From Candidatus Latescibacterota bacterium (lineage in GTDB: Bacteria; Latescibacterota; UBA2968; GCA-2709665), in the NCBI GenBank assembly GCA_965205485.1, contig OZ242180.1, forward strand, positions 2,560,001-2,624,000: a stretch of DNA of 64,000 nt. The letters are read 5' to 3'. Position 1 is the stretch's first letter; every line of letters starts with the position of its first letter. Position numbers and translations under genes: made by a program. A model generated the notes under the pieces. The model did not search any database, was not told where the DNA came from, and was given only the letters and a program-made list of their open reading frames with translations. Shown one piece after another: positions 1-64,000 of the stretch.

Positions 1-1
1 A

Positions 2-73
2 TGGAGCGTTTCCGGGTCCAAGTCCAACGCAGGCAACGGTAGGATACGCTTTGAAGTGGCGTTCGAAACGTAA
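2..73 (+). CDS. 3' end of a CDS entering from the left edge (…WSVSGSKSNAGNGRIRFEVAFET*)
   Basis: Frame 2 is open from the window edge to TAA at 71-73, just upstream of the RBS of the next gene. Confidence 0.4.
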   Translation, partial: WSVSGSKSNAGNGRIRFEVAFET

Positions 74-113
74 CTAATTTCTCTGATCGGTCACTACAGA
101 GGAGAATCTTGAT

Positions 114-1028
114 ATGCCCGGGAATCTTATGGAAATGCTCAAGGAAGGGATCGTTCTGGGTGACGGCGGGATGTACCTGGAGGCGAACTGGAGAGGTTAC
201 GATGTACCCGGCATCATCGGCTCCCACCCGGATGCGCTTCAGCAGATCCATCGGGACTTTTACAATTCGGGTTCGGAGGTGCTCCAGGCGCTGACGTGGT
301 TTACCTCGGGCGCTCAGCTGGAGGAGAAATACGGATGGGGAGGCCGCGTGGACGAAATCAACCGGACCGGGATTCGCGCGGCGAAAGAGGCGTCCGGTTG
401 GGAGGCGCCGGTGGGCGGCTGTCTCGTCTCCACGATGACCGGCTCCCGGCTGGGAGACCGGGTTTACAATCCGGAGGATCCTTCGTCGCACGCCCGCGCG
501 CAGGCCGAATGGGAAGAGCAGATCGCGATTCTCGTCGACGCCGGCGCCGACTTCCTGATCCCGGAGACGTTCTTCCGTCTGGACGAGATGCGGCTGTGCG
601 TGGAAAGCTGCAAGAAGACCGGCCTGCCGACGATGGCGCTTGTGGGCATCGGAAGCGACAAACAGACACAGGACGGCGCCAATGCGGCGGAATGCGCCCG
701 CGCTCTCGTGGACGACGGCGCGGATATCGTGGGGACCGTCTGTATCGGGGACCCGGACCAGATGCTGCCGACGGCGCTCGAGATGCGGGAAGCGGTGGAC
801 GTGCCGATCGCCTGCCAGCCGAAGGGATTCAGGCAAATGACGGATACCGAAGACGTCGGCTACGCCGTCCACCGTCACCGCAATGGCGTCACGCCCGACG
901 ATATGGGGGCGTTCGCGCTGAAGGCGAGGGCGGAAGGGATCAACTTCGTGGGGTGCTGCTGCGGCGCGGGTCCATCCCACATCCGTGCGATGGCCGAGGC
1001 GCTCGGAAAGCCGGTGCGAGCCGGGTAG
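114..1028 (+). CDS. Homocysteine S-methyltransferase (BHMT-like) family protein, paralogue 1
   Basis: VLGDGGM, DFLIPETF, IVGTVC and FVGCCCGAGPSHIRAM (Zn-binding Cys pattern); RBS GAGGAG upstream. Confidence 0.9.
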   Translation: MPGNLMEMLKEGIVLGDGGMYLEANWRGYDVPGIIGSHPDALQQIHRDFYNSGSEVLQALTWFTSGAQLEEKYGWGGRVDEINRTGIRAAKEASGWEAPVGGCLVSTMTGSRLGDRVYNPEDPSSHARAQAEWEEQIAILVDAGADFLIPETFFRLDEMRLCVESCKKTGLPTMALVGIGSDKQTQDGANAAECARALVDDGADIVGTVCIGDPDQMLPTALEMREAVDVPIACQPKGFRQMTDTEDVGYAVHRHRNGVTPDDMGAFALKARAEGINFVGCCCGAGPSHIRAMAEALGKPVRAG

Positions 1029-1044
1029 TTCTCGGGAGGATCCC

Positions 1045-2173
1045 ATGAGCCGGATGTGTCCTGGTGAATTCCGAGTCGTCTCCTATGACGTCCCGGACTT
1101 CCAGGGGGATTTTACCTGCCACGATTACGGGGACCCGCATGCGCCGAGAATTGCGCGCCTCAGGGAAGAAGTACGGGCTTGAAGGCGTCGTGGCGGGCTG
1201 CGGGACGGAATTCGAGGGGTTTCTGGCCCTGAAGCGATGGGTCCGAAAACAGTGGGACCACGGGCTCTGGTACAACCGCCCGGAAATCGACGACGGCCTG
1301 GGGATTCTGGAGGCCGTGAGCAGGGGGGAACGTTTCTTCTGCGGCTCCTACGCGCGGCTCTTCGTGGATGCGGCAACCGCGCTCGGCTGGCCGGCGCGGC
1401 GGGTGGCGGTCTCCATCGAAGATTGCGAGGCGCCCCGGGACTACGCGATGTGGAACGTCGGACACGCGGTTGCGGAGGTCTGGTCCAACGAATACCGGAA
1501 GTGGGTGATGATGGATCCCGACATCAACGTCCACTACGAGCGGGACGGTACGCCGTTGAACGCGCTGGAGATCCGGGAGGCGTGGCTGGACGGCGTTGCG
1601 GATGAGGTTGAAATGGTGCAGGACCAGCCGGAATTCGTCATTCCCGATGCCAGGCACGTCCGTCTCGCGCTCCGGGACCCCACCTGCCGGAAAGACTATG
1701 ACGAGGAGGTCAACCGCCATTTGTTCGCGAGGTTCCTGCGAAACAGGGTGATGGACTACTACGCCCGGGTCCGGGTTCTGACGGACCGCCTCACCCTGGA
1801 ATGGGTGGACCGAAGGTGCCTGCCCACGTTCGTGAGCAACTTCAGACCGCTCGGCCCCGTTCGATTGACCTCCAGTCTCCCCGATGTGTACTGGTCGGTG
1901 AATCTGGTGCGCATTTCCACGCATCCGTCCTGGGACGAGGAGGGCGCCAGCATCGCGGTGACGCTCTCGCACTGCATGCCGTTCTTCGATCACTACGAAA
2001 TTCGCTTCGACGACGGGGCCTGGCAGCGGTGCGGCGAGCGTTTCGACTGGCCGATGCGGGAGGGGGTGCAGTCGCTGTCATGCAGGGGCGTGAATTCGAT
2101 GAAACGAACAGGCGTTCCCAGCCGGATCGCGGTGGCGTACGCCCGGCCGCCCGAGGGAACCGGGTATTACTGA
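1045..2173 (+). CDS. Transglutaminase-like (Cys-His-Asp) domain protein; apparent +1 frameshift near 1165
   Basis: FFCGSYA / GHAVAEVWSNEYRKWVMMDPD triad. GGAGGA RBS precedes ATG 1045, whose frame (…RIARLRE) joins …KYGLEGVV if one A is removed from agggaagaag. Confidence 0.75.
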
Positions 2174-2230
2174 TACCATCCAGTCGACGGCGTATGCGCG
2201 TCGTCCACGTGCCTACGGGGGAGAGTTGGG

Positions 2231-3361
2231 ATGATTTCAATCGCGGCTGATTTCGAATGCGGAAACGCGAAGCATATCCGGCAGATCGCAATCGACCGGT
2301 TCCGGCTCGAAGTTGTCGGGGACAAGCCCACGTACAGTTACTACTTCTGTTTCGACGTCCGGAACGATGGGCCCGCAACGGCTGTGACCGTTGAAGTGTG
2401 GCCGGACTCGCGATTCGGCCCGGAGGGATTCGTGGTCAGCCTGCCGACCACGGTGTGGGTCGCATCCCGGAGCGACGGTCGATTCAGGCCGCTCGACCGC
2501 GAACGGGTCCGGAATACGGAGGAACCGCTGTTGATTCGCCTGAATCTGAAGGCAAACGAGACGATTCGGGTAACGAACGCATGGCCCGCGCGCTACAGCG
2601 ATACGCAAGACGCGCTCCGAAGGCTGGCGGATGAACGCGGGGACCGCTGCGAGGCATTTACCATTGGCAAATCGGTGCAGGGGCGGGACATCACCGGAAT
2701 CCGGACCGGCGCGCCCGGCAAGCCCCGGATTCTGTGCGTGGCCGGACAGCACGCGGTCGAGTTCTCGGGCACGTGGGGGATGCTGGGCATTGCGGATTTC
2801 ATCACGTCTCTCGTTCCCGACGCCGTCGCCCTCCGGGAGCGGATACAGGTGGAGGTCCTGCCGGCGGTCAATCCCGATGGGAACGTTGCAGGCAGGAACG
2901 CGTTCAACGCCGAGGGGTTCGACATGTACCGGTCATTCGGCGAAGACCCGGAGGCGGAGGCGCCCGAAGCCCACGAGAGCCGCTTGCTATGGGACATGCT
3001 TGTAAAGGACCGGCCGGCGATGTGGATGAATATCCATGCGTACGTGGGCTGGCGGGAAAACGGAGAATACCCTTACGACGGATGGTACGAGGTGGTCGAT
3101 CCCGTCTTCGAGAATACCGATCGCGCCCGGCTGTACCAGGCCCTATGCGACACGATGCGCCTGGAGACCGACGGCATGTCCACGCACGGCAGGGCGAACG
3201 TGCATCGTGAGAATACGATGTGCTATCAGATGGCCCGCAGGCTCGGCATCCCCAGCGTATTCTATGAGCTCAACGTCGCCACGGCGGGTCCGCACGGCGC
3301 CGCCAAACGCGCGATCCACGTGTTCAAACGGGCGGTACATACGCTGCTCAACAGCGAATAA
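2231..3361 (+). CDS. M14-family zinc carboxypeptidase (cytosolic carboxypeptidase-like, with N-terminal beta domain)
   Basis: ADFECGN N-terminus, IGKSVQGRDI, GQHAVE (HxxE), VNPDG, NIHAY. Confidence 0.85.
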   Translation: MISIAADFECGNAKHIRQIAIDRFRLEVVGDKPTYSYYFCFDVRNDGPATAVTVEVWPDSRFGPEGFVVSLPTTVWVASRSDGRFRPLDRERVRNTEEPLLIRLNLKANETIRVTNAWPARYSDTQDALRRLADERGDRCEAFTIGKSVQGRDITGIRTGAPGKPRILCVAGQHAVEFSGTWGMLGIADFITSLVPDAVALRERIQVEVLPAVNPDGNVAGRNAFNAEGFDMYRSFGEDPEAEAPEAHESRLLWDMLVKDRPAMWMNIHAYVGWRENGEYPYDGWYEVVDPVFENTDRARLYQALCDTMRLETDGMSTHGRANVHRENTMCYQMARRLGIPSVFYELNVATAGPHGAAKRAIHVFKRAVHTLLNSE

Positions 3362-3399
3362 AAGGAAGAAGGAAAAAGGAAAAAGGAAGAAGGAAAAGC

Positions 3400-4090
3400 A
3401 GCGATCAGCTATCAGCCGTCAGCTGTCAGCCAAAAACGAAGAGCAAAACCAGAAACCAGTCTTCCCCAATTTCCCTGCCTACGGCGTGTTCCTTTTGAAG
3501 CGACCAAAAGGAACCAAAAGTCGCCGCTGGGCGCGGTGCCTGCCATATGCACAGCGCGAATTGGCTCACTGAATGCACATGGTCCTCCGGCCTACCGGCC
3601 ACGCAAGAACACCGAAAGCCGGCGCTGAACGGAACCACGCGCTCTGCTCTGGTCGTGCTCGCGAGAGAACTCGCGCTCGAAAGCCGAATGCCTATCTGAA
3701 AGCGAGCAATATGGCTTGGCGAAGTCTATCGGCGATGTCCGCGTCACTACATGGGCAACCACAAGGGTTGCCCCTACAAATTCAAATAGAGCGTGTCCGG
3801 TGGTTGCGTGGGGGGTTTTTCCGTGTTAATCCGTACACCTCTGTTGATCGGAAGTTCCGCGAAGGATCGAAGGCCACCCAAATACCGTTTTGGCCACTGA
3901 GGAGATTCACGGAAAAACCGGCCCCCTGCCGAAGGGCGCGCTTCTTTTTGGTCCTTTTTCGCGCATAAGAAAAAGGACGTAAATAATAGAAAAACAAAGG
4001 ATTTATGAGAAGAATATCCAGCATTCAAATGACATACATATTGTTTGCATTTCAATACGAAATCATGCCTTCGGCGTGTTCCATAAAACC
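3400..4090. repeat. Composite structured intergenic repeat, copy 1 (heptamers + terminal hairpins + GTAG REP + variable-loop stem)
   Basis: Aligns with 5645-6442 and 37825-38059/39359-39377. Hairpin GTTCCTTTTG-N7-CAAAAGGAAC at 3488-3514; stem GGTTTTTCCGTG (3814-3825) / CACGGAAAAACC (3908-3919). Confidence 0.9.
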
Positions 4091-4311
4091 GCGTAGAGAT
4101 TAGACGTTAGACTCGAAAGATTACCTGCCTTGTGAGGTTTCTTCTCCTGCCGGAGGCAAGAGGTTTAGAATATGGGGCAAGGATCTCGTCTACCGTCTAC
4201 GCTCTTACGTCTCACCGCCTTTTGGCTACAGGCCGGTCGCCCTACAAACCCGACAGGTGTATCCTGTGATACGTGTAGTGTGGAACTGAATTCGTTTGAC
4301 CACAGGAGTCC

Positions 4312-5583
4312 ATGATGGACCCGAAAAGACGCGACGTTCTTGAAAGGTACCTGTCTCGAGACTGGTATTCGGAAAAGGCGAGACAGGCCAGGATGGAGCG
4401 ATACCTGGAATGGATGGCGCGCCAGGAAAGGCCGCCCATGCGGGTTGCCGGTCCCGACCGGGGCGCCCGTGTCTTGAACGTGGGGGTGGTCGGCCTGGGA
4501 CGGGGCCGGTTCATGGCGAGATTGTGCAACCTCCTGGACCGGAGTCGGACCGTGGCGGTATGCGACGAGGTCCCGGACCTGGCGGAATACGTCGCCGACG
4601 AGCTGGACGTCCCCAGGTTCGTACCGGCGGTACGAAGACATGCTGAAGGACGACGAGGTCCGCGTGGTCGTGGTGGAGACGGGCACGGACCGGCACGGGG
4701 AGCATGCGATCCAGGCGTTGCAGGCGGGCAAGCACGTCTTTGTGGAAATGCCCCTTGCCGTCACCCTGGAGGAATGCAGGGCCATCGTCGATCTGAGCGA
4801 GGCAACCGGCCTCAAGGTGCAGATGGGAAACCAGTTGCGGTGGTATAACCGGTACGAAGCCCTTAAGAAGCTGTGCGTGGAGGGGGAGTTCGGCAAGGTG
4901 CAGTACGTGGAGGCGGAGTACAACTGCGACTACCGGCGGAGGAAGCGGTACTGGGTCGACCGTGAGCGCGAGGTGGGGATGCCGGCCGACCGGGGCTGTG
5001 AAGGTGGCATCGAGCCGCCGCTGAACGCGGCCGTGCATACCACGTTCGACACGTCGCGCTGGCTGCTGGGTGACGAGCAGATCGTCGAAGTGGAAGCATT
5101 CGGGATGCGCGGCACGAGCTTCGTCGAAGGCAGCCCGGAGGAGGGCTTCGGCGCGAATACCGGGGACGGATTCGATAGCGCGGTGGCGCTGATGAAGAGC
5201 GAGAGCGGCGTGATCGTCAAAGCGCTGCAGAGCTACGGATTCCGCCGCCCTCACCTGAACTATCTCGCGCTTTACGGAACGCTGGGATGCTACGAAGGCG
5301 AGCGGCGCAACGAGGTCGGTTCCGGATACGTCCACCTTCCCCACCGGTTTCTGAATACCGTGGAATCGGGCGATGGATGGATGGAACTGCCCCTGATAAC
5401 GGGTTCCGGGCCCGGACACCAGGGGGCGGAATTCGATATGATGCTGGACTTCTTCGATGCCATCGTCCGCGACCGCCGCCCGCTCATCGACGCGGTCCAG
5501 GCCGCGCGTTCGTGCGCTCCCGCGATCTGCGGTGAACTCGCGGCCGCGCGAGGCGAACGGGTAAGGTTCCGCAGTTCCCGTAG
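4312..5583 (+). CDS. Gfo/Idh/MocA-family NAD(P)-dependent oxidoreductase, split by apparent frameshifts at ~4618 and ~5563
   Basis: VGVVGLGRG Rossmann motif in ORF 4312; AGKHVFVEMP and GNQLRW in ORF 4640; single-base corrections give …VPRSYRRYEDMLKDD… and …VKVPQFP*. Confidence 0.8.
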
Positions 5584-5644
5584 GGATCCCCGACGTTCTG
5601 TCCCGTAACGATATTGGGGGTATCTTCCGATCGGAATCACCTAA

Positions 5645-6442
5645 GAGAGCTATCAGCTATCAGCCGTCAGCTGTCAGCCAAAAGCGAAAATCAAAGTCAA
5701 AATCCACATCTCCCCCCGGCCCGTCACACAAAGCCGTCGGCAATCAGCCAAAAACGAAGAGAAGGGCGCGCTTCTTTTTGGTCCTTTTTCTTCAAAAGCA
5801 TAACCAGAAACCCCTCTTCTCCAAATTCCCTGCCTACGGCGTGTTCCTTTTGAAGCGACCAAAAGGAACCAAAAGTCGCCGCTGGGCGCGGGGCCTGCAA
5901 TATGCACGGCGCGAATTGCCTCACGGGATGCACTTGATCCACTGGCCTGCCAACCTCGTAAACAGTCCGATCTTCAGTTCTGGACGGAATAGCGCGCTGT
6001 GCTCTGGGAGTACTCTCGACAGACCTCGCGTTCGAAAGCCGAATGCCTATCTGAAAGCGGCAATATGGCTTGGCGAAGTCTATCGGCGATGTCCGCGTCG
6101 CTACGGGCAACCACAAGGGTTGCCTCTACAAATTCAAATAGAGCGTGTCCGGTGGTTGGGTGGGGGGTTTTTCCGTGTTGATCCGTTCCGCGCCGATGTT
6201 TTGGCACACGTCAGGGAGTCGCAGGCCACCGAGTTGCATTCGTGCCACTGAGGAGATTCACGGAAAAACCGGCCCCCTGCCGAAGGGCGCCTTTTTGGTC
6301 CTTTTTCTTACGCGCATAAGAAAAAGGACGTAAATAAATAATAGAAAATAAAGGCTTTATAGAAAAGAACTGGTATACAAATAGCCAAATCAGTCGCTTG
6401 CCTCTTTATCCAAATCATGCCTGCTTCGTGTTCCTTGAAACC
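5645..6442. repeat. Composite structured intergenic repeat, copy 2
   Basis: Near-identical to copy 1 in its stems and ends; 13-bp terminal hairpin GTCCTTTTTCTTA-cgcgca-TAAGAAAAAGGAC at 6298-6329; extra fragment of the right end at 5761-5792. Confidence 0.9.
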
Positions 6443-6555
6443 GGAGAGTGGGAGACGGGGGTAGTCAGAGGATCTCACCACACCCGGGTTCGCGCCCTCA
6501 TTCGTGATCCAATTCTTTCTAACTGTTAGCGAGAGTCCGGCTTCGAGGGTCTCAT

Positions 6556-8276
6556 ATGGGAAAGTTGTCCACCCTTCTTCCTTTTTCCTTCTTCCTTCTG
6601 ATTCTTGGCGGCGGGGCGGCGTACGCGGAGACGCCCCGTTTCGTCGACGTGACGGCGTCATCGGGCATTGACTTCCGGCACGTCCACGGCGGGACGGGGG
6701 AGAAGTACTTCGTGGAGACGATGGGGGCGGGTGTCGCATTCCTGGACTACAACAACGACGGCCGGCTGGACGTTTTCGCCGTCAACGGAGGGACGCTGCC
6801 CGGCTATGCCGGACCTCCCCCGAGAAACCGGCTCTACCGGAACGCCGGCGGGGGTCGCTTCTCGGACGTGACGCGGTTCGCGGGCGTGGGCGAAACGGCC
6901 TACGGCATGGGCGTCTGCGCGGGAGACTTCGACAACGACGGGCACGACGACCTCTACGTGACCTGTTACGGTCCGAACAGCCTGTTCCGGAACAACGGCG
7001 ACGGGACGTTCAGAAACGTGGCAGCCGAGGCCGGCGTGGCCGGCGATGCAGCGTGGAGCGTGGGGTGCGCCTTCCTGGACTACGACGCGGATGGATTCCT
7101 GGACCTCTACGTGGCCAACTACGTCGAATACTCGACCGCCTCCACGGAGACAGGGCTGAGGCCCTACGTTTCCCGGTCCGCACGTCTCTCGGAGGAAGGC
7201 AGGTTCTATCCGCATCCCGACAACTTCAAGGGGGCGGCGGACCGCTGTATCGCAACAACGGCGACGGGACGTTTTCGGACGTGACGGAACCGGCGGGCGT
7301 CTACAATCCCGGCGGCAAGGGAATGGGAATGGCGTGCGCCGACGTCGACGGAAATGGATTCGTGGACGTCTTCGTGGCCAACGACATGACGCCCAATTTT
7401 CTCTTTCTGAACCAGGGCGACGGGCGTTTTGTGGAGAAGGGACTTCTGTCGGGCGTGGCATACAGCGGGTCGGGCGAGCTCCAGTCCAGCATGGGCGCGG
7501 ACTTCGGCGACTTCAACCGGGACGGCCGCCTGGACCTGGCAGTCACCAATTTCAGACTGGAGGGCGCCGGGCTCTTCCGCAACGAGGGCGGGGCGCTGTT
7601 TACGGATATTTCGTCGATTTCAGGGATCAGGACCCCCACGTTTCCCCACGTGGGATGGGGAACCGGATTTCTGGACTACGACAACGATGGCTGGGCCGAT
7701 CTTCTGATGGTGCACGGCCACGTGCTGGACAACGCCGACCGGGTGGGGAGTGTCTACCACCAGCCCGGCATCCTGATGCGAAACAGGGGCGACGGCCGCT
7801 TCATCGACGTCACGCGCGAAGTGAAGGACGATCTGTCCGCGCCGGTTCCCGGCCGGGGCGCCGCCTTCGGAGACTACGACAACGACGGCGACGTGGACGT
7901 GTTCATCCTGGCGGTGAACGGTACGGCGCGGCTCCTGAGAAACGAGGTGGGCAACCGGAACCGCTGGCTGAGGATAAAGCTGGTGGGAGCAGCTCGCGGG
8001 GATCGGCAGCATCCAGGCGCCGCCGGACGCGTGTCCAACCGCAACGGCATTGGCGCCCGCGTGACGGTCTGGGCCGGCGGCAGCCGGCAGAGCCGCGAGG
8101 TCCGCAGCGGATCGAGCTATCTGTCGCAGAACGACTTCCGTCTGCATTTCGGACTCGGCAAGCACCCAGCCGCCGATTCGGTCACGGTCCGGTGGCCGGG
8201 CGGCACGGTGGACCGGTTGGGGAGCATTTCGGCCGATCGGGAGCTTGTCGTAGAGGAAGGGGAAGCGGGTCCATGA
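6556..8276 (+). CDS. CRTAC1/ASPIC-UnbV family FG-GAP repeat secreted protein; apparent frameshift at ~7245
   Basis: Signal peptide, ETMGAGVAFLDYNNDG, multiple DxDxDG repeats, C-terminal SYLSQNDFRLHFGLG…VRWPGG; the two ORFs join at GAADR/LYRNNGDG. Confidence 0.85.
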
Positions 8277-10261
8277 TTTTCCGGAGCACGGATTGGCGAA
8301 CGGGCGTCATTTTCGCAGTGCTTGCGGTGGCGCTTTCCTGTGTACCGGCGCATGCCGGCCGGCCCCGGGAGATCCGGTACATCGGGCCGCCGGTGAGCAC
8401 GTTGAACAGCTATCTGTATACGGGTGGGATGTACGCGCAGATTACGCTCGGCACGAAGGAGGGCCTGGTTCAACTCGGGCCGGAAGGTGGGCTCATTCCG
8501 GGGCAGGCCGAACGATGGGAAATCTCCGAAGACAGGCTGACGTATACGTTCTTTCTGCGGCGGGACAACCGCTGGTACGACGGCACGACGGTAACCGCGC
8601 GGGACTACAGCGCCGCCTTCATCTATCAGATGGAACCCGGGCGCGAAAGCAAGTGGCTCTGGGATACGCCGCTGCAGTACGTGGTCAAGGCGATGGATTT
8701 CAGAAACGGCGCGGCGCGGGAGGACGAGGTGGGTGTGGACGTGCTGGACGACTTCACGCTGCGCTTCCGTCTCGCGAGGCCGTATCCCGCTTTCATGAAC
8801 GCGATGGTGACGGGAAGCATGTTTCCGATCCACCGCGCCTCCCTGGAGAAGCATGGAGACGCGTGGCACAAGCTGCCCAACTACCAGGGGAACGGACCGT
8901 ACCGGATCGTGGAGTGGGAACTCAATTCCCATATTATCCTGGAGAAGAATCCGAAGTACAATCTGCCCCGGGGCAATCTGGAGCGGATACACAGCCGCTT
9001 CGCGGGCAGACCCCTGGAGGGTTACCAGAGCGGAGAGATCGACTTCGCGCTGCTGCCGACGATCGCCGATATCTACTACGCCAGACACCATCCCGAACTG
9101 AGCGATGAACTGGTCCTGACGCCCACCAGCGGACTCTCGTTCGTAAAGTTCCTTTTCTCGAAGCACCCGGTCTACTGGGACGCCCGCGTTCGTAGGGCGA
9201 TTGCCCTGGGTTTCGACAAGCGGCGGATTGTGGACGCGATCTTTCTCGGGCGGGAGACGCCGATGCATATGCTCTCCACGCCCGCGATGCCGGACTGGGA
9301 CCCCGGATTCGGGATGAGATTCGACCTCGAAGAAGCCCGGCGCCTGCTGTCCGAAGCGGGATATCCGGGTGGAAGGGGAATTCCAGAGTCCGTGATTCTG
9401 GTCCCGTCGTACCTGGCGCCCGAGATGGTGTCGCAGTTCGTGGTGATCGCCGACATGCTGGAAGAAAACCTGGGCATCCGGTTCAGGATCGACAATCAGG
9501 AACTGGGGGTGTACGCCGACAAGCGGGTTTCCCTGAATCCATCGGATTATGCGGGGTTCTGCTTTGCGGCCTCGGGAGCGCCGTGGCCGAATCCCATCTA
9601 CGGCACCCAGTGGATCGAGAACGTCCAGTGGACGGACGATCCCGGGGTCTACGCGGTCTGGTGGGAGGGGCAGCGGCGAATCCTGCAGATCCGGTCGGGC
9701 ATGATCAAGCTTGAAGGCGAGGAGAATCTCTCCAATTTCGAGCCGATCCGCCGGCGAATCCGGGCGTACGCGGATTCGGTGACGTCGCTCTTTGCGAACG
9801 GAAGGCACGGTCCCCACCTGCGCCGGCAGGCGAAGGAGGCGATGAGCGGCTGGCGGCAAACCGCGGACGAGATCATGCGGACGGCGGGCGGGCCGGATGC
9901 GGACCTGGAATGGTGCTGGAAGGCGCTCAATGTCACGCTTCTCCAGGCCCGCCAATACTATTTCCAGTGGTCGAACACCGGCGACCTTCGCTGGCGCCTG
10001 GAGGAAATGCGTCAGGAAGCGCATCACGCGCGGGACCCGTCCCGCCAGGCTGAGATCAACCGCGAAGTGCACCGCCTGGTGCAGGCGTTCAGCTGGGATT
10101 TCCCGCTCCACGTCGCGAATGCCACCGCTCTGGTCAAACCCTACGTGAAGGGATTGAAATTCTGCGCCTACTGGTGGGCCAACCCCATGTATCTGAAATG
10201 GATCGATATCGACGATAGCGGGGCGACAGCAGCGCGGCGTCCGGACGTTCACCAGCCTTAA
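8273..10261 (+). CDS. oppA: Peptide ABC transporter substrate-binding protein (SBP family 5) with a long C-terminal insertion
   Basis: Signal peptide; EGLVQ…PGQAERWEISEDRLTYTFFLR, GNGPYRIVEW, DARVRRAIALGFDK; ATGA overlap with the upstream stop. Confidence 0.85.
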   Translation: MIFRSTDWRTGVIFAVLAVALSCVPAHAGRPREIRYIGPPVSTLNSYLYTGGMYAQITLGTKEGLVQLGPEGGLIPGQAERWEISEDRLTYTFFLRRDNRWYDGTTVTARDYSAAFIYQMEPGRESKWLWDTPLQYVVKAMDFRNGAAREDEVGVDVLDDFTLRFRLARPYPAFMNAMVTGSMFPIHRASLEKHGDAWHKLPNYQGNGPYRIVEWELNSHIILEKNPKYNLPRGNLERIHSRFAGRPLEGYQSGEIDFALLPTIADIYYARHHPELSDELVLTPTSGLSFVKFLFSKHPVYWDARVRRAIALGFDKRRIVDAIFLGRETPMHMLSTPAMPDWDPGFGMRFDLEEARRLLSEAGYPGGRGIPESVILVPSYLAPEMVSQFVVIADMLEENLGIRFRIDNQELGVYADKRVSLNPSDYAGFCFAASGAPWPNPIYGTQWIENVQWTDDPGVYAVWWEGQRRILQIRSGMIKLEGEENLSNFEPIRRRIRAYADSVTSLFANGRHGPHLRRQAKEAMSGWRQTADEIMRTAGGPDADLEWCWKALNVTLLQARQYYFQWSNTGDLRWRLEEMRQEAHHARDPSRQAEINREVHRLVQAFSWDFPLHVANATALVKPYVKGLKFCAYWWANPMYLKWIDIDDSGATAARRPDVHQP

Positions 10262-10321
10262 CCTCAATCAGAAAAAAGGCAACGGCGAAATTTACCACAA
10301 AAAGCACAAAAGGCACAGAAG
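10262..10321 (-). mobile_element. End of a MITE-like element (same family as 14279-14493 and 58166-58356), preceded by TTAA
   Basis: 10258-10321 is a 64-bp imperfect inverted copy of 14434-14497; the other end of this copy is not found. Confidence 0.55.
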
Positions 10322-10672
10322 GACCCAAAGCCAATCAGTGTGATGATACGCCAACGGATGGAATCCGGGCGCTGTTTGTTACCCCCACTCAGTCAATCAC
10401 AGAATAAAACTTCTCCCACTTTGTGTTTTTGTGCCTTTTGTGGCTATTGCTCTTGGTGGATCAATGGCTAAAAGAAGCACAAGAGGCACAGAAGGACCCA
10501 AAGCCAATCAGTGTGATGAAACGCCAACCGTCTGGATGGAATCGGGGCGTTGTTCGTTACCGCCACTCAGTCGGTCACAGAATAAGACCTCTCCCATTTT
10601 GTGTTTTTGTGCCTTTTGTGGCTATTGCTCTTGGTGGTTCAATGGCTAAAAGAAGCACAAAAGGCGCAAAAG
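10294..10672. repeat. Tandem repeat of ~173-178 bp (2.1 units); each unit bounded by inverted arms CCACAAAAAGCACAAAAGGCAC / TTTGTGTTTTTGTGCCTTTTGTGG
   Basis: GGACCCAAAGCCAATCAGTGTGATGA at 10321 and 10494; TGGCTATTGCTCTTGGTGG at 10441 and 10619. Confidence 0.9.
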
Positions 10673-10729
10673 GTATCGGTTCGAAACGGCGTGTGTCGTA
10701 ACGCCGCGATCCCGATACGGAGAAACGAT

Positions 10730-11707
10730 ATGGTGATGTTCTTCTTTCGCCGGGTCGGTCAGATCTTCGTGAGCCTCATCGCGATTCTGATCATCACGTT
10801 CTACCTGATGCACGCCGCGCCGGGCGACTTCTTCAATATCGAACGGCTGATGAACCAGCAGATAACGGGCAGCCGGCTGAGCCAGTTCGAGGAGAAGAGC
10901 CAGACGCTCATGCTTTGGGAGGAGCGCTACGGCGAAAATACGCCCGTCTGGGAGCAGATCCTGATCTATCTGCGGCACGCGGCCGTTCTGGACTTCGGAC
11001 CCTCGTTCCGCTACCCGGATACGACCATCCAGGAAATGATGACGAAGGCCTTCCCGCGGACGTTCGTCCTGGCCTTCTCGCCGATGCTCCTTGCCCTCCT
11101 GATCGGCATACCCATGGGCATCGGGGCGGCGCTGTACCGGAACACGTGGATCGACCGTGTGACCATGTTCGTTTCCATGCTGGGCATCTGCATCCCGTCC
11201 TACGTCATCGCCCTGCTGGTGATCGTCTTCTTCGCCGTGTCGCTTCAGCTGTTTCCCACGTCCGGATGGGGGACCTGGGAGTACGCGGTGCTTCCGGTGA
11301 TGGCGATGGTCTTCCAGCCCGTTGCGGGCATCGCCAGGTACGTCCGGGTGAGCCTGATCAAGGAACTGGGCGAGGACTACGTGCGAACGGTCTTCTCGAA
11401 AGGGGGAAACCGGAACAAGGCCGTCTTCCGCCATGCGTTGCGGAATTCGCTGATCCCCCTGCTGACCATCACCGGACCGCAGTTCGCCAATCTGATGGTG
11501 AGCACGGCGTTTATCGAGGAAATCTTCAATATCCCCGGCCTGGGCAAGCTGTTCGTGGCCGCCGCCGGGACCCGCGATTATCCGATGATCATCACGTCCA
11601 CCCTGTTCTTCGGATTCCTGATCATGCTGATGAACCTGCTGGTGGATATCGGGTACGCGCTGATCGATCCGCGCATCCGGGCAAGCTACCGGCAGAACAG
11701 GGGATGA
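10730..11707 (+). CDS. oppB: Peptide ABC transporter permease
   Basis: APGD, DFGPSF, EDYVRT…KG…HALRNSLIP, EEIFNIPGLG, RDYP, DIGYALIDPRIR. Confidence 0.9.
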   Translation: MVMFFFRRVGQIFVSLIAILIITFYLMHAAPGDFFNIERLMNQQITGSRLSQFEEKSQTLMLWEERYGENTPVWEQILIYLRHAAVLDFGPSFRYPDTTIQEMMTKAFPRTFVLAFSPMLLALLIGIPMGIGAALYRNTWIDRVTMFVSMLGICIPSYVIALLVIVFFAVSLQLFPTSGWGTWEYAVLPVMAMVFQPVAGIARYVRVSLIKELGEDYVRTVFSKGGNRNKAVFRHALRNSLIPLLTITGPQFANLMVSTAFIEEIFNIPGLGKLFVAAAGTRDYPMIITSTLFFGFLIMLMNLLVDIGYALIDPRIRASYRQNRG

Positions 11708-11740
11708 CAATTTGACCTATCTTGTTAAAAAACAAACTTA

Positions 11741-12012
11741 CATGGATAGACAGGATAGACAGGATAAGAATCAACAAAACCGATCAGGATTAAAGGGATT
11801 GACAGGATTAAGCAGGATTAGAAGCCAAGAACAAGGTCAAAACCGACCAGGATTAGGCAGGATTAGAAACAGGAGCAGGGACAAAACCGATCAGGATTGA
11901 ACAGGATTAGAACACAGGAGCAGGGTCAAAACCGATAAGCAGGATCAGGACCAAAACCGATGCAGGATAGAAAGAATTGGAACCAAACCAATCACGATTA
12001 ACAGGATTAAAA
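11741..12012. repeat. Low-complexity array of (A)CAGGAT(T/A) 7-10-mer units with larger AAAACCGA…CAGGAT subrepeats
   Basis: More than 10 CAGGAT occurrences between oppB and oppC. Confidence 0.85.
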
Positions 12013-12097
12013 GCCAGGAGTGGCGACTACGCCTGGCACGAGCGTCGTGCGACCGACGGAAATCTGCCCTCTTTCACGAAGTGATCCAAAAATATCC

Positions 12098-12242
12098 GGA
12101 GCGAGGGCATCCTGCCCTCGAACTTCGAGTAACCGACGGATTTCCACATCAAGGGCCAATTGCTTCCCATCCGAAACCACATCTGGAATGACGGCGCAAA
12201 GTCCATTCCCATTCGCCGTCGAGGGCAGGATGCCCTCGCTCC
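12098..12242. repeat. REPIN-like element, copy 1 (inverted pair of GGAG-CGAGGGCA-TCC-TGCCCTCG REPs)
   Basis: 23-bp arms in inverted orientation; interior homologous to 21054-21204 and 55898-56046. Confidence 0.9.
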
Positions 12243-12373
12243 GGTTACAGGTGTAACTTTAGTGATGCGGGACAGGATGGGCTCGGCGTTAACGCGAATT
12301 AATCGAAATACAACCGGCTATTCAACACAACCACCGGTCTTCGTGGATGATTTACCTTTGAAGGAGATAGCGC

Positions 12374-13273
12374 ATGTCTGCGTTGAATCCGTCCGACCGC
12401 CTGCTGTCGGATGCAGATGAGTCGTCGCCTCCGCCGCGGATTTCGTACTGGGGCGCCGTCTGGCGGCGATTCGCCTCGAACCGGCTGGCCGTTCTGAGCC
12501 TGGGGTTCGTGATCGCGATGGTTCTGGCAGCGGCCCTGGCGGACACCATCGCGCCGTACGGGTATAACCAGATCGACCTGGACAACGCGTACCAGCCGCC
12601 GTCCTGGAGTCACATCGCCGGGACCGACGAGGTGGGGCGTGACATCTTCAGCCGTCTGATCTTCAGCCTTCAGACGGCCCTGGCCGTCGCATTCGGCGCC
12701 ACCGTGATTTCGGTGGCGATCGGCGGGCTTATCGGCGCGGTCGCGGGCTACGCGGGCGGTGTCGTGGACAACGTGCTGATGCGGTTTACGGACGTGATGT
12801 ACGCGTTTCCGGGGTTCCTGTTCAGCATTATCCTGGTGTCTGTCCTGGGCCGCGGTATCGTGACGATCTTCATCGCCATCGCCGCCACAAGCTGGGTGGG
12901 GTTCGCCCGGCTGATGCGCGCCCAGGTCCTGTCCATCAAGAACCTCGAATACGTGGAGTCGGCGCGGGCGCTCGGGGCAACACACCGATACGCGATCCGG
13001 CGTTACGTGCTCCCAAACTCATTCGGCCCGCTGATCGTCGCGATCGCCTTCATGGTCCCCGGCCTGATGATGACGGAGTCGGCGCTGAGCCTGCTCGGTC
13101 TGGGGGTGATGCCTCCCCGGCCGAGTTGGGGCGTCCTGATCCAGGTGGGGAGCCTGAATTTCAGGGCCTTTCCCTATCAGCTCACGTGGCCGGCCGCCAC
13201 GTTCGCGCTCGCGCTGCTTTCATTTACGTATCTGGGCGACGGGCTGAACGACGCGTTCAATCCCAAAGAGTAA
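12374..13273 (+). CDS. oppC: Peptide ABC transporter permease
   Basis: WRRFASNRLA, GTDEVGRDIFSRL, EYVESARALGA, ESALSLLGLG, GDGLNDAFNPK; RBS AAGGAG. Confidence 0.92.
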   Translation: MSALNPSDRLLSDADESSPPPRISYWGAVWRRFASNRLAVLSLGFVIAMVLAAALADTIAPYGYNQIDLDNAYQPPSWSHIAGTDEVGRDIFSRLIFSLQTALAVAFGATVISVAIGGLIGAVAGYAGGVVDNVLMRFTDVMYAFPGFLFSIILVSVLGRGIVTIFIAIAATSWVGFARLMRAQVLSIKNLEYVESARALGATHRYAIRRYVLPNSFGPLIVAIAFMVPGLMMTESALSLLGLGVMPPRPSWGVLIQVGSLNFRAFPYQLTWPAATFALALLSFTYLGDGLNDAFNPKE

Positions 13274-13300
13274 GTCCTTCCCTCTGTGCGAGGCAGGTTC

Positions 13301-14257
13301 GTGTCCACTCTGCTTGAGATCCGTAATCTGAAGACGTACTTCTACCGCCGCGACGGCGTGGTGAGAGCGGTGGACGGGATTTCGTACGAGGTTGGGGAAA
13401 GGGAGAGCGTGGGGATCGTCGGGGAAAGCGGCAGCGGCAAGAGCGTGAGCATGTTGTCCGTTGTGAGACTGATTGGCGGAAGCGGAAAGATCGAAGCCGG
13501 CGAGGTGGTCTTCGGGGGACGAAATCTGCTCGAACTGGATGAAAGGGCGCTTCAGGAAATTCGCGGCAGCGACGTCGGGTTCATCTTTCAGAACCCCCAG
13601 ACTTCCCTGAACCCGACGATGCGCAGCGGCCCGCAGATCGCGGAACCCCTGTTGTGGCACGGTCGCGCCGACCGGAAGCGATCCTTCGAGCGCGCGGTGT
13701 CGCTGCTGGAAGAGGTGGGCATTCCCGCGCCGGCGTCGCGGTACCGGAACTACCCGTTCGAACTGTCGGGAGGGATGAAGCAGCGCGTGATGATCGCGAT
13801 GGCGTTGAGCTGCGAGCCGAAGCTGATGATCGCCGACGAACCCACCACGGCGCTGGACGTCACCACGCAGGCGCAGATCATGGATCTGTTGAACAGGATG
13901 AAGGCGTCGTACGGCATGTCCACCGTGCTGATTACGCACGATTTCGGCCTGGCCGTGGAGTTCAGCGACAGGATCGTCGTCATGTACGCGGGCAGGGTTG
14001 CCGAAATCGCGCCCGTCCGCGAATTTCTGAATTCCCCCAGGCACCCGTATTCCATCGGGCTGCTGGAAAACGCGAAGATGGTCCGGGGGCGTCTGGATAC
14101 CATCCCCGGGCAACCGCCTGACATGACCCGGCCGCCTTCCGGTTGCCGCTTCCATCCGCGCTGCCCCCGCGCGACGGACCGGTGCCGGGAAGAGCACCCC
14201 GGTATGACCCGGATGTCGGACGACCATTCCGTCTTCTGCTGGCACCACGAAGGGTGA
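13301..14257 (+). CDS. oppD: Peptide ABC transporter ATP-binding protein
   Basis: GESGSGKS, LSGGMKQR, IADEPTTALD, HPYS, CRFHPRC…C…C. Confidence 0.92.
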   Translation: MSTLLEIRNLKTYFYRRDGVVRAVDGISYEVGERESVGIVGESGSGKSVSMLSVVRLIGGSGKIEAGEVVFGGRNLLELDERALQEIRGSDVGFIFQNPQTSLNPTMRSGPQIAEPLLWHGRADRKRSFERAVSLLEEVGIPAPASRYRNYPFELSGGMKQRVMIAMALSCEPKLMIADEPTTALDVTTQAQIMDLLNRMKASYGMSTVLITHDFGLAVEFSDRIVVMYAGRVAEIAPVREFLNSPRHPYSIGLLENAKMVRGRLDTIPGQPPDMTRPPSGCRFHPRCPRATDRCREEHPGMTRMSDDHSVFCWHHEG

Positions 14258-14278
14258 GTTGGCATCTCGCGTAGTTAG

Positions 14279-14493
14279 CCTTGACCGCAATTATTCGGGG
14301 ACCTGAATGTCGGATATTTTCAGAAGAACAGAGGCGAATTGGCGTCAATGGTCCCGGATACTTGAGCTCACTGGACGTGAAGGGAGATTTCATCCATTTG
14401 AACGACCTCAATACCCCGTTTTCCCACCCTCAACTTCTGTGCCTATTGTGCTTTTTGTGGTAAATTAACGGTTGTCTTTTTTTCGAATCAAGG
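14279..14493 (+). mobile_element. MITE-like element (ends CCTTGA…TCAAGG; flanks TTAG/TTAA)
   Basis: Collinear with 58166-58356 (TTCGGGGAC, AGGCGA, GGATAC, TCACT, TGAAGGGA, CCCCGTTT); terminal inverted repeats. Confidence 0.7.
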
Positions 14494-16821
14494 TTAAAAG
14501 TCCTTCAGCAGGCCCGCCCTGTCCGCGTAGTCGAAAAACCGAAGCAGATCGCGCCAGATGACGCTGATGGAGTCGCCCGTCGCGCGGACGACCTCGCAGC
14601 CGAATCTCGTCTTTTCCAAATGCCCGACGGACGGGAAGGTCGAAATCATATTCATCTCGATGTCCCGCAGACCGGCGTGCACGTACTTCTCGTCACCGGT
14701 GATTTCCCACCCGTAACCGATACTTTCCCGGAGGGCGGAAAAACCGATGTAGCTCATCGGCGTCTCGTTTCCGGGCATGGACAGATAGAGCCCCTCCGGC
14801 GTTCGAACGTCCTCGCTTGCCAGAAAGTCGCACAACCTCAGGAACGAGTCCCTGCTGACGGGGTTTCCGAAGGTCTGGTAGTGGTATGCCAGCCCGGTAG
14901 CGGCGATGCTGCCCATCACCGCCTGCTGGTAGGGGATGGGGCCCCAGCCGCCGCTGCAGCCGCCGTTGGGTTCCAGCGGGTCCGGTCCCTCTGTAAAAGA
15001 AGCCGCAATCGTCTCCGCGGCCTCCGCGTACCGCTCTTCCCCCGTTGCCCGGTACACGCTGCACAGCGCGATCAACGGCCACCCCCGGTCCCTCGCGCCG
15101 CGCCGCCCCCCGCCCCCCGCCACCTTCCTGCAGATCAGATCCGCCACGCCGCGCGCGGATTCCAGCGCCGGCGTATACCCGCAATAGTAGTAGTACGATA
15201 GAAATCCCTCCGCCCACATGTGCGAGAGGTGGCAGTTGGGCTTCCCGTCCGCCCCGACGTGGTAGGCGCCATGGGAGGTCCATCCGCCCTGCTCGTCGAA
15301 GTGATCGTCGAAGTGGATGATGTCCAGGTCCATCACGTGCCGGATCGCGGATTCGAAGGCGTCGAGATAGAGGTAATTGCCGGTGCGTACAAGCTGGAGG
15401 TACACGGTCTGGCCGAAGTCGTGCTCACAATTGGCCATGAAATCCAGGCGTCCCCACGATGCGCTCATCAGCTGCTCGTAGTCGCCGTAGTCCATCATGC
15501 CCAGGCGCCGGTCGTATCCCAGGAATTGCTCGAATTCCAGGCGGAACTTCTGTTCGATGCCCTTGTATTTCCCGGGCTGATAGCGGAACACGGGCCCGAC
15601 CGCGCCGGAGTCGATAAACCAGTCCGGAGAAGAGAAGACCACGGGAAACTGATACGCGAAGTGCCAGTCCGCCAGCCGCGCCTCGGGCGGCGTCCCCGTG
15701 TACGCCCGCAGCTTGACCTGATGCGACTTGGCCTGTCCCTGGAAGATCGCGAGCGGCCCCGCGGCTTCGGGCCAGAGATCCAGGACGATTCTGCCGGCGT
15801 CCGCGGAAAACCCCTTGGGCCACTGCTGGACGAACTTCCGGACCGAGGCCGCGACCCCGCCTTCGCCGTCTCCCGCGGAAACCCACCCGTGCGACCGGCC
15901 GATCTGCGATTCGCCGTCGTCCACGTCGGCGTCGATCATGGCGTCGTACATGGCCGTACGCGGGGCGTCGGTCAACAGCCCCCGAATCGGCCGGGCCGAC
16001 GTGATCAGGCCCTGGTTCCCGACCGTGGCGATGGGACAGGTTGCGAATTCGTCGGCGCCGCCGACGGCGTGTTCCACGACAAGCCGCACCGCCCGCAGCT
16101 GCCGCAGACGCGGACTTTCCAGGTCCACGCTCGGGGTACCGATCCCCTGGGCCAGTTTCCGCCGTTCCGGAACGTCCCGGTAGGGCTCATCGTGGATGAA
16201 CTGGTACTCCACCTCCAGGTCCTCGGCGCCCGCGAATACCGTCACCCGGAAAACGAGTGAAAACAGCTTTTGACCGGCCTCGTCACGGTGCGTGCCCTTC
16301 CTGCTCACGACCAGCATCTTGCCGGTGGATCTCTCAATGCGGGGTTCTCCCTCGAGCCGGCTCGAGTATACGACGCCGGACTCGTCTTCGATCTGTGCGC
16401 TGACCGTCCGGATACACGCCCGGTCTCTCCTGTTGCAGTCAACCAGAAACGCCTTTCCGGAAGCGGGAAGCACAAATCGCAAAACGCCGTTGTCGACCTC
16501 GATTCCCGCCTCTGTTTCCGAAACCGTTATCCCGGGTCCCGTATCGGGTTCCGGCGAGTCGTCCGTCCACGTCAGCCCATAGTGCTTCCGTCCATTGCGG
16601 TCAAAGTGTACCGGAAACTGAAGCAGCACCCACTTCTGGGACCCGTCGGGCCATCGTGCCAACACTTCCGAAGCGAAAGGCAGGTCCCTGCCGGTCTCGT
16701 CCTTCAGGGCCAGCCTCGCGGAATCCGTCAGAGATCCCTCCGGGAACGGGAGTCCCCTGCACAGCCACTCTCCACGGCGCGGCACCCGGATTTCGTTCGC
16801 CAGCGTGATATCTACGGCCAT
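14494..16821 (-). CDS. Large glycan-lyase-like protein (PcRGLX/YetA-like: N-terminal RIFT barrel, beta-sandwich, alpha/alpha toroid)
   Basis: GLPFPEG…LARWPDGSQKWVLL N-terminus; GMMDYGD, HVMDLDIIH, SHMWAEG, RDRGWPL toroid motifs; no signal peptide. Confidence 0.65.
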   Translation of the reverse strand: MAVDITLANEIRVPRRGEWLCRGLPFPEGSLTDSARLALKDETGRDLPFASEVLARWPDGSQKWVLLQFPVHFDRNGRKHYGLTWTDDSPEPDTGPGITVSETEAGIEVDNGVLRFVLPASGKAFLVDCNRRDRACIRTVSAQIEDESGVVYSSRLEGEPRIERSTGKMLVVSRKGTHRDEAGQKLFSLVFRVTVFAGAEDLEVEYQFIHDEPYRDVPERRKLAQGIGTPSVDLESPRLRQLRAVRLVVEHAVGGADEFATCPIATVGNQGLITSARPIRGLLTDAPRTAMYDAMIDADVDDGESQIGRSHGWVSAGDGEGGVAASVRKFVQQWPKGFSADAGRIVLDLWPEAAGPLAIFQGQAKSHQVKLRAYTGTPPEARLADWHFAYQFPVVFSSPDWFIDSGAVGPVFRYQPGKYKGIEQKFRLEFEQFLGYDRRLGMMDYGDYEQLMSASWGRLDFMANCEHDFGQTVYLQLVRTGNYLYLDAFESAIRHVMDLDIIHFDDHFDEQGGWTSHGAYHVGADGKPNCHLSHMWAEGFLSYYYYCGYTPALESARGVADLICRKVAGGGGRRGARDRGWPLIALCSVYRATGEERYAEAAETIAASFTEGPDPLEPNGGCSGGWGPIPYQQAVMGSIAATGLAYHYQTFGNPVSRDSFLRLCDFLASEDVRTPEGLYLSMPGNETPMSYIGFSALRESIGYGWEITGDEKYVHAGLRDIEMNMISTFPSVGHLEKTRFGCEVVRATGDSISVIWRDLLRFFDYADRAGLLKDF

Positions 16822-17065
16822 GAGACGATCCTTTCAGTATCGGTTCGCTGTGTGAACGCAGTTACGTCGTTCCCGGGGTGTCCTCGGCCCTGAATGTGCT
16901 TGCATCCGGTGTTACCCGGACCTACTTTTCGGCGTCGTGCCGGGGATGCCGGGAACAAGTCGAAACGCCTGAAGTTGCCGATCCAATATAAGTCGCGTTT
17001 ATTCGGGTTTCAAATCCTATTCCCGGTCTCCACACCGGAAGGACGATACATTCACGGGCGGTGCC

Positions 17066-18025
17066 ATGTCTGAACCGTTGTTGCGGGTTGTGGACCTGAA
17101 GATGCATTTCCACCAGGGCCGGGACGTGGTGAGGGCCGTGGACGGGGTGACGTTTCAGATCCACGGCAACCAGACCTTCGGCCTGGTCGGAGAGAGCGGC
17201 AGCGGCAAGTCGACCCTCGCCCGCGCGGTCCTGCGACTGTACGAGCCCACCGCGGGAAGGGTGTATTTCGAGGGGCGCGACGTGAGCGCGCTTTCCGGCC
17301 GGGAACTGCGCGCGCTTCGGAGGGAAATGCAGATTGTGTTTCAGGACCCACTGGCGTCGCTGAATCCGATGATGTGCGTGGGCGACATCGTTGGCGACGC
17401 CCTGAAGATCCACAGGGTGGGCACAAAGCGGGAACGGGAGGAATCGGTCGGACGGTTGCTGGACCTCGTCGGCGTGGGGCGGCGGTTCGCGGACGCGTTT
17501 CCACACGAGTTCTCCGGCGGTCAGCAGCAGCGCGTCGCCATCGCCCGCGCGCTGGCACTGCAACCCCGGTTCGTGATCTGCGACGAGCCCGTCTCCTCGC
17601 TGGATCTTTCCATCCAGGCGCAGATTCTGAACCTTCTGGAATCCCTGCAGGAACGCTTCGGTCTGGCGTACCTGTTCATTTCTCACGATCTGAAAGTCGT
17701 CGAGCATCTTTCGGACGTCGTGGGCGTCATGTACCTCGGGAAGCTCGTGGAGGTCGGGCCGACGGAAGCGCTGTACGGGCGTCCCCGCCATCCTTATACG
17801 CGGATTCTGCTGTCGTCGGCGCCGCGTCTGGACCCGGATGCACAGTCGGAGCGGATCATCCTGGAGGGGGAGGTGCCGAGCCCGATCGATCCCCCGACGG
17901 GCTGTGCTTTTCATCCGAGGTGCCCTTATCGTATGGACCGGTGCAGCCGGGAGACGCCGCAGCTGACGCAGGTCGGGCCGGGACATCAGGCCGCGTGCTT
18001 TCTCACGGAAGGAGGAGACGAATGA
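17066..18025 (+). CDS. oppF: Peptide ABC transporter ATP-binding protein
   Basis: GESGSGKST, QIVFQDPLASLNP, FSGGQQQR, CDEPVSSLD, GEVPSPIDPPTGCAFHPRC. Confidence 0.92.
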   Translation: MSEPLLRVVDLKMHFHQGRDVVRAVDGVTFQIHGNQTFGLVGESGSGKSTLARAVLRLYEPTAGRVYFEGRDVSALSGRELRALRREMQIVFQDPLASLNPMMCVGDIVGDALKIHRVGTKREREESVGRLLDLVGVGRRFADAFPHEFSGGQQQRVAIARALALQPRFVICDEPVSSLDLSIQAQILNLLESLQERFGLAYLFISHDLKVVEHLSDVVGVMYLGKLVEVGPTEALYGRPRHPYTRILLSSAPRLDPDAQSERIILEGEVPSPIDPPTGCAFHPRCPYRMDRCSRETPQLTQVGPGHQAACFLTEGGDE

Positions 18026-19287
18026 AACCGGAACGGGTCCACGTGACGTATGCGCAGCCCGCGTCGCCGCGTTTCGAAGTGGAGATGATTACGGATACGG
18101 CGGGGCACCTGCAGACCGGAGGCAGCGGCGCGAGCTGCTGGGGGTACAACCAGTCCAACATCGTCCGCGCGGGCGAGGAAGTCTATGCGCTGAGCTGGCG
18201 GGACGATATGACGCTTGTGGTGTTCCGGCGCGTCGACGACGGGCGGTGGGAAGCAAGCGACCCCCTGCCTCCTGTGCCGCAGAACGGCAACCTGCTTGTT
18301 GACGGCGCCGGTCGGCTGCACGTGATCGCGGGCGAGAACGCCAGCTACCACGCCATCTTCGACCCACCCGGACAGGTCGAGAGGTTCACGATTCAGGAAT
18401 ACGCCACCGCGGACAGCCGCTTCGGCGCGTCGATCGACGCCGACCGGATCTTCGTCGCCGGCGGGCTGCCAACCATGGCCTGGTACGTGCTGGACCCGAA
18501 TACAGGCTATCGTCCGGCGGCGTCGGGCAGCGTGACACACGAGCAGAACCGCGGGTACAACTTCGTGATCCTCAGCGGCTCCGAGGCGCATTCGATCTCC
18601 AGCGACGACTATTTCCTGGCGGGCGAGCAGTTTCCCAACCAGACGATAAAGCTGAGGGACCGGGAAACCGGCGAGATCAGCATGGTCGAGACGCCCCGCG
18701 GCATCTACCCTGTCCTGAAGGCGTATTATTACTACTGCCCGGACGTGTTCGAATCCCCGGAAGACTGGCGGATGACGGTTATCAGCGACGTGTCCGATAC
18801 ATTCGACGGCCGCGCCAGGGGCACGACCGATCATCAGGACCTGATGATGGACATGCAGGGGCGGGTGCACTTCACGTACTACGAAAACCGGCAGCCGGCC
18901 ACCACCGTGTGGGCGGGCCGCGGGCAGGACCCCGGGAACAGCCGGCTCTACCACGCGGTCGGGGAACCCGGCGGGCCGTTCGAACACTTCTGTATGGGCA
19001 ACTTCAACGGAGGGCGGGTCTACCAGGCGCCGGACGGCCGGTTCCACTACTTCCTGACGCGGGGGGGCAGAGGCAACGCGGAGGGGGTCTGGTACGCCGA
19101 AGGCGAAGACGGTCGGTGGGACCGGATCAGCGAACCGGTTCAGCTGGAAATGCCATCCCGGCTGTGGCACTTTTTTACCAACACAACGCGTGCCGGCGGA
19201 ACCCATGCGCCCTTTATGGATTGCTACTGGACGGGGCCTTCCGAGCAGAACAGCAACGAGGTGTTCTACGGACGATTGACACCGTGA
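18022..19287 (+). CDS. Hypothetical protein, probably beta-propeller/BNR-like
   Basis: RBS GGAGG and ATGA coupling to oppF; beta-rich repeats (LLVDGAGRLHV, MMDMQGRVHF, QAPDGRFHY). Confidence 0.7.
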   Translation: MKPERVHVTYAQPASPRFEVEMITDTAGHLQTGGSGASCWGYNQSNIVRAGEEVYALSWRDDMTLVVFRRVDDGRWEASDPLPPVPQNGNLLVDGAGRLHVIAGENASYHAIFDPPGQVERFTIQEYATADSRFGASIDADRIFVAGGLPTMAWYVLDPNTGYRPAASGSVTHEQNRGYNFVILSGSEAHSISSDDYFLAGEQFPNQTIKLRDRETGEISMVETPRGIYPVLKAYYYYCPDVFESPEDWRMTVISDVSDTFDGRARGTTDHQDLMMDMQGRVHFTYYENRQPATTVWAGRGQDPGNSRLYHAVGEPGGPFEHFCMGNFNGGRVYQAPDGRFHYFLTRGGRGNAEGVWYAEGEDGRWDRISEPVQLEMPSRLWHFFTNTTRAGGTHAPFMDCYWTGPSEQNSNEVFYGRLTP

Positions 19288-19336
19288 ACGCGGGATGATT
19301 GAAGCAATTTCCGGAAACGTGCTCCGGACGCGTCAA

Positions 19337-20821
19337 TCAGTTGTCTCCAAGCCGGGACAACTCCGCGCGGGCGACTTCGTCCGACGGGTCCAGCGCCAGG
19401 ACGCGCTTCAGCGCCCGCCGTGCCGCATCCAGTCGTTCCGCCCGTTCGTATAGCGCGGCGGCCCGGACGAACGCGGCGGCCGCATCCCTGGTCCGCCCCA
19501 TGGAAGCGTAGATCCGACCGAGTCGATCGTGCAGTTCGGGGTTTTCGGGTTGGCGCAGCGCCGCACGCTCCAGAACGTCCAGCGTGTGCGCTTCCCCGGA
19601 CAGCCGCTCGAATTCCGCCAGTTCACGTCTCCCTTCCTCGTGCCGTCCCTGAAGCATAAAGGCGCGCCCAAGGCCGTAGCGGGCCCGTGCGTGATCCGGG
19701 TCCAGCGCGATCGCCCGCCGGAATGCCGCCTCCGCTTCGGTCAGGCTGCCCATCCTCAGCAGAACGTCGCCCATCCCGAACCAGGCGCCCGCGTGTGACG
19801 GCGCGTACCGGACGGCCTCACGGTAAGCCTCGACCGCTTTCCGGTCCTCCCCGAGCGCGGCGTATGCCTCCGCAAGGGCCGACCGCGCGTCCGCGAAGTC
19901 GGGCGCCAGCCGGATTGCCCGCCGGAAGGCCGGAACGGCGTCCCCGGTCCGACCCAGAAGCACCAGCGTCCGGCCGAGCATGAAGGGCGCGTCGGGGTTC
20001 GACGGGTCCGCTTTTTCCGCCCTCCCGAAGGCGTCGGCGGCACCGGAAGCGTTGTCTTTCGCGGCTTCGACGTCCCCCACCCCGAGCCACGCGGCCGGGG
20101 AGGCGGGCTCCAGCGCGGCGGCGCGGCGATATGCATCCAACGCCGGGTCAAGGTCGCGCTGGCGTTTATAGTAAGCCGCCAGTTCCAGCCAGGCCGGCAG
20201 CAGGTCGGGTTTCAGGCCGACGGCCCGCTTCAGGGCCGCTTCGCCATCCCTGCCGTTGCCGAGCTTTAATTGGACCGCGCCCAGCCGGTATTGAAGCTCC
20301 GCGCTGCGGGGCGCCAGTGTCACAGCGCGCCTGAATGCGGCGGCCGCCGCAGCGAGGTCGTTTCGCGCAACCGCGAGAATCCCGAGGGCCCGGTGCGCGT
20401 CCGGCAGGTTCGGCGCAAGGTCCGCCGCGCGCCGATATGCGCGTCCGGCATCCTGCAGCCTTCCCATACGCTGATAGACGGCGCCAAGCACGAGATGGGT
20501 GTGCCGGTAGCCCGGCTCCAAACGTGCCGCGCGTTCCAGCATCTGTGAGGCGTCTTCCAGACGGCCCATCTGCGCGCGAAGGATGCCGAAATTGTGCCAG
20601 ACCTCAGCCGATCGGGGCGCCAGTTCAGCGGCCCGAGCCATTTTGCGCGAAGCGTCTTCCAGCCTGCCCGCACCGGCGAGTTCCAGCCCGGCCTCCAGCG
20701 CCCGCCGCGCGGCCGACGGCATTCCTGTTGCCGCTGCGGTGACGTTCAGGTACAGCGTTGCGGCGAAGACGATCGCAAGAAATAAAGGCGCCATAAGTAC
20801 GCGCCAGCCGGCCCGCTCCAT
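19337..20821 (-). CDS. Tetratricopeptide-repeat protein with signal peptide
   Basis: About 12 TPR units (AxxxLGxxY…AxxAYRRAxxLxP) after a hydrophobic N-terminus. Confidence 0.85.
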   Translation of the reverse strand: MERAGWRVLMAPLFLAIVFAATLYLNVTAAATGMPSAARRALEAGLELAGAGRLEDASRKMARAAELAPRSAEVWHNFGILRAQMGRLEDASQMLERAARLEPGYRHTHLVLGAVYQRMGRLQDAGRAYRRAADLAPNLPDAHRALGILAVARNDLAAAAAAFRRAVTLAPRSAELQYRLGAVQLKLGNGRDGEAALKRAVGLKPDLLPAWLELAAYYKRQRDLDPALDAYRRAAALEPASPAAWLGVGDVEAAKDNASGAADAFGRAEKADPSNPDAPFMLGRTLVLLGRTGDAVPAFRRAIRLAPDFADARSALAEAYAALGEDRKAVEAYREAVRYAPSHAGAWFGMGDVLLRMGSLTEAEAAFRRAIALDPDHARARYGLGRAFMLQGRHEEGRRELAEFERLSGEAHTLDVLERAALRQPENPELHDRLGRIYASMGRTRDAAAAFVRAAALYERAERLDAARRALKRVLALDPSDEVARAELSRLGDN

Positions 20822-21053
20822 AGAGATTTGTCCTCTTCCACTATTGACCACTTGGGACCTGCTTCGTGTTCTGACGACGTAAAAGATACATCAGGACCTT
20901 GAGCTGGCACAGACAAAAACCATTCCCGCATCGAGGGCCTTTTGCTTTCCATGCATCCGAAAGCGGTTCGCCGGAGTCGACACCATATCTGATTTGGCAT
21001 CCCTGGAACCAACGCGATCCTGCCCTGCATCAGTCCCTGATCTGACAGTATCC

Positions 21054-21204
21054 GGAGCGAGGGCATCCCTGCCCTCGAACTTCGAGCAACCGACGAATCT
21101 CCATATCAAGGGCCTATTGCTTCCCTTTCATCCGCAACGACGTCTGGGATGACGGCGCAAAGGCCTCGCGAGTTCGCCGTCGAGGGCAGGGATGCCCTCG
21201 CTCC
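21054..21204. repeat. REPIN-like element, copy 2
   Basis: GGAGCGAGGGCATCCCTGCCCTCG … CGAGGGCAGGGATGCCCTCGCTCC; degenerate interior fragment also at ~20928-20965. Confidence 0.9.
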
Positions 21205-21509
21205 CGGGAAAGGCAATCGCGACTTCCTGACGACCTCCCGCCGGTGTGTGGTTTCTCGTTCCACCGCTCAACTTGACCTGGGCAGCAGCGGATGCAGATC
21301 TTCGTTTAATTGATTTAATTCGACCTATTAAAAGCAGTCGATTTTCTCTTTGTTTTATGTTAATCCCGGCTTATATTCAGTATTGGTGAGATGCTTCAGG
21401 GATGGCCCGCGACGGAATCCTGAGGCGCCTTATCGAATCACGGAATCCATCCTTACAAGCAAGTATACAGGTCAACATACGGCCGTAGTTCGAAAGGAGG
21501 TCCGAAGTT

Positions 21510-22247
21510 ATGAAGGCAACGGGCATTCTCAGATTGGCGCTCGTCCCGGTCCTGGGTGCGTTTATTCTGTTCGGACTCGGCATCACGTCCGCTCCGCATG
21601 CGCAGGACATGCGTTACGCGCTCGGCGTCCATGCGTCCGCGTTGCGGCCTGCCGGGCCGCTCAAGGGTTGGTACAATATTTCGCCGGCGTTTGTCGGGCA
21701 GTTGACGTACCAGGTGTCCGACAGAACGATGACGGAAGTGGAATTGACATACTCGCCGCTGACGGACGCCGGTCTGTCCGACCGGCAGTTCACCTGGCAC
21801 AACGGTCTCGGGGCTGCGAACGGCACCAGGATCAAGAGTCCCGGCGCCGAGGCGAATATGTGGATCGGCGGCATCGTGGTCAACGGATTGCGCAGTCTCA
21901 AGCCCGACCAGGTCGGGCAGAGCGTTCCGTACATTGCTGCCGGCATCGGGTTTTTAAGGTATACCCACGAGGTATCGGGTCTGATCTGGCCGGGGCAGGT
22001 GGGCGAACAGATCAGAACGGATGCGCAGGGCATGGTTGAAACCACGGTGGACGAGGACGTGGCGCTGTCGATCAACACCGGACTGGGCTTCTACCGGCGC
22101 ACGTCCGACCAGTTTCTGGTGGATTTCAGGGTCCGCTGGAACGTATCCATGGGCGAATTGAGGCCCTACGAAGACTGGGAACTGAAGAAGACGTTTCCGA
22201 TTTTCAGTTTCAACCTGATGGTCGGCGTCAAGTACTTCATGCGATAA
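21510..22247 (+). CDS. Outer-membrane beta-barrel protein (OmpA/OmpW-like 8-strand type)
   Basis: RBS AAGGAGG; signal peptide; VPYIAAGIG, INTGLGF, C-terminal LMVGVKYF. Confidence 0.75.
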   Translation: MKATGILRLALVPVLGAFILFGLGITSAPHAQDMRYALGVHASALRPAGPLKGWYNISPAFVGQLTYQVSDRTMTEVELTYSPLTDAGLSDRQFTWHNGLGAANGTRIKSPGAEANMWIGGIVVNGLRSLKPDQVGQSVPYIAAGIGFLRYTHEVSGLIWPGQVGEQIRTDAQGMVETTVDEDVALSINTGLGFYRRTSDQFLVDFRVRWNVSMGELRPYEDWELKKTFPIFSFNLMVGVKYFMR

Positions 22248-22913
22248 ATGAGCGCCCGGACCGCAGCGTTTGTGCTCATACTCGTATTCCTGGTCCGCCC
22301 GGAAACCGAGGCCCGGCCCAAACGGGTGTTTCAGGTCCCCAACGCCAACGCGGCCCGTTGTCGCACCTGCCACGTCGACCGGGGCAGAACAACCACAAGG
22401 CTCGATATTCCGCTTTCGGAGTCGACGCATGAAGCCATAGACGAAGGCGACGAGATCTGCGCCAGTTGCCACACGTACACGGGCGGCGGGGGTCCTCTGA
22501 ACGCCTTCGGAGTGACGATAAAGAGCGGGTTTCTGTCCCAGGCCGGGTATACCGGAAACGTGGTGTGGGGGCCAAGCCTGGCACTGCTCGACTCCGACCG
22601 GGACGGATTTACGAACGGCATGGAACTCGGCGATCCGGCAGGCGCATGGCGGGTCGGCGATCCGGCGCCGGGACGGATCCTGTCGTTGAGCAATCCCGGA
22701 GTATTCAGCAGCGTTCCCGTGACTTCGCGGCACCGGTCGGACTTCAACTCGGACGGCAAGGTCGACTTTGCGGACTTTTCAAGCTTCGCCGCGGCATTCG
22801 GAAGGAGCCGGGGCGACCCGGAATTCAATCCGGTTTTCGACCTGAACGGAGACGACACCATCAACTTCCAGGACTTTGTCAGCTTCGCGGGGGACTTCGG
22901 CGCGGGCGAATGA
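22248..22913 (+). CDS. Secreted protein with two CxxCH heme-c motifs, a DSDxDGxTNGxELGDP domain and a C-terminal dockerin/EF-hand pair
   Basis: CRTCH, CASCH, LDSDRDGFTNGMELGDP, DFNSDGKVDFADF…DLNGDDTINFQDF. Confidence 0.75.
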   Translation: MSARTAAFVLILVFLVRPETEARPKRVFQVPNANAARCRTCHVDRGRTTTRLDIPLSESTHEAIDEGDEICASCHTYTGGGGPLNAFGVTIKSGFLSQAGYTGNVVWGPSLALLDSDRDGFTNGMELGDPAGAWRVGDPAPGRILSLSNPGVFSSVPVTSRHRSDFNSDGKVDFADFSSFAAAFGRSRGDPEFNPVFDLNGDDTINFQDFVSFAGDFGAGE

Positions 22914-23049
22914 ATCCGTCTCCGGAGCTCCGCTTGAATCCACTTCAACCGGTTTGTCAACAGGGAGCACCGCCTATGGAGAGGATCGCAAATCAAGGAG
23001 AGTACGACGGTCGGATCTTACACGGATCTATCAGCTAAGGAGTTGGCGT

Positions 23050-26000
23050 ATGAGGCGTGGATTTTTGGTTTTGGGCATCATTACGGCGCTATGCCTGCTG
23101 GCGGAGCCGGCGCAGTCCCAGACCTTCTACGGCAAGATTACCGGACAGGTGACCGACGCGGACGGCGAGACCCTGCCCGGAGCCAACGTCGTGGTGGAAG
23201 GGACGCGCTTCGGTGCGACGTCCGACAGCGAAGGGTATTACGTCATTATCGGTGTCGAGCCCGGGCTATACACCCTGAAGGCATCGATTGTCGGTTACGA
23301 GGCGGTGATTCGGGAGCGGGTCAAGGTGGCCGCGGGCCTGACGACGGTGTCCGATTTCACGCTCCGGGAATCGGCGCTGGAGGCCGCGGAAATCGTGGTG
23401 AGGGCCGAGCGGCCCCTGGTGGAGGTGGACCGGACGTCCAGCGAGGCGAAGATATCCTCGCAGGAGATCGAACAGGTCCCCATCATCAGAGGCGTCAGGG
23501 AGCACCTTCAGTACGCCGTGGGTACGAACGTGAACGACAGTCCCGGCAACGGCGTGCGCATCCGGCATATGAGCTATTATTCGATGCGCGCGGCGCAGAC
23601 CTGGACCTTCGACGGCATCGAGTTGATGAACCTGGACACCTCGCAGCAGACGGGTGTCCGGCAATACACGAACCTGCCGGTAACCGCCGTCGGGGAGATG
23701 GGGCTGGTCAGGGGCGGGGCGGACGCCTCACAGGCCTCGTCGCCCGCTGGCGTGGTGAACATCATCAGCAGGGAGGGTACGCGGATTTACCGCGGCGGCC
23801 TCGACCTCCGGGTGGAATTGCCCGGCAAGCGGCACCGCGGCGCCAACATATACGACGCCACGCCGGGGCAGCGCGGTGGGGCGAACGGGTACTGGCGCGA
23901 CAGGCTGCAGTGGAACAACCCCGAATGGGTGAACGAGCAGGATCCGGAAACCGGACAGCAGATCCACGTCAAGCAGGACTACGAGAGTTCGGTCGGACAT
24001 TTCGTGGAGGGATGGGTCAGCGGTCCTCTGGGCGAGAACGCCACGTTCGTGGTGAGCGGTAAAACCAGCCGCGCCAAGATCAATCTGCCCGCGCCCACGC
24101 TGACGGGGCTGCGGCAGCACAGCATCTTCGGAAAAATCAGCTTCACCCCGTCGCCGAACCTCAAGGTCAAGGTGGGCTTCAATCAGTCCAACGAGCCCAC
24201 GTTCTTCGGCGACGCCAACCGTTCGGTGGGGGGCAACCTCTTCCTCATCAACGGCACGACCGGTTACCAGCAGAACCGGGTCAACCGGATCTTCTACGTA
24301 ACGGGCACCCAGAGCATCAACCCCCGGATGTTCCACGAATTCCAGGTGGGGTACTACGGTACGAAGACGGACCCGGGTGAAGACGTGGACGCCACGACAA
24401 CCTCATGGCGAAGGGACAAGCTGGGCCAATTCAATGTAGATCGGGAACGAAGGCGCATCGTCGTGGAAGACAACAACAGGTACAGCTTGCGGTACGACTT
24501 CACCGGTCAGCTCACCCGGCGGAATCTCTTCAAGGCCGGTTTCGTGTTTCAGAACATGAGCAATCTCAACTGGGACTACAACCGGTCCAGCGCGACCAAC
24601 GCCACGCTCAAGATCATGGCCGGCAACAGCGAGCCCGGCAAGCGGTATACGGTGAACCGGCTGGCCGCTTACGTGGACGAAAAGCTGGAGTTCCAGGGCC
24701 TCGTGCTGCACGCGGGCCTTCGCTTCGACAGCTTCTGGGGCGGGCCCGAGCGGACGCTGTCCGGCTTTATGAAGGCACTGCCGGGCTGGAGGACCTACAA
24801 GGCCTGGCGCACGGGGCGGGTGCCGCTGGCGAAAACGCGGCCGATGACGAGCCTGTCGCCGCGGATCGGTCTGTCCCATCCGATCACCGAACGATCCACC
24901 GTGCGGTACTCATACGGCGTGTACTACAAACCCCCGCAATTCTCCCTGCTCTGGCTGGAACCCTGGACCACGTCCGATGCCCAGAACCACCCCGAACTGG
25001 ACGACGTCTGGTTCGATCTGAACTGGATCGGGGGCGGGCAGTGGCGCCTCGACGGCGGCTATCAGAACCCGGGGGGGTTGCCGAGTACCGCCGAGTTCGA
25101 GGTGACCGGGGAGTGGAACTTCGTCAGCGACTTCGTGATGGAGCTTTCCACCTACTACCGCCGGACCGAACGGGTTGGTTCGGGCGGGGTGCATCGGTTC
25201 TCGGATCCGGTGCAGACCCTGACCTACGTGGGTCACCGCGGTCCCAACGCCCGCCTGGAAACCAAGGGCATCGAGATGGGTTTCACGAAGGCATTTTCCA
25301 ACAACTTCTCATTCCGGGTGGGTCTGGACGTGAGTTGGGTGCTCTTCAACTGGTCGGGCGGTTCACAGCTTCAGGTTACTACGTTTCCGGACTCCAACTT
25401 CATTGCCAGTGCGAAATACTTCACGGTCGATGCGAATGACGAAATTGTTCGTCTGACCGACGATGAAATCCGGACGATCGGCCACAGGGCGAACGAGGCG
25501 ATCCGCAAGAAACAGGCGGACGGGACGACTTTCGTCGGGGGGTGGGGCACGAACCGGCTCGATGCGATACGTCCCTGGAGCGAATATCCCGGCCTGAGCG
25601 AATCAGAGAAGCAGGAGATGCAGAACCTCTGGTTCGAGGACGTCTGGCGCCAGGTGGACGCGTTCCGGGGGCAGCCGCCCACCACGAATGCCTCCTTCCA
25701 GTTCCTCTGGTCCACGCCGATGGACTGGGGGCCGGGCGAAGAAATCGGCGGCGCCAAGATCCTGGGCGGCATCCAGGCCAACGTGGTCTGGAGGCTGGAC
25801 AACGGGCGGCAGTTCCAGATCACCCTGCCCGGGACGAGCGTGCAGACCGTCCGCAACCGTCCGATTTTCGTCCGGACCGACCTCAACTTCCAGAAGTCGT
25901 TCAGGATCGGGGAAACCACCCCCACGCTGTACGCGGAGGTGTTCAACCTGTTCAATACCTTCTACGACGGGTCCTCCGGCTCCAACTATGTGCGCTGGGG

Positions 26001-26112
26001 CCTGAAGAAGCCCACGCCGAACGACACCAATTACCTGAAGTACGGCGACTCGAATTTCAGGCGCGGCGGAACGCCGAGGTACGTGAATGCGGGCGTGCGG
26101 ATCGGTTTCTAG
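23050..26112 (+). CDS. TonB-dependent receptor with N-terminal carboxypeptidase-regulatory-like domain
   Basis: Signal peptide; GKITGQVTDADGETLPGANVVVEGT; plug motif GVVNIISREG; LSPRIGLSHPIT; C-terminal PRYVNAGVRIGF. Confidence 0.9.
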   Translation: MRRGFLVLGIITALCLLAEPAQSQTFYGKITGQVTDADGETLPGANVVVEGTRFGATSDSEGYYVIIGVEPGLYTLKASIVGYEAVIRERVKVAAGLTTVSDFTLRESALEAAEIVVRAERPLVEVDRTSSEAKISSQEIEQVPIIRGVREHLQYAVGTNVNDSPGNGVRIRHMSYYSMRAAQTWTFDGIELMNLDTSQQTGVRQYTNLPVTAVGEMGLVRGGADASQASSPAGVVNIISREGTRIYRGGLDLRVELPGKRHRGANIYDATPGQRGGANGYWRDRLQWNNPEWVNEQDPETGQQIHVKQDYESSVGHFVEGWVSGPLGENATFVVSGKTSRAKINLPAPTLTGLRQHSIFGKISFTPSPNLKVKVGFNQSNEPTFFGDANRSVGGNLFLINGTTGYQQNRVNRIFYVTGTQSINPRMFHEFQVGYYGTKTDPGEDVDATTTSWRRDKLGQFNVDRERRRIVVEDNNRYSLRYDFTGQLTRRNLFKAGFVFQNMSNLNWDYNRSSATNATLKIMAGNSEPGKRYTVNRLAAYVDEKLEFQGLVLHAGLRFDSFWGGPERTLSGFMKALPGWRTYKAWRTGRVPLAKTRPMTSLSPRIGLSHPITERSTVRYSYGVYYKPPQFSLLWLEPWTTSDAQNHPELDDVWFDLNWIGGGQWRLDGGYQNPGGLPSTAEFEVTGEWNFVSDFVMELSTYYRRTERVGSGGVHRFSDPVQTLTYVGHRGPNARLETKGIEMGFTKAFSNNFSFRVGLDVSWVLFNWSGGSQLQVTTFPDSNFIASAKYFTVDANDEIVRLTDDEIRTIGHRANEAIRKKQADGTTFVGGWGTNRLDAIRPWSEYPGLSESEKQEMQNLWFEDVWRQVDAFRGQPPTTNASFQFLWSTPMDWGPGEEIGGAKILGGIQANVVWRLDNGRQFQITLPGTSVQTVRNRPIFVRTDLNFQKSFRIGETTPTLYAEVFNLFNTFYDGSSGSNYVRWGLKKPTPNDTNYLKYGDSNFRRGGTPRYVNAGVRIGF

Positions 26113-26173
26113 GTATGTATCTGACGCCGGGGCGGCGCGGCTGCCCCGGCGCAAACAGGCGGGGAGAAAATCA

Positions 26174-28702
26174 ATGAGACGCATAACCATCATTACAGGC
26201 GCACTCCTGATCGCAGGCGCGTTCTGGCGTCCGGCCGAGGCCCAGCGGGCGACCATCTCCAACCTGGCCGGTGAATCGCTGACGCCCCGGCACCTCGCGC
26301 GCGGCACCCTCTGGCACAGCTTTCTCAGCACGGGCGCCGAAGGGGCTCGGCCGGTGGAAGGAAACTATGCCGGCCTCTATCTGGATCTGGCCTATCCGGG
26401 GTTCGCGCTGATCAGCTGGGGGGGCGGCGGAACGAACGACTTTTCCGCCTACTACGGGGAACAGCGCAGCGCCGGGAGCATGCACGTGGATCTGACGTCG
26501 CACAACGGCCGCGGCCACGGATGGTGGATCGCCACCAAAGTGAACGGCGAGGCCGCGGTGAGCTGGGCCAACCCCCTCATATCGGCGATGGAAGAAAGCG
26601 AAGACGTCGTGGCGATGGCGGTGGATCCCAGCGTGGACTTCAGGGGCAAGTACGCGGGGCTGGGCAGCGACGTGGTCAGCCCCAATTCGGGGCGATCGAT
26701 GGCCAACTGGTGGCCCGGCACCGGGGTGGAGCTGGATGCGCTGGAACCCAGGGAAATCCTGAATTACCGCATCGGCCAGTACAACGACGTTTCCACCGAC
26801 AATTTTCCTGAAGACATCGTCCTGAGCAAGTGGACCACCGGGCTGGGCATTACGGGTGAGAAGGCGGCCTTTGCGTGGAACCACCCGGACTACGACGATT
26901 TCGTGATCACCGAGTGGGTATTCGAGAACACCGGGGATACCGACGGCGATCGCTCAGCCGACCTCGCGGGCGGCGGGCACAATCTCTCGAACGTCTATTT
27001 TTCCTTCCATCACCGGTTCCTGCCGTCATCCGCGGGCGTCTCCCGGGTCAGTTACAGGGCGTATTATTCCGACTACGGCACGGGAGACGGGTGCAGCAGC
27101 AATTTCGGACCCCTGGACAATTCCCAGGACGACAAGATCAAGTATACGGAGGCGCCCAATTACGACGGTCCTGCATCCGCGCGCGGCCTCCGGCTGACGT
27201 ACCAGTACGACTGGGACAACTTCTGCCTGACAGGGCCGCTGGCGGACGATATCGGCGATCCGTACCGCTCCGAACACAGGTGCGCGCAGTGCACGTTCCC
27301 GAGTCTTATCGGCGTCGGGGACATCACGTCCCCGGCATGGATCGGCAAGGCCCCGATCGACGTGGATCCCACGGACGGGTTCGTGGGCGATCCGGAGAGC
27401 TACGAGGCGCCGAAGGTTCCTGAGCAGCCGTTCTCGTACAACTTCTTCCATTTTCTGTACCGGTATCCGTCCAGCGCGGCGGCCGCCGTCGGGTTACTCA
27501 CGGACGAACCGAACCCGAATGAGATGAACCACGAGACGCTCTACCAGATGCTGATCAGCACGCCGGAACCGTCCTATTTCAACGAGCCGCTTCTGGAACG
27601 CCCGAGCAGGGGTTCGGGAAATCCCAACCTGGGCGTGCCGCTGCTCCCGATTCCGGAGGTCCCGTTAGGCCCAATGCCGTATATGCCCATCCCCACCTGG
27701 GAGTGGGAGGGCAGGCACGGCATTGCCGCGGGCTACACCCCGTTGGAGACATACGGCCCCTATGACCTGGCGCCCGGCCAGAAGGTGAAGTTCGTGTTTG
27801 CCTACGTGGCGGCCGCACCGGTTACGGAGAACTTCCGGGCTTACCAGAAGTCGGGAGACACCAGCGAACTCAAGAAGGAAGAGAACGGCGCCGCGTTCAC
27901 CAATCTGCTCAACCACCTCAATAAGGCCAAGGAGGCCTATGCGCTGGGTTACGACCTGCCCAACCAGCCTCCCGACGTGGACGCGACGGTGTCCTCTTCC
28001 GAGAACGCCCGCAACCTGATTACCTGGAAGGGCGACCCGGAGAAGTCGATCAATCCGGATACCGGGCAATCCGACGTGGCGGGCTACCGCATCTACCAGT
28101 CCGAGACCCAGCCGGGCCTCTGGAAGATGATCCAGGACGTACCGGCGAACGGCTCCGCGGAATACGCGTACGAAGACACGGAGTCGCTCGCGGGATTCCA
28201 GTATTATTATGCCGTGCGCTCCTACCAGGGCAGCGCCAATTCCGGATTCGCCAGCCGGGTGACGGGCGCCACGGTGGAGGGCGGTGTCCGGGCCTACGAA
28301 TCCGGAATCGGAGACGTTTCCACGTACTATCTGCCCCCCTCGGGAGCGGCGCCCGACAGCCCCGTGCAGGTGCCCACGGCCAGCGCGGACCGGCTGGAAA
28401 AGGATATCCTCATTGTGCCGAATCCGTACATCCCCGAGTCGCCGCACACCTACGAGGGCTCAACCAAGATCCGCATCCTGAATGTCCCCAGGAAGGCCAA
28501 GATCAGGATCTTCTCGGTAGCCGGCGACCTGGTGGGCGAAGTCGACCACGATTCGCAGACAGAGGGCGAAGCGGCCTTCTTCCAGTTCAACAGAACGCAC
28601 ATCACGCAGTTGACCTTCGGCGTGTACTTCGTCACCGTCGAGTCCCTGGTGTCGGAATCCCAGGGACAGGTGAAGGGCGCCAAGCTGGTCATCATTCGCT
28701 AA
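26174..28702 (+). CDS. Large secreted protein with FN3-like domain and T9SS-like C-terminal sorting domain
   Basis: Signal peptide; PNQPP…LITWK…GYRIY…YYYAVRSY; ILIVPNPY…IRIFSVAGDLV…GVYFVTVES…KLVIIR*. Confidence 0.8.
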   Translation: MRRITIITGALLIAGAFWRPAEAQRATISNLAGESLTPRHLARGTLWHSFLSTGAEGARPVEGNYAGLYLDLAYPGFALISWGGGGTNDFSAYYGEQRSAGSMHVDLTSHNGRGHGWWIATKVNGEAAVSWANPLISAMEESEDVVAMAVDPSVDFRGKYAGLGSDVVSPNSGRSMANWWPGTGVELDALEPREILNYRIGQYNDVSTDNFPEDIVLSKWTTGLGITGEKAAFAWNHPDYDDFVITEWVFENTGDTDGDRSADLAGGGHNLSNVYFSFHHRFLPSSAGVSRVSYRAYYSDYGTGDGCSSNFGPLDNSQDDKIKYTEAPNYDGPASARGLRLTYQYDWDNFCLTGPLADDIGDPYRSEHRCAQCTFPSLIGVGDITSPAWIGKAPIDVDPTDGFVGDPESYEAPKVPEQPFSYNFFHFLYRYPSSAAAAVGLLTDEPNPNEMNHETLYQMLISTPEPSYFNEPLLERPSRGSGNPNLGVPLLPIPEVPLGPMPYMPIPTWEWEGRHGIAAGYTPLETYGPYDLAPGQKVKFVFAYVAAAPVTENFRAYQKSGDTSELKKEENGAAFTNLLNHLNKAKEAYALGYDLPNQPPDVDATVSSSENARNLITWKGDPEKSINPDTGQSDVAGYRIYQSETQPGLWKMIQDVPANGSAEYAYEDTESLAGFQYYYAVRSYQGSANSGFASRVTGATVEGGVRAYESGIGDVSTYYLPPSGAAPDSPVQVPTASADRLEKDILIVPNPYIPESPHTYEGSTKIRILNVPRKAKIRIFSVAGDLVGEVDHDSQTEGEAAFFQFNRTHITQLTFGVYFVTVESLVSESQGQVKGAKLVIIR

Positions 28703-28712
28703 GGAGGTCGCC

Positions 28713-29687
28713 ATGAGGCGCATATATCGGATCGGCTTTGCGGCGCTTGTCGGCGTCCTCTTGCTGGGCGCCCCGGCGTTGGCCGACATCTCCAACCAGA
28801 CCCCGGTGGGCGAGACCTACGCGGCCTTCCTGGAAATTTCCCAGAGCGCGCGCGCCGCCGGGATGGGCGACGCGTACGTGGCCGTGGCGGACGACGTCAA
28901 TTCCGTGTTCTGGAATCCCGCCGGGCTCACGGCCATGACGCCCAATCGGCTGCAGTTCGCATTCACGAACACCAGGTGGCTCCTGGAGTCCCAATTGAAC
29001 TCCGCGGCGATCGGCGTCAATACGGACTACGGCGCCCTCGCCCTGAGTCTGGTGGCGTTCAATACGGGCGATATCGAAGAAACCACCATTTTCAATCCGG
29101 AGGGAACCGGCCGGATCCTGGACACCGGAAGCTGGGCGGTGGGCGGGGTCTATGCCAGGCAGTTTACCGAGCGCTTCTCGGTGGGATTCCAGGCGCGGGT
29201 GATCGAGGAAAAGCTCGACACGGGTTACGATTACCGCGTTTTCGACTTGGCGGTCGGCACGTTCTACCATACCGGATACCGGAGCCTGCGCATCGGCATG
29301 TCTCTGCGCAACTTCGGGAAGGACCTCGTACTCCTCACGGACGAAGCCATCAAGGGCAAGATGCCGGTTTTCTTCAGCATGGCAACCGCGGCTGAGGTCT
29401 ACGGGGAACGCGGGGAAGACGTCTCGCTGACCGGCGCGGTCGAGGCGCTCTACAGCGTGAGCGTCGAACGGCGGATGCACGTGGGCGCCGAACTCTGGCT
29501 GCGGAACATCGTCGCGCTTCGGGCCGGTTACAAGCTGGGCTACGACGTGCAGGACGTTACCGCCGGGGCGGGCGTCCGGATTCAGCGCGGGATTCATCAC
29601 GTGCAGGCGGATTTCGCCTACGTGAAGTTCGACCATTTTCCCGATAACGGCGCGACCCTGCGGTTTTCCGTAACCGGATCGTTCTGA
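28713..29687 (+). CDS. PorV/PorQ-family (FadL-like) outer-membrane barrel
   Basis: AAFLEISQSARAAGMGDAYVAVADDVNSVFWNPAGL signature; ALRAGY; C-terminal F; RBS AGGAGG. Confidence 0.88.
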   Translation: MRRIYRIGFAALVGVLLLGAPALADISNQTPVGETYAAFLEISQSARAAGMGDAYVAVADDVNSVFWNPAGLTAMTPNRLQFAFTNTRWLLESQLNSAAIGVNTDYGALALSLVAFNTGDIEETTIFNPEGTGRILDTGSWAVGGVYARQFTERFSVGFQARVIEEKLDTGYDYRVFDLAVGTFYHTGYRSLRIGMSLRNFGKDLVLLTDEAIKGKMPVFFSMATAAEVYGERGEDVSLTGAVEALYSVSVERRMHVGAELWLRNIVALRAGYKLGYDVQDVTAGAGVRIQRGIHHVQADFAYVKFDHFPDNGATLRFSVTGSF

Positions 29688-29717
29688 CCGAACAGAAGCG
29701 CAATTCGAATGAACCGC

Positions 29718-29756
29718 CAGGCGGCTTTGTTTCGCGACAGGGCCGCCTGTCTGTTT
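29718..29756 (+). terminator. Probable intrinsic terminator or stabilising hairpin after the PorV-family gene
   Basis: CAGGCGGCTTTGT-ttcgcg-ACAGGGCCGCCTG followed by TCTGTTT. Confidence 0.55.
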
Positions 29757-29775
29757 ACCGGGGAGATGTCGGTAC

Positions 29776-32547
29776 ATGAAAGATCGACAATGGCGGTGTG
29801 TTCGCCTGTTGTTGGTTTCTGCGCTGATCATCGCCTTGCAATTGCCGGTTAACGCGCCTGCCGCCGGAACGTCGTTGTCTGAACTGGATGCCGTGTACGC
29901 AAGGGGCCTGAAAGCCCGTGACGTGCCGGCGGTGGTGGCGGCGGCGAAGGCGTTGGAACGGGCTCTTGTCGACCATCCGGACCACGCGGGACTCATTCTG
30001 AACCGGGTTGGCATGCTGTACCTGCGGGTGGGCAGAGCTCGGGACGCGCGCTCGGCATTTGAACGGGCGGTGGGATTCGACCCGAAGCTGGCCACGGCGC
30101 ATTGCGGCCTCGGACGGGTGGCCCTGGAACTGGAAGGAGACCCCGAAGCGGCGTTGCCTCATCTGGAAGCAGCCCTGGTGGCCGATCCCACGTATACCTG
30201 GACGCACACGTATCTGGCGCGGGCCCTGGCTCAGGTCGGGCACCAGCTTCTTGTAGCCGGCGCCCCGGACAGTGCGCGCACGGCGTTTGAACGGGCGGTT
30301 GGATTCAATCCGAAACAGACCACCGCGCATAGCGGCCTGGGCAGGCTGGCGCTCGAACAGGCGTCCGACCCGGAGGCGGCGCTGCCGCATCTGGAAGCCG
30401 CACTGAGCGCCGATTCCACCAATGCCGAAGCGCACTACCTGCTTGCCAGGGCCTACCAGGAAACCGGGCGCCCGGGGGCGAGGCAGGCTGCGGACCGGGC
30501 GCTTCAGTACAACTCCAGGTATGCGCCCGCCCATCTGCTGCTGGCCGAATCACACCGTGAGGAGGGAGACCTTCATGGTGCGATGGTCTACTTCGAAAAG
30601 TACCTGGAGCTGAAGCCCGCGGACCAGGAAGGAGCGCTGGCATTTGCCGGAGAGTTGCTGGAAAACGGAAGATTCAAAGAGGTCGAAACCCTCACGTCAC
30701 TGATGTCCGACGACCTCGCGCTGCCGCTGCTGGCGCAGGCGCTGATGGCGCGGGGCGATTACGAAGGCGCCCTGCGGGGGTTCAAGGTTTACGTCGAAAG
30801 TCTGGAACCGGAAGAACAGGCGCTTTACCGGGACATCTCGCTGGTGGGTCTGCCGCATGAAATCGATGCGTATCGCAACACACCCCCCGAAAAGCGGGCC
30901 GCGTTTCTGCAGCGCTTCTGGCTCCGCCACGACCCGTTCAAGGCCTCACGGGGCGCAATGCGTCGCGCCGAGCACTATCGTCGGGTATGGTACGCGAGGA
31001 CAAATTTCGGAACGCTGAAGTGGCCCTGGGACCGCCGCGGCGAAGTGTACATCAGGTACGGGGAACCGGACTACCGCTCCTCCTCGATCCAGCCGAATCC
31101 AAAGATCCCGCCGGCGGTCGAACGTGTGCAGGACAATATGGCCTACCAGCTGTACGGCACTCAGGGCGTGGGCATCAGCTACGTAGGACCTGTCTTTCCC
31201 GTCCGAACCGATCTGGGATCCTTTCTGGAGCCCAGCGAGGACATCCGGCGCGACCTGCAGGCTGCTGTAATCGAGGAGCTCGATCTGGCCGTGTTTGCAC
31301 CCGATCAGGCCGAACCGGGCGCCGATGGCAATCCCGCCGCGTCACCGCAGCAACTGATAGATCTCGAAGACTCTCCCATTGAGGCCGGCATCGATCTGGA
31401 TCCCGAATTCGCGATCGGGCTGAGCGGATGGAAGCCGGTAACGACGGGGCACAACTGGGCGTCGGTGCCCTGGGAGGTCTGGGTATACGCGGGCGTGGGA
31501 AAGGGACTGGAAGTCGCCTTCACGGATGAACGGAACTCCGGCGTATACGACTATGCGCCAGTCCCCGGTGTAAGCAGCCAGGATCTCAAGAACCTCGATG
31601 AAGACCCCCATGTGGGGCAGATGGCCTATGTGCGGCTCATGCAGCGGCTGACGGAACTGGCGCCTGCAACCCGTGTTGCGTCCGTGTCGCGCGAGGAGCC
31701 GGAGTACTTCAGCGTATCGGGTTTCGAGGCGCTCGACTTCAGCTACGACGTGGTCACTTTCCGTGGCAAGAACGGCGGAACGGAAATCCAGGTCAACGTC
31801 GGCATTCCCATTGAGCATGTCGCGCTGCCCGGGGATACGGACGACGACGTGATGGTCAACCGGCGGGTCGCGCTGATGGACGTCCGGTACACGAAGGTGC
31901 TGGCGCTGCAGCAGGACCTGGAGGTGCCCGTCTCGGGGCGGCGGCGTGACCGTGCCCTTCTGGACCGGGTGGATCTCCTGGACGTGCTGCCGGGGGACTA
32001 CGAACTGGCCCTGCAGGTGCAGCGGCACAACACGAAACGGCTGCAGGCGTATTCGCAGAAGCTCGCGGTGGAAGATTACTCCGGTGAGGGTCTGAAGCTG
32101 AGCGATCTGTTCGTGGCGCGTCAGGTGACGGCCGTGATGCCCGGGTCCGACCCGAAGTTCGTCCGCGGCAAGTGGAACGTCACACCGCTGCCTTCGCATG
32201 TCTTCGACGCGGGGCAGCACGTGTTTGTCTTCTTCGAAATCTATAATCTCACGCCGGATGAATTCGGGGCGACGCGTTACGAGGTGGTTTATGAGGTTTA
32301 CAGCACCGATGAGAGGGGCACCAGCCTCTCACGCCTCTCGACAAGAGTCCTGGGGCGGTCGGAATCGGCTGTGACCGTACGTTACGAACAGACCGGGTCC
32401 GAGGCGTCGGTATCGGACTACGTGGCGCTGGACATCGGAGAGACCGCCGCCGGGCGCCGCAGGGTCCGCATGACCGTAAAGGACATGAACAGCGGACAGC
32501 GGACCACCAAGGAAGGCCGCTTCTGGGTCAGGGAAGCAACGCAATAA
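29776..32547 (+). CDS. TPR + GWxTD-domain secreted protein
   Basis: N-terminal TPRs; FLQRFWLRHDP…EHYRRVWYARTNF…WDRRGEVYIRYGEPD; WEVWVY; LKLSDL and FFEIYNL Ig-like tail. Confidence 0.85.
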   Translation: MKDRQWRCVRLLLVSALIIALQLPVNAPAAGTSLSELDAVYARGLKARDVPAVVAAAKALERALVDHPDHAGLILNRVGMLYLRVGRARDARSAFERAVGFDPKLATAHCGLGRVALELEGDPEAALPHLEAALVADPTYTWTHTYLARALAQVGHQLLVAGAPDSARTAFERAVGFNPKQTTAHSGLGRLALEQASDPEAALPHLEAALSADSTNAEAHYLLARAYQETGRPGARQAADRALQYNSRYAPAHLLLAESHREEGDLHGAMVYFEKYLELKPADQEGALAFAGELLENGRFKEVETLTSLMSDDLALPLLAQALMARGDYEGALRGFKVYVESLEPEEQALYRDISLVGLPHEIDAYRNTPPEKRAAFLQRFWLRHDPFKASRGAMRRAEHYRRVWYARTNFGTLKWPWDRRGEVYIRYGEPDYRSSSIQPNPKIPPAVERVQDNMAYQLYGTQGVGISYVGPVFPVRTDLGSFLEPSEDIRRDLQAAVIEELDLAVFAPDQAEPGADGNPAASPQQLIDLEDSPIEAGIDLDPEFAIGLSGWKPVTTGHNWASVPWEVWVYAGVGKGLEVAFTDERNSGVYDYAPVPGVSSQDLKNLDEDPHVGQMAYVRLMQRLTELAPATRVASVSREEPEYFSVSGFEALDFSYDVVTFRGKNGGTEIQVNVGIPIEHVALPGDTDDDVMVNRRVALMDVRYTKVLALQQDLEVPVSGRRRDRALLDRVDLLDVLPGDYELALQVQRHNTKRLQAYSQKLAVEDYSGEGLKLSDLFVARQVTAVMPGSDPKFVRGKWNVTPLPSHVFDAGQHVFVFFEIYNLTPDEFGATRYEVVYEVYSTDERGTSLSRLSTRVLGRSESAVTVRYEQTGSEASVSDYVALDIGETAAGRRRVRMTVKDMNSGQRTTKEGRFWVREATQ

Positions 32548-32616
32548 TCGGAAATGATGTCCGGGGTGGGGGACCCGGGGGAGATCGTCTCCGATCAGAA
32601 GGAGGAAGACCGCGAG

Positions 32617-33492
32617 ATGGCCGACGATGTGATGGAAATGCTCGGCGAGGACGTCGTCCTGTGCGACGGCGGCATGATTCTGGAAGCCAGGTGGCGCGGG
32701 TACGACACGCCGGCGGCGATCGTGGAACATCCGGACGCCATCCGGCAGATCCACCGGGATTTCCTGAACGCCGGCTCCCAGGTGCTTGAAGCGGTGACCT
32801 GGTTTACGTCACGGTCCCAGTTGGATCGTCATTTCGGATGGGGCGGCCGGCTGGACGAGGTGAACCGGATGGGCGTGCAGCTTGCGAAAGAGGCGTCCTC
32901 CGGGACGGCGCCGGTGGGCGGATGCCTGGTCTCCACGCGGACCGGGTCCTGGGAGGGCGATCCGATATTCGATCCGCAAGACCCCTCTTCCAGGGACCGG
33001 GCAAAGGCGGAGTGGGACGAACAGATCGCGATTCTGGTGGACGCGGGAGCGGATTTTCTCATTCCGGAGACGTTTCATCGCCTCGACGAGGTGCTGGTCT
33101 GCCTGGAGTGCTGCAAGAAGACGAGCGTTCCGACCATGGTATTCCTGGGTATGAGCCGGACGACGGAAGACGGCGCCACCGCTGCCGAGTGCGCCCGTGT
33201 ACTGGCCGGAGAGGGTGCCGACGTGGTGGGTCTGGTATGCAACGGAGCGCCCGAGGGGATGTTGAATCTCGTCACCGAGATGCGTCAGGCGGTGGATGTG
33301 CCCGTCGCGTGGCAACCCAATGGGTTCGGTCCGGGCGGAAAGGACACCCGTGTACCCCTGGACGTGATGGCCGGCTGCGCGGCAAAGGCGAAGGCGGAAG
33401 GGATCAATCTCATCGGTGCATGCTGTGGGGCGGGCCCGAACGTGATCAGGGCGATGGCGCGGGCGCTGGGACGCGGCCCCGAAGCCGCCTGA
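32617..33492 (+). CDS. Homocysteine S-methyltransferase family protein, paralogue 2
   Basis: VLCDGGM, FLIPETF, VVGLVC, LIGACCGAGP; clearly similar to 114-1028. Confidence 0.9.
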   Translation: MADDVMEMLGEDVVLCDGGMILEARWRGYDTPAAIVEHPDAIRQIHRDFLNAGSQVLEAVTWFTSRSQLDRHFGWGGRLDEVNRMGVQLAKEASSGTAPVGGCLVSTRTGSWEGDPIFDPQDPSSRDRAKAEWDEQIAILVDAGADFLIPETFHRLDEVLVCLECCKKTSVPTMVFLGMSRTTEDGATAAECARVLAGEGADVVGLVCNGAPEGMLNLVTEMRQAVDVPVAWQPNGFGPGGKDTRVPLDVMAGCAAKAKAEGINLIGACCGAGPNVIRAMARALGRGPEAA

Positions 33493-33598
33493 ACCGGCCT
33501 TTCCGAATTGCCTCCTGTCGTTGACGGATGGCCGCCATGGACAATAAACGCATGTCGAACTCGTGTACGCCGGCCGTGCAGGCAGCGTGGAGTGTACA

Positions 33599-34309
33599 AT
33601 GCCACAACAGCTGCCTCCCAGACCCTGGATTACCGAAACGACCATCCGGACCAGGCGACCCGAAGCGGACTTGAAGGCGCAGTACCGGAAGGTCTTCCCC
33701 CTGTGCGTCGGGATCTCGCTCGCCCTGCACGCGGCCGTTGCGTTTACGTTCCCGGCCTTCCGGCTCCGCACGCCAATCCCCGCAAGACATCCGATTCTCA
33801 TTCAGGCAACTGACGTGCCGGAGACCCGTCAGGGCATGCGGCTTCCGGCTCTCGTACGGCCGACGGTCCCTCTCGAAACCGACAGCCGCGATCTGCTTCC
33901 TGAGGAGTTGACGGTCGCCGCCTCCGCCGAACTCGATTTCGACGCTGTGTCCATACGCCTCTCCGCGCCCCCGGACTCCGCGGTATCGGCACCTTTCAAG
34001 GACGAGGAGGTGGATGGGGAAGTCGTCCTCCCCGCACGCCTCGTGGAAAGGAAGCCGCGGCTCCTCGAACAGGTGGAGCCGGCGTATCCGGAGGAAGCGC
34101 GGCGGGCCGGCCTGGAAGGCGTGGTCCTGATGGAATTCACCGTGGGAAAGGACGGGCGGGTCAAGGACAGCGCTGTTCTCAAGGGGCACGAGTTGTTTCA
34201 CCAGGCTTCGCTCGATGCCCTCTCAGTTTTCCGATATCTTCCCGGGTACCAGAACCGGGAGGCCGTTGAAGTGCGTATGTATATCTACATCCGGTTTCAA
34301 CTCGACTGA
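33599..34309 (+). CDS. tonB: Energy transducer TonB
   Basis: TM segment ISLALH; Pro-rich linker; PAYPEEARRAGLEGVVLMEFTVGKDGRV TonB_C domain. Confidence 0.88.
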   Translation: MPQQLPPRPWITETTIRTRRPEADLKAQYRKVFPLCVGISLALHAAVAFTFPAFRLRTPIPARHPILIQATDVPETRQGMRLPALVRPTVPLETDSRDLLPEELTVAASAELDFDAVSIRLSAPPDSAVSAPFKDEEVDGEVVLPARLVERKPRLLEQVEPAYPEEARRAGLEGVVLMEFTVGKDGRVKDSAVLKGHELFHQASLDALSVFRYLPGYQNREAVEVRMYIYIRFQLD

Positions 34310-34328
34310 AGTATGTGGAGGGGCGTAC

Positions 34329-35525
34329 ATGGACGAAATTCGCATTGGGATCGCGGGACTCGGCAACCGCGGCCTGCACTGGATCCGGCTGCTGCAGAGT
34401 ATTCCGGGCTTTCGCATCACGGCCGTCTACGACTGGATCGAACCGCTTCAGGAGCGGGCCCTCGCCGGGATTTCCTATCGAAACGAGGTGGCGGCGTTCA
34501 GCGACTACGAGGATTTCCTCGCATACGATCGCATGGACGCGGTGGGCCTTGTGGTGAGGCAGGGCGAGGTCGGGCGCATGGCGGCGGAGGCCCTGGAAGC
34601 GGGCAAGCACGTGAACAGCGAGGTGCCGGGTGCGTACAGGATGGAGGAGTGCTGGCGCATCGTAACGAACGTGGAACGGACGGGGCTGGTCTACAGCCTG
34701 GCGGAACAGACGCGGTTCTGGGGGTTCGTGGACGGATGGAAACGCCTCGTGGACGATGGACGCCTGGGCAGGATCACCTATGCGGAAGGTCAGTACGTGG
34801 GGTATTACGGCACACACCAGTTCTTTCAGGACTACAGCACCGGGAAACAATATTCAATTGAGGAGTTGCCCGACCATCCCGAGGCCAGCCCCACGTTTCC
34901 CCACGAAACCCCGCCGATTATCGCTTCCTCCTACGATCTGAGCATTCTGTTGAAGATCCTGGACGATCGGGTGACGGAAGTCACGGCGATGAGCACGAAG
35001 CGGCCCAGCTATGCGCATCCTCAGATTCGAAAGCCGGATATCCAGGTGGCGCTGATGAAGACCGAAAAGGATACGCTGATTCGAATGCTGGACGGGCACA
35101 CGCAGCCTCGCCCGCACGGAGACCACCACTGGTGGCAGATGATTGGCACGAAGGGCAGCCTGGAGTGGCGGCGGTCGCGCCGCGAGAGGCCGAAAGTCTG
35201 GTTCGCGGACGCGCAGATGAACGACTGGACGGACGTGGATTGGGGCTTCGAACGTACCGACGCGCCGCCGGAGGCGCGAGGCAGCGGCCACGGCGACGCG
35301 GATTCCTACGTGCATATGCACTTTCGCGACGCGGTCCTCGAGGGGAAGCCGCTGGATTTCGACGTGTACAGGGCCATGGATACGGTTGCCGCGGCGGTTC
35401 GGGCCATTGACTCGATCGAGGAAGGGAGCCGGTTGATGCGGGTTCCCGATTTTCGCCCGAACCGGGACCGGGCGGCTGGCGAACTTCCGGCGGATCCTGG
35501 CGGCGTGGGGTTGCGCGGAGAGTGA
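34329..35525 (+). CDS. Gfo/Idh/MocA-family oxidoreductase (GH109-like motifs), paralogue A
   Basis: IGIAGLGNRG, AGKHVNSEVP, YAEGQY, GSGHGDAD. Confidence 0.88.
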   Translation: MDEIRIGIAGLGNRGLHWIRLLQSIPGFRITAVYDWIEPLQERALAGISYRNEVAAFSDYEDFLAYDRMDAVGLVVRQGEVGRMAAEALEAGKHVNSEVPGAYRMEECWRIVTNVERTGLVYSLAEQTRFWGFVDGWKRLVDDGRLGRITYAEGQYVGYYGTHQFFQDYSTGKQYSIEELPDHPEASPTFPHETPPIIASSYDLSILLKILDDRVTEVTAMSTKRPSYAHPQIRKPDIQVALMKTEKDTLIRMLDGHTQPRPHGDHHWWQMIGTKGSLEWRRSRRERPKVWFADAQMNDWTDVDWGFERTDAPPEARGSGHGDADSYVHMHFRDAVLEGKPLDFDVYRAMDTVAAAVRAIDSIEEGSRLMRVPDFRPNRDRAAGELPADPGGVGLRGE

Positions 35526-35528
35526 TCC

Positions 35529-37532
35529 ATGGCCAACGCCGGAACGGCGGAAGCGCGGCAACAGCATCCCGTGCGAAAAGGCGTAACGACGCGCGCCGTC
35601 GTGTTCGGGCTCGGGCTTTCCGTAGCCGTCAATCTGCTCGCCAATACGATGCGTTACGTTCAGCACGGATCGTACATGGCCATCAGCATGATCCCGATGG
35701 GCGACCTTCTTCTCTTTCTGGTGTCCATCCTGATCTGCGCGGCGCTTGCCCGGTGGTTCGGCCGCCGGTTCGTGCTGGCGCCCGCGGAATGGATCACGAT
35801 TTTCGGCATGGGCCTGATCAGCGCGATGGGCCCCACCTATGGGATCAGCGGGTATCTGGTGAGCCAGATGGTGGCTCCCTACTACTTCGCCACGCCAGAG
35901 AACCGGTGGTCGGAGTTTCTGCACCCGCATCTTCCAGGCTGGCTGATCTCAACGGACGAACAGCGGTCCATCACCCTGTTTTTCGAAGGGCTCCCGAACG
36001 GGATGTCCATTCCCTGGCACGACTGGTGGGGGCCGTTGCTGTGGTGGTTCGTATTTGTCGCCGTCCTGGGTTTCGCCTGCGTCTGCGTGTCGGTGATTCT
36101 GCATCGCCAGTGGGCGGACCACGAAAAACTGGTCTATCCCGCGCTGACGCCGGTCCTGGAAATGGCGAACCGGAGCGGGACCGGGGCGCGCGTCCTTCCG
36201 GAATTCATGAAGGGAAAGGCGTTCTGGGCGGGGTTCGGACTCACGTCCGGGGTCTTCTGGCTGAATATGGTGCACTGGTTCTATCCCGCCTTTCCGAAGG
36301 TAATGAACACCCGCATGAGCTATGTGTGGGATCTCCTGCCCAAACAGTATCCCCCGTTCTGCGTCTATGTGAGCATCTTCGTCATCTGTTTTTCCTATTT
36401 CGCCAACCTGGAAGTACTCTTCAGCATCTGGTTCTTCGACATTCTCTATATGATCGAAGCCGGCATCCTGAATCGACTTGGTGTAGTGGCGACGTCCCCG
36501 CACTACGGTTCCGGCCCGTATAATCTCACGAGCTACAAATTTCAGACGGCGGGCGCCTTCGCGGCGCTGGTGATCTGGTGGCTCTGGATCTCCCGGGGGC
36601 ACCTGCGCGAAGTCTTCCGGAAGGCGTTACGTCCGGGCGGTTCAGCCCTGGACGACAGCAGGGAGTGGATATCCTATCGCGCGGCCGTTGTCGGGCTGGT
36701 CGTCTGCAACGTTTACATTGTGGCCTGGCTCGCTCGGATCGGCGTCGAGCCGGGAATGATCCTGGTATTGACGCCGGCCATGTTCATCGCGTACGTGGGT
36801 GTGGCGAAGGTGGTCGCCGACTCTGGGCTGGTGTACGTGGATCCCCCCGCGGTAGCCTGGGACTACGCGCTGTTTGCGCTGGGCGGTGCGCACAGGCTGA
36901 CCCCGTCGACGAACGCCGCCTCCAGCTTGCTGCCGTTCACGGTCAACCACCCCAGGAGTTTCGCGTTGCCTATGATCGCGCAGGTGAACCGCCTGGGAGA
37001 TTTCATACCCGAAGGCAAGCGGCGCTTTTTCTGGGGAATGTTCGGGGCGTTCATGGTCGGTATGGTGGTGTCGACGCTCCATACGGTCTGGCTGGCCTAC
37101 ACCATGGGCGGGTACAATTTTCAGCCGAACTGGCTGATTCTTCACGAGGGTGAATGGCACTACGGCCTGGCGGTGGATGCGCTGCGCAACCCCCGGCCGA
37201 TCCTGGCCGTGGAATACTGGCTGTTCCTCGCGGGAGTCGTTATCATGACGGCCCTGAACGTCATGCGATACCGGCTGCCCAGGTGGCGGCTGCACCCGGT
37301 GGGGTTCGCGCTTTCGGGCACGATATTCGCCAGGCTGGAAAGCCTGACGCTTCTGGTCGCGTGGCTGATCAAGTTCCTCATGCTCAGGATTGGCGGCACG
37401 GCGTTCTACCGGCGATCGCTGCCCTTTTTCATCGGGATTCTGACGGCATACATCATTGCGGTAATCGCGGGCACGGTCGTGGACGCCATCTGGTTTCCGA
37501 ATTCGGGTCACAGGGTTCACAGTTGGCATTGA
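35529..37532 (+). CDS. DUF6785/DUF6784-like polytopic membrane protein (putative transporter), paralogue A
   Basis: About 15 hydrophobic segments; PYYFATPENRW, RQWADHEKLVYP, WRLHPVGF. Confidence 0.8.
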   Translation: MANAGTAEARQQHPVRKGVTTRAVVFGLGLSVAVNLLANTMRYVQHGSYMAISMIPMGDLLLFLVSILICAALARWFGRRFVLAPAEWITIFGMGLISAMGPTYGISGYLVSQMVAPYYFATPENRWSEFLHPHLPGWLISTDEQRSITLFFEGLPNGMSIPWHDWWGPLLWWFVFVAVLGFACVCVSVILHRQWADHEKLVYPALTPVLEMANRSGTGARVLPEFMKGKAFWAGFGLTSGVFWLNMVHWFYPAFPKVMNTRMSYVWDLLPKQYPPFCVYVSIFVICFSYFANLEVLFSIWFFDILYMIEAGILNRLGVVATSPHYGSGPYNLTSYKFQTAGAFAALVIWWLWISRGHLREVFRKALRPGGSALDDSREWISYRAAVVGLVVCNVYIVAWLARIGVEPGMILVLTPAMFIAYVGVAKVVADSGLVYVDPPAVAWDYALFALGGAHRLTPSTNAASSLLPFTVNHPRSFALPMIAQVNRLGDFIPEGKRRFFWGMFGAFMVGMVVSTLHTVWLAYTMGGYNFQPNWLILHEGEWHYGLAVDALRNPRPILAVEYWLFLAGVVIMTALNVMRYRLPRWRLHPVGFALSGTIFARLESLTLLVAWLIKFLMLRIGGTAFYRRSLPFFIGILTAYIIAVIAGTVVDAIWFPNSGHRVHSWH

Positions 37533-37561
37533 TGGACCTCTCCGCCCGACCCTTCACCGGG

Positions 37562-37785
37562 CTGTCAGCGATCAGCCGTCAGCTGTCAGCGTGAACCGGT
37601 CATCGATACGGATTGGCAATGACAACCGGCGATAACCACGCCTGCGTGGGAATTTGTAGGGGCGACCGGCCGGTCGCCCGTCGTTCTGCACGCAAAATCG
37701 GCCTCACACGGAGACACGAAGACACGAAGACACAAAGGGAAAGACAGAAACCAGCTGTCAGCTCTCAGCCGTCAGCTAACAGCCA
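37562..37785. repeat. Cluster of short repeats: CAGCNRT heptamers, GTAG REP (37656-37679) and GACACGAA-type units
   Basis: CTGTCAGCGATCAGCCGTCAGCTGTCAGC; GTAGGGGCGACCGGCCGGTCGCCC; GAGACACGAAGACACGAAGACACAAAG. Confidence 0.8.
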
Positions 37786-37824
37786 TAAGCGGTTCATGTA
37801 AAAGACTATTGTCAGGAGTCAAAG

Positions 37825-38059
37825 ATATCCACGCCGCCACGTGGGCAACCACAAGGGTTACCCCTACAGATCCAATTACGGCGCGTCCGGTCCGGGGGTT
37901 GGGGGTTTTTCCGTGTTAATCCGTCCAGCACGTTTGCACTGGTACCGGTGATAGGTTCGTAGGCCACACACGTCACAATTTCGCCACTGAGGGGGTTCAC
38001 GGAAAAACCGGCCCCCCGCCGAGGGGCGCGCTTCTTTTTGGTCCTTTTTCTTCCGCGCA
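37825..38059. repeat. Composite structured repeat, copy 3 (right half only; continues at 39359-39377 after the IS)
   Basis: REP at 37843-37867; stem 37904-37915 / 37998-38009; terminal hairpin split by IS481. Confidence 0.9.
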
Positions 38060-39358
38060 TGTACGGACCGGGTACATGGGTAACAGGTGTTCGGGTACAT
38101 AGGTAACACTTTTTGATGTGTTGTGCAGCAATTTATGTGTCATCATATTCCCGAAGGTCGAACGCACCGACGCGGTGGTTACAGAAGAAGACGTCGACGC
38201 ATCCATCTTTGGTTGTAGGCCGTACCGCTACGTGCAGGCCCCTCAGGGCGTTGCTGACACGAAGGCTGTGTCCTTGATAGCGGAAGTAGCCGTTCGCGCC
38301 CACCTTCCGCACGTGGTCGCCAGGGCCGTATTCGATCGGCGGCAACGCATCAGGGAACGCACGGTGAGAGGGTTCATAGCGGGTGGAGGGCACCTCGAGG
38401 TCCAGCGCTTCGTGGGGACGCTCGAAGTTGTAGACGTCGCGCCAGTGGTCGAACGCGTCCTGGCACTGGGGCAACGTGGACCAGGCGCGATAGGCGATCA
38501 CCTCCGCGTTCAACGTGCGGTGAAAGCGTTCCTCCTTGCCCTGGGTCTGCGGGTGATACGGACGACAGCGTGTCAGGCGGATGCCCAGGCGGATCAGCCA
38601 GATCGAGATACGCGAGACGGTACCGCCTTTTGTACCCCACCACGGCGCGCCATTGTCGCTCAGGATCTTGTCGGGCAGCCCATAGGTCCTGAAGATCTGT
38701 GTGAGGGCGGGTTGAACCGTGTCGCCTCTCTGATTGGGGCAGGCCACCAACCCCACGGAGAACCGCGAGTGGTCATCCAGCACCGTCAGCGGATGGCAGG
38801 CCCCGCGCCGCAACGGGAAGTGCCCCTTGAAGTCCATCTGCCACAGCGCATTCGGTACGGGATGCTCAAAGCGCTGCCACGGTTGACGCTCTGGACACGG
38901 TTCCGGAGATAGCCGGCCGCGGCGACGCAGGATCTGTGTAATGGTGCTTAACGCCGGCACCTCCCGTTCTCCCAGATCCTTCAACCGTCGCGACAGCTTG
39001 CGAGCACCCCACGCCGGGTGTTTATCTCGCAGTGCGATGATTTTATCTTCGACCGCTTTCGACGTGCGGTGCGGAATCGTTCCAGGACACCTGCTGCGGT
39101 CCTCGAAGTCACAACACGCGTCCTGTTTATAGCGGGACAGCCACTTGTATCCCGTCTTGCGGCTGATGCCATACCGTTCACACAACCTGCTGACATTGGC
39201 GCCTTCACGATGGGCGAAATCAACGAACTCTGATCGAGCAGACACTGCGGACACCTCGGGCCAGGCATTGTAGACCTCCTTTCTACAGGTCTACAATAAC
39301 ACTTTCAACTGTCACCCATGTGCCCGAACATGTGTTACCTATCTGCCCGGTCTATACA
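38060..39358 (-). mobile_element. IS481-family insertion sequence, 1299 bp, with 6-bp target duplication CGCGCA
   Basis: TGT…ACA ends; 26-bp imperfect IRs TGTACGGACCGGGTACATGGGTAACA / TGTTACCTATCTGCCCGGTCTATACA with subterminal repeats; CGCGCA at 38054-38059 and 39359-39364. Confidence 0.95.
38133..39268 (-). CDS. IS481-family DDE transposase; apparent 1-nt deletion just after the start codon
   Basis: HTH (GISRKTGYKWL), WQMDFKG, LDDHSRF, SDNG, QTQGKEERFHRTL, YNFERPHEAL. AGGAGG precedes ATG 39268, which reads MPWPEVS if one C is restored. Confidence 0.93.
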
Positions 39359-39521
39359 CGCGCATAAGAAAAAGGACGACGAAGAAAGAAGACAGAATTG
39401 AGAGGTAAGGCCTGTCTCTTGCAGGAGAGCAACTCTTGAGTGGATTGTCCGCATTTCGGAACTGAAATTAGCCACCTGTGAAGATTGTACCGAGTTGAGA
39501 CTAAAAGAGAGGAGGCTACTT

Positions 39522-40457
39522 ATGCCAGAGTCCATATTAAAGGCGCTTGAGAAAGGATTCGTGCTGGCCGACGGTGGAAACGTGGAGGAGTTGCGCCTCC
39601 GGGGATATTCGGCGCAGTCGGCGCTCGAGCACTACCCGGATGCCGCGCGCCTGGTTCACCAGGATTTCTTCCGGGCCGGGGCCGGCGTTATCAGAGCCCT
39701 GACGGGTCGGTGTACCCAAACCGGGCTCGGCGCAGGGGAGAACGGAAGTGCGGCCGACCGGGTCGACGAGATGAACCGTACGGCCGTTGCGCTGGCGAAG
39801 GGCGCGGCAGGAGGGGAGGCGCTCGTGGCCGGAACACTGGCGCCAACGGGGGCTTTTCAGGCTGATGACGCGGGTTCCGCGGACCGCGCCCGTGCGGAGT
39901 GGGAGGAACAGGCCGGCATATTGGCAGACGCGGGCGTGGATCTGCTCGTCTGCGAGTCATTCGCCCGGCTCGACGAGGCGCAACTGGCGCTGGCGTGCTG
40001 CAAGGGCAGCGGGTTGCCGGTTGTGGTGTCGGTGGACGTCGCATTGCCCGAGGGCAGATTGAATCAACCGGCGCTTCGCGAGGATGAAGTGACCGCCGAC
40101 GGCGTCGCGCCTGCCGAGTGCGCGCGCATTCTGGCGGACGACGGCGCAGACGTCGTGGGCGCGGGCGGCCTGCGGGAACCGGAGGACCTGTGGCCCGTGG
40201 TGCTGGAAATGCGGGACGCGGTGGACGCGCCCATCGCCTTTCTGCCGAATGGATATCGCACGTGCAGGGCGCACTGGGAGCACATGAGGGAAGGCATGCA
40301 CGTCTACGGAATCGAAATGGGGCAGTACGCGTTGAAGGCGGTCGCCCACGATATCCGCTTCGTAGGCGGATCGGACGGGGTGGTGATCCGGCTCCTCCGA
40401 TCGATGGCGCAGGCGCTGGACTGCGAACGGAAACACATCGAACTCCGTCCGCGATAA
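39522..40457 (+). CDS. Homocysteine S-methyltransferase-fold protein lacking the Zn-binding cysteines, paralogue 3
   Basis: VLADGGN, DFFRAGA, DLLVCESF; VVGAGG and FVGGSDG where the paralogues have VGxVC and GxCCG. Confidence 0.85.
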   Translation: MPESILKALEKGFVLADGGNVEELRLRGYSAQSALEHYPDAARLVHQDFFRAGAGVIRALTGRCTQTGLGAGENGSAADRVDEMNRTAVALAKGAAGGEALVAGTLAPTGAFQADDAGSADRARAEWEEQAGILADAGVDLLVCESFARLDEAQLALACCKGSGLPVVVSVDVALPEGRLNQPALREDEVTADGVAPAECARILADDGADVVGAGGLREPEDLWPVVLEMRDAVDAPIAFLPNGYRTCRAHWEHMREGMHVYGIEMGQYALKAVAHDIRFVGGSDGVVIRLLRSMAQALDCERKHIELRPR

Positions 40458-40538
40458 TGTGCAACGAGGAGGTTGCCGCCAGCAATCGCTGAGCTATATA
40501 TTGGAACTCGGGCATGATGCTGGTACAGGAGGGTCAGG

Positions 40539-41450
40539 ATGGACATATTGAAGATGCTGGAGGAGGGCGTCGTTCTGAGCGACGGGGGGATGATCATCGA
40601 GGCGAGGTGGCGCGGGTACGATACGCCGGCCATGATCCTGGAAGATCCTGACGCGCTGCGCCAGATCCACCAGGATTTCTTTCGGGCCGGATCCCACGTT
40701 CTTCAGGCGCAGACCTGGTGGACCAGCCGGTCGCAACTCGAACGCCGCCGTAAACCGGGCGACACGCCGAGCGGTGAAGGCGCGCGTTTGGAGGAAATCT
40801 CCCGTACGGCAATCCGGCTGGCCATCGAGGCTTCCGGCGGCGAAGCCCTGGTCGCCGGCTGCCTGAACCAGACGGCCGCGGGGTCCTGGACGGGGCCGTA
40901 CATATACCGGCCCGACAACGCCCGGGCGCGCGAGCAGGCGTGCGCGGAGTGGGACGAGCACATTTCCTGGATGGTGGACGCCGGCGCCGGGCTTCTCATT
41001 CCGGAAACGTTCGCCCGGCTGGACGAAGCCCGGCTGTGCCTGTCGCGCTGCAAGAAAACCGACGTGCCCGCGATGGTGCTGATGGGCTCGAGCAGCCGGA
41101 CGCACGACGGCGCCACGCCGGCGGAGTGCGCGAAGGTCCTGGCTGACGAGGGCGCGGATATCGTCGGCCTGGTCTGCTCCGGCGATTCGATGACCATGTG
41201 GCCGGGGGTCCTGGCGATGCGGGAGGCGGTGGATATCCCCATCGCCTATCAGCCGCAGGGGTATCGCAATGCAGGCCCCAACAATTCGGTCATTCGCGAG
41301 TCGATGATCGTCTCGGGCAGCGAGATGGCCCAATACGCGTTGAAGGCCAGGGCCGAGGGCATCAACTTCATCGGCGCGTGCTGCGGCGCGGGCCCCTCGC
41401 ACATCCGGGCGATCGCGCAGGCGCTGGGCTGCGAGCGCTATCCGGTTTGA
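40539..41450 (+). CDS. Homocysteine S-methyltransferase family protein, paralogue 4
   Basis: VLSDGGM, LIPETF, IVGLVC, FIGACCGAGPSHIRA; RBS AGGAGG. Confidence 0.9.
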   Translation: MDILKMLEEGVVLSDGGMIIEARWRGYDTPAMILEDPDALRQIHQDFFRAGSHVLQAQTWWTSRSQLERRRKPGDTPSGEGARLEEISRTAIRLAIEASGGEALVAGCLNQTAAGSWTGPYIYRPDNARAREQACAEWDEHISWMVDAGAGLLIPETFARLDEARLCLSRCKKTDVPAMVLMGSSSRTHDGATPAECAKVLADEGADIVGLVCSGDSMTMWPGVLAMREAVDIPIAYQPQGYRNAGPNNSVIRESMIVSGSEMAQYALKARAEGINFIGACCGAGPSHIRAIAQALGCERYPV

Positions 41451-41476
41451 CGCGGTTGTCGGAACGGCGCGCCATC

Positions 41477-41502
41477 GTAGGGCGCCGGCCTGCCGGTGCG
41501 CC
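41477..41502 (+). repeat. Degenerate GTAG-type REP palindrome between convergent genes
   Basis: GTAGGGCGCCGGCCTGCCGGTGCGCC. Confidence 0.55.
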
Positions 41503-42428
41503 TATTGAGCGAATTCATAGACGAGCGAACCGGCCGGCGCATCTTTGAGTTGTAGAACAATGGTGCCTGAATCCTGTCGGTACGCCTTCTGGTACAGCGC
41601 CTTGATCGGCGCCAGATCGAATAGATATCCTTCAGTGATCCACGCCTCACATGGGTCGTCATTGGCATTGTGGGCGAGAGCGACGTTGAGCTGCACCGGA
41701 TCCGACTCCATGAAGGCGCCCGATGCGACCAGCGTGAACTGGTGATCCCTGCATCCGCCGCTGTATGACACCTTTACGGCAAGCGTGTCGGCCGTTATCG
41801 CGGCCTCGTTCAGCTCAAAAGCGTCCTTGCCCCACTTGTCCGTCGCATCCGTGCCGGCGTCGACGATAACCGTGGCGCCACGCTGTTTCGGTTCCTCAAG
41901 CCCGTCGTCGTCAAACGGCGTGGAAGCGGTCACCCTTGCCTTTTCGCCGACGGGGAGTTCTACCGTCAGTTCATATCCACCGTTAACGGGAATACTCGAC
42001 CAGGTACCCAGCAGACGCCCGTCCCGCCGGGCCCGCGCCTGGTAGTATCCACTCACGTCGTCCGCGTGAATCTCCACGCGGGTTTCGCCACGCTCGTCGG
42101 TTGTGCCAGACCACTCGAAGTTGGGCGACCGACCCGATATGGAACGCGTGAACGCCACGGCCACGTCACGAAGAGGTGTCTGACCTTGCCGCAATACGGC
42201 AACCACCACGGCCCGTGCGAGATCCTTGTTTACGGCAACCACGGTATCCGACAGGTCGTTGTCCGTGGCCGGTTTACTCAGCGGACCTGCAATCTGTCCG
42301 TTCGACTGTCGAGCGTTCGACTCGCCGGAATTCGTTATTCCCGGCGTCACCACACGATCACCGCTGCAAGTCCACGTCAAGCCTGCGGCGAGCGCCAGCG
42401 CAAATACACTGTGGATGCGACTGAACAT
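41502..42428 (-). CDS. Putative lipoprotein with Ig-like domain and NigD-like C-terminal domain
   Basis: RBS AGGAGG; signal ending LTWTC; VSYSGGCRDHQFTL…LAHNANDDPCEA. Confidence 0.7.
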   Translation of the reverse strand: MFSRIHSVFALALAAGLTWTCSGDRVVTPGITNSGESNARQSNGQIAGPLSKPATDNDLSDTVVAVNKDLARAVVVAVLRQGQTPLRDVAVAFTRSISGRSPNFEWSGTTDERGETRVEIHADDVSGYYQARARRDGRLLGTWSSIPVNGGYELTVELPVGEKARVTASTPFDDDGLEEPKQRGATVIVDAGTDATDKWGKDAFELNEAAITADTLAVKVSYSGGCRDHQFTLVASGAFMESDPVQLNVALAHNANDDPCEAWITEGYLFDLAPIKALYQKAYRQDSGTIVLQLKDAPAGSLVYEFAQ

Positions 42429-42648
42429 CGAAATCCTCCTTGATCCGGAACGTGGTCGGCGAGGATGGCGAAAAAGACGCTTGCGAATCATTTAAAGTTT
42501 AATCAATGAATGGTACGTAAGTTGCGTTTTTTCGTTTCCTGGAAGAGCATGAGACATATATTGGGGGATCCAGGATTCGTGGCGGCGGCTTCTGCTGGCG
42601 TCTGCGCAGCGATGCCCCCGCGTCACTACAAAACGACGGAGGAATTCT

Positions 42649-43869
42649 ATGGACGAGATCAGAATAGGCGTTGCCGGACTGGGCCACCGCGGGCTGCACT
42701 GGATCCGGCTGCTTCAGAGCGCCCCGGGTTACCGGATCACGGCAATCTACGACTGGATCGAGCCGCTCCAGGAGCGGGCGCTGGCGGAGATTGCCTATCG
42801 CGACGACGTGAAGGTATTCAGCAACTACTACGATTTTCTGGCGTACGAGGGGATGGACGCGGTGGGTCTGGTGGTGAGGCAGCTGGAGCAGGGAACCATG
42901 GCCGCCGAGGCGCTGGAGGCGGGCAAGCACGTCAACGCCGAGGTCCCTGCTGCATATACGATGCAGGAATGCTGGCGTATCGTCACGAACGTGGAGCGGA
43001 CGGGGCTGGTGTACAGCCTTGCGGAGCAGACGCGGTTCTGGGGGTTCGTGGACGGCTGGAAGAAGCTGGTGGACGACGGAATGCTGGGCAAGATCACGTA
43101 TGCGGAAGGACAGTACCTGGGTTACTACGGCACCCATCAGTGGTTCCAGGATTACAACACCGGCAAGAATTACCCGGTTGAGGCGCTTGCCGACCACCCG
43201 GATGCCGAGCCCGCCAGTCCGCAATACCTGCCGTACATCATCTCCGCTTCGTACGATCTGAGCATACTGCTGAAGATCCTGGACGACCGCGTGATCGAGG
43301 TAACCTCGATGAGTACCAGGCCGCCCAGTTATACGACGCCGGAGATGCTCAACGCGGATATTCAGGTGGCGCTGATGAAGACGGAGAACGACACGCTGAT
43401 CCGGATGCTGAACGGGTTCAACCAGCCCAGGCCGCACGGCGACCACCACTGGTGGCAGATGATCGGCACGAAGGGAAGCGTGGAGTGGCGCCGGTCCGGA
43501 AAGGAAAAGCCGAAATTGTGGCTGGCGGACACGCAGATGAACGACTGGATGGAGGTCGACTGGCAGTACCGGCGGACCGACGCGCCCCCGGAGGCGCGGG
43601 GAAGCGGCCACGGCGACGCCGACTACTACGTGCACATGTATTTCAGAGACGCCATCCTCAAGGGAGAGTCGCTTGAGTACGACGTGTACCGGGTGATGGA
43701 CTCGATGGCGCCGGCGGTGCTGGCCGTGGATTCGATCGAGGAAGGCTCCAGGGTCGTCAGCGTCCCGGACTTCCGGCCCGGCGCGGATCGTCCTTCGGGA
43801 CAGATGCCGGCGGACCTGGGCGGGATCGGCGGACGCATCCACGTGACGAAGATGCCGGGGAGGCGGTAA
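42649..43869 (+). CDS. Gfo/Idh/MocA-family oxidoreductase (GH109-like motifs), paralogue B
   Basis: Long blocks identical to 34329-35525 (e.g. ECWRIVTNVERTGLVYSLAEQTRFWGFVDGWK). Confidence 0.9.
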   Translation: MDEIRIGVAGLGHRGLHWIRLLQSAPGYRITAIYDWIEPLQERALAEIAYRDDVKVFSNYYDFLAYEGMDAVGLVVRQLEQGTMAAEALEAGKHVNAEVPAAYTMQECWRIVTNVERTGLVYSLAEQTRFWGFVDGWKKLVDDGMLGKITYAEGQYLGYYGTHQWFQDYNTGKNYPVEALADHPDAEPASPQYLPYIISASYDLSILLKILDDRVIEVTSMSTRPPSYTTPEMLNADIQVALMKTENDTLIRMLNGFNQPRPHGDHHWWQMIGTKGSVEWRRSGKEKPKLWLADTQMNDWMEVDWQYRRTDAPPEARGSGHGDADYYVHMYFRDAILKGESLEYDVYRVMDSMAPAVLAVDSIEEGSRVVSVPDFRPGADRPSGQMPADLGGIGGRIHVTKMPGRR

Positions 43870-45203
43870 TGGCGCGTTTTAATTTCCGGGCGTTGTGGCC
43901 GGGAATGGTCGCGGCCGTTGCCTGCGCCGTCGCCGTTTCCGCCGCCGCCCAGGTCCCTCGCGAAATTCTGGCCCTCAGCCCCGACGTCAGGGGATTGGGC
44001 GCCGATGCGGCCGCGAAATGGAAGTCCGTCGATCTGCGTGACGGCGAGGACGGAACGCTCGCGGGGACCAATTCCTACGGCATCAACGCGGCCGATTTCG
44101 ACCGGGACGGCGACCTGGACCTCGTCGTGGCCTTTCAATCGGGCGGGGCAAAGATCCCGGACGAGGACCGTGAGTACGGCATGGTCTATTGGCTGGAGAA
44201 CCTGGCGCCTCCGCCGGATTCAGGATTGGCATTTCGTATTCATCCACTGGACGACCGGCAGGTCACGCCGAAAGACGCCGTTGTGGTACGCCGCACTGCC
44301 GGAGGGAACACGGCCGTTGTGGTCCCCTGCTATCTGTCGGGCGAGACCGTGATATACGAGACTTTAGATGGGGAGAGTTGGAGAAAACTCAGCCTCAGGT
44401 CGAAAGCGCTCGAGCTTCCGGTCAGGGCCGTGGTTGCGGACGTCGACGGAGACGACCTCGACGACATTGTGGTCACCTCCATCTCGGAGTCGGGCCGCAA
44501 AGTGGGGTGGTTTCGTCAGAACAGCAGCGAATCGGAGCCCTGGGAAGAAATGCCGATTCACGTGAACCTGCCTCCCATCATCGGCGTGGACGCGGGCGAC
44601 GTGGACCTTGACGGGGATTTGGACCTTGTGTGCGCCTCCGAGCACGCGTCCCGGCCGTTTCTCCTGATCAATGCCGATGGAAAGGGGACCGAGTGGAAGC
44701 GGGATTCCATCCGCGTGGAATCGCCCGATTCGGTGCGGCGATGGGTCGCCCGCTTTTCCGACAAACCCCTCTCCCAGGTCCATGCGCGATTTGCGGACCT
44801 CGACGGGGACGGGGACCTGGATTGCGTCGAGACGAGTCTCAGAAACGGGTATCTGGCCTGGCGTGAGTATCTCGGGCCCGGGATGGAGTGGAGATTTCAT
44901 GAGATCGCGGGCGGCCTCGGCCACGCCTATTCCTTCGACCTCGGAGACGTGGACCGGGACGGGCGATTGGATATCGTGGTGCCTTCCGACGGGGGAGACG
45001 GGGTTTACGTGTTCCGGAACGTCAGGGGAGATGGAACCATGTGGGAGGCGACGCGTCTCGGCGACGGCGCGGGCCTCAACTGGCCGAATATCGTCCGTCT
45101 CGCGGATTTGGACGGTGACGGTTACGACGATGTCATGTCCACGGATTGGGGGACCAGGGCCGTCTTCTGGATCAATCCGTTCACGCCGGCGGCCGGAAAC
45201 TGA
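43869..45203 (+). CDS. Secreted FG-GAP/VCBS repeat beta-propeller protein
   Basis: Signal peptide; six DxDxDGDxD-type motifs; TAATG coupling to the upstream gene. Confidence 0.85.
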   Translation: MARFNFRALWPGMVAAVACAVAVSAAAQVPREILALSPDVRGLGADAAAKWKSVDLRDGEDGTLAGTNSYGINAADFDRDGDLDLVVAFQSGGAKIPDEDREYGMVYWLENLAPPPDSGLAFRIHPLDDRQVTPKDAVVVRRTAGGNTAVVVPCYLSGETVIYETLDGESWRKLSLRSKALELPVRAVVADVDGDDLDDIVVTSISESGRKVGWFRQNSSESEPWEEMPIHVNLPPIIGVDAGDVDLDGDLDLVCASEHASRPFLLINADGKGTEWKRDSIRVESPDSVRRWVARFSDKPLSQVHARFADLDGDGDLDCVETSLRNGYLAWREYLGPGMEWRFHEIAGGLGHAYSFDLGDVDRDGRLDIVVPSDGGDGVYVFRNVRGDGTMWEATRLGDGAGLNWPNIVRLADLDGDGYDDVMSTDWGTRAVFWINPFTPAAGN

Positions 45204-45250
45204 AGTGATCCGGTTGGCAGGCCGCAAAGGACGTATATGAGTGTTGAATC

Positions 45251-47230
45251 GTGAGAGGCGAGAAACAGCCGGAAGCGCGGGTGACGCTTCGGTCGATCGT
45301 AATCGGTCTGTGCATTGCGACGGCCATGAGCCTGCTGGCCTGTACGGCCCGCTACATCCAGAAGGGGTCGTACATGATGGTCGCCCAGGTTCCGATGGGC
45401 GTCCTTTTGCTTTGCCTGGTATCGATACTGGCCTGCGCCGTGCTGGCCCGGAGGTTCGGGACCGCTTTCGTCCTGTCGCCGTCGGAATGGATCACGGTCT
45501 TCAGCATGGGGGTCATCAGCGCCATCGGGCCCAACTACGGTGTCAGCGGGTACCTGGTGGGAATGTTGGCGTCACCGTATTATTTCGCGACGCCGGAGAA
45601 CCGCTGGGCGGAGTACCTCCATCCACACCTGCCGGGATGGCTGGTCCCCACGAATGATAACCTGGCGATGTCCTGGTTCTACGAGGGGCTGCCCGGCCGG
45701 ACGTCGATTCCCTGGGACGTCTGGGGGCTTCCACTGATCTGGTGGCTCTCCTTTGTTTTTGTACTGGGCTTTTCATGTATCTGTATTTCCGTTCTCCTGC
45801 ACCGCCAGTGGGCCGACCATGAAAAACTGGTGTACCCGGCGCTGGCACCGGTACTGGAAATGGCATCGCGGGCCGGGTCAGGAAAGAGGTGGCTGCCGGA
45901 GTTCATGAAGGGCAAGGTGTTCTGGGCGGGATTCGCGCTGACGTCGATCGTCTTCTGGTGGAACATGATCGCCTGGTTCTACCCGATGGCCCCCAGCTTC
46001 CCCACGGCAACCGGTCGCTTTATCTGGGACCTCCTTCCCGAAGAATATCCTCCGTTTTTCATCTTTCTCAGCACGCCCGTTATCTGTTTTTCCTATTTCG
46101 CGAGCCTCGACGTGCTCTTCAGCATCTGGTTCTTCGACTTCGTGTACATGATCGAAGCGGGCGCGTTGAATCGCATAGGAATCGTCGCAACGTCGCCGCA
46201 CTACGGCGCCGGGCCCTATACGACCACGACCTACAAATGGCAGGCGGCCGGAGCGTTCGTGTCGCTGGTTTTCTGGTGGATCTGGATCTCCCGGCGCCAC
46301 CTGCGCGAAGTCGTCCGGAGCGCGTTTCACGCGCGCGGGTCTTCGCCCGGCGTCGGCCGGGAATTACTCTCCTATCGGGCAGCGCTGATCGGCCTTCTGG
46401 GCAGCTGCGTTTACATCGCGGCGTTTCTGGGGCGAATAGGGGTGGAGGCCGGGATGATCGCCCTGCTGATTCCAACGATGTTCATCGCCTATCTCTTCGT
46501 GGCCAAGGTCGTGGCCGATTCGGGAATCATCTATATCCAGCCGCCCGCGTCCGCCTGGGAACTCTCGGGCGCGCTGGTTGGCGGCGCGGGAGCCCTGAAT
46601 GCGTCCACGCGCGCGACCTTCGGCATGCTGTCATTCACCGTCAGCCATCCCAGGAGCTTCATCATGCCGCTGGTCGCGCAGATCAACCGCCTGGGCGATT
46701 TCGTCGGAAGGGACAAACGCCGGCTATTCTGGGGCGTGTTCGCGGCATTTGTCGTGGGGGTGATCAGCTCGACTTTGTACACGATCTGGCTGGGATACCA
46801 CGTGGGCGCCTACAATTTCCGACCCAACTGGCTGATCATCCACGAAGGCGAATGGCAGTACGGGATGACCGTAAACGAGATCCTGAACCCGGCGAGGATG
46901 CAGGCGATCGATTACTGGTTTCTGCTGTTCGGCGCCGTGGCGATGGTCCTTGTGAATCTGATGCGCTATCGGTTCGCCAGGTGGCCGTTACACCCGATCG
47001 GGTTTGCGCTGTCCGGCATCCCGGCGGCGCGCCGCATGGGGTCCACGCTCCTGGTGGCGTGGCTGGTGAAGCTGATCATGCTGAAGACAGGCGGGGTGGC
47101 GTTCTACCGGCGGTCGATGCCGTTTTTCCTGGGGATGCTCGTGGGATACATCCTCGCCGTGACGGCGGGGATGGTCGTGGACGCGATCTGGTTTCCGAAT
47201 CGGGGGCACGTCGTACACAAGTGGTATTGA
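45251..47230 (+). CDS. DUF6785/DUF6784-like polytopic membrane protein, paralogue B
   Basis: Collinear with 35529-37532; PYYFATPENRW, RQWADHEKLVYP, WPLHPIGF. Confidence 0.8.
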   Translation: MRGEKQPEARVTLRSIVIGLCIATAMSLLACTARYIQKGSYMMVAQVPMGVLLLCLVSILACAVLARRFGTAFVLSPSEWITVFSMGVISAIGPNYGVSGYLVGMLASPYYFATPENRWAEYLHPHLPGWLVPTNDNLAMSWFYEGLPGRTSIPWDVWGLPLIWWLSFVFVLGFSCICISVLLHRQWADHEKLVYPALAPVLEMASRAGSGKRWLPEFMKGKVFWAGFALTSIVFWWNMIAWFYPMAPSFPTATGRFIWDLLPEEYPPFFIFLSTPVICFSYFASLDVLFSIWFFDFVYMIEAGALNRIGIVATSPHYGAGPYTTTTYKWQAAGAFVSLVFWWIWISRRHLREVVRSAFHARGSSPGVGRELLSYRAALIGLLGSCVYIAAFLGRIGVEAGMIALLIPTMFIAYLFVAKVVADSGIIYIQPPASAWELSGALVGGAGALNASTRATFGMLSFTVSHPRSFIMPLVAQINRLGDFVGRDKRRLFWGVFAAFVVGVISSTLYTIWLGYHVGAYNFRPNWLIIHEGEWQYGMTVNEILNPARMQAIDYWFLLFGAVAMVLVNLMRYRFARWPLHPIGFALSGIPAARRMGSTLLVAWLVKLIMLKTGGVAFYRRSMPFFLGMLVGYILAVTAGMVVDAIWFPNRGHVVHKWY

Positions 47231-47313
47231 TTCCCTGAATAACAACCCGGATGGGCTTCTTCGATGGGCTGATAGACGCCCATTCCCGAAGCGGTCGTCT
47301 CACGTCTTTGCGC

Positions 47314-47341
47314 TTGACAGGAGGTGACCGGATATTAACTT
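47314..47341 (+). promoter_or_regulatory. Possible sigma70 promoter for the DegT cluster
   Basis: Perfect TTGACA at 47314-47319 with AT-rich TATTAACTT downstream. Confidence 0.4.
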
Positions 47342-47458
47342 GAAGAACGAGTGAAGAGACCGATGAAGCACGGGAAATCCGTGTGTTATTGACGATTCGG
47401 AAAGGAGGAAGGGCGCGTATTTCTCCCGCGTCATGAGGAGGTGCTTGCGCCCGGTTTC

Positions 47459-48610
47459 ATGGAAATTCGAGAGGTGCCCTTCGGATCCATGGGAGGGGTC
47501 TATGAGCAGGACGACGTCGATGCGGTCAGCGGGATGCTTACAGGCGTTGCTGAGTCGGAAGGCACGTTCTTTCCGCTCCCCGAAGAGAACGACTTTCAGA
47601 ATGCGTTCGCCGCGCACGAGGGCGCCCGAAAGGCGATAGCGGTCAACTCCTGCGGTACGGGCCTGGACTGCTGCATGATGGCGCTGGACGTCGGCCCGGG
47701 CGACGAGGTGATCACGACCCCGCTCACCTTTGTCTGCACGGCCGGTACCGCGATTGCCAGAGGCGCCCGGGTGGTGCTTGCCGACATCGATCCGGTGAGT
47801 CTGAATCTGGACCCCCGGACGGTAAGGGAGAAGATCACGGAGCGCACCCGGGCGATCATTCCGGTGCACTTTGCCGGCCTAGCGTGTGACGTGGACGCAT
47901 TCGACCGGATATCCGGGGAGACGGGCGTTCCGGTGATTTACGATGCGGCGCACGCGGTCGGTACCAGATACCGGGGGGAACCCGTCGGCGGACGGGGAAA
48001 GGCCTCGTGTTACAGTTTTCAGAGCAACAAGAATATGACGTGTCTGGGGGAGGGAGGCGCGGTTACGACTGACGACGAGGACTTCGCGGAACAGGTCCGG
48101 CAGTTGAAGACATTCGGTTACGTCTATGGCGGGAACGGGACACGGGTGGTGCGGGTCGGGTTCAACTACCGGATGACCAAACCCCAATACGCGGTCGGGC
48201 TTACCCAGTTGGCCAAGATAGACCGCGTGATCCAGGACCGCCGGGACCGGATGGTCCGTCTAAATGCGCTGCTGGCCGGCGTCGACGAGGTGATTCTACC
48301 CGCCGGACACGGCCCCGACCATGGGAGCCATCTGCACGTGATCCGCCTGGACACCGATGCCGTGGGATTCGCCACGGACGCGTTCGTCGCTCACCTGAAG
48401 GATCGATATCAGGTGGGGACCGCAAAGCACTACCCGCCGCTGTGGACATGGGACGCCCTTCAGGAGCTTGGGTACAACGGCGACGGCTGTCCGGTCGCGG
48501 CCAGGGTCTGCGAACAGGTCGTCAGTACGCCAGTGTTCCCAGGCACGACCGATGAGGATCTCGAATATATCGCCTGGGCGATCAAGCAGACGATTTCGGA
48601 GCTGGGATAG
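47459..48610 (+). CDS. DegT/DnrJ/EryC1/StrS-family PLP-dependent sugar aminotransferase
   Basis: VNSCGTGL, GPGDEVITTPLTF, IIPVHFAG, YDAAHA, SFQSNKNMT (PLP lysine), GEGG, GFNYRM. Confidence 0.93.
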   Translation: MEIREVPFGSMGGVYEQDDVDAVSGMLTGVAESEGTFFPLPEENDFQNAFAAHEGARKAIAVNSCGTGLDCCMMALDVGPGDEVITTPLTFVCTAGTAIARGARVVLADIDPVSLNLDPRTVREKITERTRAIIPVHFAGLACDVDAFDRISGETGVPVIYDAAHAVGTRYRGEPVGGRGKASCYSFQSNKNMTCLGEGGAVTTDDEDFAEQVRQLKTFGYVYGGNGTRVVRVGFNYRMTKPQYAVGLTQLAKIDRVIQDRRDRMVRLNALLAGVDEVILPAGHGPDHGSHLHVIRLDTDAVGFATDAFVAHLKDRYQVGTAKHYPPLWTWDALQELGYNGDGCPVAARVCEQVVSTPVFPGTTDEDLEYIAWAIKQTISELG

Positions 48611-49030
48611 TAACAGAAACCGTATTTACAGCTTTATCAGCCGTCAGCAGCCAGCAATGCAGCGGGTAGCCAACCCGGGAGACGGGAGAGATTACCTGCC
48701 TTGTGAGGTTCTACGATCGGCCGGAGGCAAGAAGGAATAAAATAGCGGGCACGTTTCTTCTACCCTCTCCCCGCCTTTGCAATTGTCGTCGCTGGGAGCA
48801 GGGCGGACATCATTTCGACACAAGGGTTGCCCCTACGACCTGAGCCGCTCCCTGAGCTCGTCGAAGGGTCGGCGGAACCCAGAGAGTTCAATTCCAAACA
48901 CGGGCATTTTAGCTCAATGACCACGTATCGAAGGGTTGTATGGGGCAAGTCTCCTCGTGACAGGCGCAGCCACACCGTTGGATGTGCGGCGACATGTTCC
49001 GAGTCGCCTCGAGACTGTGCAGGAGGAATA

Positions 49031-50026
49031 ATGGACAACGTGAGGTGGCTTCTTGTCGGCGCCGGAGATATCGCCCGCAAGCGGGTGGCCGCCGCACTCG
49101 CGGGGGCAGTGAATTCGGAATTGGTGGCGGTGTGCGACATGGTACAGGAAAACGCCCGCGCGCTGGCGTCCGAATACGACCTGTCCGAGGTCTACGCCGA
49201 TCTGGATGAGGCCCTGGCGAAGACGTCGGCGGACGCAGTCTACGTCGCAACGCCCGTATGGCTGCACGTGCCACACGCGGTTCAGGCCCTCGAAGCGGAC
49301 AAGCACGTGCTCGTGGAAAAACCCCTGGGCGTGACCGGTGAGGAATGTGCAAGCGCCATCGAGGCGGCCGAGCGCAGCGACAGGTTGGCCGGGTGTTCCT
49401 ATTTTCGGCGGCTTTTCCCGGCGTATCTCCAGGCGCGGGAGATGATCCGGAACGGCGAATTCGGCCAGGTCCTCCTCGTGCGCATCGTCTACTTTTCCTG
49501 GTTCAGCCCCGCGGATGACGATCCGAAACGCTGGCGCGTCTTCCGGGAGCGGTCCGGAGGCGGCCCCATCAGCGATATGGGCACGCACATGTTCGATGTG
49601 ATGATCGGGCTCCTGGGGATGCCGGTTTCGGTGTACGCCCGGTGCGAGAACCTGGTGCAGAAGTGGGACGTGGAGGACTGTGCGAGCATCGTCATGAAAC
49701 TTGATAACGGCGCATTGGTCACGGCGTCATTCAGCTGGAGTTCGCAGACCTGGCGGCACGAGTTTGAGATCGTAGGGTCCGAGGCCAAGGTGTACTGGCA
49801 TCCCTACGATTCGGGCGAGGTCGTCAAAACGGTGGGTCGGCAGGTGGATACGCTGGATCTGACACCCGACGACAACGTACACGGCCCGGTCGTCCAGGAT
49901 TTCGTCGATGCGGTTCGGGATGGACGCCAGCCGGTCTGCCCCCTCGGCGAAGCGGCGAAGACCAATGCGCTGCTGGATGCGATCTATCGGTCCGCGGCGG
50001 AGCATCGCGAGGTCGTGTTAGGCTGA
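49031..50026 (+). CDS. Gfo/Idh/MocA-family oxidoreductase (canonical)
   Basis: VGAGDIA, VYVATP, KHVLVEKP, GGGPISDMGTH; RBS AGGAGG. Confidence 0.92.
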   Translation: MDNVRWLLVGAGDIARKRVAAALAGAVNSELVAVCDMVQENARALASEYDLSEVYADLDEALAKTSADAVYVATPVWLHVPHAVQALEADKHVLVEKPLGVTGEECASAIEAAERSDRLAGCSYFRRLFPAYLQAREMIRNGEFGQVLLVRIVYFSWFSPADDDPKRWRVFRERSGGGPISDMGTHMFDVMIGLLGMPVSVYARCENLVQKWDVEDCASIVMKLDNGALVTASFSWSSQTWRHEFEIVGSEAKVYWHPYDSGEVVKTVGRQVDTLDLTPDDNVHGPVVQDFVDAVRDGRQPVCPLGEAAKTNALLDAIYRSAAEHREVVLG

Positions 50027-50102
50027 TAACGCGGAACTTCCCTGCGCTACCGACGGTATTCCAGGATTCTGAACACGAATCCGTTCCATCAATTCCCTGC
50101 TG

Positions 50103-51926
50103 ATGAAAACCATGAAGTCGATTCTGATCGTCAAGCCGGATGAGAACCTCGAGCACGACTTCGCGACGGAGATCCTGAAGGCCGAGGGACTGTTTCATTT
50201 CAACGTCCTCTCACAGAACGAGTTGGATCCGACTCGCCTGAAGGATGCGACCGTGGTGTTGACGCTTCGTGGGGCGTTCGGACGGCGGGCCTCCGGGATT
50301 CTCTTCGACTACGTGCGCGGCGGCGGGCGGCTGCTGGCGGTGATGCCGGACGGCGACCTGGCGGCAAGGCTGGGCGTGAAGCGCCGGGTTGTGGTGTCGA
50401 CCCAGAAAGTGGATCCGAACAAGGAAACGGCCTCGGAGCCTTCGGCAAACGAGCCCCAGGCGGTTTCGGACGGTCGGGTTGTCGTTCACCCCGCCGCCGG
50501 ACTTACGGTACCGCCTGAGCCGTTGTACTGCCCGCGGGAAACCGGGCTCAGCGTCTCGTGCGACGGCGAGGAACTGGCCGCGTTGGTCGACAACCTGGGA
50601 AAGCGGAGCGGTCCTGCCATTGTCCGGAAACGCATCGAACGGGGCAGGGCGTTTGTGCTGGCTTACGACGTGGTCGGGGCGGTGCTGCGGTTGAGACACG
50701 GAACCTGGGCGCTGGAACAGCAGGCCCAAATGCTGCCGCTGCGAGGGCCGAGGCATGTCTTCGGGCTGATCGGGATCGCAGAGCGTCACTCCCGGCAGCA
50801 CCCGCTGGCGGATATTCACCAGGACCTGTTCCGGGAGTTGCTGCTGGACCTGCACGGCGGCGGCATCGTGCCCCGCATCTGGCACATGCCCGATGCGCGG
50901 CGCGTGGCCGTCTTCTTCAAGTCGGACGGGTGCGGGGAGGAGGGCGCTCCGGTGGGGATGGACCTGGCGGAGCAGTACGGGCACAAGCATAATTTCTTCA
51001 GGGCGCCGGTGAGCCGGTACGAGGGGAAGTTGATCCGCGAGTGGCAGGACCGGGGCCACTTCATGTCGATCGAAGTGGATATATTTCCGCTTACGTACAA
51101 CCGCCTATTGAAAGAACTCGACGACGGGGTCCACGAACGCATCCGCACGGAAATGGAGGTCCAGGCGCGTCGTTTTACCGACGAAGCGGGTCTACCGGTG
51201 ACCGACATCGTGATCCACGGTTGCCAGTGGACGGGGGCCGGGACCGCGAAGATACTGACGGACCACGGATGGCGAATGCCGTTTCACTTCTGCGGCCACG
51301 ATCCGCGGATGAACAGGTACGACTTCGGACCGTTTTCGCTGGCGTCGGCCATGCCCATGCGCTACTTCGACCCGGACGAAGGGCTGCTGGACCTGTTTCT
51401 CCAGCCCTGCACGTTCGACGATTCGCAGAGCATCACCGAGCCAGGCGTCGGCACGCTGGGTCTGAGCCAGGTGGAGTACGCGGAGGCGGCAGTCCGTTGG
51501 GTCGTGGAGTCCCGCGACCGCTGGCACGTGCCGCACATCGGGACCTTCCACCCGTGTTATCTGATCCGGCCCAAAGGAGACCTGCGACGCACGTTCGAGG
51601 CGGCCAATATCGTGTACGCGTCCCTGGCGGCGATGGGCATCGAAACCGGCAGCCTGCAGGAGTGGTCCCGCTTCGTCCAGGCTCGGGACGCGTTGCGGGT
51701 TGAACTGCTGAGTTCCTGCCCGGAACGGGCGGTTGCCAGGCTGACGGCAATTGAGGCGATCGAGGGCCTGACGATCATCGCGGAGGGAGGCGGGGAGGTC
51801 TCGCGCGTGCTTCTGGACGGCCGTGAGCAGTCCCCCGTGACGCTCGAAGTTGAGGGGCGCCGGTGTTCGGCGGTCGTGATTTCCCTTGACCGGAACCAGG
51901 AAGCCGAATTGGCAATGGTGGCCTGA
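50103..51926 (+). CDS. Hypothetical protein: class-I-GATase-like N-terminal domain plus NodB/deacetylase-like barrel
   Basis: FDYVRGGGRLL; FFKSDG, WQDRGH, VIHGCQW, GTFHP; same layout as 58383-60119. Confidence 0.6.
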   Translation: MKTMKSILIVKPDENLEHDFATEILKAEGLFHFNVLSQNELDPTRLKDATVVLTLRGAFGRRASGILFDYVRGGGRLLAVMPDGDLAARLGVKRRVVVSTQKVDPNKETASEPSANEPQAVSDGRVVVHPAAGLTVPPEPLYCPRETGLSVSCDGEELAALVDNLGKRSGPAIVRKRIERGRAFVLAYDVVGAVLRLRHGTWALEQQAQMLPLRGPRHVFGLIGIAERHSRQHPLADIHQDLFRELLLDLHGGGIVPRIWHMPDARRVAVFFKSDGCGEEGAPVGMDLAEQYGHKHNFFRAPVSRYEGKLIREWQDRGHFMSIEVDIFPLTYNRLLKELDDGVHERIRTEMEVQARRFTDEAGLPVTDIVIHGCQWTGAGTAKILTDHGWRMPFHFCGHDPRMNRYDFGPFSLASAMPMRYFDPDEGLLDLFLQPCTFDDSQSITEPGVGTLGLSQVEYAEAAVRWVVESRDRWHVPHIGTFHPCYLIRPKGDLRRTFEAANIVYASLAAMGIETGSLQEWSRFVQARDALRVELLSSCPERAVARLTAIEAIEGLTIIAEGGGEVSRVLLDGREQSPVTLEVEGRRCSAVVISLDRNQEAELAMVA

Positions 51927-51954
51927 CGCCGAAAGCGGATGAGAAGGAGGAGCG

Positions 51955-53199
51955 ATGAAATTCGCACCCAGGCCGGAGAACGACTTTGCGGATTATATCC
52001 GGTCGTACTACGAGGCGTGCCGGTATCACTGCGACAAGATCGAGGCGATCGCGGGCAAGTGGATGTTCCGGGACCTGCTGCCGGGCATGAGCGATTTCGA
52101 CACCCGCTTTATCGTGAACGACGGCATGACGGTGGACGACTGGTGCGAGTTGTCCACGACCATGGGGGAGACGCATCTGCGGCTGTGCGAGAAATATCCC
52201 TGCTGGGCGCGGAACTTCGAGCACCTGCCCGGGGTGAATCTGACCTGGTCCGAACTCACGTCGGAGCGGAACTACTATCCGGAATACCACCAGTGGACGT
52301 ACTATCTGACCGAGGACAAGAAGAGACTCGGCGAGGCCCTGGACACCCTCGCCCGGAGACCCTGGGACGAGAAGGACGAGTATTTTCATCTGAAAAAGTT
52401 CTGCCTGTATTTCGGGCGATACAACCGCACGATCGATCCCGCGATCAACCTGGGAGTTCACGAGAACAAATATCCCCTGCACAGCCGGATCATGCATTAT
52501 TTCAATCCGCCGGTCCACTCGGCCGTCTGCGTTCTCGAGAAACAGAATATCTGCGGCAAGCTGGATGCGTTCGAGATCGCGGAACGGCATTTCCCCGGGC
52601 TGCGATGCTGGGACCTGATCAGGGAGATTCTGCACGCCCACTACGAGATGCCCAGGTGGTACGAGGAGCCGCACCTTACCACGCTGGAGGACGCGCTGGA
52701 AGATGCTCTTGGGGAAATACTGGTACGGTTGAGGGACGCAGTGACGCTGATCCCCGGTGAGGCGGGCGCGGATATCGGCGGGTGGAGAGCGGCGCTTCAG
52801 GAGGTGCCGGTGGACCCCGCGCTGGTGATTTTCGACAATGCCAAATTCTCGCGCCTGATGAAGGGCCGCCTCCACTTCTACGGCCACGCTCCGGCGCATT
52901 TCGATACCACCTGGCTGATTCAGAACGAGCTGGGGCGAATCGGCAACAGCTTCTTCCGGATGCCGTTCCGGACGTTCTGGAAGATCAGGACGGGTGAGAC
53001 GGTGGACGATCCTGTAGCAATTCTGGACGAACTGAAAGGAGATCTCCTGTCTCCGTCGGAGGTGGAGGGCACGAAGGCGTTCGCCCGGTTGACGCCGGAC
53101 GAGTGGGAAGCGGGTAAGGAGCACGAGATCGCGGCGGACATCGTGGAGGTCTTCGACGAATTCTTCAGGGCGTTGAACAAGATCAGCGAGGCGGTATAG
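51955..53199 (+). CDS. Hypothetical protein with a Pol-beta-type nucleotidyltransferase-like motif
   Basis: IAGKW…LLPGMSDFDTRFIV; RBS AAGGAGG; coding-like codon usage. Confidence 0.6.
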   Translation: MKFAPRPENDFADYIRSYYEACRYHCDKIEAIAGKWMFRDLLPGMSDFDTRFIVNDGMTVDDWCELSTTMGETHLRLCEKYPCWARNFEHLPGVNLTWSELTSERNYYPEYHQWTYYLTEDKKRLGEALDTLARRPWDEKDEYFHLKKFCLYFGRYNRTIDPAINLGVHENKYPLHSRIMHYFNPPVHSAVCVLEKQNICGKLDAFEIAERHFPGLRCWDLIREILHAHYEMPRWYEEPHLTTLEDALEDALGEILVRLRDAVTLIPGEAGADIGGWRAALQEVPVDPALVIFDNAKFSRLMKGRLHFYGHAPAHFDTTWLIQNELGRIGNSFFRMPFRTFWKIRTGETVDDPVAILDELKGDLLSPSEVEGTKAFARLTPDEWEAGKEHEIAADIVEVFDEFFRALNKISEAV

Positions 53200-53258
53200 G
53201 TGTCAGTGGGAGGCGGAGTTTCGTGATACCGCCGCCTTGTAACTGAAAGGGGAGTCAG

Positions 53259-54401
53259 ATGCAGATCAGGGCGCTCAGATTGCAGGACGTGGACTACGGC
53301 AACCAGTGGGACGACGAGATCGAGGACCGCTGGGAATACAACGACTTCAGGGCTGATTCGTCCTGGCGCGAGGGCTGGATCAGCATGGACAGCGTGTATC
53401 ACAACGCGGAGGATGACCGCGTCTATCTCGGGATCACATCCTTCAACGCCGATATCTTCCGCGCGTACGATCGCGCAACCGGAGCGTTCGAGGATCTGGG
53501 GTACGGCAAGGTGGCCGATCCATTCGACGCCAAGTTTCACAGGTCGCTGGTTCGGTGGGAGAAGGACGGCTGTCTGTACGGGGCAATTGCGCTCCTGCAC
53601 GATATCGACCGGTACTGGGAGGCACCCGGCGGGGCCATCGTCAAATACGATCCGGCGACCGGCGATATTCAGAAACTGGGAGTTCCCATGCCGCATATGT
53701 ACATCCAGTCGATCTGCCTGGACCAGGAGCGCGGCGTGATCTACGGGATGACGTTTACGCCGGAGCGGATGTTCCGGTTCAACCTCGCGGACGGCCGCTC
53801 GGACGACCTGGGGCCGATCAGCAGCGGGATGGAGATGGCCCAGGGCGAGAACGTCGAGCTGGACGACGACGGGTGCGTGTGGTGCGGCTGGAGCGTGACC
53901 CGGGCGTGGCAGAATTTCGCGGGCGTGGACCGCAACCGGCTGTGCAAGTTCGACCCGGAAACGGACAGGATCGCGTATTTCGACGCCGGTCTGCCCAAGC
54001 CGGACGGCAGCTACGGATACGAGCGCGTGGAGGGTATTTTCAACCTGGGCGGGGGCCGGATGTACGCCAGCGGCGCGAACGGGTCGATATACCGGATCGA
54101 TACCGAGACCGGGATGGGTACCTACCTCGGCACGCCCGTTGCCGACCGCCGCAGCCGGCTGACCACCCTGCAGCCCGGCCCGGACGGGGCCGCCTGGGGC
54201 GTGACCGGGCGGGACGGGAAGTGTGAGGTGATCCGGTTCGACGCCGATACGGAATCGTGGGACCTGCTGGGCACCGTGTCGGATGGCGACGCACACTGCT
54301 GGCAGGTGCACGACGTAGCCGTCACTCCCGACGGGACGATCTACGCGGGCGAAAACGACAGCCCCTACCGCAGTGGATATCTCTGGGAAATCAAGGTTTG
54401 A
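53259..54401 (+). CDS. Cytoplasmic beta-propeller protein
   Basis: About 7 blades of xDGxxY/W…YDPxTG…DLG; no signal peptide. Confidence 0.75.
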   Translation: MQIRALRLQDVDYGNQWDDEIEDRWEYNDFRADSSWREGWISMDSVYHNAEDDRVYLGITSFNADIFRAYDRATGAFEDLGYGKVADPFDAKFHRSLVRWEKDGCLYGAIALLHDIDRYWEAPGGAIVKYDPATGDIQKLGVPMPHMYIQSICLDQERGVIYGMTFTPERMFRFNLADGRSDDLGPISSGMEMAQGENVELDDDGCVWCGWSVTRAWQNFAGVDRNRLCKFDPETDRIAYFDAGLPKPDGSYGYERVEGIFNLGGGRMYASGANGSIYRIDTETGMGTYLGTPVADRRSRLTTLQPGPDGAAWGVTGRDGKCEVIRFDADTESWDLLGTVSDGDAHCWQVHDVAVTPDGTIYAGENDSPYRSGYLWEIKV

Positions 54402-54621
54402 CCGGTACAGACGGACGTACACAGGGTTGCAAACGTACGCGGCGTTGCTATATGCAACGCCGTTGTTGTGTTGAACTCAACATGCCGGGTCCCAAGAGAC
54501 GAGCCACGAATGAAGACTGAAATGGGAGATTCACAGTAACCGGCATTTCAATATATCAGAACAAGGAACGACTGCTTGAGGTTCAGTTGTATTTTTATGC
54601 CGAATCAGGTATATTTGTCGT

Positions 54622-54954
54622 ATGTTGAGCAGGCCGATTTTCTGGGTGTCGTCTTCAAGGGATGATCTGCGAAGATTTCCCGCGTCGGCGCGCCGCAAGG
54701 CGGGTTTACAGTTGCAGGCATTACAACGCGGAGACGCACCTGCCGATTTCAGGCCCATGCGCTCAATAGGTCCGGGTGTCATCGAGATTCGTATCAACAC
54801 GGGCAACGCTTACCGCATTTTCTACGTAGCCAAGTTTGCCGAATGTATTTATGTCTTGCATGCCTTTCGGAAAACGGCACAGCGTACGTCGAAGCGAGAT
54901 ATTCAACTTGGCCGGCAACGATACCGAACACTGCTAAAACACAGGCAAGGCTGA
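54622..54954 (+). CDS. RelE/ParE-family (HigB-like) toxin
   Basis: DFRPMRSIGPGVIEIRI…YRIFYVAKF…IYVLHAFRK; toxin-first gene order. Confidence 0.88.
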   Translation: MLSRPIFWVSSSRDDLRRFPASARRKAGLQLQALQRGDAPADFRPMRSIGPGVIEIRINTGNAYRIFYVAKFAECIYVLHAFRKTAQRTSKRDIQLGRQRYRTLLKHRQG

Positions 54955-54969
54955 CAAGGAGACAACGCT

Positions 54970-55257
54970 ATGGAAGTGATTCAAGGCCGCGATAACGTAT
55001 TCGAAGATATCGGTTTCGATCGGACAGAAGCGGCGAGCTTAAGGGTCCGTGCTGATCTGATGCTCGACCTAAGACGGTACATCCAGGCCAACGGGTGGAC
55101 ACAACGTCAGGCTGCTGAATTCTTCGGCGAGTCACAACCACGAATCAGCAACTTGATGAAGGGAGATATCGGTCGCTTTAGCGTGGATAAATTGATAAAC
55201 ATGCTGACGCGAGCGGGGATGCAGGTCGAAATCTACGTCAAACCACAGGCAGCGTAA
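54970..55257 (+). CDS. XRE-family HTH antitoxin (HigA-like)
   Basis: NVFEDIGF, WTQRQAAEFFGESQPRISNLMKG, FSVDKL; RBS AAGGAG. Confidence 0.9.
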   Translation: MEVIQGRDNVFEDIGFDRTEAASLRVRADLMLDLRRYIQANGWTQRQAAEFFGESQPRISNLMKGDIGRFSVDKLINMLTRAGMQVEIYVKPQAA

Positions 55258-55477
55258 TCAAGAGCGCCATCCGTTTTACCCGACGCTGGATGTCTTGGAA
55301 CGGCGTCCGTTCGTCGCCTCATACAGGGATCATACCTAGGATCTCACGTTCGGCACGGACGAATTCTCAGGCGAGGCGGTGACAGGATCTGCTTTTCTGT
55401 CAAAACTGATGTGGATCATTGATGTTGTCGACGAGCGATCTTTATCTGTGGCTCAGGTTTGACGTCACGTTTGAGAG

Positions 55478-55702
55478 GTGAGCGAAATGAACGCACATCG
55501 CGTTGAAACGGTTATACGCCAGGACAAAACGGTTTTGCTGGAGGATTTGCCTTTCCAGGCAGGCGAATCGGTCGAAGTCATCATTTCCCACTGTTATGCA
55601 AAACACAAAAAGAAGGAACACTATACGTTGCGTGGCACGTCAATAAAATACGTCGATCCCACAAAACCTGTAGCTGGCGGTGATTGGAACGTATCGCAAT
55701 GA
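55478..55702 (+). CDS. Small putative antitoxin upstream of the PIN gene
   Basis: LEDLPFQAGESVEVII…YVDPTKPVAGGDW; ATGA coupling to the PIN ORF. Confidence 0.65.
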   Translation: MSEMNAHRVETVIRQDKTVLLEDLPFQAGESVEVIISHCYAKHKKKEHYTLRGTSIKYVDPTKPVAGGDWNVSQ

Positions 55703-55895
55703 TCGCCCTTGATACACACATCTGGGTGTGATGGATCCATGGAGACGCCAACCTCACCAGCCAACAGGTTACCAGGTTGGAACAATTCGAGTCTCAAGGC
55801 CTTGGTGTGAGTGCAATTTCATGCTGGGAAGTTGCTAAGTTGGTCGAGTACAAGCGGCTCGTCCTGTCTTTTCCGAATAATCTTGGAAAGCAGTA
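55699..55895 (+). pseudogene. vapC: VapC/PIN toxin pseudogene (TGA at codon 11; truncated at a REPIN)
   Basis: MIALDTHIWV*WIHG…GVSAISCWEVAKLVEYKRL. Confidence 0.85.
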
Positions 55896-55897
55896 CC

Positions 55898-56046
55898 GGA
55901 GCGAGGGCATCCTGCCCTCGAATAGCAGGTGACCCATCGATATCCACATCAAGGGCCAATTGCCTTCTCTCCATCCCAGGCCACATCTGGAATACCGGCG
56001 CCAGGTCCTCGTGAATCAGCCGTCGAGGGCAGGATGCCCTCGCTCC
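55898..56046. repeat. REPIN-like element, copy 3
   Basis: Same inverted GGAG REP arms and CATCAAGGGCCAATTGC core as copy 1. Confidence 0.9.
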
Positions 56047-56197
56047 CGGGAAAGGCGACGCTGACATTCGTTCCATGCCCATTCGAGATCTCTGAAAACC
56101 TCACGGTTCTTGGACAGCAATAAGTCCTGAGATATTCTGGATATTTACTCCTCCGACCCGTCTTCGCGTATGCGTCCCGGATGTAATGGTGGCACCG

Positions 56198-56670
56198 ATG
56201 ACACGGATTTTGCGACACAAGCTGGACGCCATCGCGAAAGCCTGCGAACGCCACGGCGTGATCCGGTTGGATGCGTTCGGATCGGCTCTTCGCGATGAGT
56301 TCCAGCCCGGCCGGAGCGACGTGGATCTCCTTGTCGAACTCGGCTCGATGGAACCCTGACAGTCCGTTGAAAAAGTCGCTCTGCAGGCGAGGCCGAGCCA
56401 TTGTGGCCGAAGACAAGGCGCGCGACCGAGTCCCATCCTGCGATTCGGCGAGGGAGCGCAACGCAGTATTTCGACCGCAAGGGCCGGCCGTAGCCCGGAT
56501 GGACTTTTTCAACGGGCTGTTAAGCTCGAGTCGATGCCTACTTCGGCCTGCTTGAAGACCTGAGGGCCATCCTGGGTGAGCAGGTCGATCTGGTCATTTC
56601 AGGCGCCGTGAAGAACCCCTAATTCGCACGCGAGATTGCGCGTACGAAGGAGCTGCTATATGCCGCGTGA
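56198..56670 (+). pseudogene. MNT (minimal nucleotidyltransferase) antitoxin pseudogene interrupted by a MITE and stop codons
   Basis: LDAFGSALRDEFQPGRSDVDLLVE; after the insert ARVDAYFGLLEDLRAILGEQVDLV…VKNP*FAREI…LLYAA*. Confidence 0.85.
56360..56519. mobile_element. 160-bp MITE with 18-bp terminal inverted repeats (IS5/IS1182-like CAG ends)
   Basis: CAGTCCGTTGAAAAAGTC … GACTTTTTCAACGGGCTG (1 mismatch); splits the MNT frame. Confidence 0.85.
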
Positions 56671-56692
56671 CGCGCGAGCCTACCCGTCGGAT
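56660..56692 (+). pseudogene. 5' stub of a HEPN/DUF86 toxin (MPRDARAYPSD)
   Basis: Overlaps the MNT stop as in MNT-HEPN pairs; ends where the convergent gene ends. Confidence 0.5.
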
Positions 56693-57882
56693 TACGGTCC
56701 GGCCTCGCGGATCACCGTTACCTTGTAGACGCCTGTTGTCGCTCCGTCCTCCGCCGTCACTCTGATTTCGATCCTGTTATTGCCGGCCTGAAGCCCGTCG
56801 AACGTCACCGACTTGCGCGTCGTGCCGTCCATCGTCAGGCTCATTCCGGTATTCCGAACCACGAGAGGCGTCCCGTCTGAAGCGGTTCCGCTTGAGGCGT
56901 GCGTCATACTGCTCGGGTTGGAGATGGTTATCGTGACGGTTGTCGCACTGGCTGCCACAGTCGCCTCGTACGAGCCGGTATCGCGGTCAAATGCCGGGCG
57001 CAGTATTGACTTTTCCGCCGTTACCCCGAAGAAGCCCGCCTTGCCCTCCGCCAGCGCCATCCCCGTGAGTTTCGTATCCCGGCTTGGCGCAATCCGGGTG
57101 ACCGTGATCGTGTAACGCTCCGTTGACTTTCCGTCCTCGGCAGTTGCCGCGAGTTCCAGGGTATTCCGGCCCACGGTCAGGCCGGCGATCTTTAGTTTGT
57201 CGACCTTGAGGGAGGACCCGTCCGCCGCGGTTCCCTCCAACCGTACCAACGTCGCCGCTTCCTTCCTCCCCACGATAACTTCGACGTTGGTCGTCCCGTA
57301 GGGCACGGCAGCCTGATAGGTCTTCGTTTCCGGCGCAAAAGCGGGTGCGAGGCCGCTCCCCGACAGCGCCAGTGCGGTCAGTCCGGCATCGCTTCCGGGT
57401 GTTCTTGCCCGCCCAACCGAAACGTCGTAGTTTACTTTCGTCTTCTCTTTTCTCCGTCCCTGCTCCACCTCGAACTGAATCGAGTTTTCCCCCGGACCGA
57501 GTCCATCGAACGACAAGATGGTGTACCGCTTCGAACGCCTTCTGCCGGACCAGGCATTGCGTTCAAGCTTCGTGCCGTCGGACGTCCTGCTTCGTTTCAC
57601 ATTGACTTTCGACCGGCTCCTGTAATAGAGTACCAACGTAACGCCCGTGCCGCTATACGGTGCGGAGACCGTATAGGAGGTTGTCCCGTCCGCGCGAGAC
57701 GCGGGCAGCGCGGGCAGGGACAGCGGCAGAGATTTCGGCTTCTCGGAAAGAAAACCGAGATGTGCGCGAAGCGAATCAACACCCGTCGCTGTCGCGGATC
57801 CTGCCAAGCCGAGAATCGACGCAGAAGAAAACAGAAACACGGCGAAGAGCGTTCCCGGCCGCCTGATCCATCGCATGGCCAT
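56692..57882 (-). CDS. Secreted protein with tandem cadherin-like beta-sandwich domains
   Basis: Signal peptide; LAPAFAPETKTYQAAVP…TAEDGKSTERYTITVTR and LRPAFDRDTGSYEATV…VTAEDGATTGVYKVTVIR. Confidence 0.8.
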   Translation of the reverse strand: MAMRWIRRPGTLFAVFLFSSASILGLAGSATATGVDSLRAHLGFLSEKPKSLPLSLPALPASRADGTTSYTVSAPYSGTGVTLVLYYRSRSKVNVKRSRTSDGTKLERNAWSGRRRSKRYTILSFDGLGPGENSIQFEVEQGRRKEKTKVNYDVSVGRARTPGSDAGLTALALSGSGLAPAFAPETKTYQAAVPYGTTNVEVIVGRKEAATLVRLEGTAADGSSLKVDKLKIAGLTVGRNTLELAATAEDGKSTERYTITVTRIAPSRDTKLTGMALAEGKAGFFGVTAEKSILRPAFDRDTGSYEATVAASATTVTITISNPSSMTHASSGTASDGTPLVVRNTGMSLTMDGTTRKSVTFDGLQAGNNRIEIRVTAEDGATTGVYKVTVIREAGP

Positions 57883-58165
57883 TTCGCGATACGGCGCGAT
57901 TTTTGGGTATTCGGTCCGTCTGGGCGACTCGGGAGTTGCGTCTTCGATTCTCGAATTGAATGGAAGTGTTTCCTTTTGGATTCGGAAAGACATCGCCCTG
58001 CTCCTTTCGAAATGGAAAGGTAATCGTTCGTGAATTCAATGTGAAACGGTCCGTTCCGATTTTCATTTCTCAATATAGGCTGCGCAACAGAAAAGGAAAT
58101 TAAATTCACACATATTTCAAAGAGTTTCTGGCTTCCCGACAACAAAGTCATCAGCTGAAGACTAA

Positions 58166-58356
58166 CCTTGATTCGTAAGTCTTCGGGGACGTTAATTCGA
58201 ATATGTGCTTGTAAATAAAGGCGATTAGACGGCGGATTACCAGGATACACCAGGTCACTCGACTTGAAGGGAAAAAATGTCCTTCTATACGTCGATAACG
58301 CCCCGTTTCGGAGGGTTTTATCGCGTCGCCGCGTTGCTGTTTTTTTCGGATTGAGG
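58166..58356 (+). mobile_element. MITE-like element with perfect 4-bp target duplication CTAA
   Basis: CTAA at 58162-58165 and 58357-58360; ends CCTTGATTCG / CGGATTGAGG; homologous to 14279-14493. Confidence 0.75.
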
Positions 58357-58382
58357 CTAAACACAAGATGATGGAGTGAGCC

Positions 58383-60119
58383 ATGGCTTCAGGCAGCGGA
58401 AGGGTACAGCGGGAACGGCATACCAGTACGGGTAACGGCGCACTGCTGGTGGTCATCGACAGCGGCGGGCCGTACTGGGAGCGCATGATCGTGGAGGAGA
58501 CGGTCCTCGCGGCGCTGGCGCATTTCGGTATGCCGTTTCGGTTGCTGGACCTGGCTGGGGAGCGTCCTGCGCCGGAGTCATTGGACCAGTGCGCGGGTAT
58601 CCTGCTGGCGCAGAACGGGTTGGGCGCGTCGTTGACCCGTTGCGAGACGGGTCTGATTGCGGACGCGGTTCGTAGTGGCGCCGGGCTGGTCAACTTCGAC
58701 TACGACCTGAGGGCATATAAGGGGCCTCTCCTGGAAATATTCGGTTTCGACCGGATCAATCCGCATCCATACGCGACCGATACCGTGCGGATGCAGGAAC
58801 GGGATCACTATATCACGGAATTGCAGTCACCCGGAGAATTCCACACGTTCGACCGGATGGTGACGGCGATCGCCGCCGAAAAGTGGGGCGACTCCGTGGT
58901 TCCGCTCGCGGACGGAATTCTGGGAAAGGAGCAGCTGATCTATATCCGGCACCTGTCGCCCTGGAGCGCATTTGAGCCGCGCAATTATCCCCTGGCGTTC
59001 GCCACGGAACGGGGTGCGGGGCGGGCGGTGCAGTTCACGTTGAACTCTAGAGTGTGGCGGAACGCCTTCTACGGCCATGCCCGCGGGATGGACGATCTGT
59101 TCTGGCGGTCGATCGTGTGGACGGCGCGAAAGCCGTTTGCCGCCAACATGATTCCGCCCTTCGTCACCATGTCGTGGGACGATTGCGAGGGACGGCACGA
59201 TTTCGCATTCGCCGATATCGCGAACAGCTACGGGTTCAAACCGATGCCGTCCCTGTTCATCGCGAACGTACCGGAACGCCTGTTTCCCAAAATCAGGGCG
59301 GGAATGCAGAGCGGGGAAATCCACTACAACAGCCACGCGCTGGACTATTATCGGTTGCTGATCTACAATTTCGGAAAGGGCGAGTGTTCGCAGGCGGAAC
59401 TGGAATCCAACTTCGCATTTGCGGACGCGTTCTGGAATCAGGTGGGGGCCAATCCCGGAGCGACGCTGCGATTCCACTGGGGGGAGTACGGCGTTCGGGC
59501 GCTCCCTTTCCTGAAGGAGCGCGGACACCGGTTTTTCTGCCCGGCCCTGCAGACGGGGCTGCACAAGGCCGATATGTGCATGCAGGACGGCTTCTGGCCT
59601 TACGGGCTGCAAACCTGCTATTACGACTATCTGCCCGACGACCACGACTTCTTCGCCTTCGCGGCCATGCTTGCCCGTCATCAGGAGGATTTCCTGACGG
59701 GATGCACGCCCTATCTGCGGGAGAACGAAAGAACGGACGTCGAAAAGGCCGCCGGCAATGCGGCCGTACAGATCCGCCACGGGCTGCGCGCCGGATTCTA
59801 CGCGGAGATCGTGACCCATGAGCAGAAGTTCGACGCCGTAACCATGGAAGAATGGGACCGCATTCTGGCCCGCACGGGTACGATGACGGCCGGCTACGAG
59901 AAGATCTACGCCAGCCACGATGAAATCGGCCACTATCTGCAGGGAAAAGACGGGGTCCGGTTCGATCAGGTATCAACGAACGGAGCGGCGGCGCGGTATA
60001 CGCTGGCAGGCAGAACGTCGGTTCCGTTGCGTATTTCGGCGTTCCGAAACGAAGGTGACGCCGTTGTGCGCGAATACGCTGATGTCGATGCATTCGATGG
60101 ACGAGCGGAGGTCGGCTAA
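58383..60119 (+). CDS. Hypothetical protein: GATase-like N-terminal domain plus deacetylase-like barrel
   Basis: LAHFGMPFRLLDL, AVRSGAGLVNFD; MSWDD, NSHAL, IVTHEQ. Confidence 0.6.
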   Translation: MASGSGRVQRERHTSTGNGALLVVIDSGGPYWERMIVEETVLAALAHFGMPFRLLDLAGERPAPESLDQCAGILLAQNGLGASLTRCETGLIADAVRSGAGLVNFDYDLRAYKGPLLEIFGFDRINPHPYATDTVRMQERDHYITELQSPGEFHTFDRMVTAIAAEKWGDSVVPLADGILGKEQLIYIRHLSPWSAFEPRNYPLAFATERGAGRAVQFTLNSRVWRNAFYGHARGMDDLFWRSIVWTARKPFAANMIPPFVTMSWDDCEGRHDFAFADIANSYGFKPMPSLFIANVPERLFPKIRAGMQSGEIHYNSHALDYYRLLIYNFGKGECSQAELESNFAFADAFWNQVGANPGATLRFHWGEYGVRALPFLKERGHRFFCPALQTGLHKADMCMQDGFWPYGLQTCYYDYLPDDHDFFAFAAMLARHQEDFLTGCTPYLRENERTDVEKAAGNAAVQIRHGLRAGFYAEIVTHEQKFDAVTMEEWDRILARTGTMTAGYEKIYASHDEIGHYLQGKDGVRFDQVSTNGAAARYTLAGRTSVPLRISAFRNEGDAVVREYADVDAFDGRAEVG

Positions 60120-60158
60120 AGTGCAGGGAACCAGCATCAATACCGGAGTCGGAAAGAC

Positions 60159-61079
60159 GTGACGGAAGTCTTCTTCAACATTCAGGTCGATTGCGAGGCC
60201 ACGCAGCGAAGTATCGGCGACCCGGCGCTGGGCGAACGGTCGATTCACGGATTGGGCGAAATCTTTTCGCGGACCGGCATGAAGGGCACGTTTGTCGTGA
60301 TTCCGTCGGACATGAAGGCGCATTCGGGCGTGTATTGCGAACTCGAATCCGAAGGCCACGAGGTGGGCCTTCACGTGCATCCGGCGGAACAGGGGTACGA
60401 AGAGTTCCTGGGTGTGTACGGATTCGAGGAACAGGTGGCGATTCTGAAGCAGGCGGCGGATCAGTTCGCCGATTCGATGGGCCGACCGCCCTCGGTATTC
60501 ACCCCCGGATATTTTTCGGCCAACGACCATACCTTTCCCGCGCTGGAGGCGCTGGGGTTCACGCACGGCACGGTGTCGATGCCAACGCGAAACCTTCCTC
60601 ATTGCGCCTGTGTATGGGGGGGTTCGCCGCTGGATATCCACTACCCGCACCGGTACAATCGATCCCTGACGGGTGACGTGAATTTCGTGGATATACCCAC
60701 CACTGTGGACGTCGACTCGCGGATGTGGGGCGGGGCGCACCCGCAGGACCTGCGCATTGAACTGGTGGACGCCAAGAACCATTGGTATACCATTCAAAAG
60801 AACGTGAAACGACAGATCGACAGCGGAAGCGACATACCGGTGAAGTACCTGAAAGCGCTGACGCACAATATCTTCGACTACGGCGATGCGCGGGACTTCC
60901 GCAGGGAGACGATGCAGGGCGTGGTGGCGGCGGCGAGGGAAATATGCGAAAAGCAGGGCTGCGCTCTGGTCCCGGCGACAGCGGCGGAGATCGCCGAGTC
61001 CTACCGGGCGGCGGTTCCCCTTCCCGAACGCGGCCCGCAGTTGGACCTGGACACACGGGGACGCGGGGCCTGGATTTGA
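60159..61079 (+). CDS. Polysaccharide deacetylase (NodB/CE4-like) family protein
   Basis: FFNIQVDCE, MKGTFVV, GHEVGLHVHP, FTPGYF, LTHN. Confidence 0.75.
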   Translation: MTEVFFNIQVDCEATQRSIGDPALGERSIHGLGEIFSRTGMKGTFVVIPSDMKAHSGVYCELESEGHEVGLHVHPAEQGYEEFLGVYGFEEQVAILKQAADQFADSMGRPPSVFTPGYFSANDHTFPALEALGFTHGTVSMPTRNLPHCACVWGGSPLDIHYPHRYNRSLTGDVNFVDIPTTVDVDSRMWGGAHPQDLRIELVDAKNHWYTIQKNVKRQIDSGSDIPVKYLKALTHNIFDYGDARDFRRETMQGVVAAAREICEKQGCALVPATAAEIAESYRAAVPLPERGPQLDLDTRGRGAWI

Positions 61080-61166
61080 GCGCGGCGCGGACGGGCCCTG
61101 CCCTTTCGGGTTCAGTCCGGGGACGTCTGGCGAAAGACGCATCACGATACGGAAAGGGTCGAATGC

Positions 61167-61203
61167 CGGCCGCCCTGGTTACGGGGCGGCCGTTTCGCTT
61201 TTG
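61167..61203 (+). terminator. Intrinsic terminator between convergent genes
   Basis: CGGCCGCCC-loop-GGGCGGCCG followed by TTTCGCTTTT. Confidence 0.65.
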
Positions 61204-61224
61204 CACGTATTGACGCGCATCGGG

Positions 61225-62070
61225 CTAGGAAAGGTCCAGGATGGAGAGACTGTCCCGATAGATTACCGATTCGATTTCGTCGGCGTCGAGGCGGGGCAGC
61301 GCGGTGCCTTCGAGCATATTGTTCAGGCTGCGAAGGCCGGCAAGCGATGCGTCGACGGTGGTAAAGGGATAGTCCGTGCCGAAGAGCAGTTTGTCCCAGA
61401 CGCCGTATTCCTGGACGAGCATCAGGCTGTGGTAGAGCTGAAACGGGCGGTAGTGCAGCGCGCTGAGGTCGGCGTAGACGTTGGGGTGTTTTCGAATAAC
61501 CGCAACGCATTCGCCCTCGTAGGGATGCCCCAGATGCGCCAGGATGATCTTGACGTCGGGGAAGCGAATGGCGACCGGATCCAGGTGGCGGGGAAGTGTA
61601 CATTCCAGAGGCGCCTGCGCCACGAAGGTGGTTCCGGTATGGAGGAGTACGGGCAGTCCGTGTTCGCGGGCGTACCGCCAGAGCGGCTCAACGGACGGGT
61701 CGTCGGGCCTGAAGCCGGCGTACATGGAGAGTAGTTTTATTCCCTTCAGGCCGAGATCCTGATGTCCCTCTCTCAACTCGTCCTGCCAGCCCTCCTGGGT
61801 CGGATCGACCGACAGGAAGCCAGTGAGCGCATCCGGGCTCCGGGCTACCGTTTCGGCCACAAAGCGATCCTCTACCCAGACACCGCTCAGTCTGGCCTTT
61901 CCGCCGAAGACGATTGTGCGAACCGGTTCACCCGCGTGCCGCCGGTAGTCGTCATGGCTGGTCGAGAGGTCGACTTCCACGTCGCCTCTGGCGCGGGTGG
62001 CCTGCCGCCGGAACGCTTCGGTGAAGTGTTGAGGATATCGGAAGACGTGGGCGTGTACGTCAATGATCAT
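61225..62070 (-). CDS. Amidohydrolase_2 family metal-dependent hydrolase
   Basis: IIDVHAH, LKGIKL, VLLHTG, ILAHLG, LLFGTDYP. Confidence 0.9.
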   Translation of the reverse strand: MIIDVHAHVFRYPQHFTEAFRRQATRARGDVEVDLSTSHDDYRRHAGEPVRTIVFGGKARLSGVWVEDRFVAETVARSPDALTGFLSVDPTQEGWQDELREGHQDLGLKGIKLLSMYAGFRPDDPSVEPLWRYAREHGLPVLLHTGTTFVAQAPLECTLPRHLDPVAIRFPDVKIILAHLGHPYEGECVAVIRKHPNVYADLSALHYRPFQLYHSLMLVQEYGVWDKLLFGTDYPFTTVDASLAGLRSLNNMLEGTALPRLDADEIESVIYRDSLSILDLS

Positions 62071-62155
62071 CGTTTTCGTCCTTCAGGCTGGAAGCGCCAA
62101 CGGGATCTTACCCGCGAACCAGGTAGCTTCCCGACGCGCGCCAGACCGGCGCCAC

Positions 62156-63166
62156 TTACAGCGGATCGACCCGGACCAGGGTTTCTTCATCAGTCTCGAT
62201 CCGGAGGGGATTCCTCAACGGTCTTCCAAAGCCGTTCCATGAGATGGCCATGACGTCTCCGTCTTCCAGTTCGACGTCGGCGCCGAAACTGAAGGCGTCG
62301 GCGCCGAAGAAGAAGACGTGAGCGTCGTCCGGCCGGCGATGCTGAGGGTACTTGAAATGGTGGTGCTCGAGGTTGGCCAGGCTGTGCGCCATGTTGGCCT
62401 CACCCGTCGCGATCGTCCTGGACCAGACGGCGATACCGTTTCGTTCGATCGAGACTTCTCCGTCGACGGCCTCAAAATCGGGTTCGAGTGTAAGTTCTGG
62501 GCCGATGGAGCAGGTCCGGAGCTTTGAGGGCGCCAGATACAGGTAGTTTTTCTTTTCGGTGACGTGGTCTGAGAATTCGTTGCCGATGGCGAGGCCGATG
62601 CGCCTGGGGTTGCCTTCCGAATCGATAATGTACGCCCCGGCGACTTCGGGTTCTTCGCCGCCGTCGCCCGCGAAGGCCGGCACGTCCAGGGGCTCGCCGT
62701 GCGCGCGCAGGATGGCTCCGGTCCCCTTGTAGAACCACTCCGGCGGGACGCCGACATTGCAGGACGCGGGTCTGCCTCCCGTCAGACCCCATTGGTACAT
62801 TCGCATGCTGTCGGTGATTTGCGTTTCGCCGCCCCCGTCGTGTTCGTGCATGGCCTGACGGTTGTCAACGCTGGCCCTGTGGGTCAATCCGGTCCCGGCC
62901 ACCAGGCAGCGCGCTGGCTCGCCCGGGTGATCGAACGCGGGCAGAAGGGTCCATTCCGACCGGCCGTGGTAGATCGCGTCGTAGTCCTGGAAGTTCCTTC
63001 CGAGCTGTGATTCAATCTCCGCGGCCAGCGCGACACCTGATTGCAGAACGAAGCTCGCCAGACCGTGAATTGACGTGTGTCCGTCGATCAGCCGGCATCG
63101 GTCGTCGTCGACCGCGGCAATGCGCCGACCCTCACGGGGATGAATCAGCTGTACCAGACTGAACAT
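62156..63166 (-). CDS. AraD1/GguC-family FAH-superfamily protein (sugar-acid catabolism)
   Basis: GTGLTH, TDSMRMY, PEWFYKG, DGGEEPE, GNEFSDH, NYLYLAPSKLR, HSLANLEHHHFKY. Confidence 0.88.
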   Translation of the reverse strand: MFSLVQLIHPREGRRIAAVDDDRCRLIDGHTSIHGLASFVLQSGVALAAEIESQLGRNFQDYDAIYHGRSEWTLLPAFDHPGEPARCLVAGTGLTHRASVDNRQAMHEHDGGGETQITDSMRMYQWGLTGGRPASCNVGVPPEWFYKGTGAILRAHGEPLDVPAFAGDGGEEPEVAGAYIIDSEGNPRRIGLAIGNEFSDHVTEKKNYLYLAPSKLRTCSIGPELTLEPDFEAVDGEVSIERNGIAVWSRTIATGEANMAHSLANLEHHHFKYPQHRRPDDAHVFFFGADAFSFGADVELEDGDVMAISWNGFGRPLRNPLRIETDEETLVRVDPL

Positions 63167-63215
63167 GGGAATTCCGGTGTGGTCACACGCCCGGCGCCAT
63201 CTGTTGATTTCGTCG

Positions 63216-64000
63216 TCAGGTATCCGATGGCGCCTGTAATTCACGCTCGGTGAGACCTGTGCGATTCGTGTGGATCAACGAAAGACCGTTGTAGGATACG
63301 TCTCCGCCGTCCAGTACAGCGACGCGGGCCGGTCGCTCCTCCCGAAACGAGAGAACGCAGACCTTCCCGTTGAAGGACAGGCCGTCGCATGCTACGGATC
63401 CTCCTTCCCTGCCGTATACCACGAGATCATCCCGGTTGCCGCTTTGAATCCGGACGCCGCGCGCGACTTCCGGGCGGCAGGTTCGTCCGTCGACGCTTAC
63501 CGTGCGCCGGGATACGTTGACGTCATCCGGTTCCGATTTGAACGGAACGAGCGCGACGTCGTACACAACGGCATTCGCGCCTTCGCCCCGGACCCATTTC
63601 TGCAGACCGATCCAGTAGCGGTTGGGGTATCTTCCGGGTGTGCCGTCCCGTGCCTCGTACGAGGTCCCGCGACGGACGTAGTGAATCTCCGAGGGTTGTG
63701 CGGGGACGACCTGCAACCCCGGCCGTCCCGCGGTGAGCATGCGGCTTCGGCTGCCTTGCCACCTGGCCGGGGAGTGGAGGTACCAGGTGTAGGCATGGTG
63801 TTGGGGACCTTCAAAAACTGCGTCGGATACGAGGAAATAGTCGGGTTTCAGAAACGTGACGCGCCGCTCGACGAGGGTGCCGTATCGCGCTACGTAAGCC
63901 CGGTGGGTTGCGGAAAAATAGTCCATCCTCTCTCCGGTCGCCCAGGCGACGTCCTCGCCGCGGTGATGTTCGCGGTCCATCGACGCGTCGTTGACCACAA
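63216..64000 (-). CDS. C-terminal part of a heparinase II/III-like protein (runs off the right edge)
   Basis: ATHRAY…VERRVTFLKPDYFLVSD…YTWYLH; frame open to the window end. Confidence 0.65.
   Translation of the reverse strand, partial: VVNDASMDREHHRGEDVAWATGERMDYFSATHRAYVARYGTLVERRVTFLKPDYFLVSDAVFEGPQHHAYTWYLHSPARWQGSRSRMLTAGRPGLQVVPAQPSEIHYVRRGTSYEARDGTPGRYPNRYWIGLQKWVRGEGANAVVYDVALVPFKSEPDDVNVSRRTVSVDGRTCRPEVARGVRIQSGNRDDLVVYGREGGSVACDGLSFNGKVCVLSFREERPARVAVLDGGDVSYNGLSLIHTNRTGLTERELQAPSDT

Follow-up and report, generated by a model that had tools for sequence, protein, structure and literature searches.

The closest described relatives in behaviour of the repeat reported here are the REPINs of Pseudomonas fluorescens SBW25 and their RAYT genes (Bertels and Rainey 2011; PMC3337134, PMC3116915; bioRxiv 10.1101/2021.07.10.451892). 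In the accessible text of these papers, REPIN spacers differ everywhere yet keep their length, and length and hairpin formation are named as their critical features (PMC3116915). Other repeats bearing on the present one are the TIRtron TIR families and GTAG dimers (Di Nocera et al. 2013, PMC3733652), the complex intergenic repeats R6, R26 and R200 of P. fluorescens (Silby et al. 2009, PMC2718517), the NTS/SRM hairpins of the Ssn GIY-YIG nucleases (Chenal et al. 2025, PMC11893778) and, among guide RNAs, TIGR arrays and IS110 bridge RNAs (Faure et al. 2025, PMC12045711). What we say of these systems goes as far as the accessible text of each source.

We describe here the L/R family, about sixty non-coding hairpin repeats spread through the intergenic DNA of a Latescibacterota genome, which is a 5.13-Mb single contig, 97% complete (G000 in the coordinates below). 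The window is the whole stretch of 64,000 nucleotides analysed (G000:C1:2560001–2624000). No account of the family was found in the openly accessible literature searched. A sequence-only reading of the window had seen in it a dispersed element whose invariant stems enclose variable loops of fixed length.

Structure and census of the L and R modules

The family consists of two modules of 180–250 bp. Each combines a terminal hairpin and a small GC hairpin with a long stem, which closes a loop of 70–82 nt with a few short conserved motifs; in R the stem has 12 bp and the loop 82 nt. The R profile matches L copies on the opposite strand with E values from 2e-3 to 5e-8 (nhmmer), and the reciprocal match is found too; L is thus an inverted, diverged homologue of R. 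The two have loop motifs in common and their ends are 71% complementary over 28 nt. Modules occur singly, as an L..R pair or as R followed by L.

The first element of the window (3462–3989) has an M14 peptidase gene on one side and a Gfo/Idh/MocA oxidoreductase gene on the other, and stands beyond a run of heptamer repeats (3400–3432, plus strand), a separate passenger family which borders many L modules. Its L module (3462–3713, plus strand, nhmmer) has a near-invariant anchor (3474–3537), containing a GCC-TNC-GGC mini-hairpin (3477–3485), which is a GNA triloop when read on the minus strand, and a terminal hairpin (3488–3514). The L main stem (3549–3647) has its arms at 3549–3558 and 3638–3647 and encloses a variable loop with conserved motifs at fixed spacing. 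A GTAG-type REP on the minus strand (3753–3777), an independent passenger of a RAYT-associated family, is followed by the R module (3809–3989, plus strand). Here the main stem (3814–3919) has 12-bp arms at 3814–3825 and 3908–3919 round the 82-nt loop (3826–3907); then come the small GC hairpin (3921–3937), with two significantly covarying pairs and a terminator-like character on the minus strand, and the terminal hairpin (3946–3983), related to that of L. The stretch at 3984–4210 (plus strand), often found downstream of R, comprises an AT-rich spacer, a remnant L start (4066–4082) and a shared module, M3.

The second element precedes an FG-GAP gene and has, on the plus strand, an R-end fragment (5761–5793), an L module (5817–6061) and an R module of the 81-nt loop subfamily (6161–6339; arms 6166–6177 and 6259–6270), with a GTAG REP (6105–6129) on the minus strand. 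At the third site a GTAG REP (37843–37867, minus strand) stands before an R module without L (37899–38071, plus strand), whose terminal hairpin is broken at about 38060. In that hairpin sits an element with an IS481-type transposase gene (38133–39254, minus strand; Pfam rve, LZ_Tnp_IS481), which is a secondary insertion and not a partner of L/R.

Most of what the sequence-only reading had described of this architecture was recovered: the perfect 12-bp arms at 3814–3919, 6166–6270 and 37904–38009; the 36-nt and 15/14/15-nt segments between them, the 36-mers matching at 14, 15 and 18 of 36 positions with 10 invariant; left halves that differ at 38 of 150 positions with no gap; and the internal REP between inverted, related terminal hairpins at both ends. 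Its three copies all have the R stem and the REP, but only two have L.

The loop or arm of the R terminal hairpin hosts, as secondary passengers, three different insertion sequences, IS481-type, IS110 and a third which we take to be IS1182-like, at 38060–39254 of the window, at G000:C1:1923080, 822873 and 1768300 and at L498:360–1990; the IS481-type and the putative IS1182-like element each occupy two sites in the source genome. An element of ~117 bp from another family lies in or near the R left arm at unrelated sites (G006 C19, G004 C20, G008). The oxidoreductase and FG-GAP genes seem frameshifted in the window (at 4312–4640 and 7200–7334) and are read through in relatives; the base at 4617 is absent from the contigs of two of four runs.

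R with both exact arms is found 33 times in the 5.13-Mb genome, far beyond chance, and a profile of the interior alone gives about 43 R loci (47 profile matches less three cross-matches to L, one locus being split in two). There are 18 L anchors, 17 of them with a full loop. None of the ~43 R and 18 L modules falls within a called gene, the calls coming from a simple in-house model, and no gene was found between L and R. The long L–R interiors of relatives hold other repeats or a putative group II intron piece, and no transposase. The many intergenic copies, the empty orthologous sites and the lack of a gene between L and R support a non-autonomous element, one of the options of the sequence-only reading. 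A fragment that we take to be group II intron-like interrupts a heptamer run between L and R in G008 (L135:1420–2357).

An exact match to the L hairpin pattern is present in 14 of 168 genomes of the phylum, every one from the same genus, and diverged L modules occur in three genomes from another family. Relatives bearing the element are recorded as Candidatus Latescibacterota and some as Gemmatimonadota. Related hairpin ends were seen, adjoining ordinary genes, in five Bacillota and alphaproteobacterial records and on 15 viral contigs, and a metagenome scan gave 89 loci of which six are true R modules and the others chance. Phage and plasmid collections held no match to the element (blastn, E 1), and viral contigs scanned with the L and R anchor patterns gave none for either. 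Nor does the window contain an Rfam family at the gathering threshold, and an E-value search of 3350–4300 gave at best E 1.7. We set aside, for want of an Rfam match and for wrong architecture, a likeness to the c-di-GMP-I riboswitch, to retron ncRNA, to attC sites and to IS91 ends.

Elements of a comparable kind were noticed elsewhere. In Eubacteriales records (L256, L263) an element of ~430 bp is present in two copies; it has palindromic anchors and a related hairpin at its end, and its variable interior is nearly the same length in both. The hairpin-ended elements with a related end motif on viral contigs (L542–L556) stand between structural genes of phages with apparently diverse hosts, and no cognate gene is in view.

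Conserved stems and variable loops

Stems are kept by compensatory change. Over 122 aligned R copies from 12 genomes (the 124 copies less those of 79 and 100 nt), mean identity is 97% in the arms against 61% in the loops. Relatives' copies were retrieved with arm patterns and are thus biased toward intact arms; the interior-only search of the source genome avoids this bias, and the copies with 'mismatched' arms that it found are subfamilies with compensatory arms. Fully paired variants of the arm core number 96, 7 and 4 among 119 copies. Under a tree-based null, two pairs of the small hairpin covary (E 0 and 0.03) and no pair of the loop does so significantly (best E 0.23). The 18 L anchors have at most about five departures from their consensus in 1152 positions; set against the window copy there are 20 mismatches, 16–17 of them at one position.

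In orthologous alignments, where some pairs are counted twice via overlapping loci and genes were called by the in-house model, substitutions per site are 0.22 at four-fold sites, 0.125 in plain intergenic DNA, 0.022 in the R arms and 0.004 in the L anchor. By this measure conservation of the anchors exceeds that of plain intergenic DNA about 6- to 30-fold. Selection on the stems, offered by the sequence-only reading as the mundane alternative, is supported, and so is selection on the length of the loop.

On the plus strand of R, G–T outnumbers A–C by 74 to 20, and the TNC loop of the GCC-TNC-GGC start is kept in 142 of 144 L starts, both counts being from related, non-independent copies. The mini-hairpin of the L start, of 3 bp, is a GNA triloop on the same strand as the G–T excess of R plus, and GNA triloops are stable in DNA according to the accessible text of two papers (PMC3201870, PMC13037366). 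This points to a module that folds as one strand (R plus, equal to L minus), which is more likely to be DNA than RNA. The loops themselves fold no better than shuffles (mean z -0.2 to +0.4 in 60 copies).

Loop length and motif spacing are kept. The interior of R is 82 nt long in 86 of 124 copies and 81 nt in 32, with two copies each of 83 and 80 nt and one each of 79 and 100 nt; one R copy of the source genome has a 190-nt internal duplication. In 29 disjoint close pairs there are 191 substitutions in the loops, six in the arms and two gap columns, against 12.4 indels expected from plain intergenic DNA (P 4e-4), about sixfold fewer. In the other family the motifs are spaced by 27–28 nt (six of six) and 35–36 nt (four of six), against 27 and 34–35 nt here, for the six loci matched of 13 given, with filler that is unrelated as judged by eye. 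Length is therefore constrained as the sequence-only reading had it, but not strictly fixed. This constraint is the most interesting property of the repeat, yet it has a precedent in REPINs, whose spacers fold into a hairpin whereas the R loop does not.

The substitutions in the loops look like ordinary drift. Among the close pairs transitions (95) and transversions (96) are almost equal in number, and neither a base nor a strand is favoured; changes that could be polarised are A>N 41, T>N 31, C>N 43 and G>N 47; and in orthologous alignments R loops have a transition/transversion ratio of 1.06, against 1.05 for plain intergenic DNA. Flat base, strand and codon-phase tests uphold the earlier remark that no adenine or codon-position bias is clear. 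The loops are strongly tree-like (parsimony 1193 steps against 2023–2058 for shuffled data) and form inherited subfamilies, and about a dozen of their positions are nearly invariant. Tree-like divergence with normal indel rates was among the refuting conditions named by the sequence-only reading; the divergence is tree-like, and the indels fall about sixfold below those of plain intergenic DNA.

Individual sites gain a copy, lose it or have it replaced. Twenty of the 22 orthologous R sites given for sister species were scored. Six kept their allele (0, 2, 3, 3, 10 and 11 differences) and 14 had another (15–38 differences), each nearer to a paralogue in the source genome than to its orthologue. 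Retained loops thus differ at 0–11 of 82 positions, between flanks that are 86–96% identical, and as four-fold sites average 0.22 per site they change no faster than neutral DNA. These figures, with the spectrum above, tell against the local hypermutation that had been suggested for the loops. At the M14 peptidase site, eight of 16 relatives have a short empty spacer, six other repeats and two an R module; in G006 the loop is identical beside a 96% identical gene, in G010 it is of a different subfamily and in G004 the contig ends there. A cluster of ten substitutions at 3586–3623 was considered as an allele and rejected, as it is the paralogue at G000:C1:1384728.

No genome holds identical paralogues; the minimum is two differences, and recent faithful copying is therefore not seen. 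The 81-nt subfamily is star-like, its copies being 2–7 differences apart with arms almost unchanged; a tandem triplicate (L246) has similar flanks and different loops; and in one pair of paralogues 10 of 38 positions in the loop are different. One loop is found with different downstream hairpins, and in 17 complete elements L and R loops are not correlated (Mantel r 0.09, p 0.22); they are inherited separately.

Genome distribution and the search for a partner gene

The 47 loci are centred at 1.545 Mb, with dnaA at 1.663 Mb (Rayleigh p 5e-8), and in G008, G009 and G012 the copies lie mostly near the genome's own dnaA, as judged by eye. Relative to the flanking genes, 44 R copies are orientated 18 ++, 12 --, 8 -+ and 6 +-, with no bias. 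The GTAG REP, heptamer runs and CCCTCTC doublets are also commoner on the side of the chromosome that has dnaA and rare round the GC-skew switch at 4.1 Mb, and the repeat-rich zone that includes L/R covers about 1.0–2.6 Mb of G000.

A look for copies adjoining a HUH/RAYT, reverse transcriptase (RT) or recombinase gene had been advised, and no cognate gene was found. Y1/RAYT (PF01797) has no match in the source genome; it matches in 20 of 31 genomes, and none of 25 Y1 loci scanned has L/R beside it. The source genome, the only one searched for it, has no RT match. Nop (PF01798) is found in none of 15 genomes, with a Pfam model that may miss Tas proteins. IS110 (PF02371) has no match in the source genome and is absent from 10 of 15 genomes; among 18 IS110 loci one touches L/R, as an insertion into the hairpin. 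DUF559 has no match in the source genome, and L/R is near two of 28 such loci, 0.6 and about 1.2 kb off; it is near one of 30 four-helix bundle loci, about 1.3 kb off, and near three of 31 GIY-YIG, Y2 and TnpB loci taken together, beside uvrC-sized genes. Among 409 ORFs next to 339 modules no mobile-type gene recurs, as judged by eye, and none of the empty/filled comparisons listed has clean ends or a target duplication.

The other repeats of the genus (L440, L450, L469, L537, L062–L068, L560–L568) each flank a small gene of their own, the types being a four-helix bundle, DUF559, at least three RAYT-like types and a short GIY-YIG gene. In G015 a RAYT-like gene (L537) has the GTAG REP around it; its match to NF047646 (E 3e-12) falls short of the family cut-off. 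At L440 a four-helix-bundle gene (PF05635) lies between heptamer runs, and in relatives CCCTCTC doublets are tied to DUF559 genes and other palindromes to short GIY-YIG genes. Some REPIN spacers of the genus repeat the start of the RAYT gene. Matches to Y1/RAYT-like domains lie in open frames of ~1200 aa (L060, L061 and L074, in G011 and G008, and G009:C1:4547970). In the source genome a short GIY-YIG gene (L345:1153–1743, G000:C1:1885400–1886000) seems frameshifted and is flanked by its own palindromic repeat.

Explanations and comparison with known systems

We consider it probable that L/R is a non-autonomous, gene-less, REPIN/BIME-like single-strand hairpin repeat, spread by copying and recombination. 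The two versions of the module, L and R, would both be old, and each occurs by itself or paired with the other in inverted orientation. A folded single strand, most likely ssDNA, would be the target of a protein that requires stems and motifs at the right distance, whatever the filler. New copies would be rare, made either by a HUH/RAYT-like enzyme that nicks in trans or through recombination of neighbouring repeats at the near-identical anchors they share. Selection or repair would act on stems, motifs and distance, and long persistence with slow copying could leave every loop unique, as for REPIN spacers. Conservation of the arms in place is not explained by selection at the copying stage alone and therefore needs host-level selection, conversion or hairpin repair. 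A bolder, rather doubtful reading takes in the related hairpin ends of the Bacillota and alphaproteobacterial records and of the viral contigs: orphan single-strand hairpin replicators may form an undescribed class that is widespread, with L/R as its Latescibacterota branch. They would lack a transposase of their own and be copied preferentially near the origin, and a host or free-standing enzyme would gauge the length of the loop as a ruler does, motif spacing being retained across bacterial families while the filler is free.

In-place conservation of arms and anchors (0.004–0.022 against 0.125 per site) would also be expected of a structured RNA or cis-element maintained by the host (a terminator, an mRNA-stabilising or a protein-binding hairpin), spread mainly by recombination and with the loop as a spacer between RNA–protein contacts. 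The excess of G–T over A–C on one strand, the single-stranded motifs conserved across families and the surplus of terminator-like matches at the small hairpin (11 for the region, 4.1 for shuffles) agree with it. We nevertheless regard it as unlikely: the R copies have no orientation bias to flanking genes, their sites are empty in many relatives, there is no Rfam match, and the mini-hairpin is a triloop of 3 bp and of DNA type (PMC3201870, PMC13037366, in their accessible text), with only one pair as an RNA UNCG loop. There is a smaller chance still that loops were diversified in bursts during copying, by error-prone gap filling or reverse transcription inside the stem, and were stable later. 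Such bursts would suit the lack of identical paralogues, the star-like 81-nt subfamily with almost no differences in its arms, the loops of the tandem triplicate and the pair with 10 of 38 positions changed, but the spectrum equals that of plain intergenic DNA with no A or strand bias, about a dozen positions hardly vary, the genome has no RT match, and the same pattern is expected from slow copying with conversion.

The sequence-only reading had also entertained a programmable guide, and as a bipartite guide RNA of bridge-RNA, TIGR or box C/D type scattered in the genome this is largely refuted and very improbable. The segments are 21 nt long, not 8–12 nt; they are homologous (51–66% mean identity), tree-like and not arranged in arrays. 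The 36-mers have no excess of matches elsewhere in the genome, and no Nop-domain, IS110 or RT gene was found there, the Nop search being made with a model that may miss Tas proteins. A closed stem with two variable segments between conserved motifs does resemble such a guide, and the consensus has CCA-N21-TGA twice with a 39-nt period, but this period falls short of significance (p 0.11), and no more than 41–56 of 84 copies keep the boxes. Loops match their own flanks slightly better than other flanks (8.58 against 8.39 nt, permutation p 0.03), but own-flank matches of at least 11 nt number four against 3.1 expected. We give next to no credence to a decayed protein-coding repeat fragment whose length is kept by its reading frame; one reverse frame of R is stop-free in 59–60 of 84 copies, but pN/pS is 0.64–1.23 in all 18 frame tests, neither codon phase nor stop depletion carries a coding signal, and the common length of 82 is not a multiple of three.

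An undescribed repeat family of this kind gives unusually clean data on how small bacterial repeats persist and spread: it combines conserved anchors, loops that drift in sequence and keep their length, allele swapping and origin clustering, and no cognate transposase could be detected. The family shows, besides, that an invariant stem plus a fixed-length variable loop need not imply a guide RNA. If a protein that binds the module were found, the catalogue entry would become a new mechanism.

Enterobacterial BIMEs, like L/R, form mosaics in which several types of repeat cluster and into which IS elements are drawn; their units differ from L/R and their spacers are conserved motifs, not long variable loops. 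The R200 family of P. fluorescens reportedly ends in a related hairpin. A classical DDE MITE has short near-perfect TIRs and a target-site duplication, whereas the L/R ends are 71% complementary and no duplication is seen among the comparisons listed. A diversity-generating retroelement has adenine-specific variation, a template repeat and an RT, and L/R has no A bias and no RT match. TIGR arrays and bridge RNAs resemble L/R in their set-length variable segments between short motifs, sometimes inside a stem, but TIGR-Tas systems are tandem arrays with 8–12-nt spacers between CCA/UG boxes, whereas L/R has no array, poorly kept boxes and 21-nt homologous segments (PMC12045711, accessible text). 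No Tas or IS110 partner was found for L/R; the IS110 bridge RNA sits in the non-coding end of IS110 with loops that match target and donor, and here there is no PF02371 in the genome and negligible match to the flanks. The Ssn/SRM system has multi-copy ssDNA hairpin repeats as L/R does, and the genus has short GIY-YIG genes with repeats of their own, but the NTS consensus as published is unlike L/R and no short GIY-YIG gene flanked by L/R was found.

Like L/R, the TIRtron TIRs are long, inverted, non-REP units of moderate copy number, found as singles, dimers and groups with dimer spacers of similar length and different sequence; they are defined by a flanking tyrosine transposase gene, and none was found beside L/R. 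R6, R26 and R200 are intergenic families of 177–352 bp, several with inverted repeats round a variable core and several without an assigned transposase, as in L/R. The comparison with these and the TIR families is one of published descriptions and not of consensus sequences, so a relative could be among them (PMC2718517, PMC3733652).

The likeness to REPINs is the fullest. As described in the accessible accounts, they are non-autonomous and extragenic, present in tens to hundreds of copies. Their inverted ends are conserved, and the spacer between them differs from copy to copy but keeps a characteristic length; turnover is slow, and higher-order clusters are formed. L/R has all of these properties. 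REPIN ends are REP palindromes, whereas the L/R arms are non-palindromic 12-mers, plain stem halves, and the GTAG REP is a separate passenger. The REPIN spacer folds the whole element into a hairpin, and the L/R loop has a folding z of about 0 in 60 copies. REPIN and TIRtron copies flank their cognate RAYT or TIRYT gene, and none was found for L/R in the genomes sampled. L/R has in addition terminal and small hairpins and two inverted homologous modules. L/R thus behaves as a REPIN/BIME-type repeat and, as it has no REP arms, no hairpin spacer and no RAYT was found, is not a REPIN by definition. The mundane alternative that the sequence-only reading had doubted is already in print (PMC3337134, PMC3116915): as far as these sources go, variable spacers of kept length have been described for REPINs.
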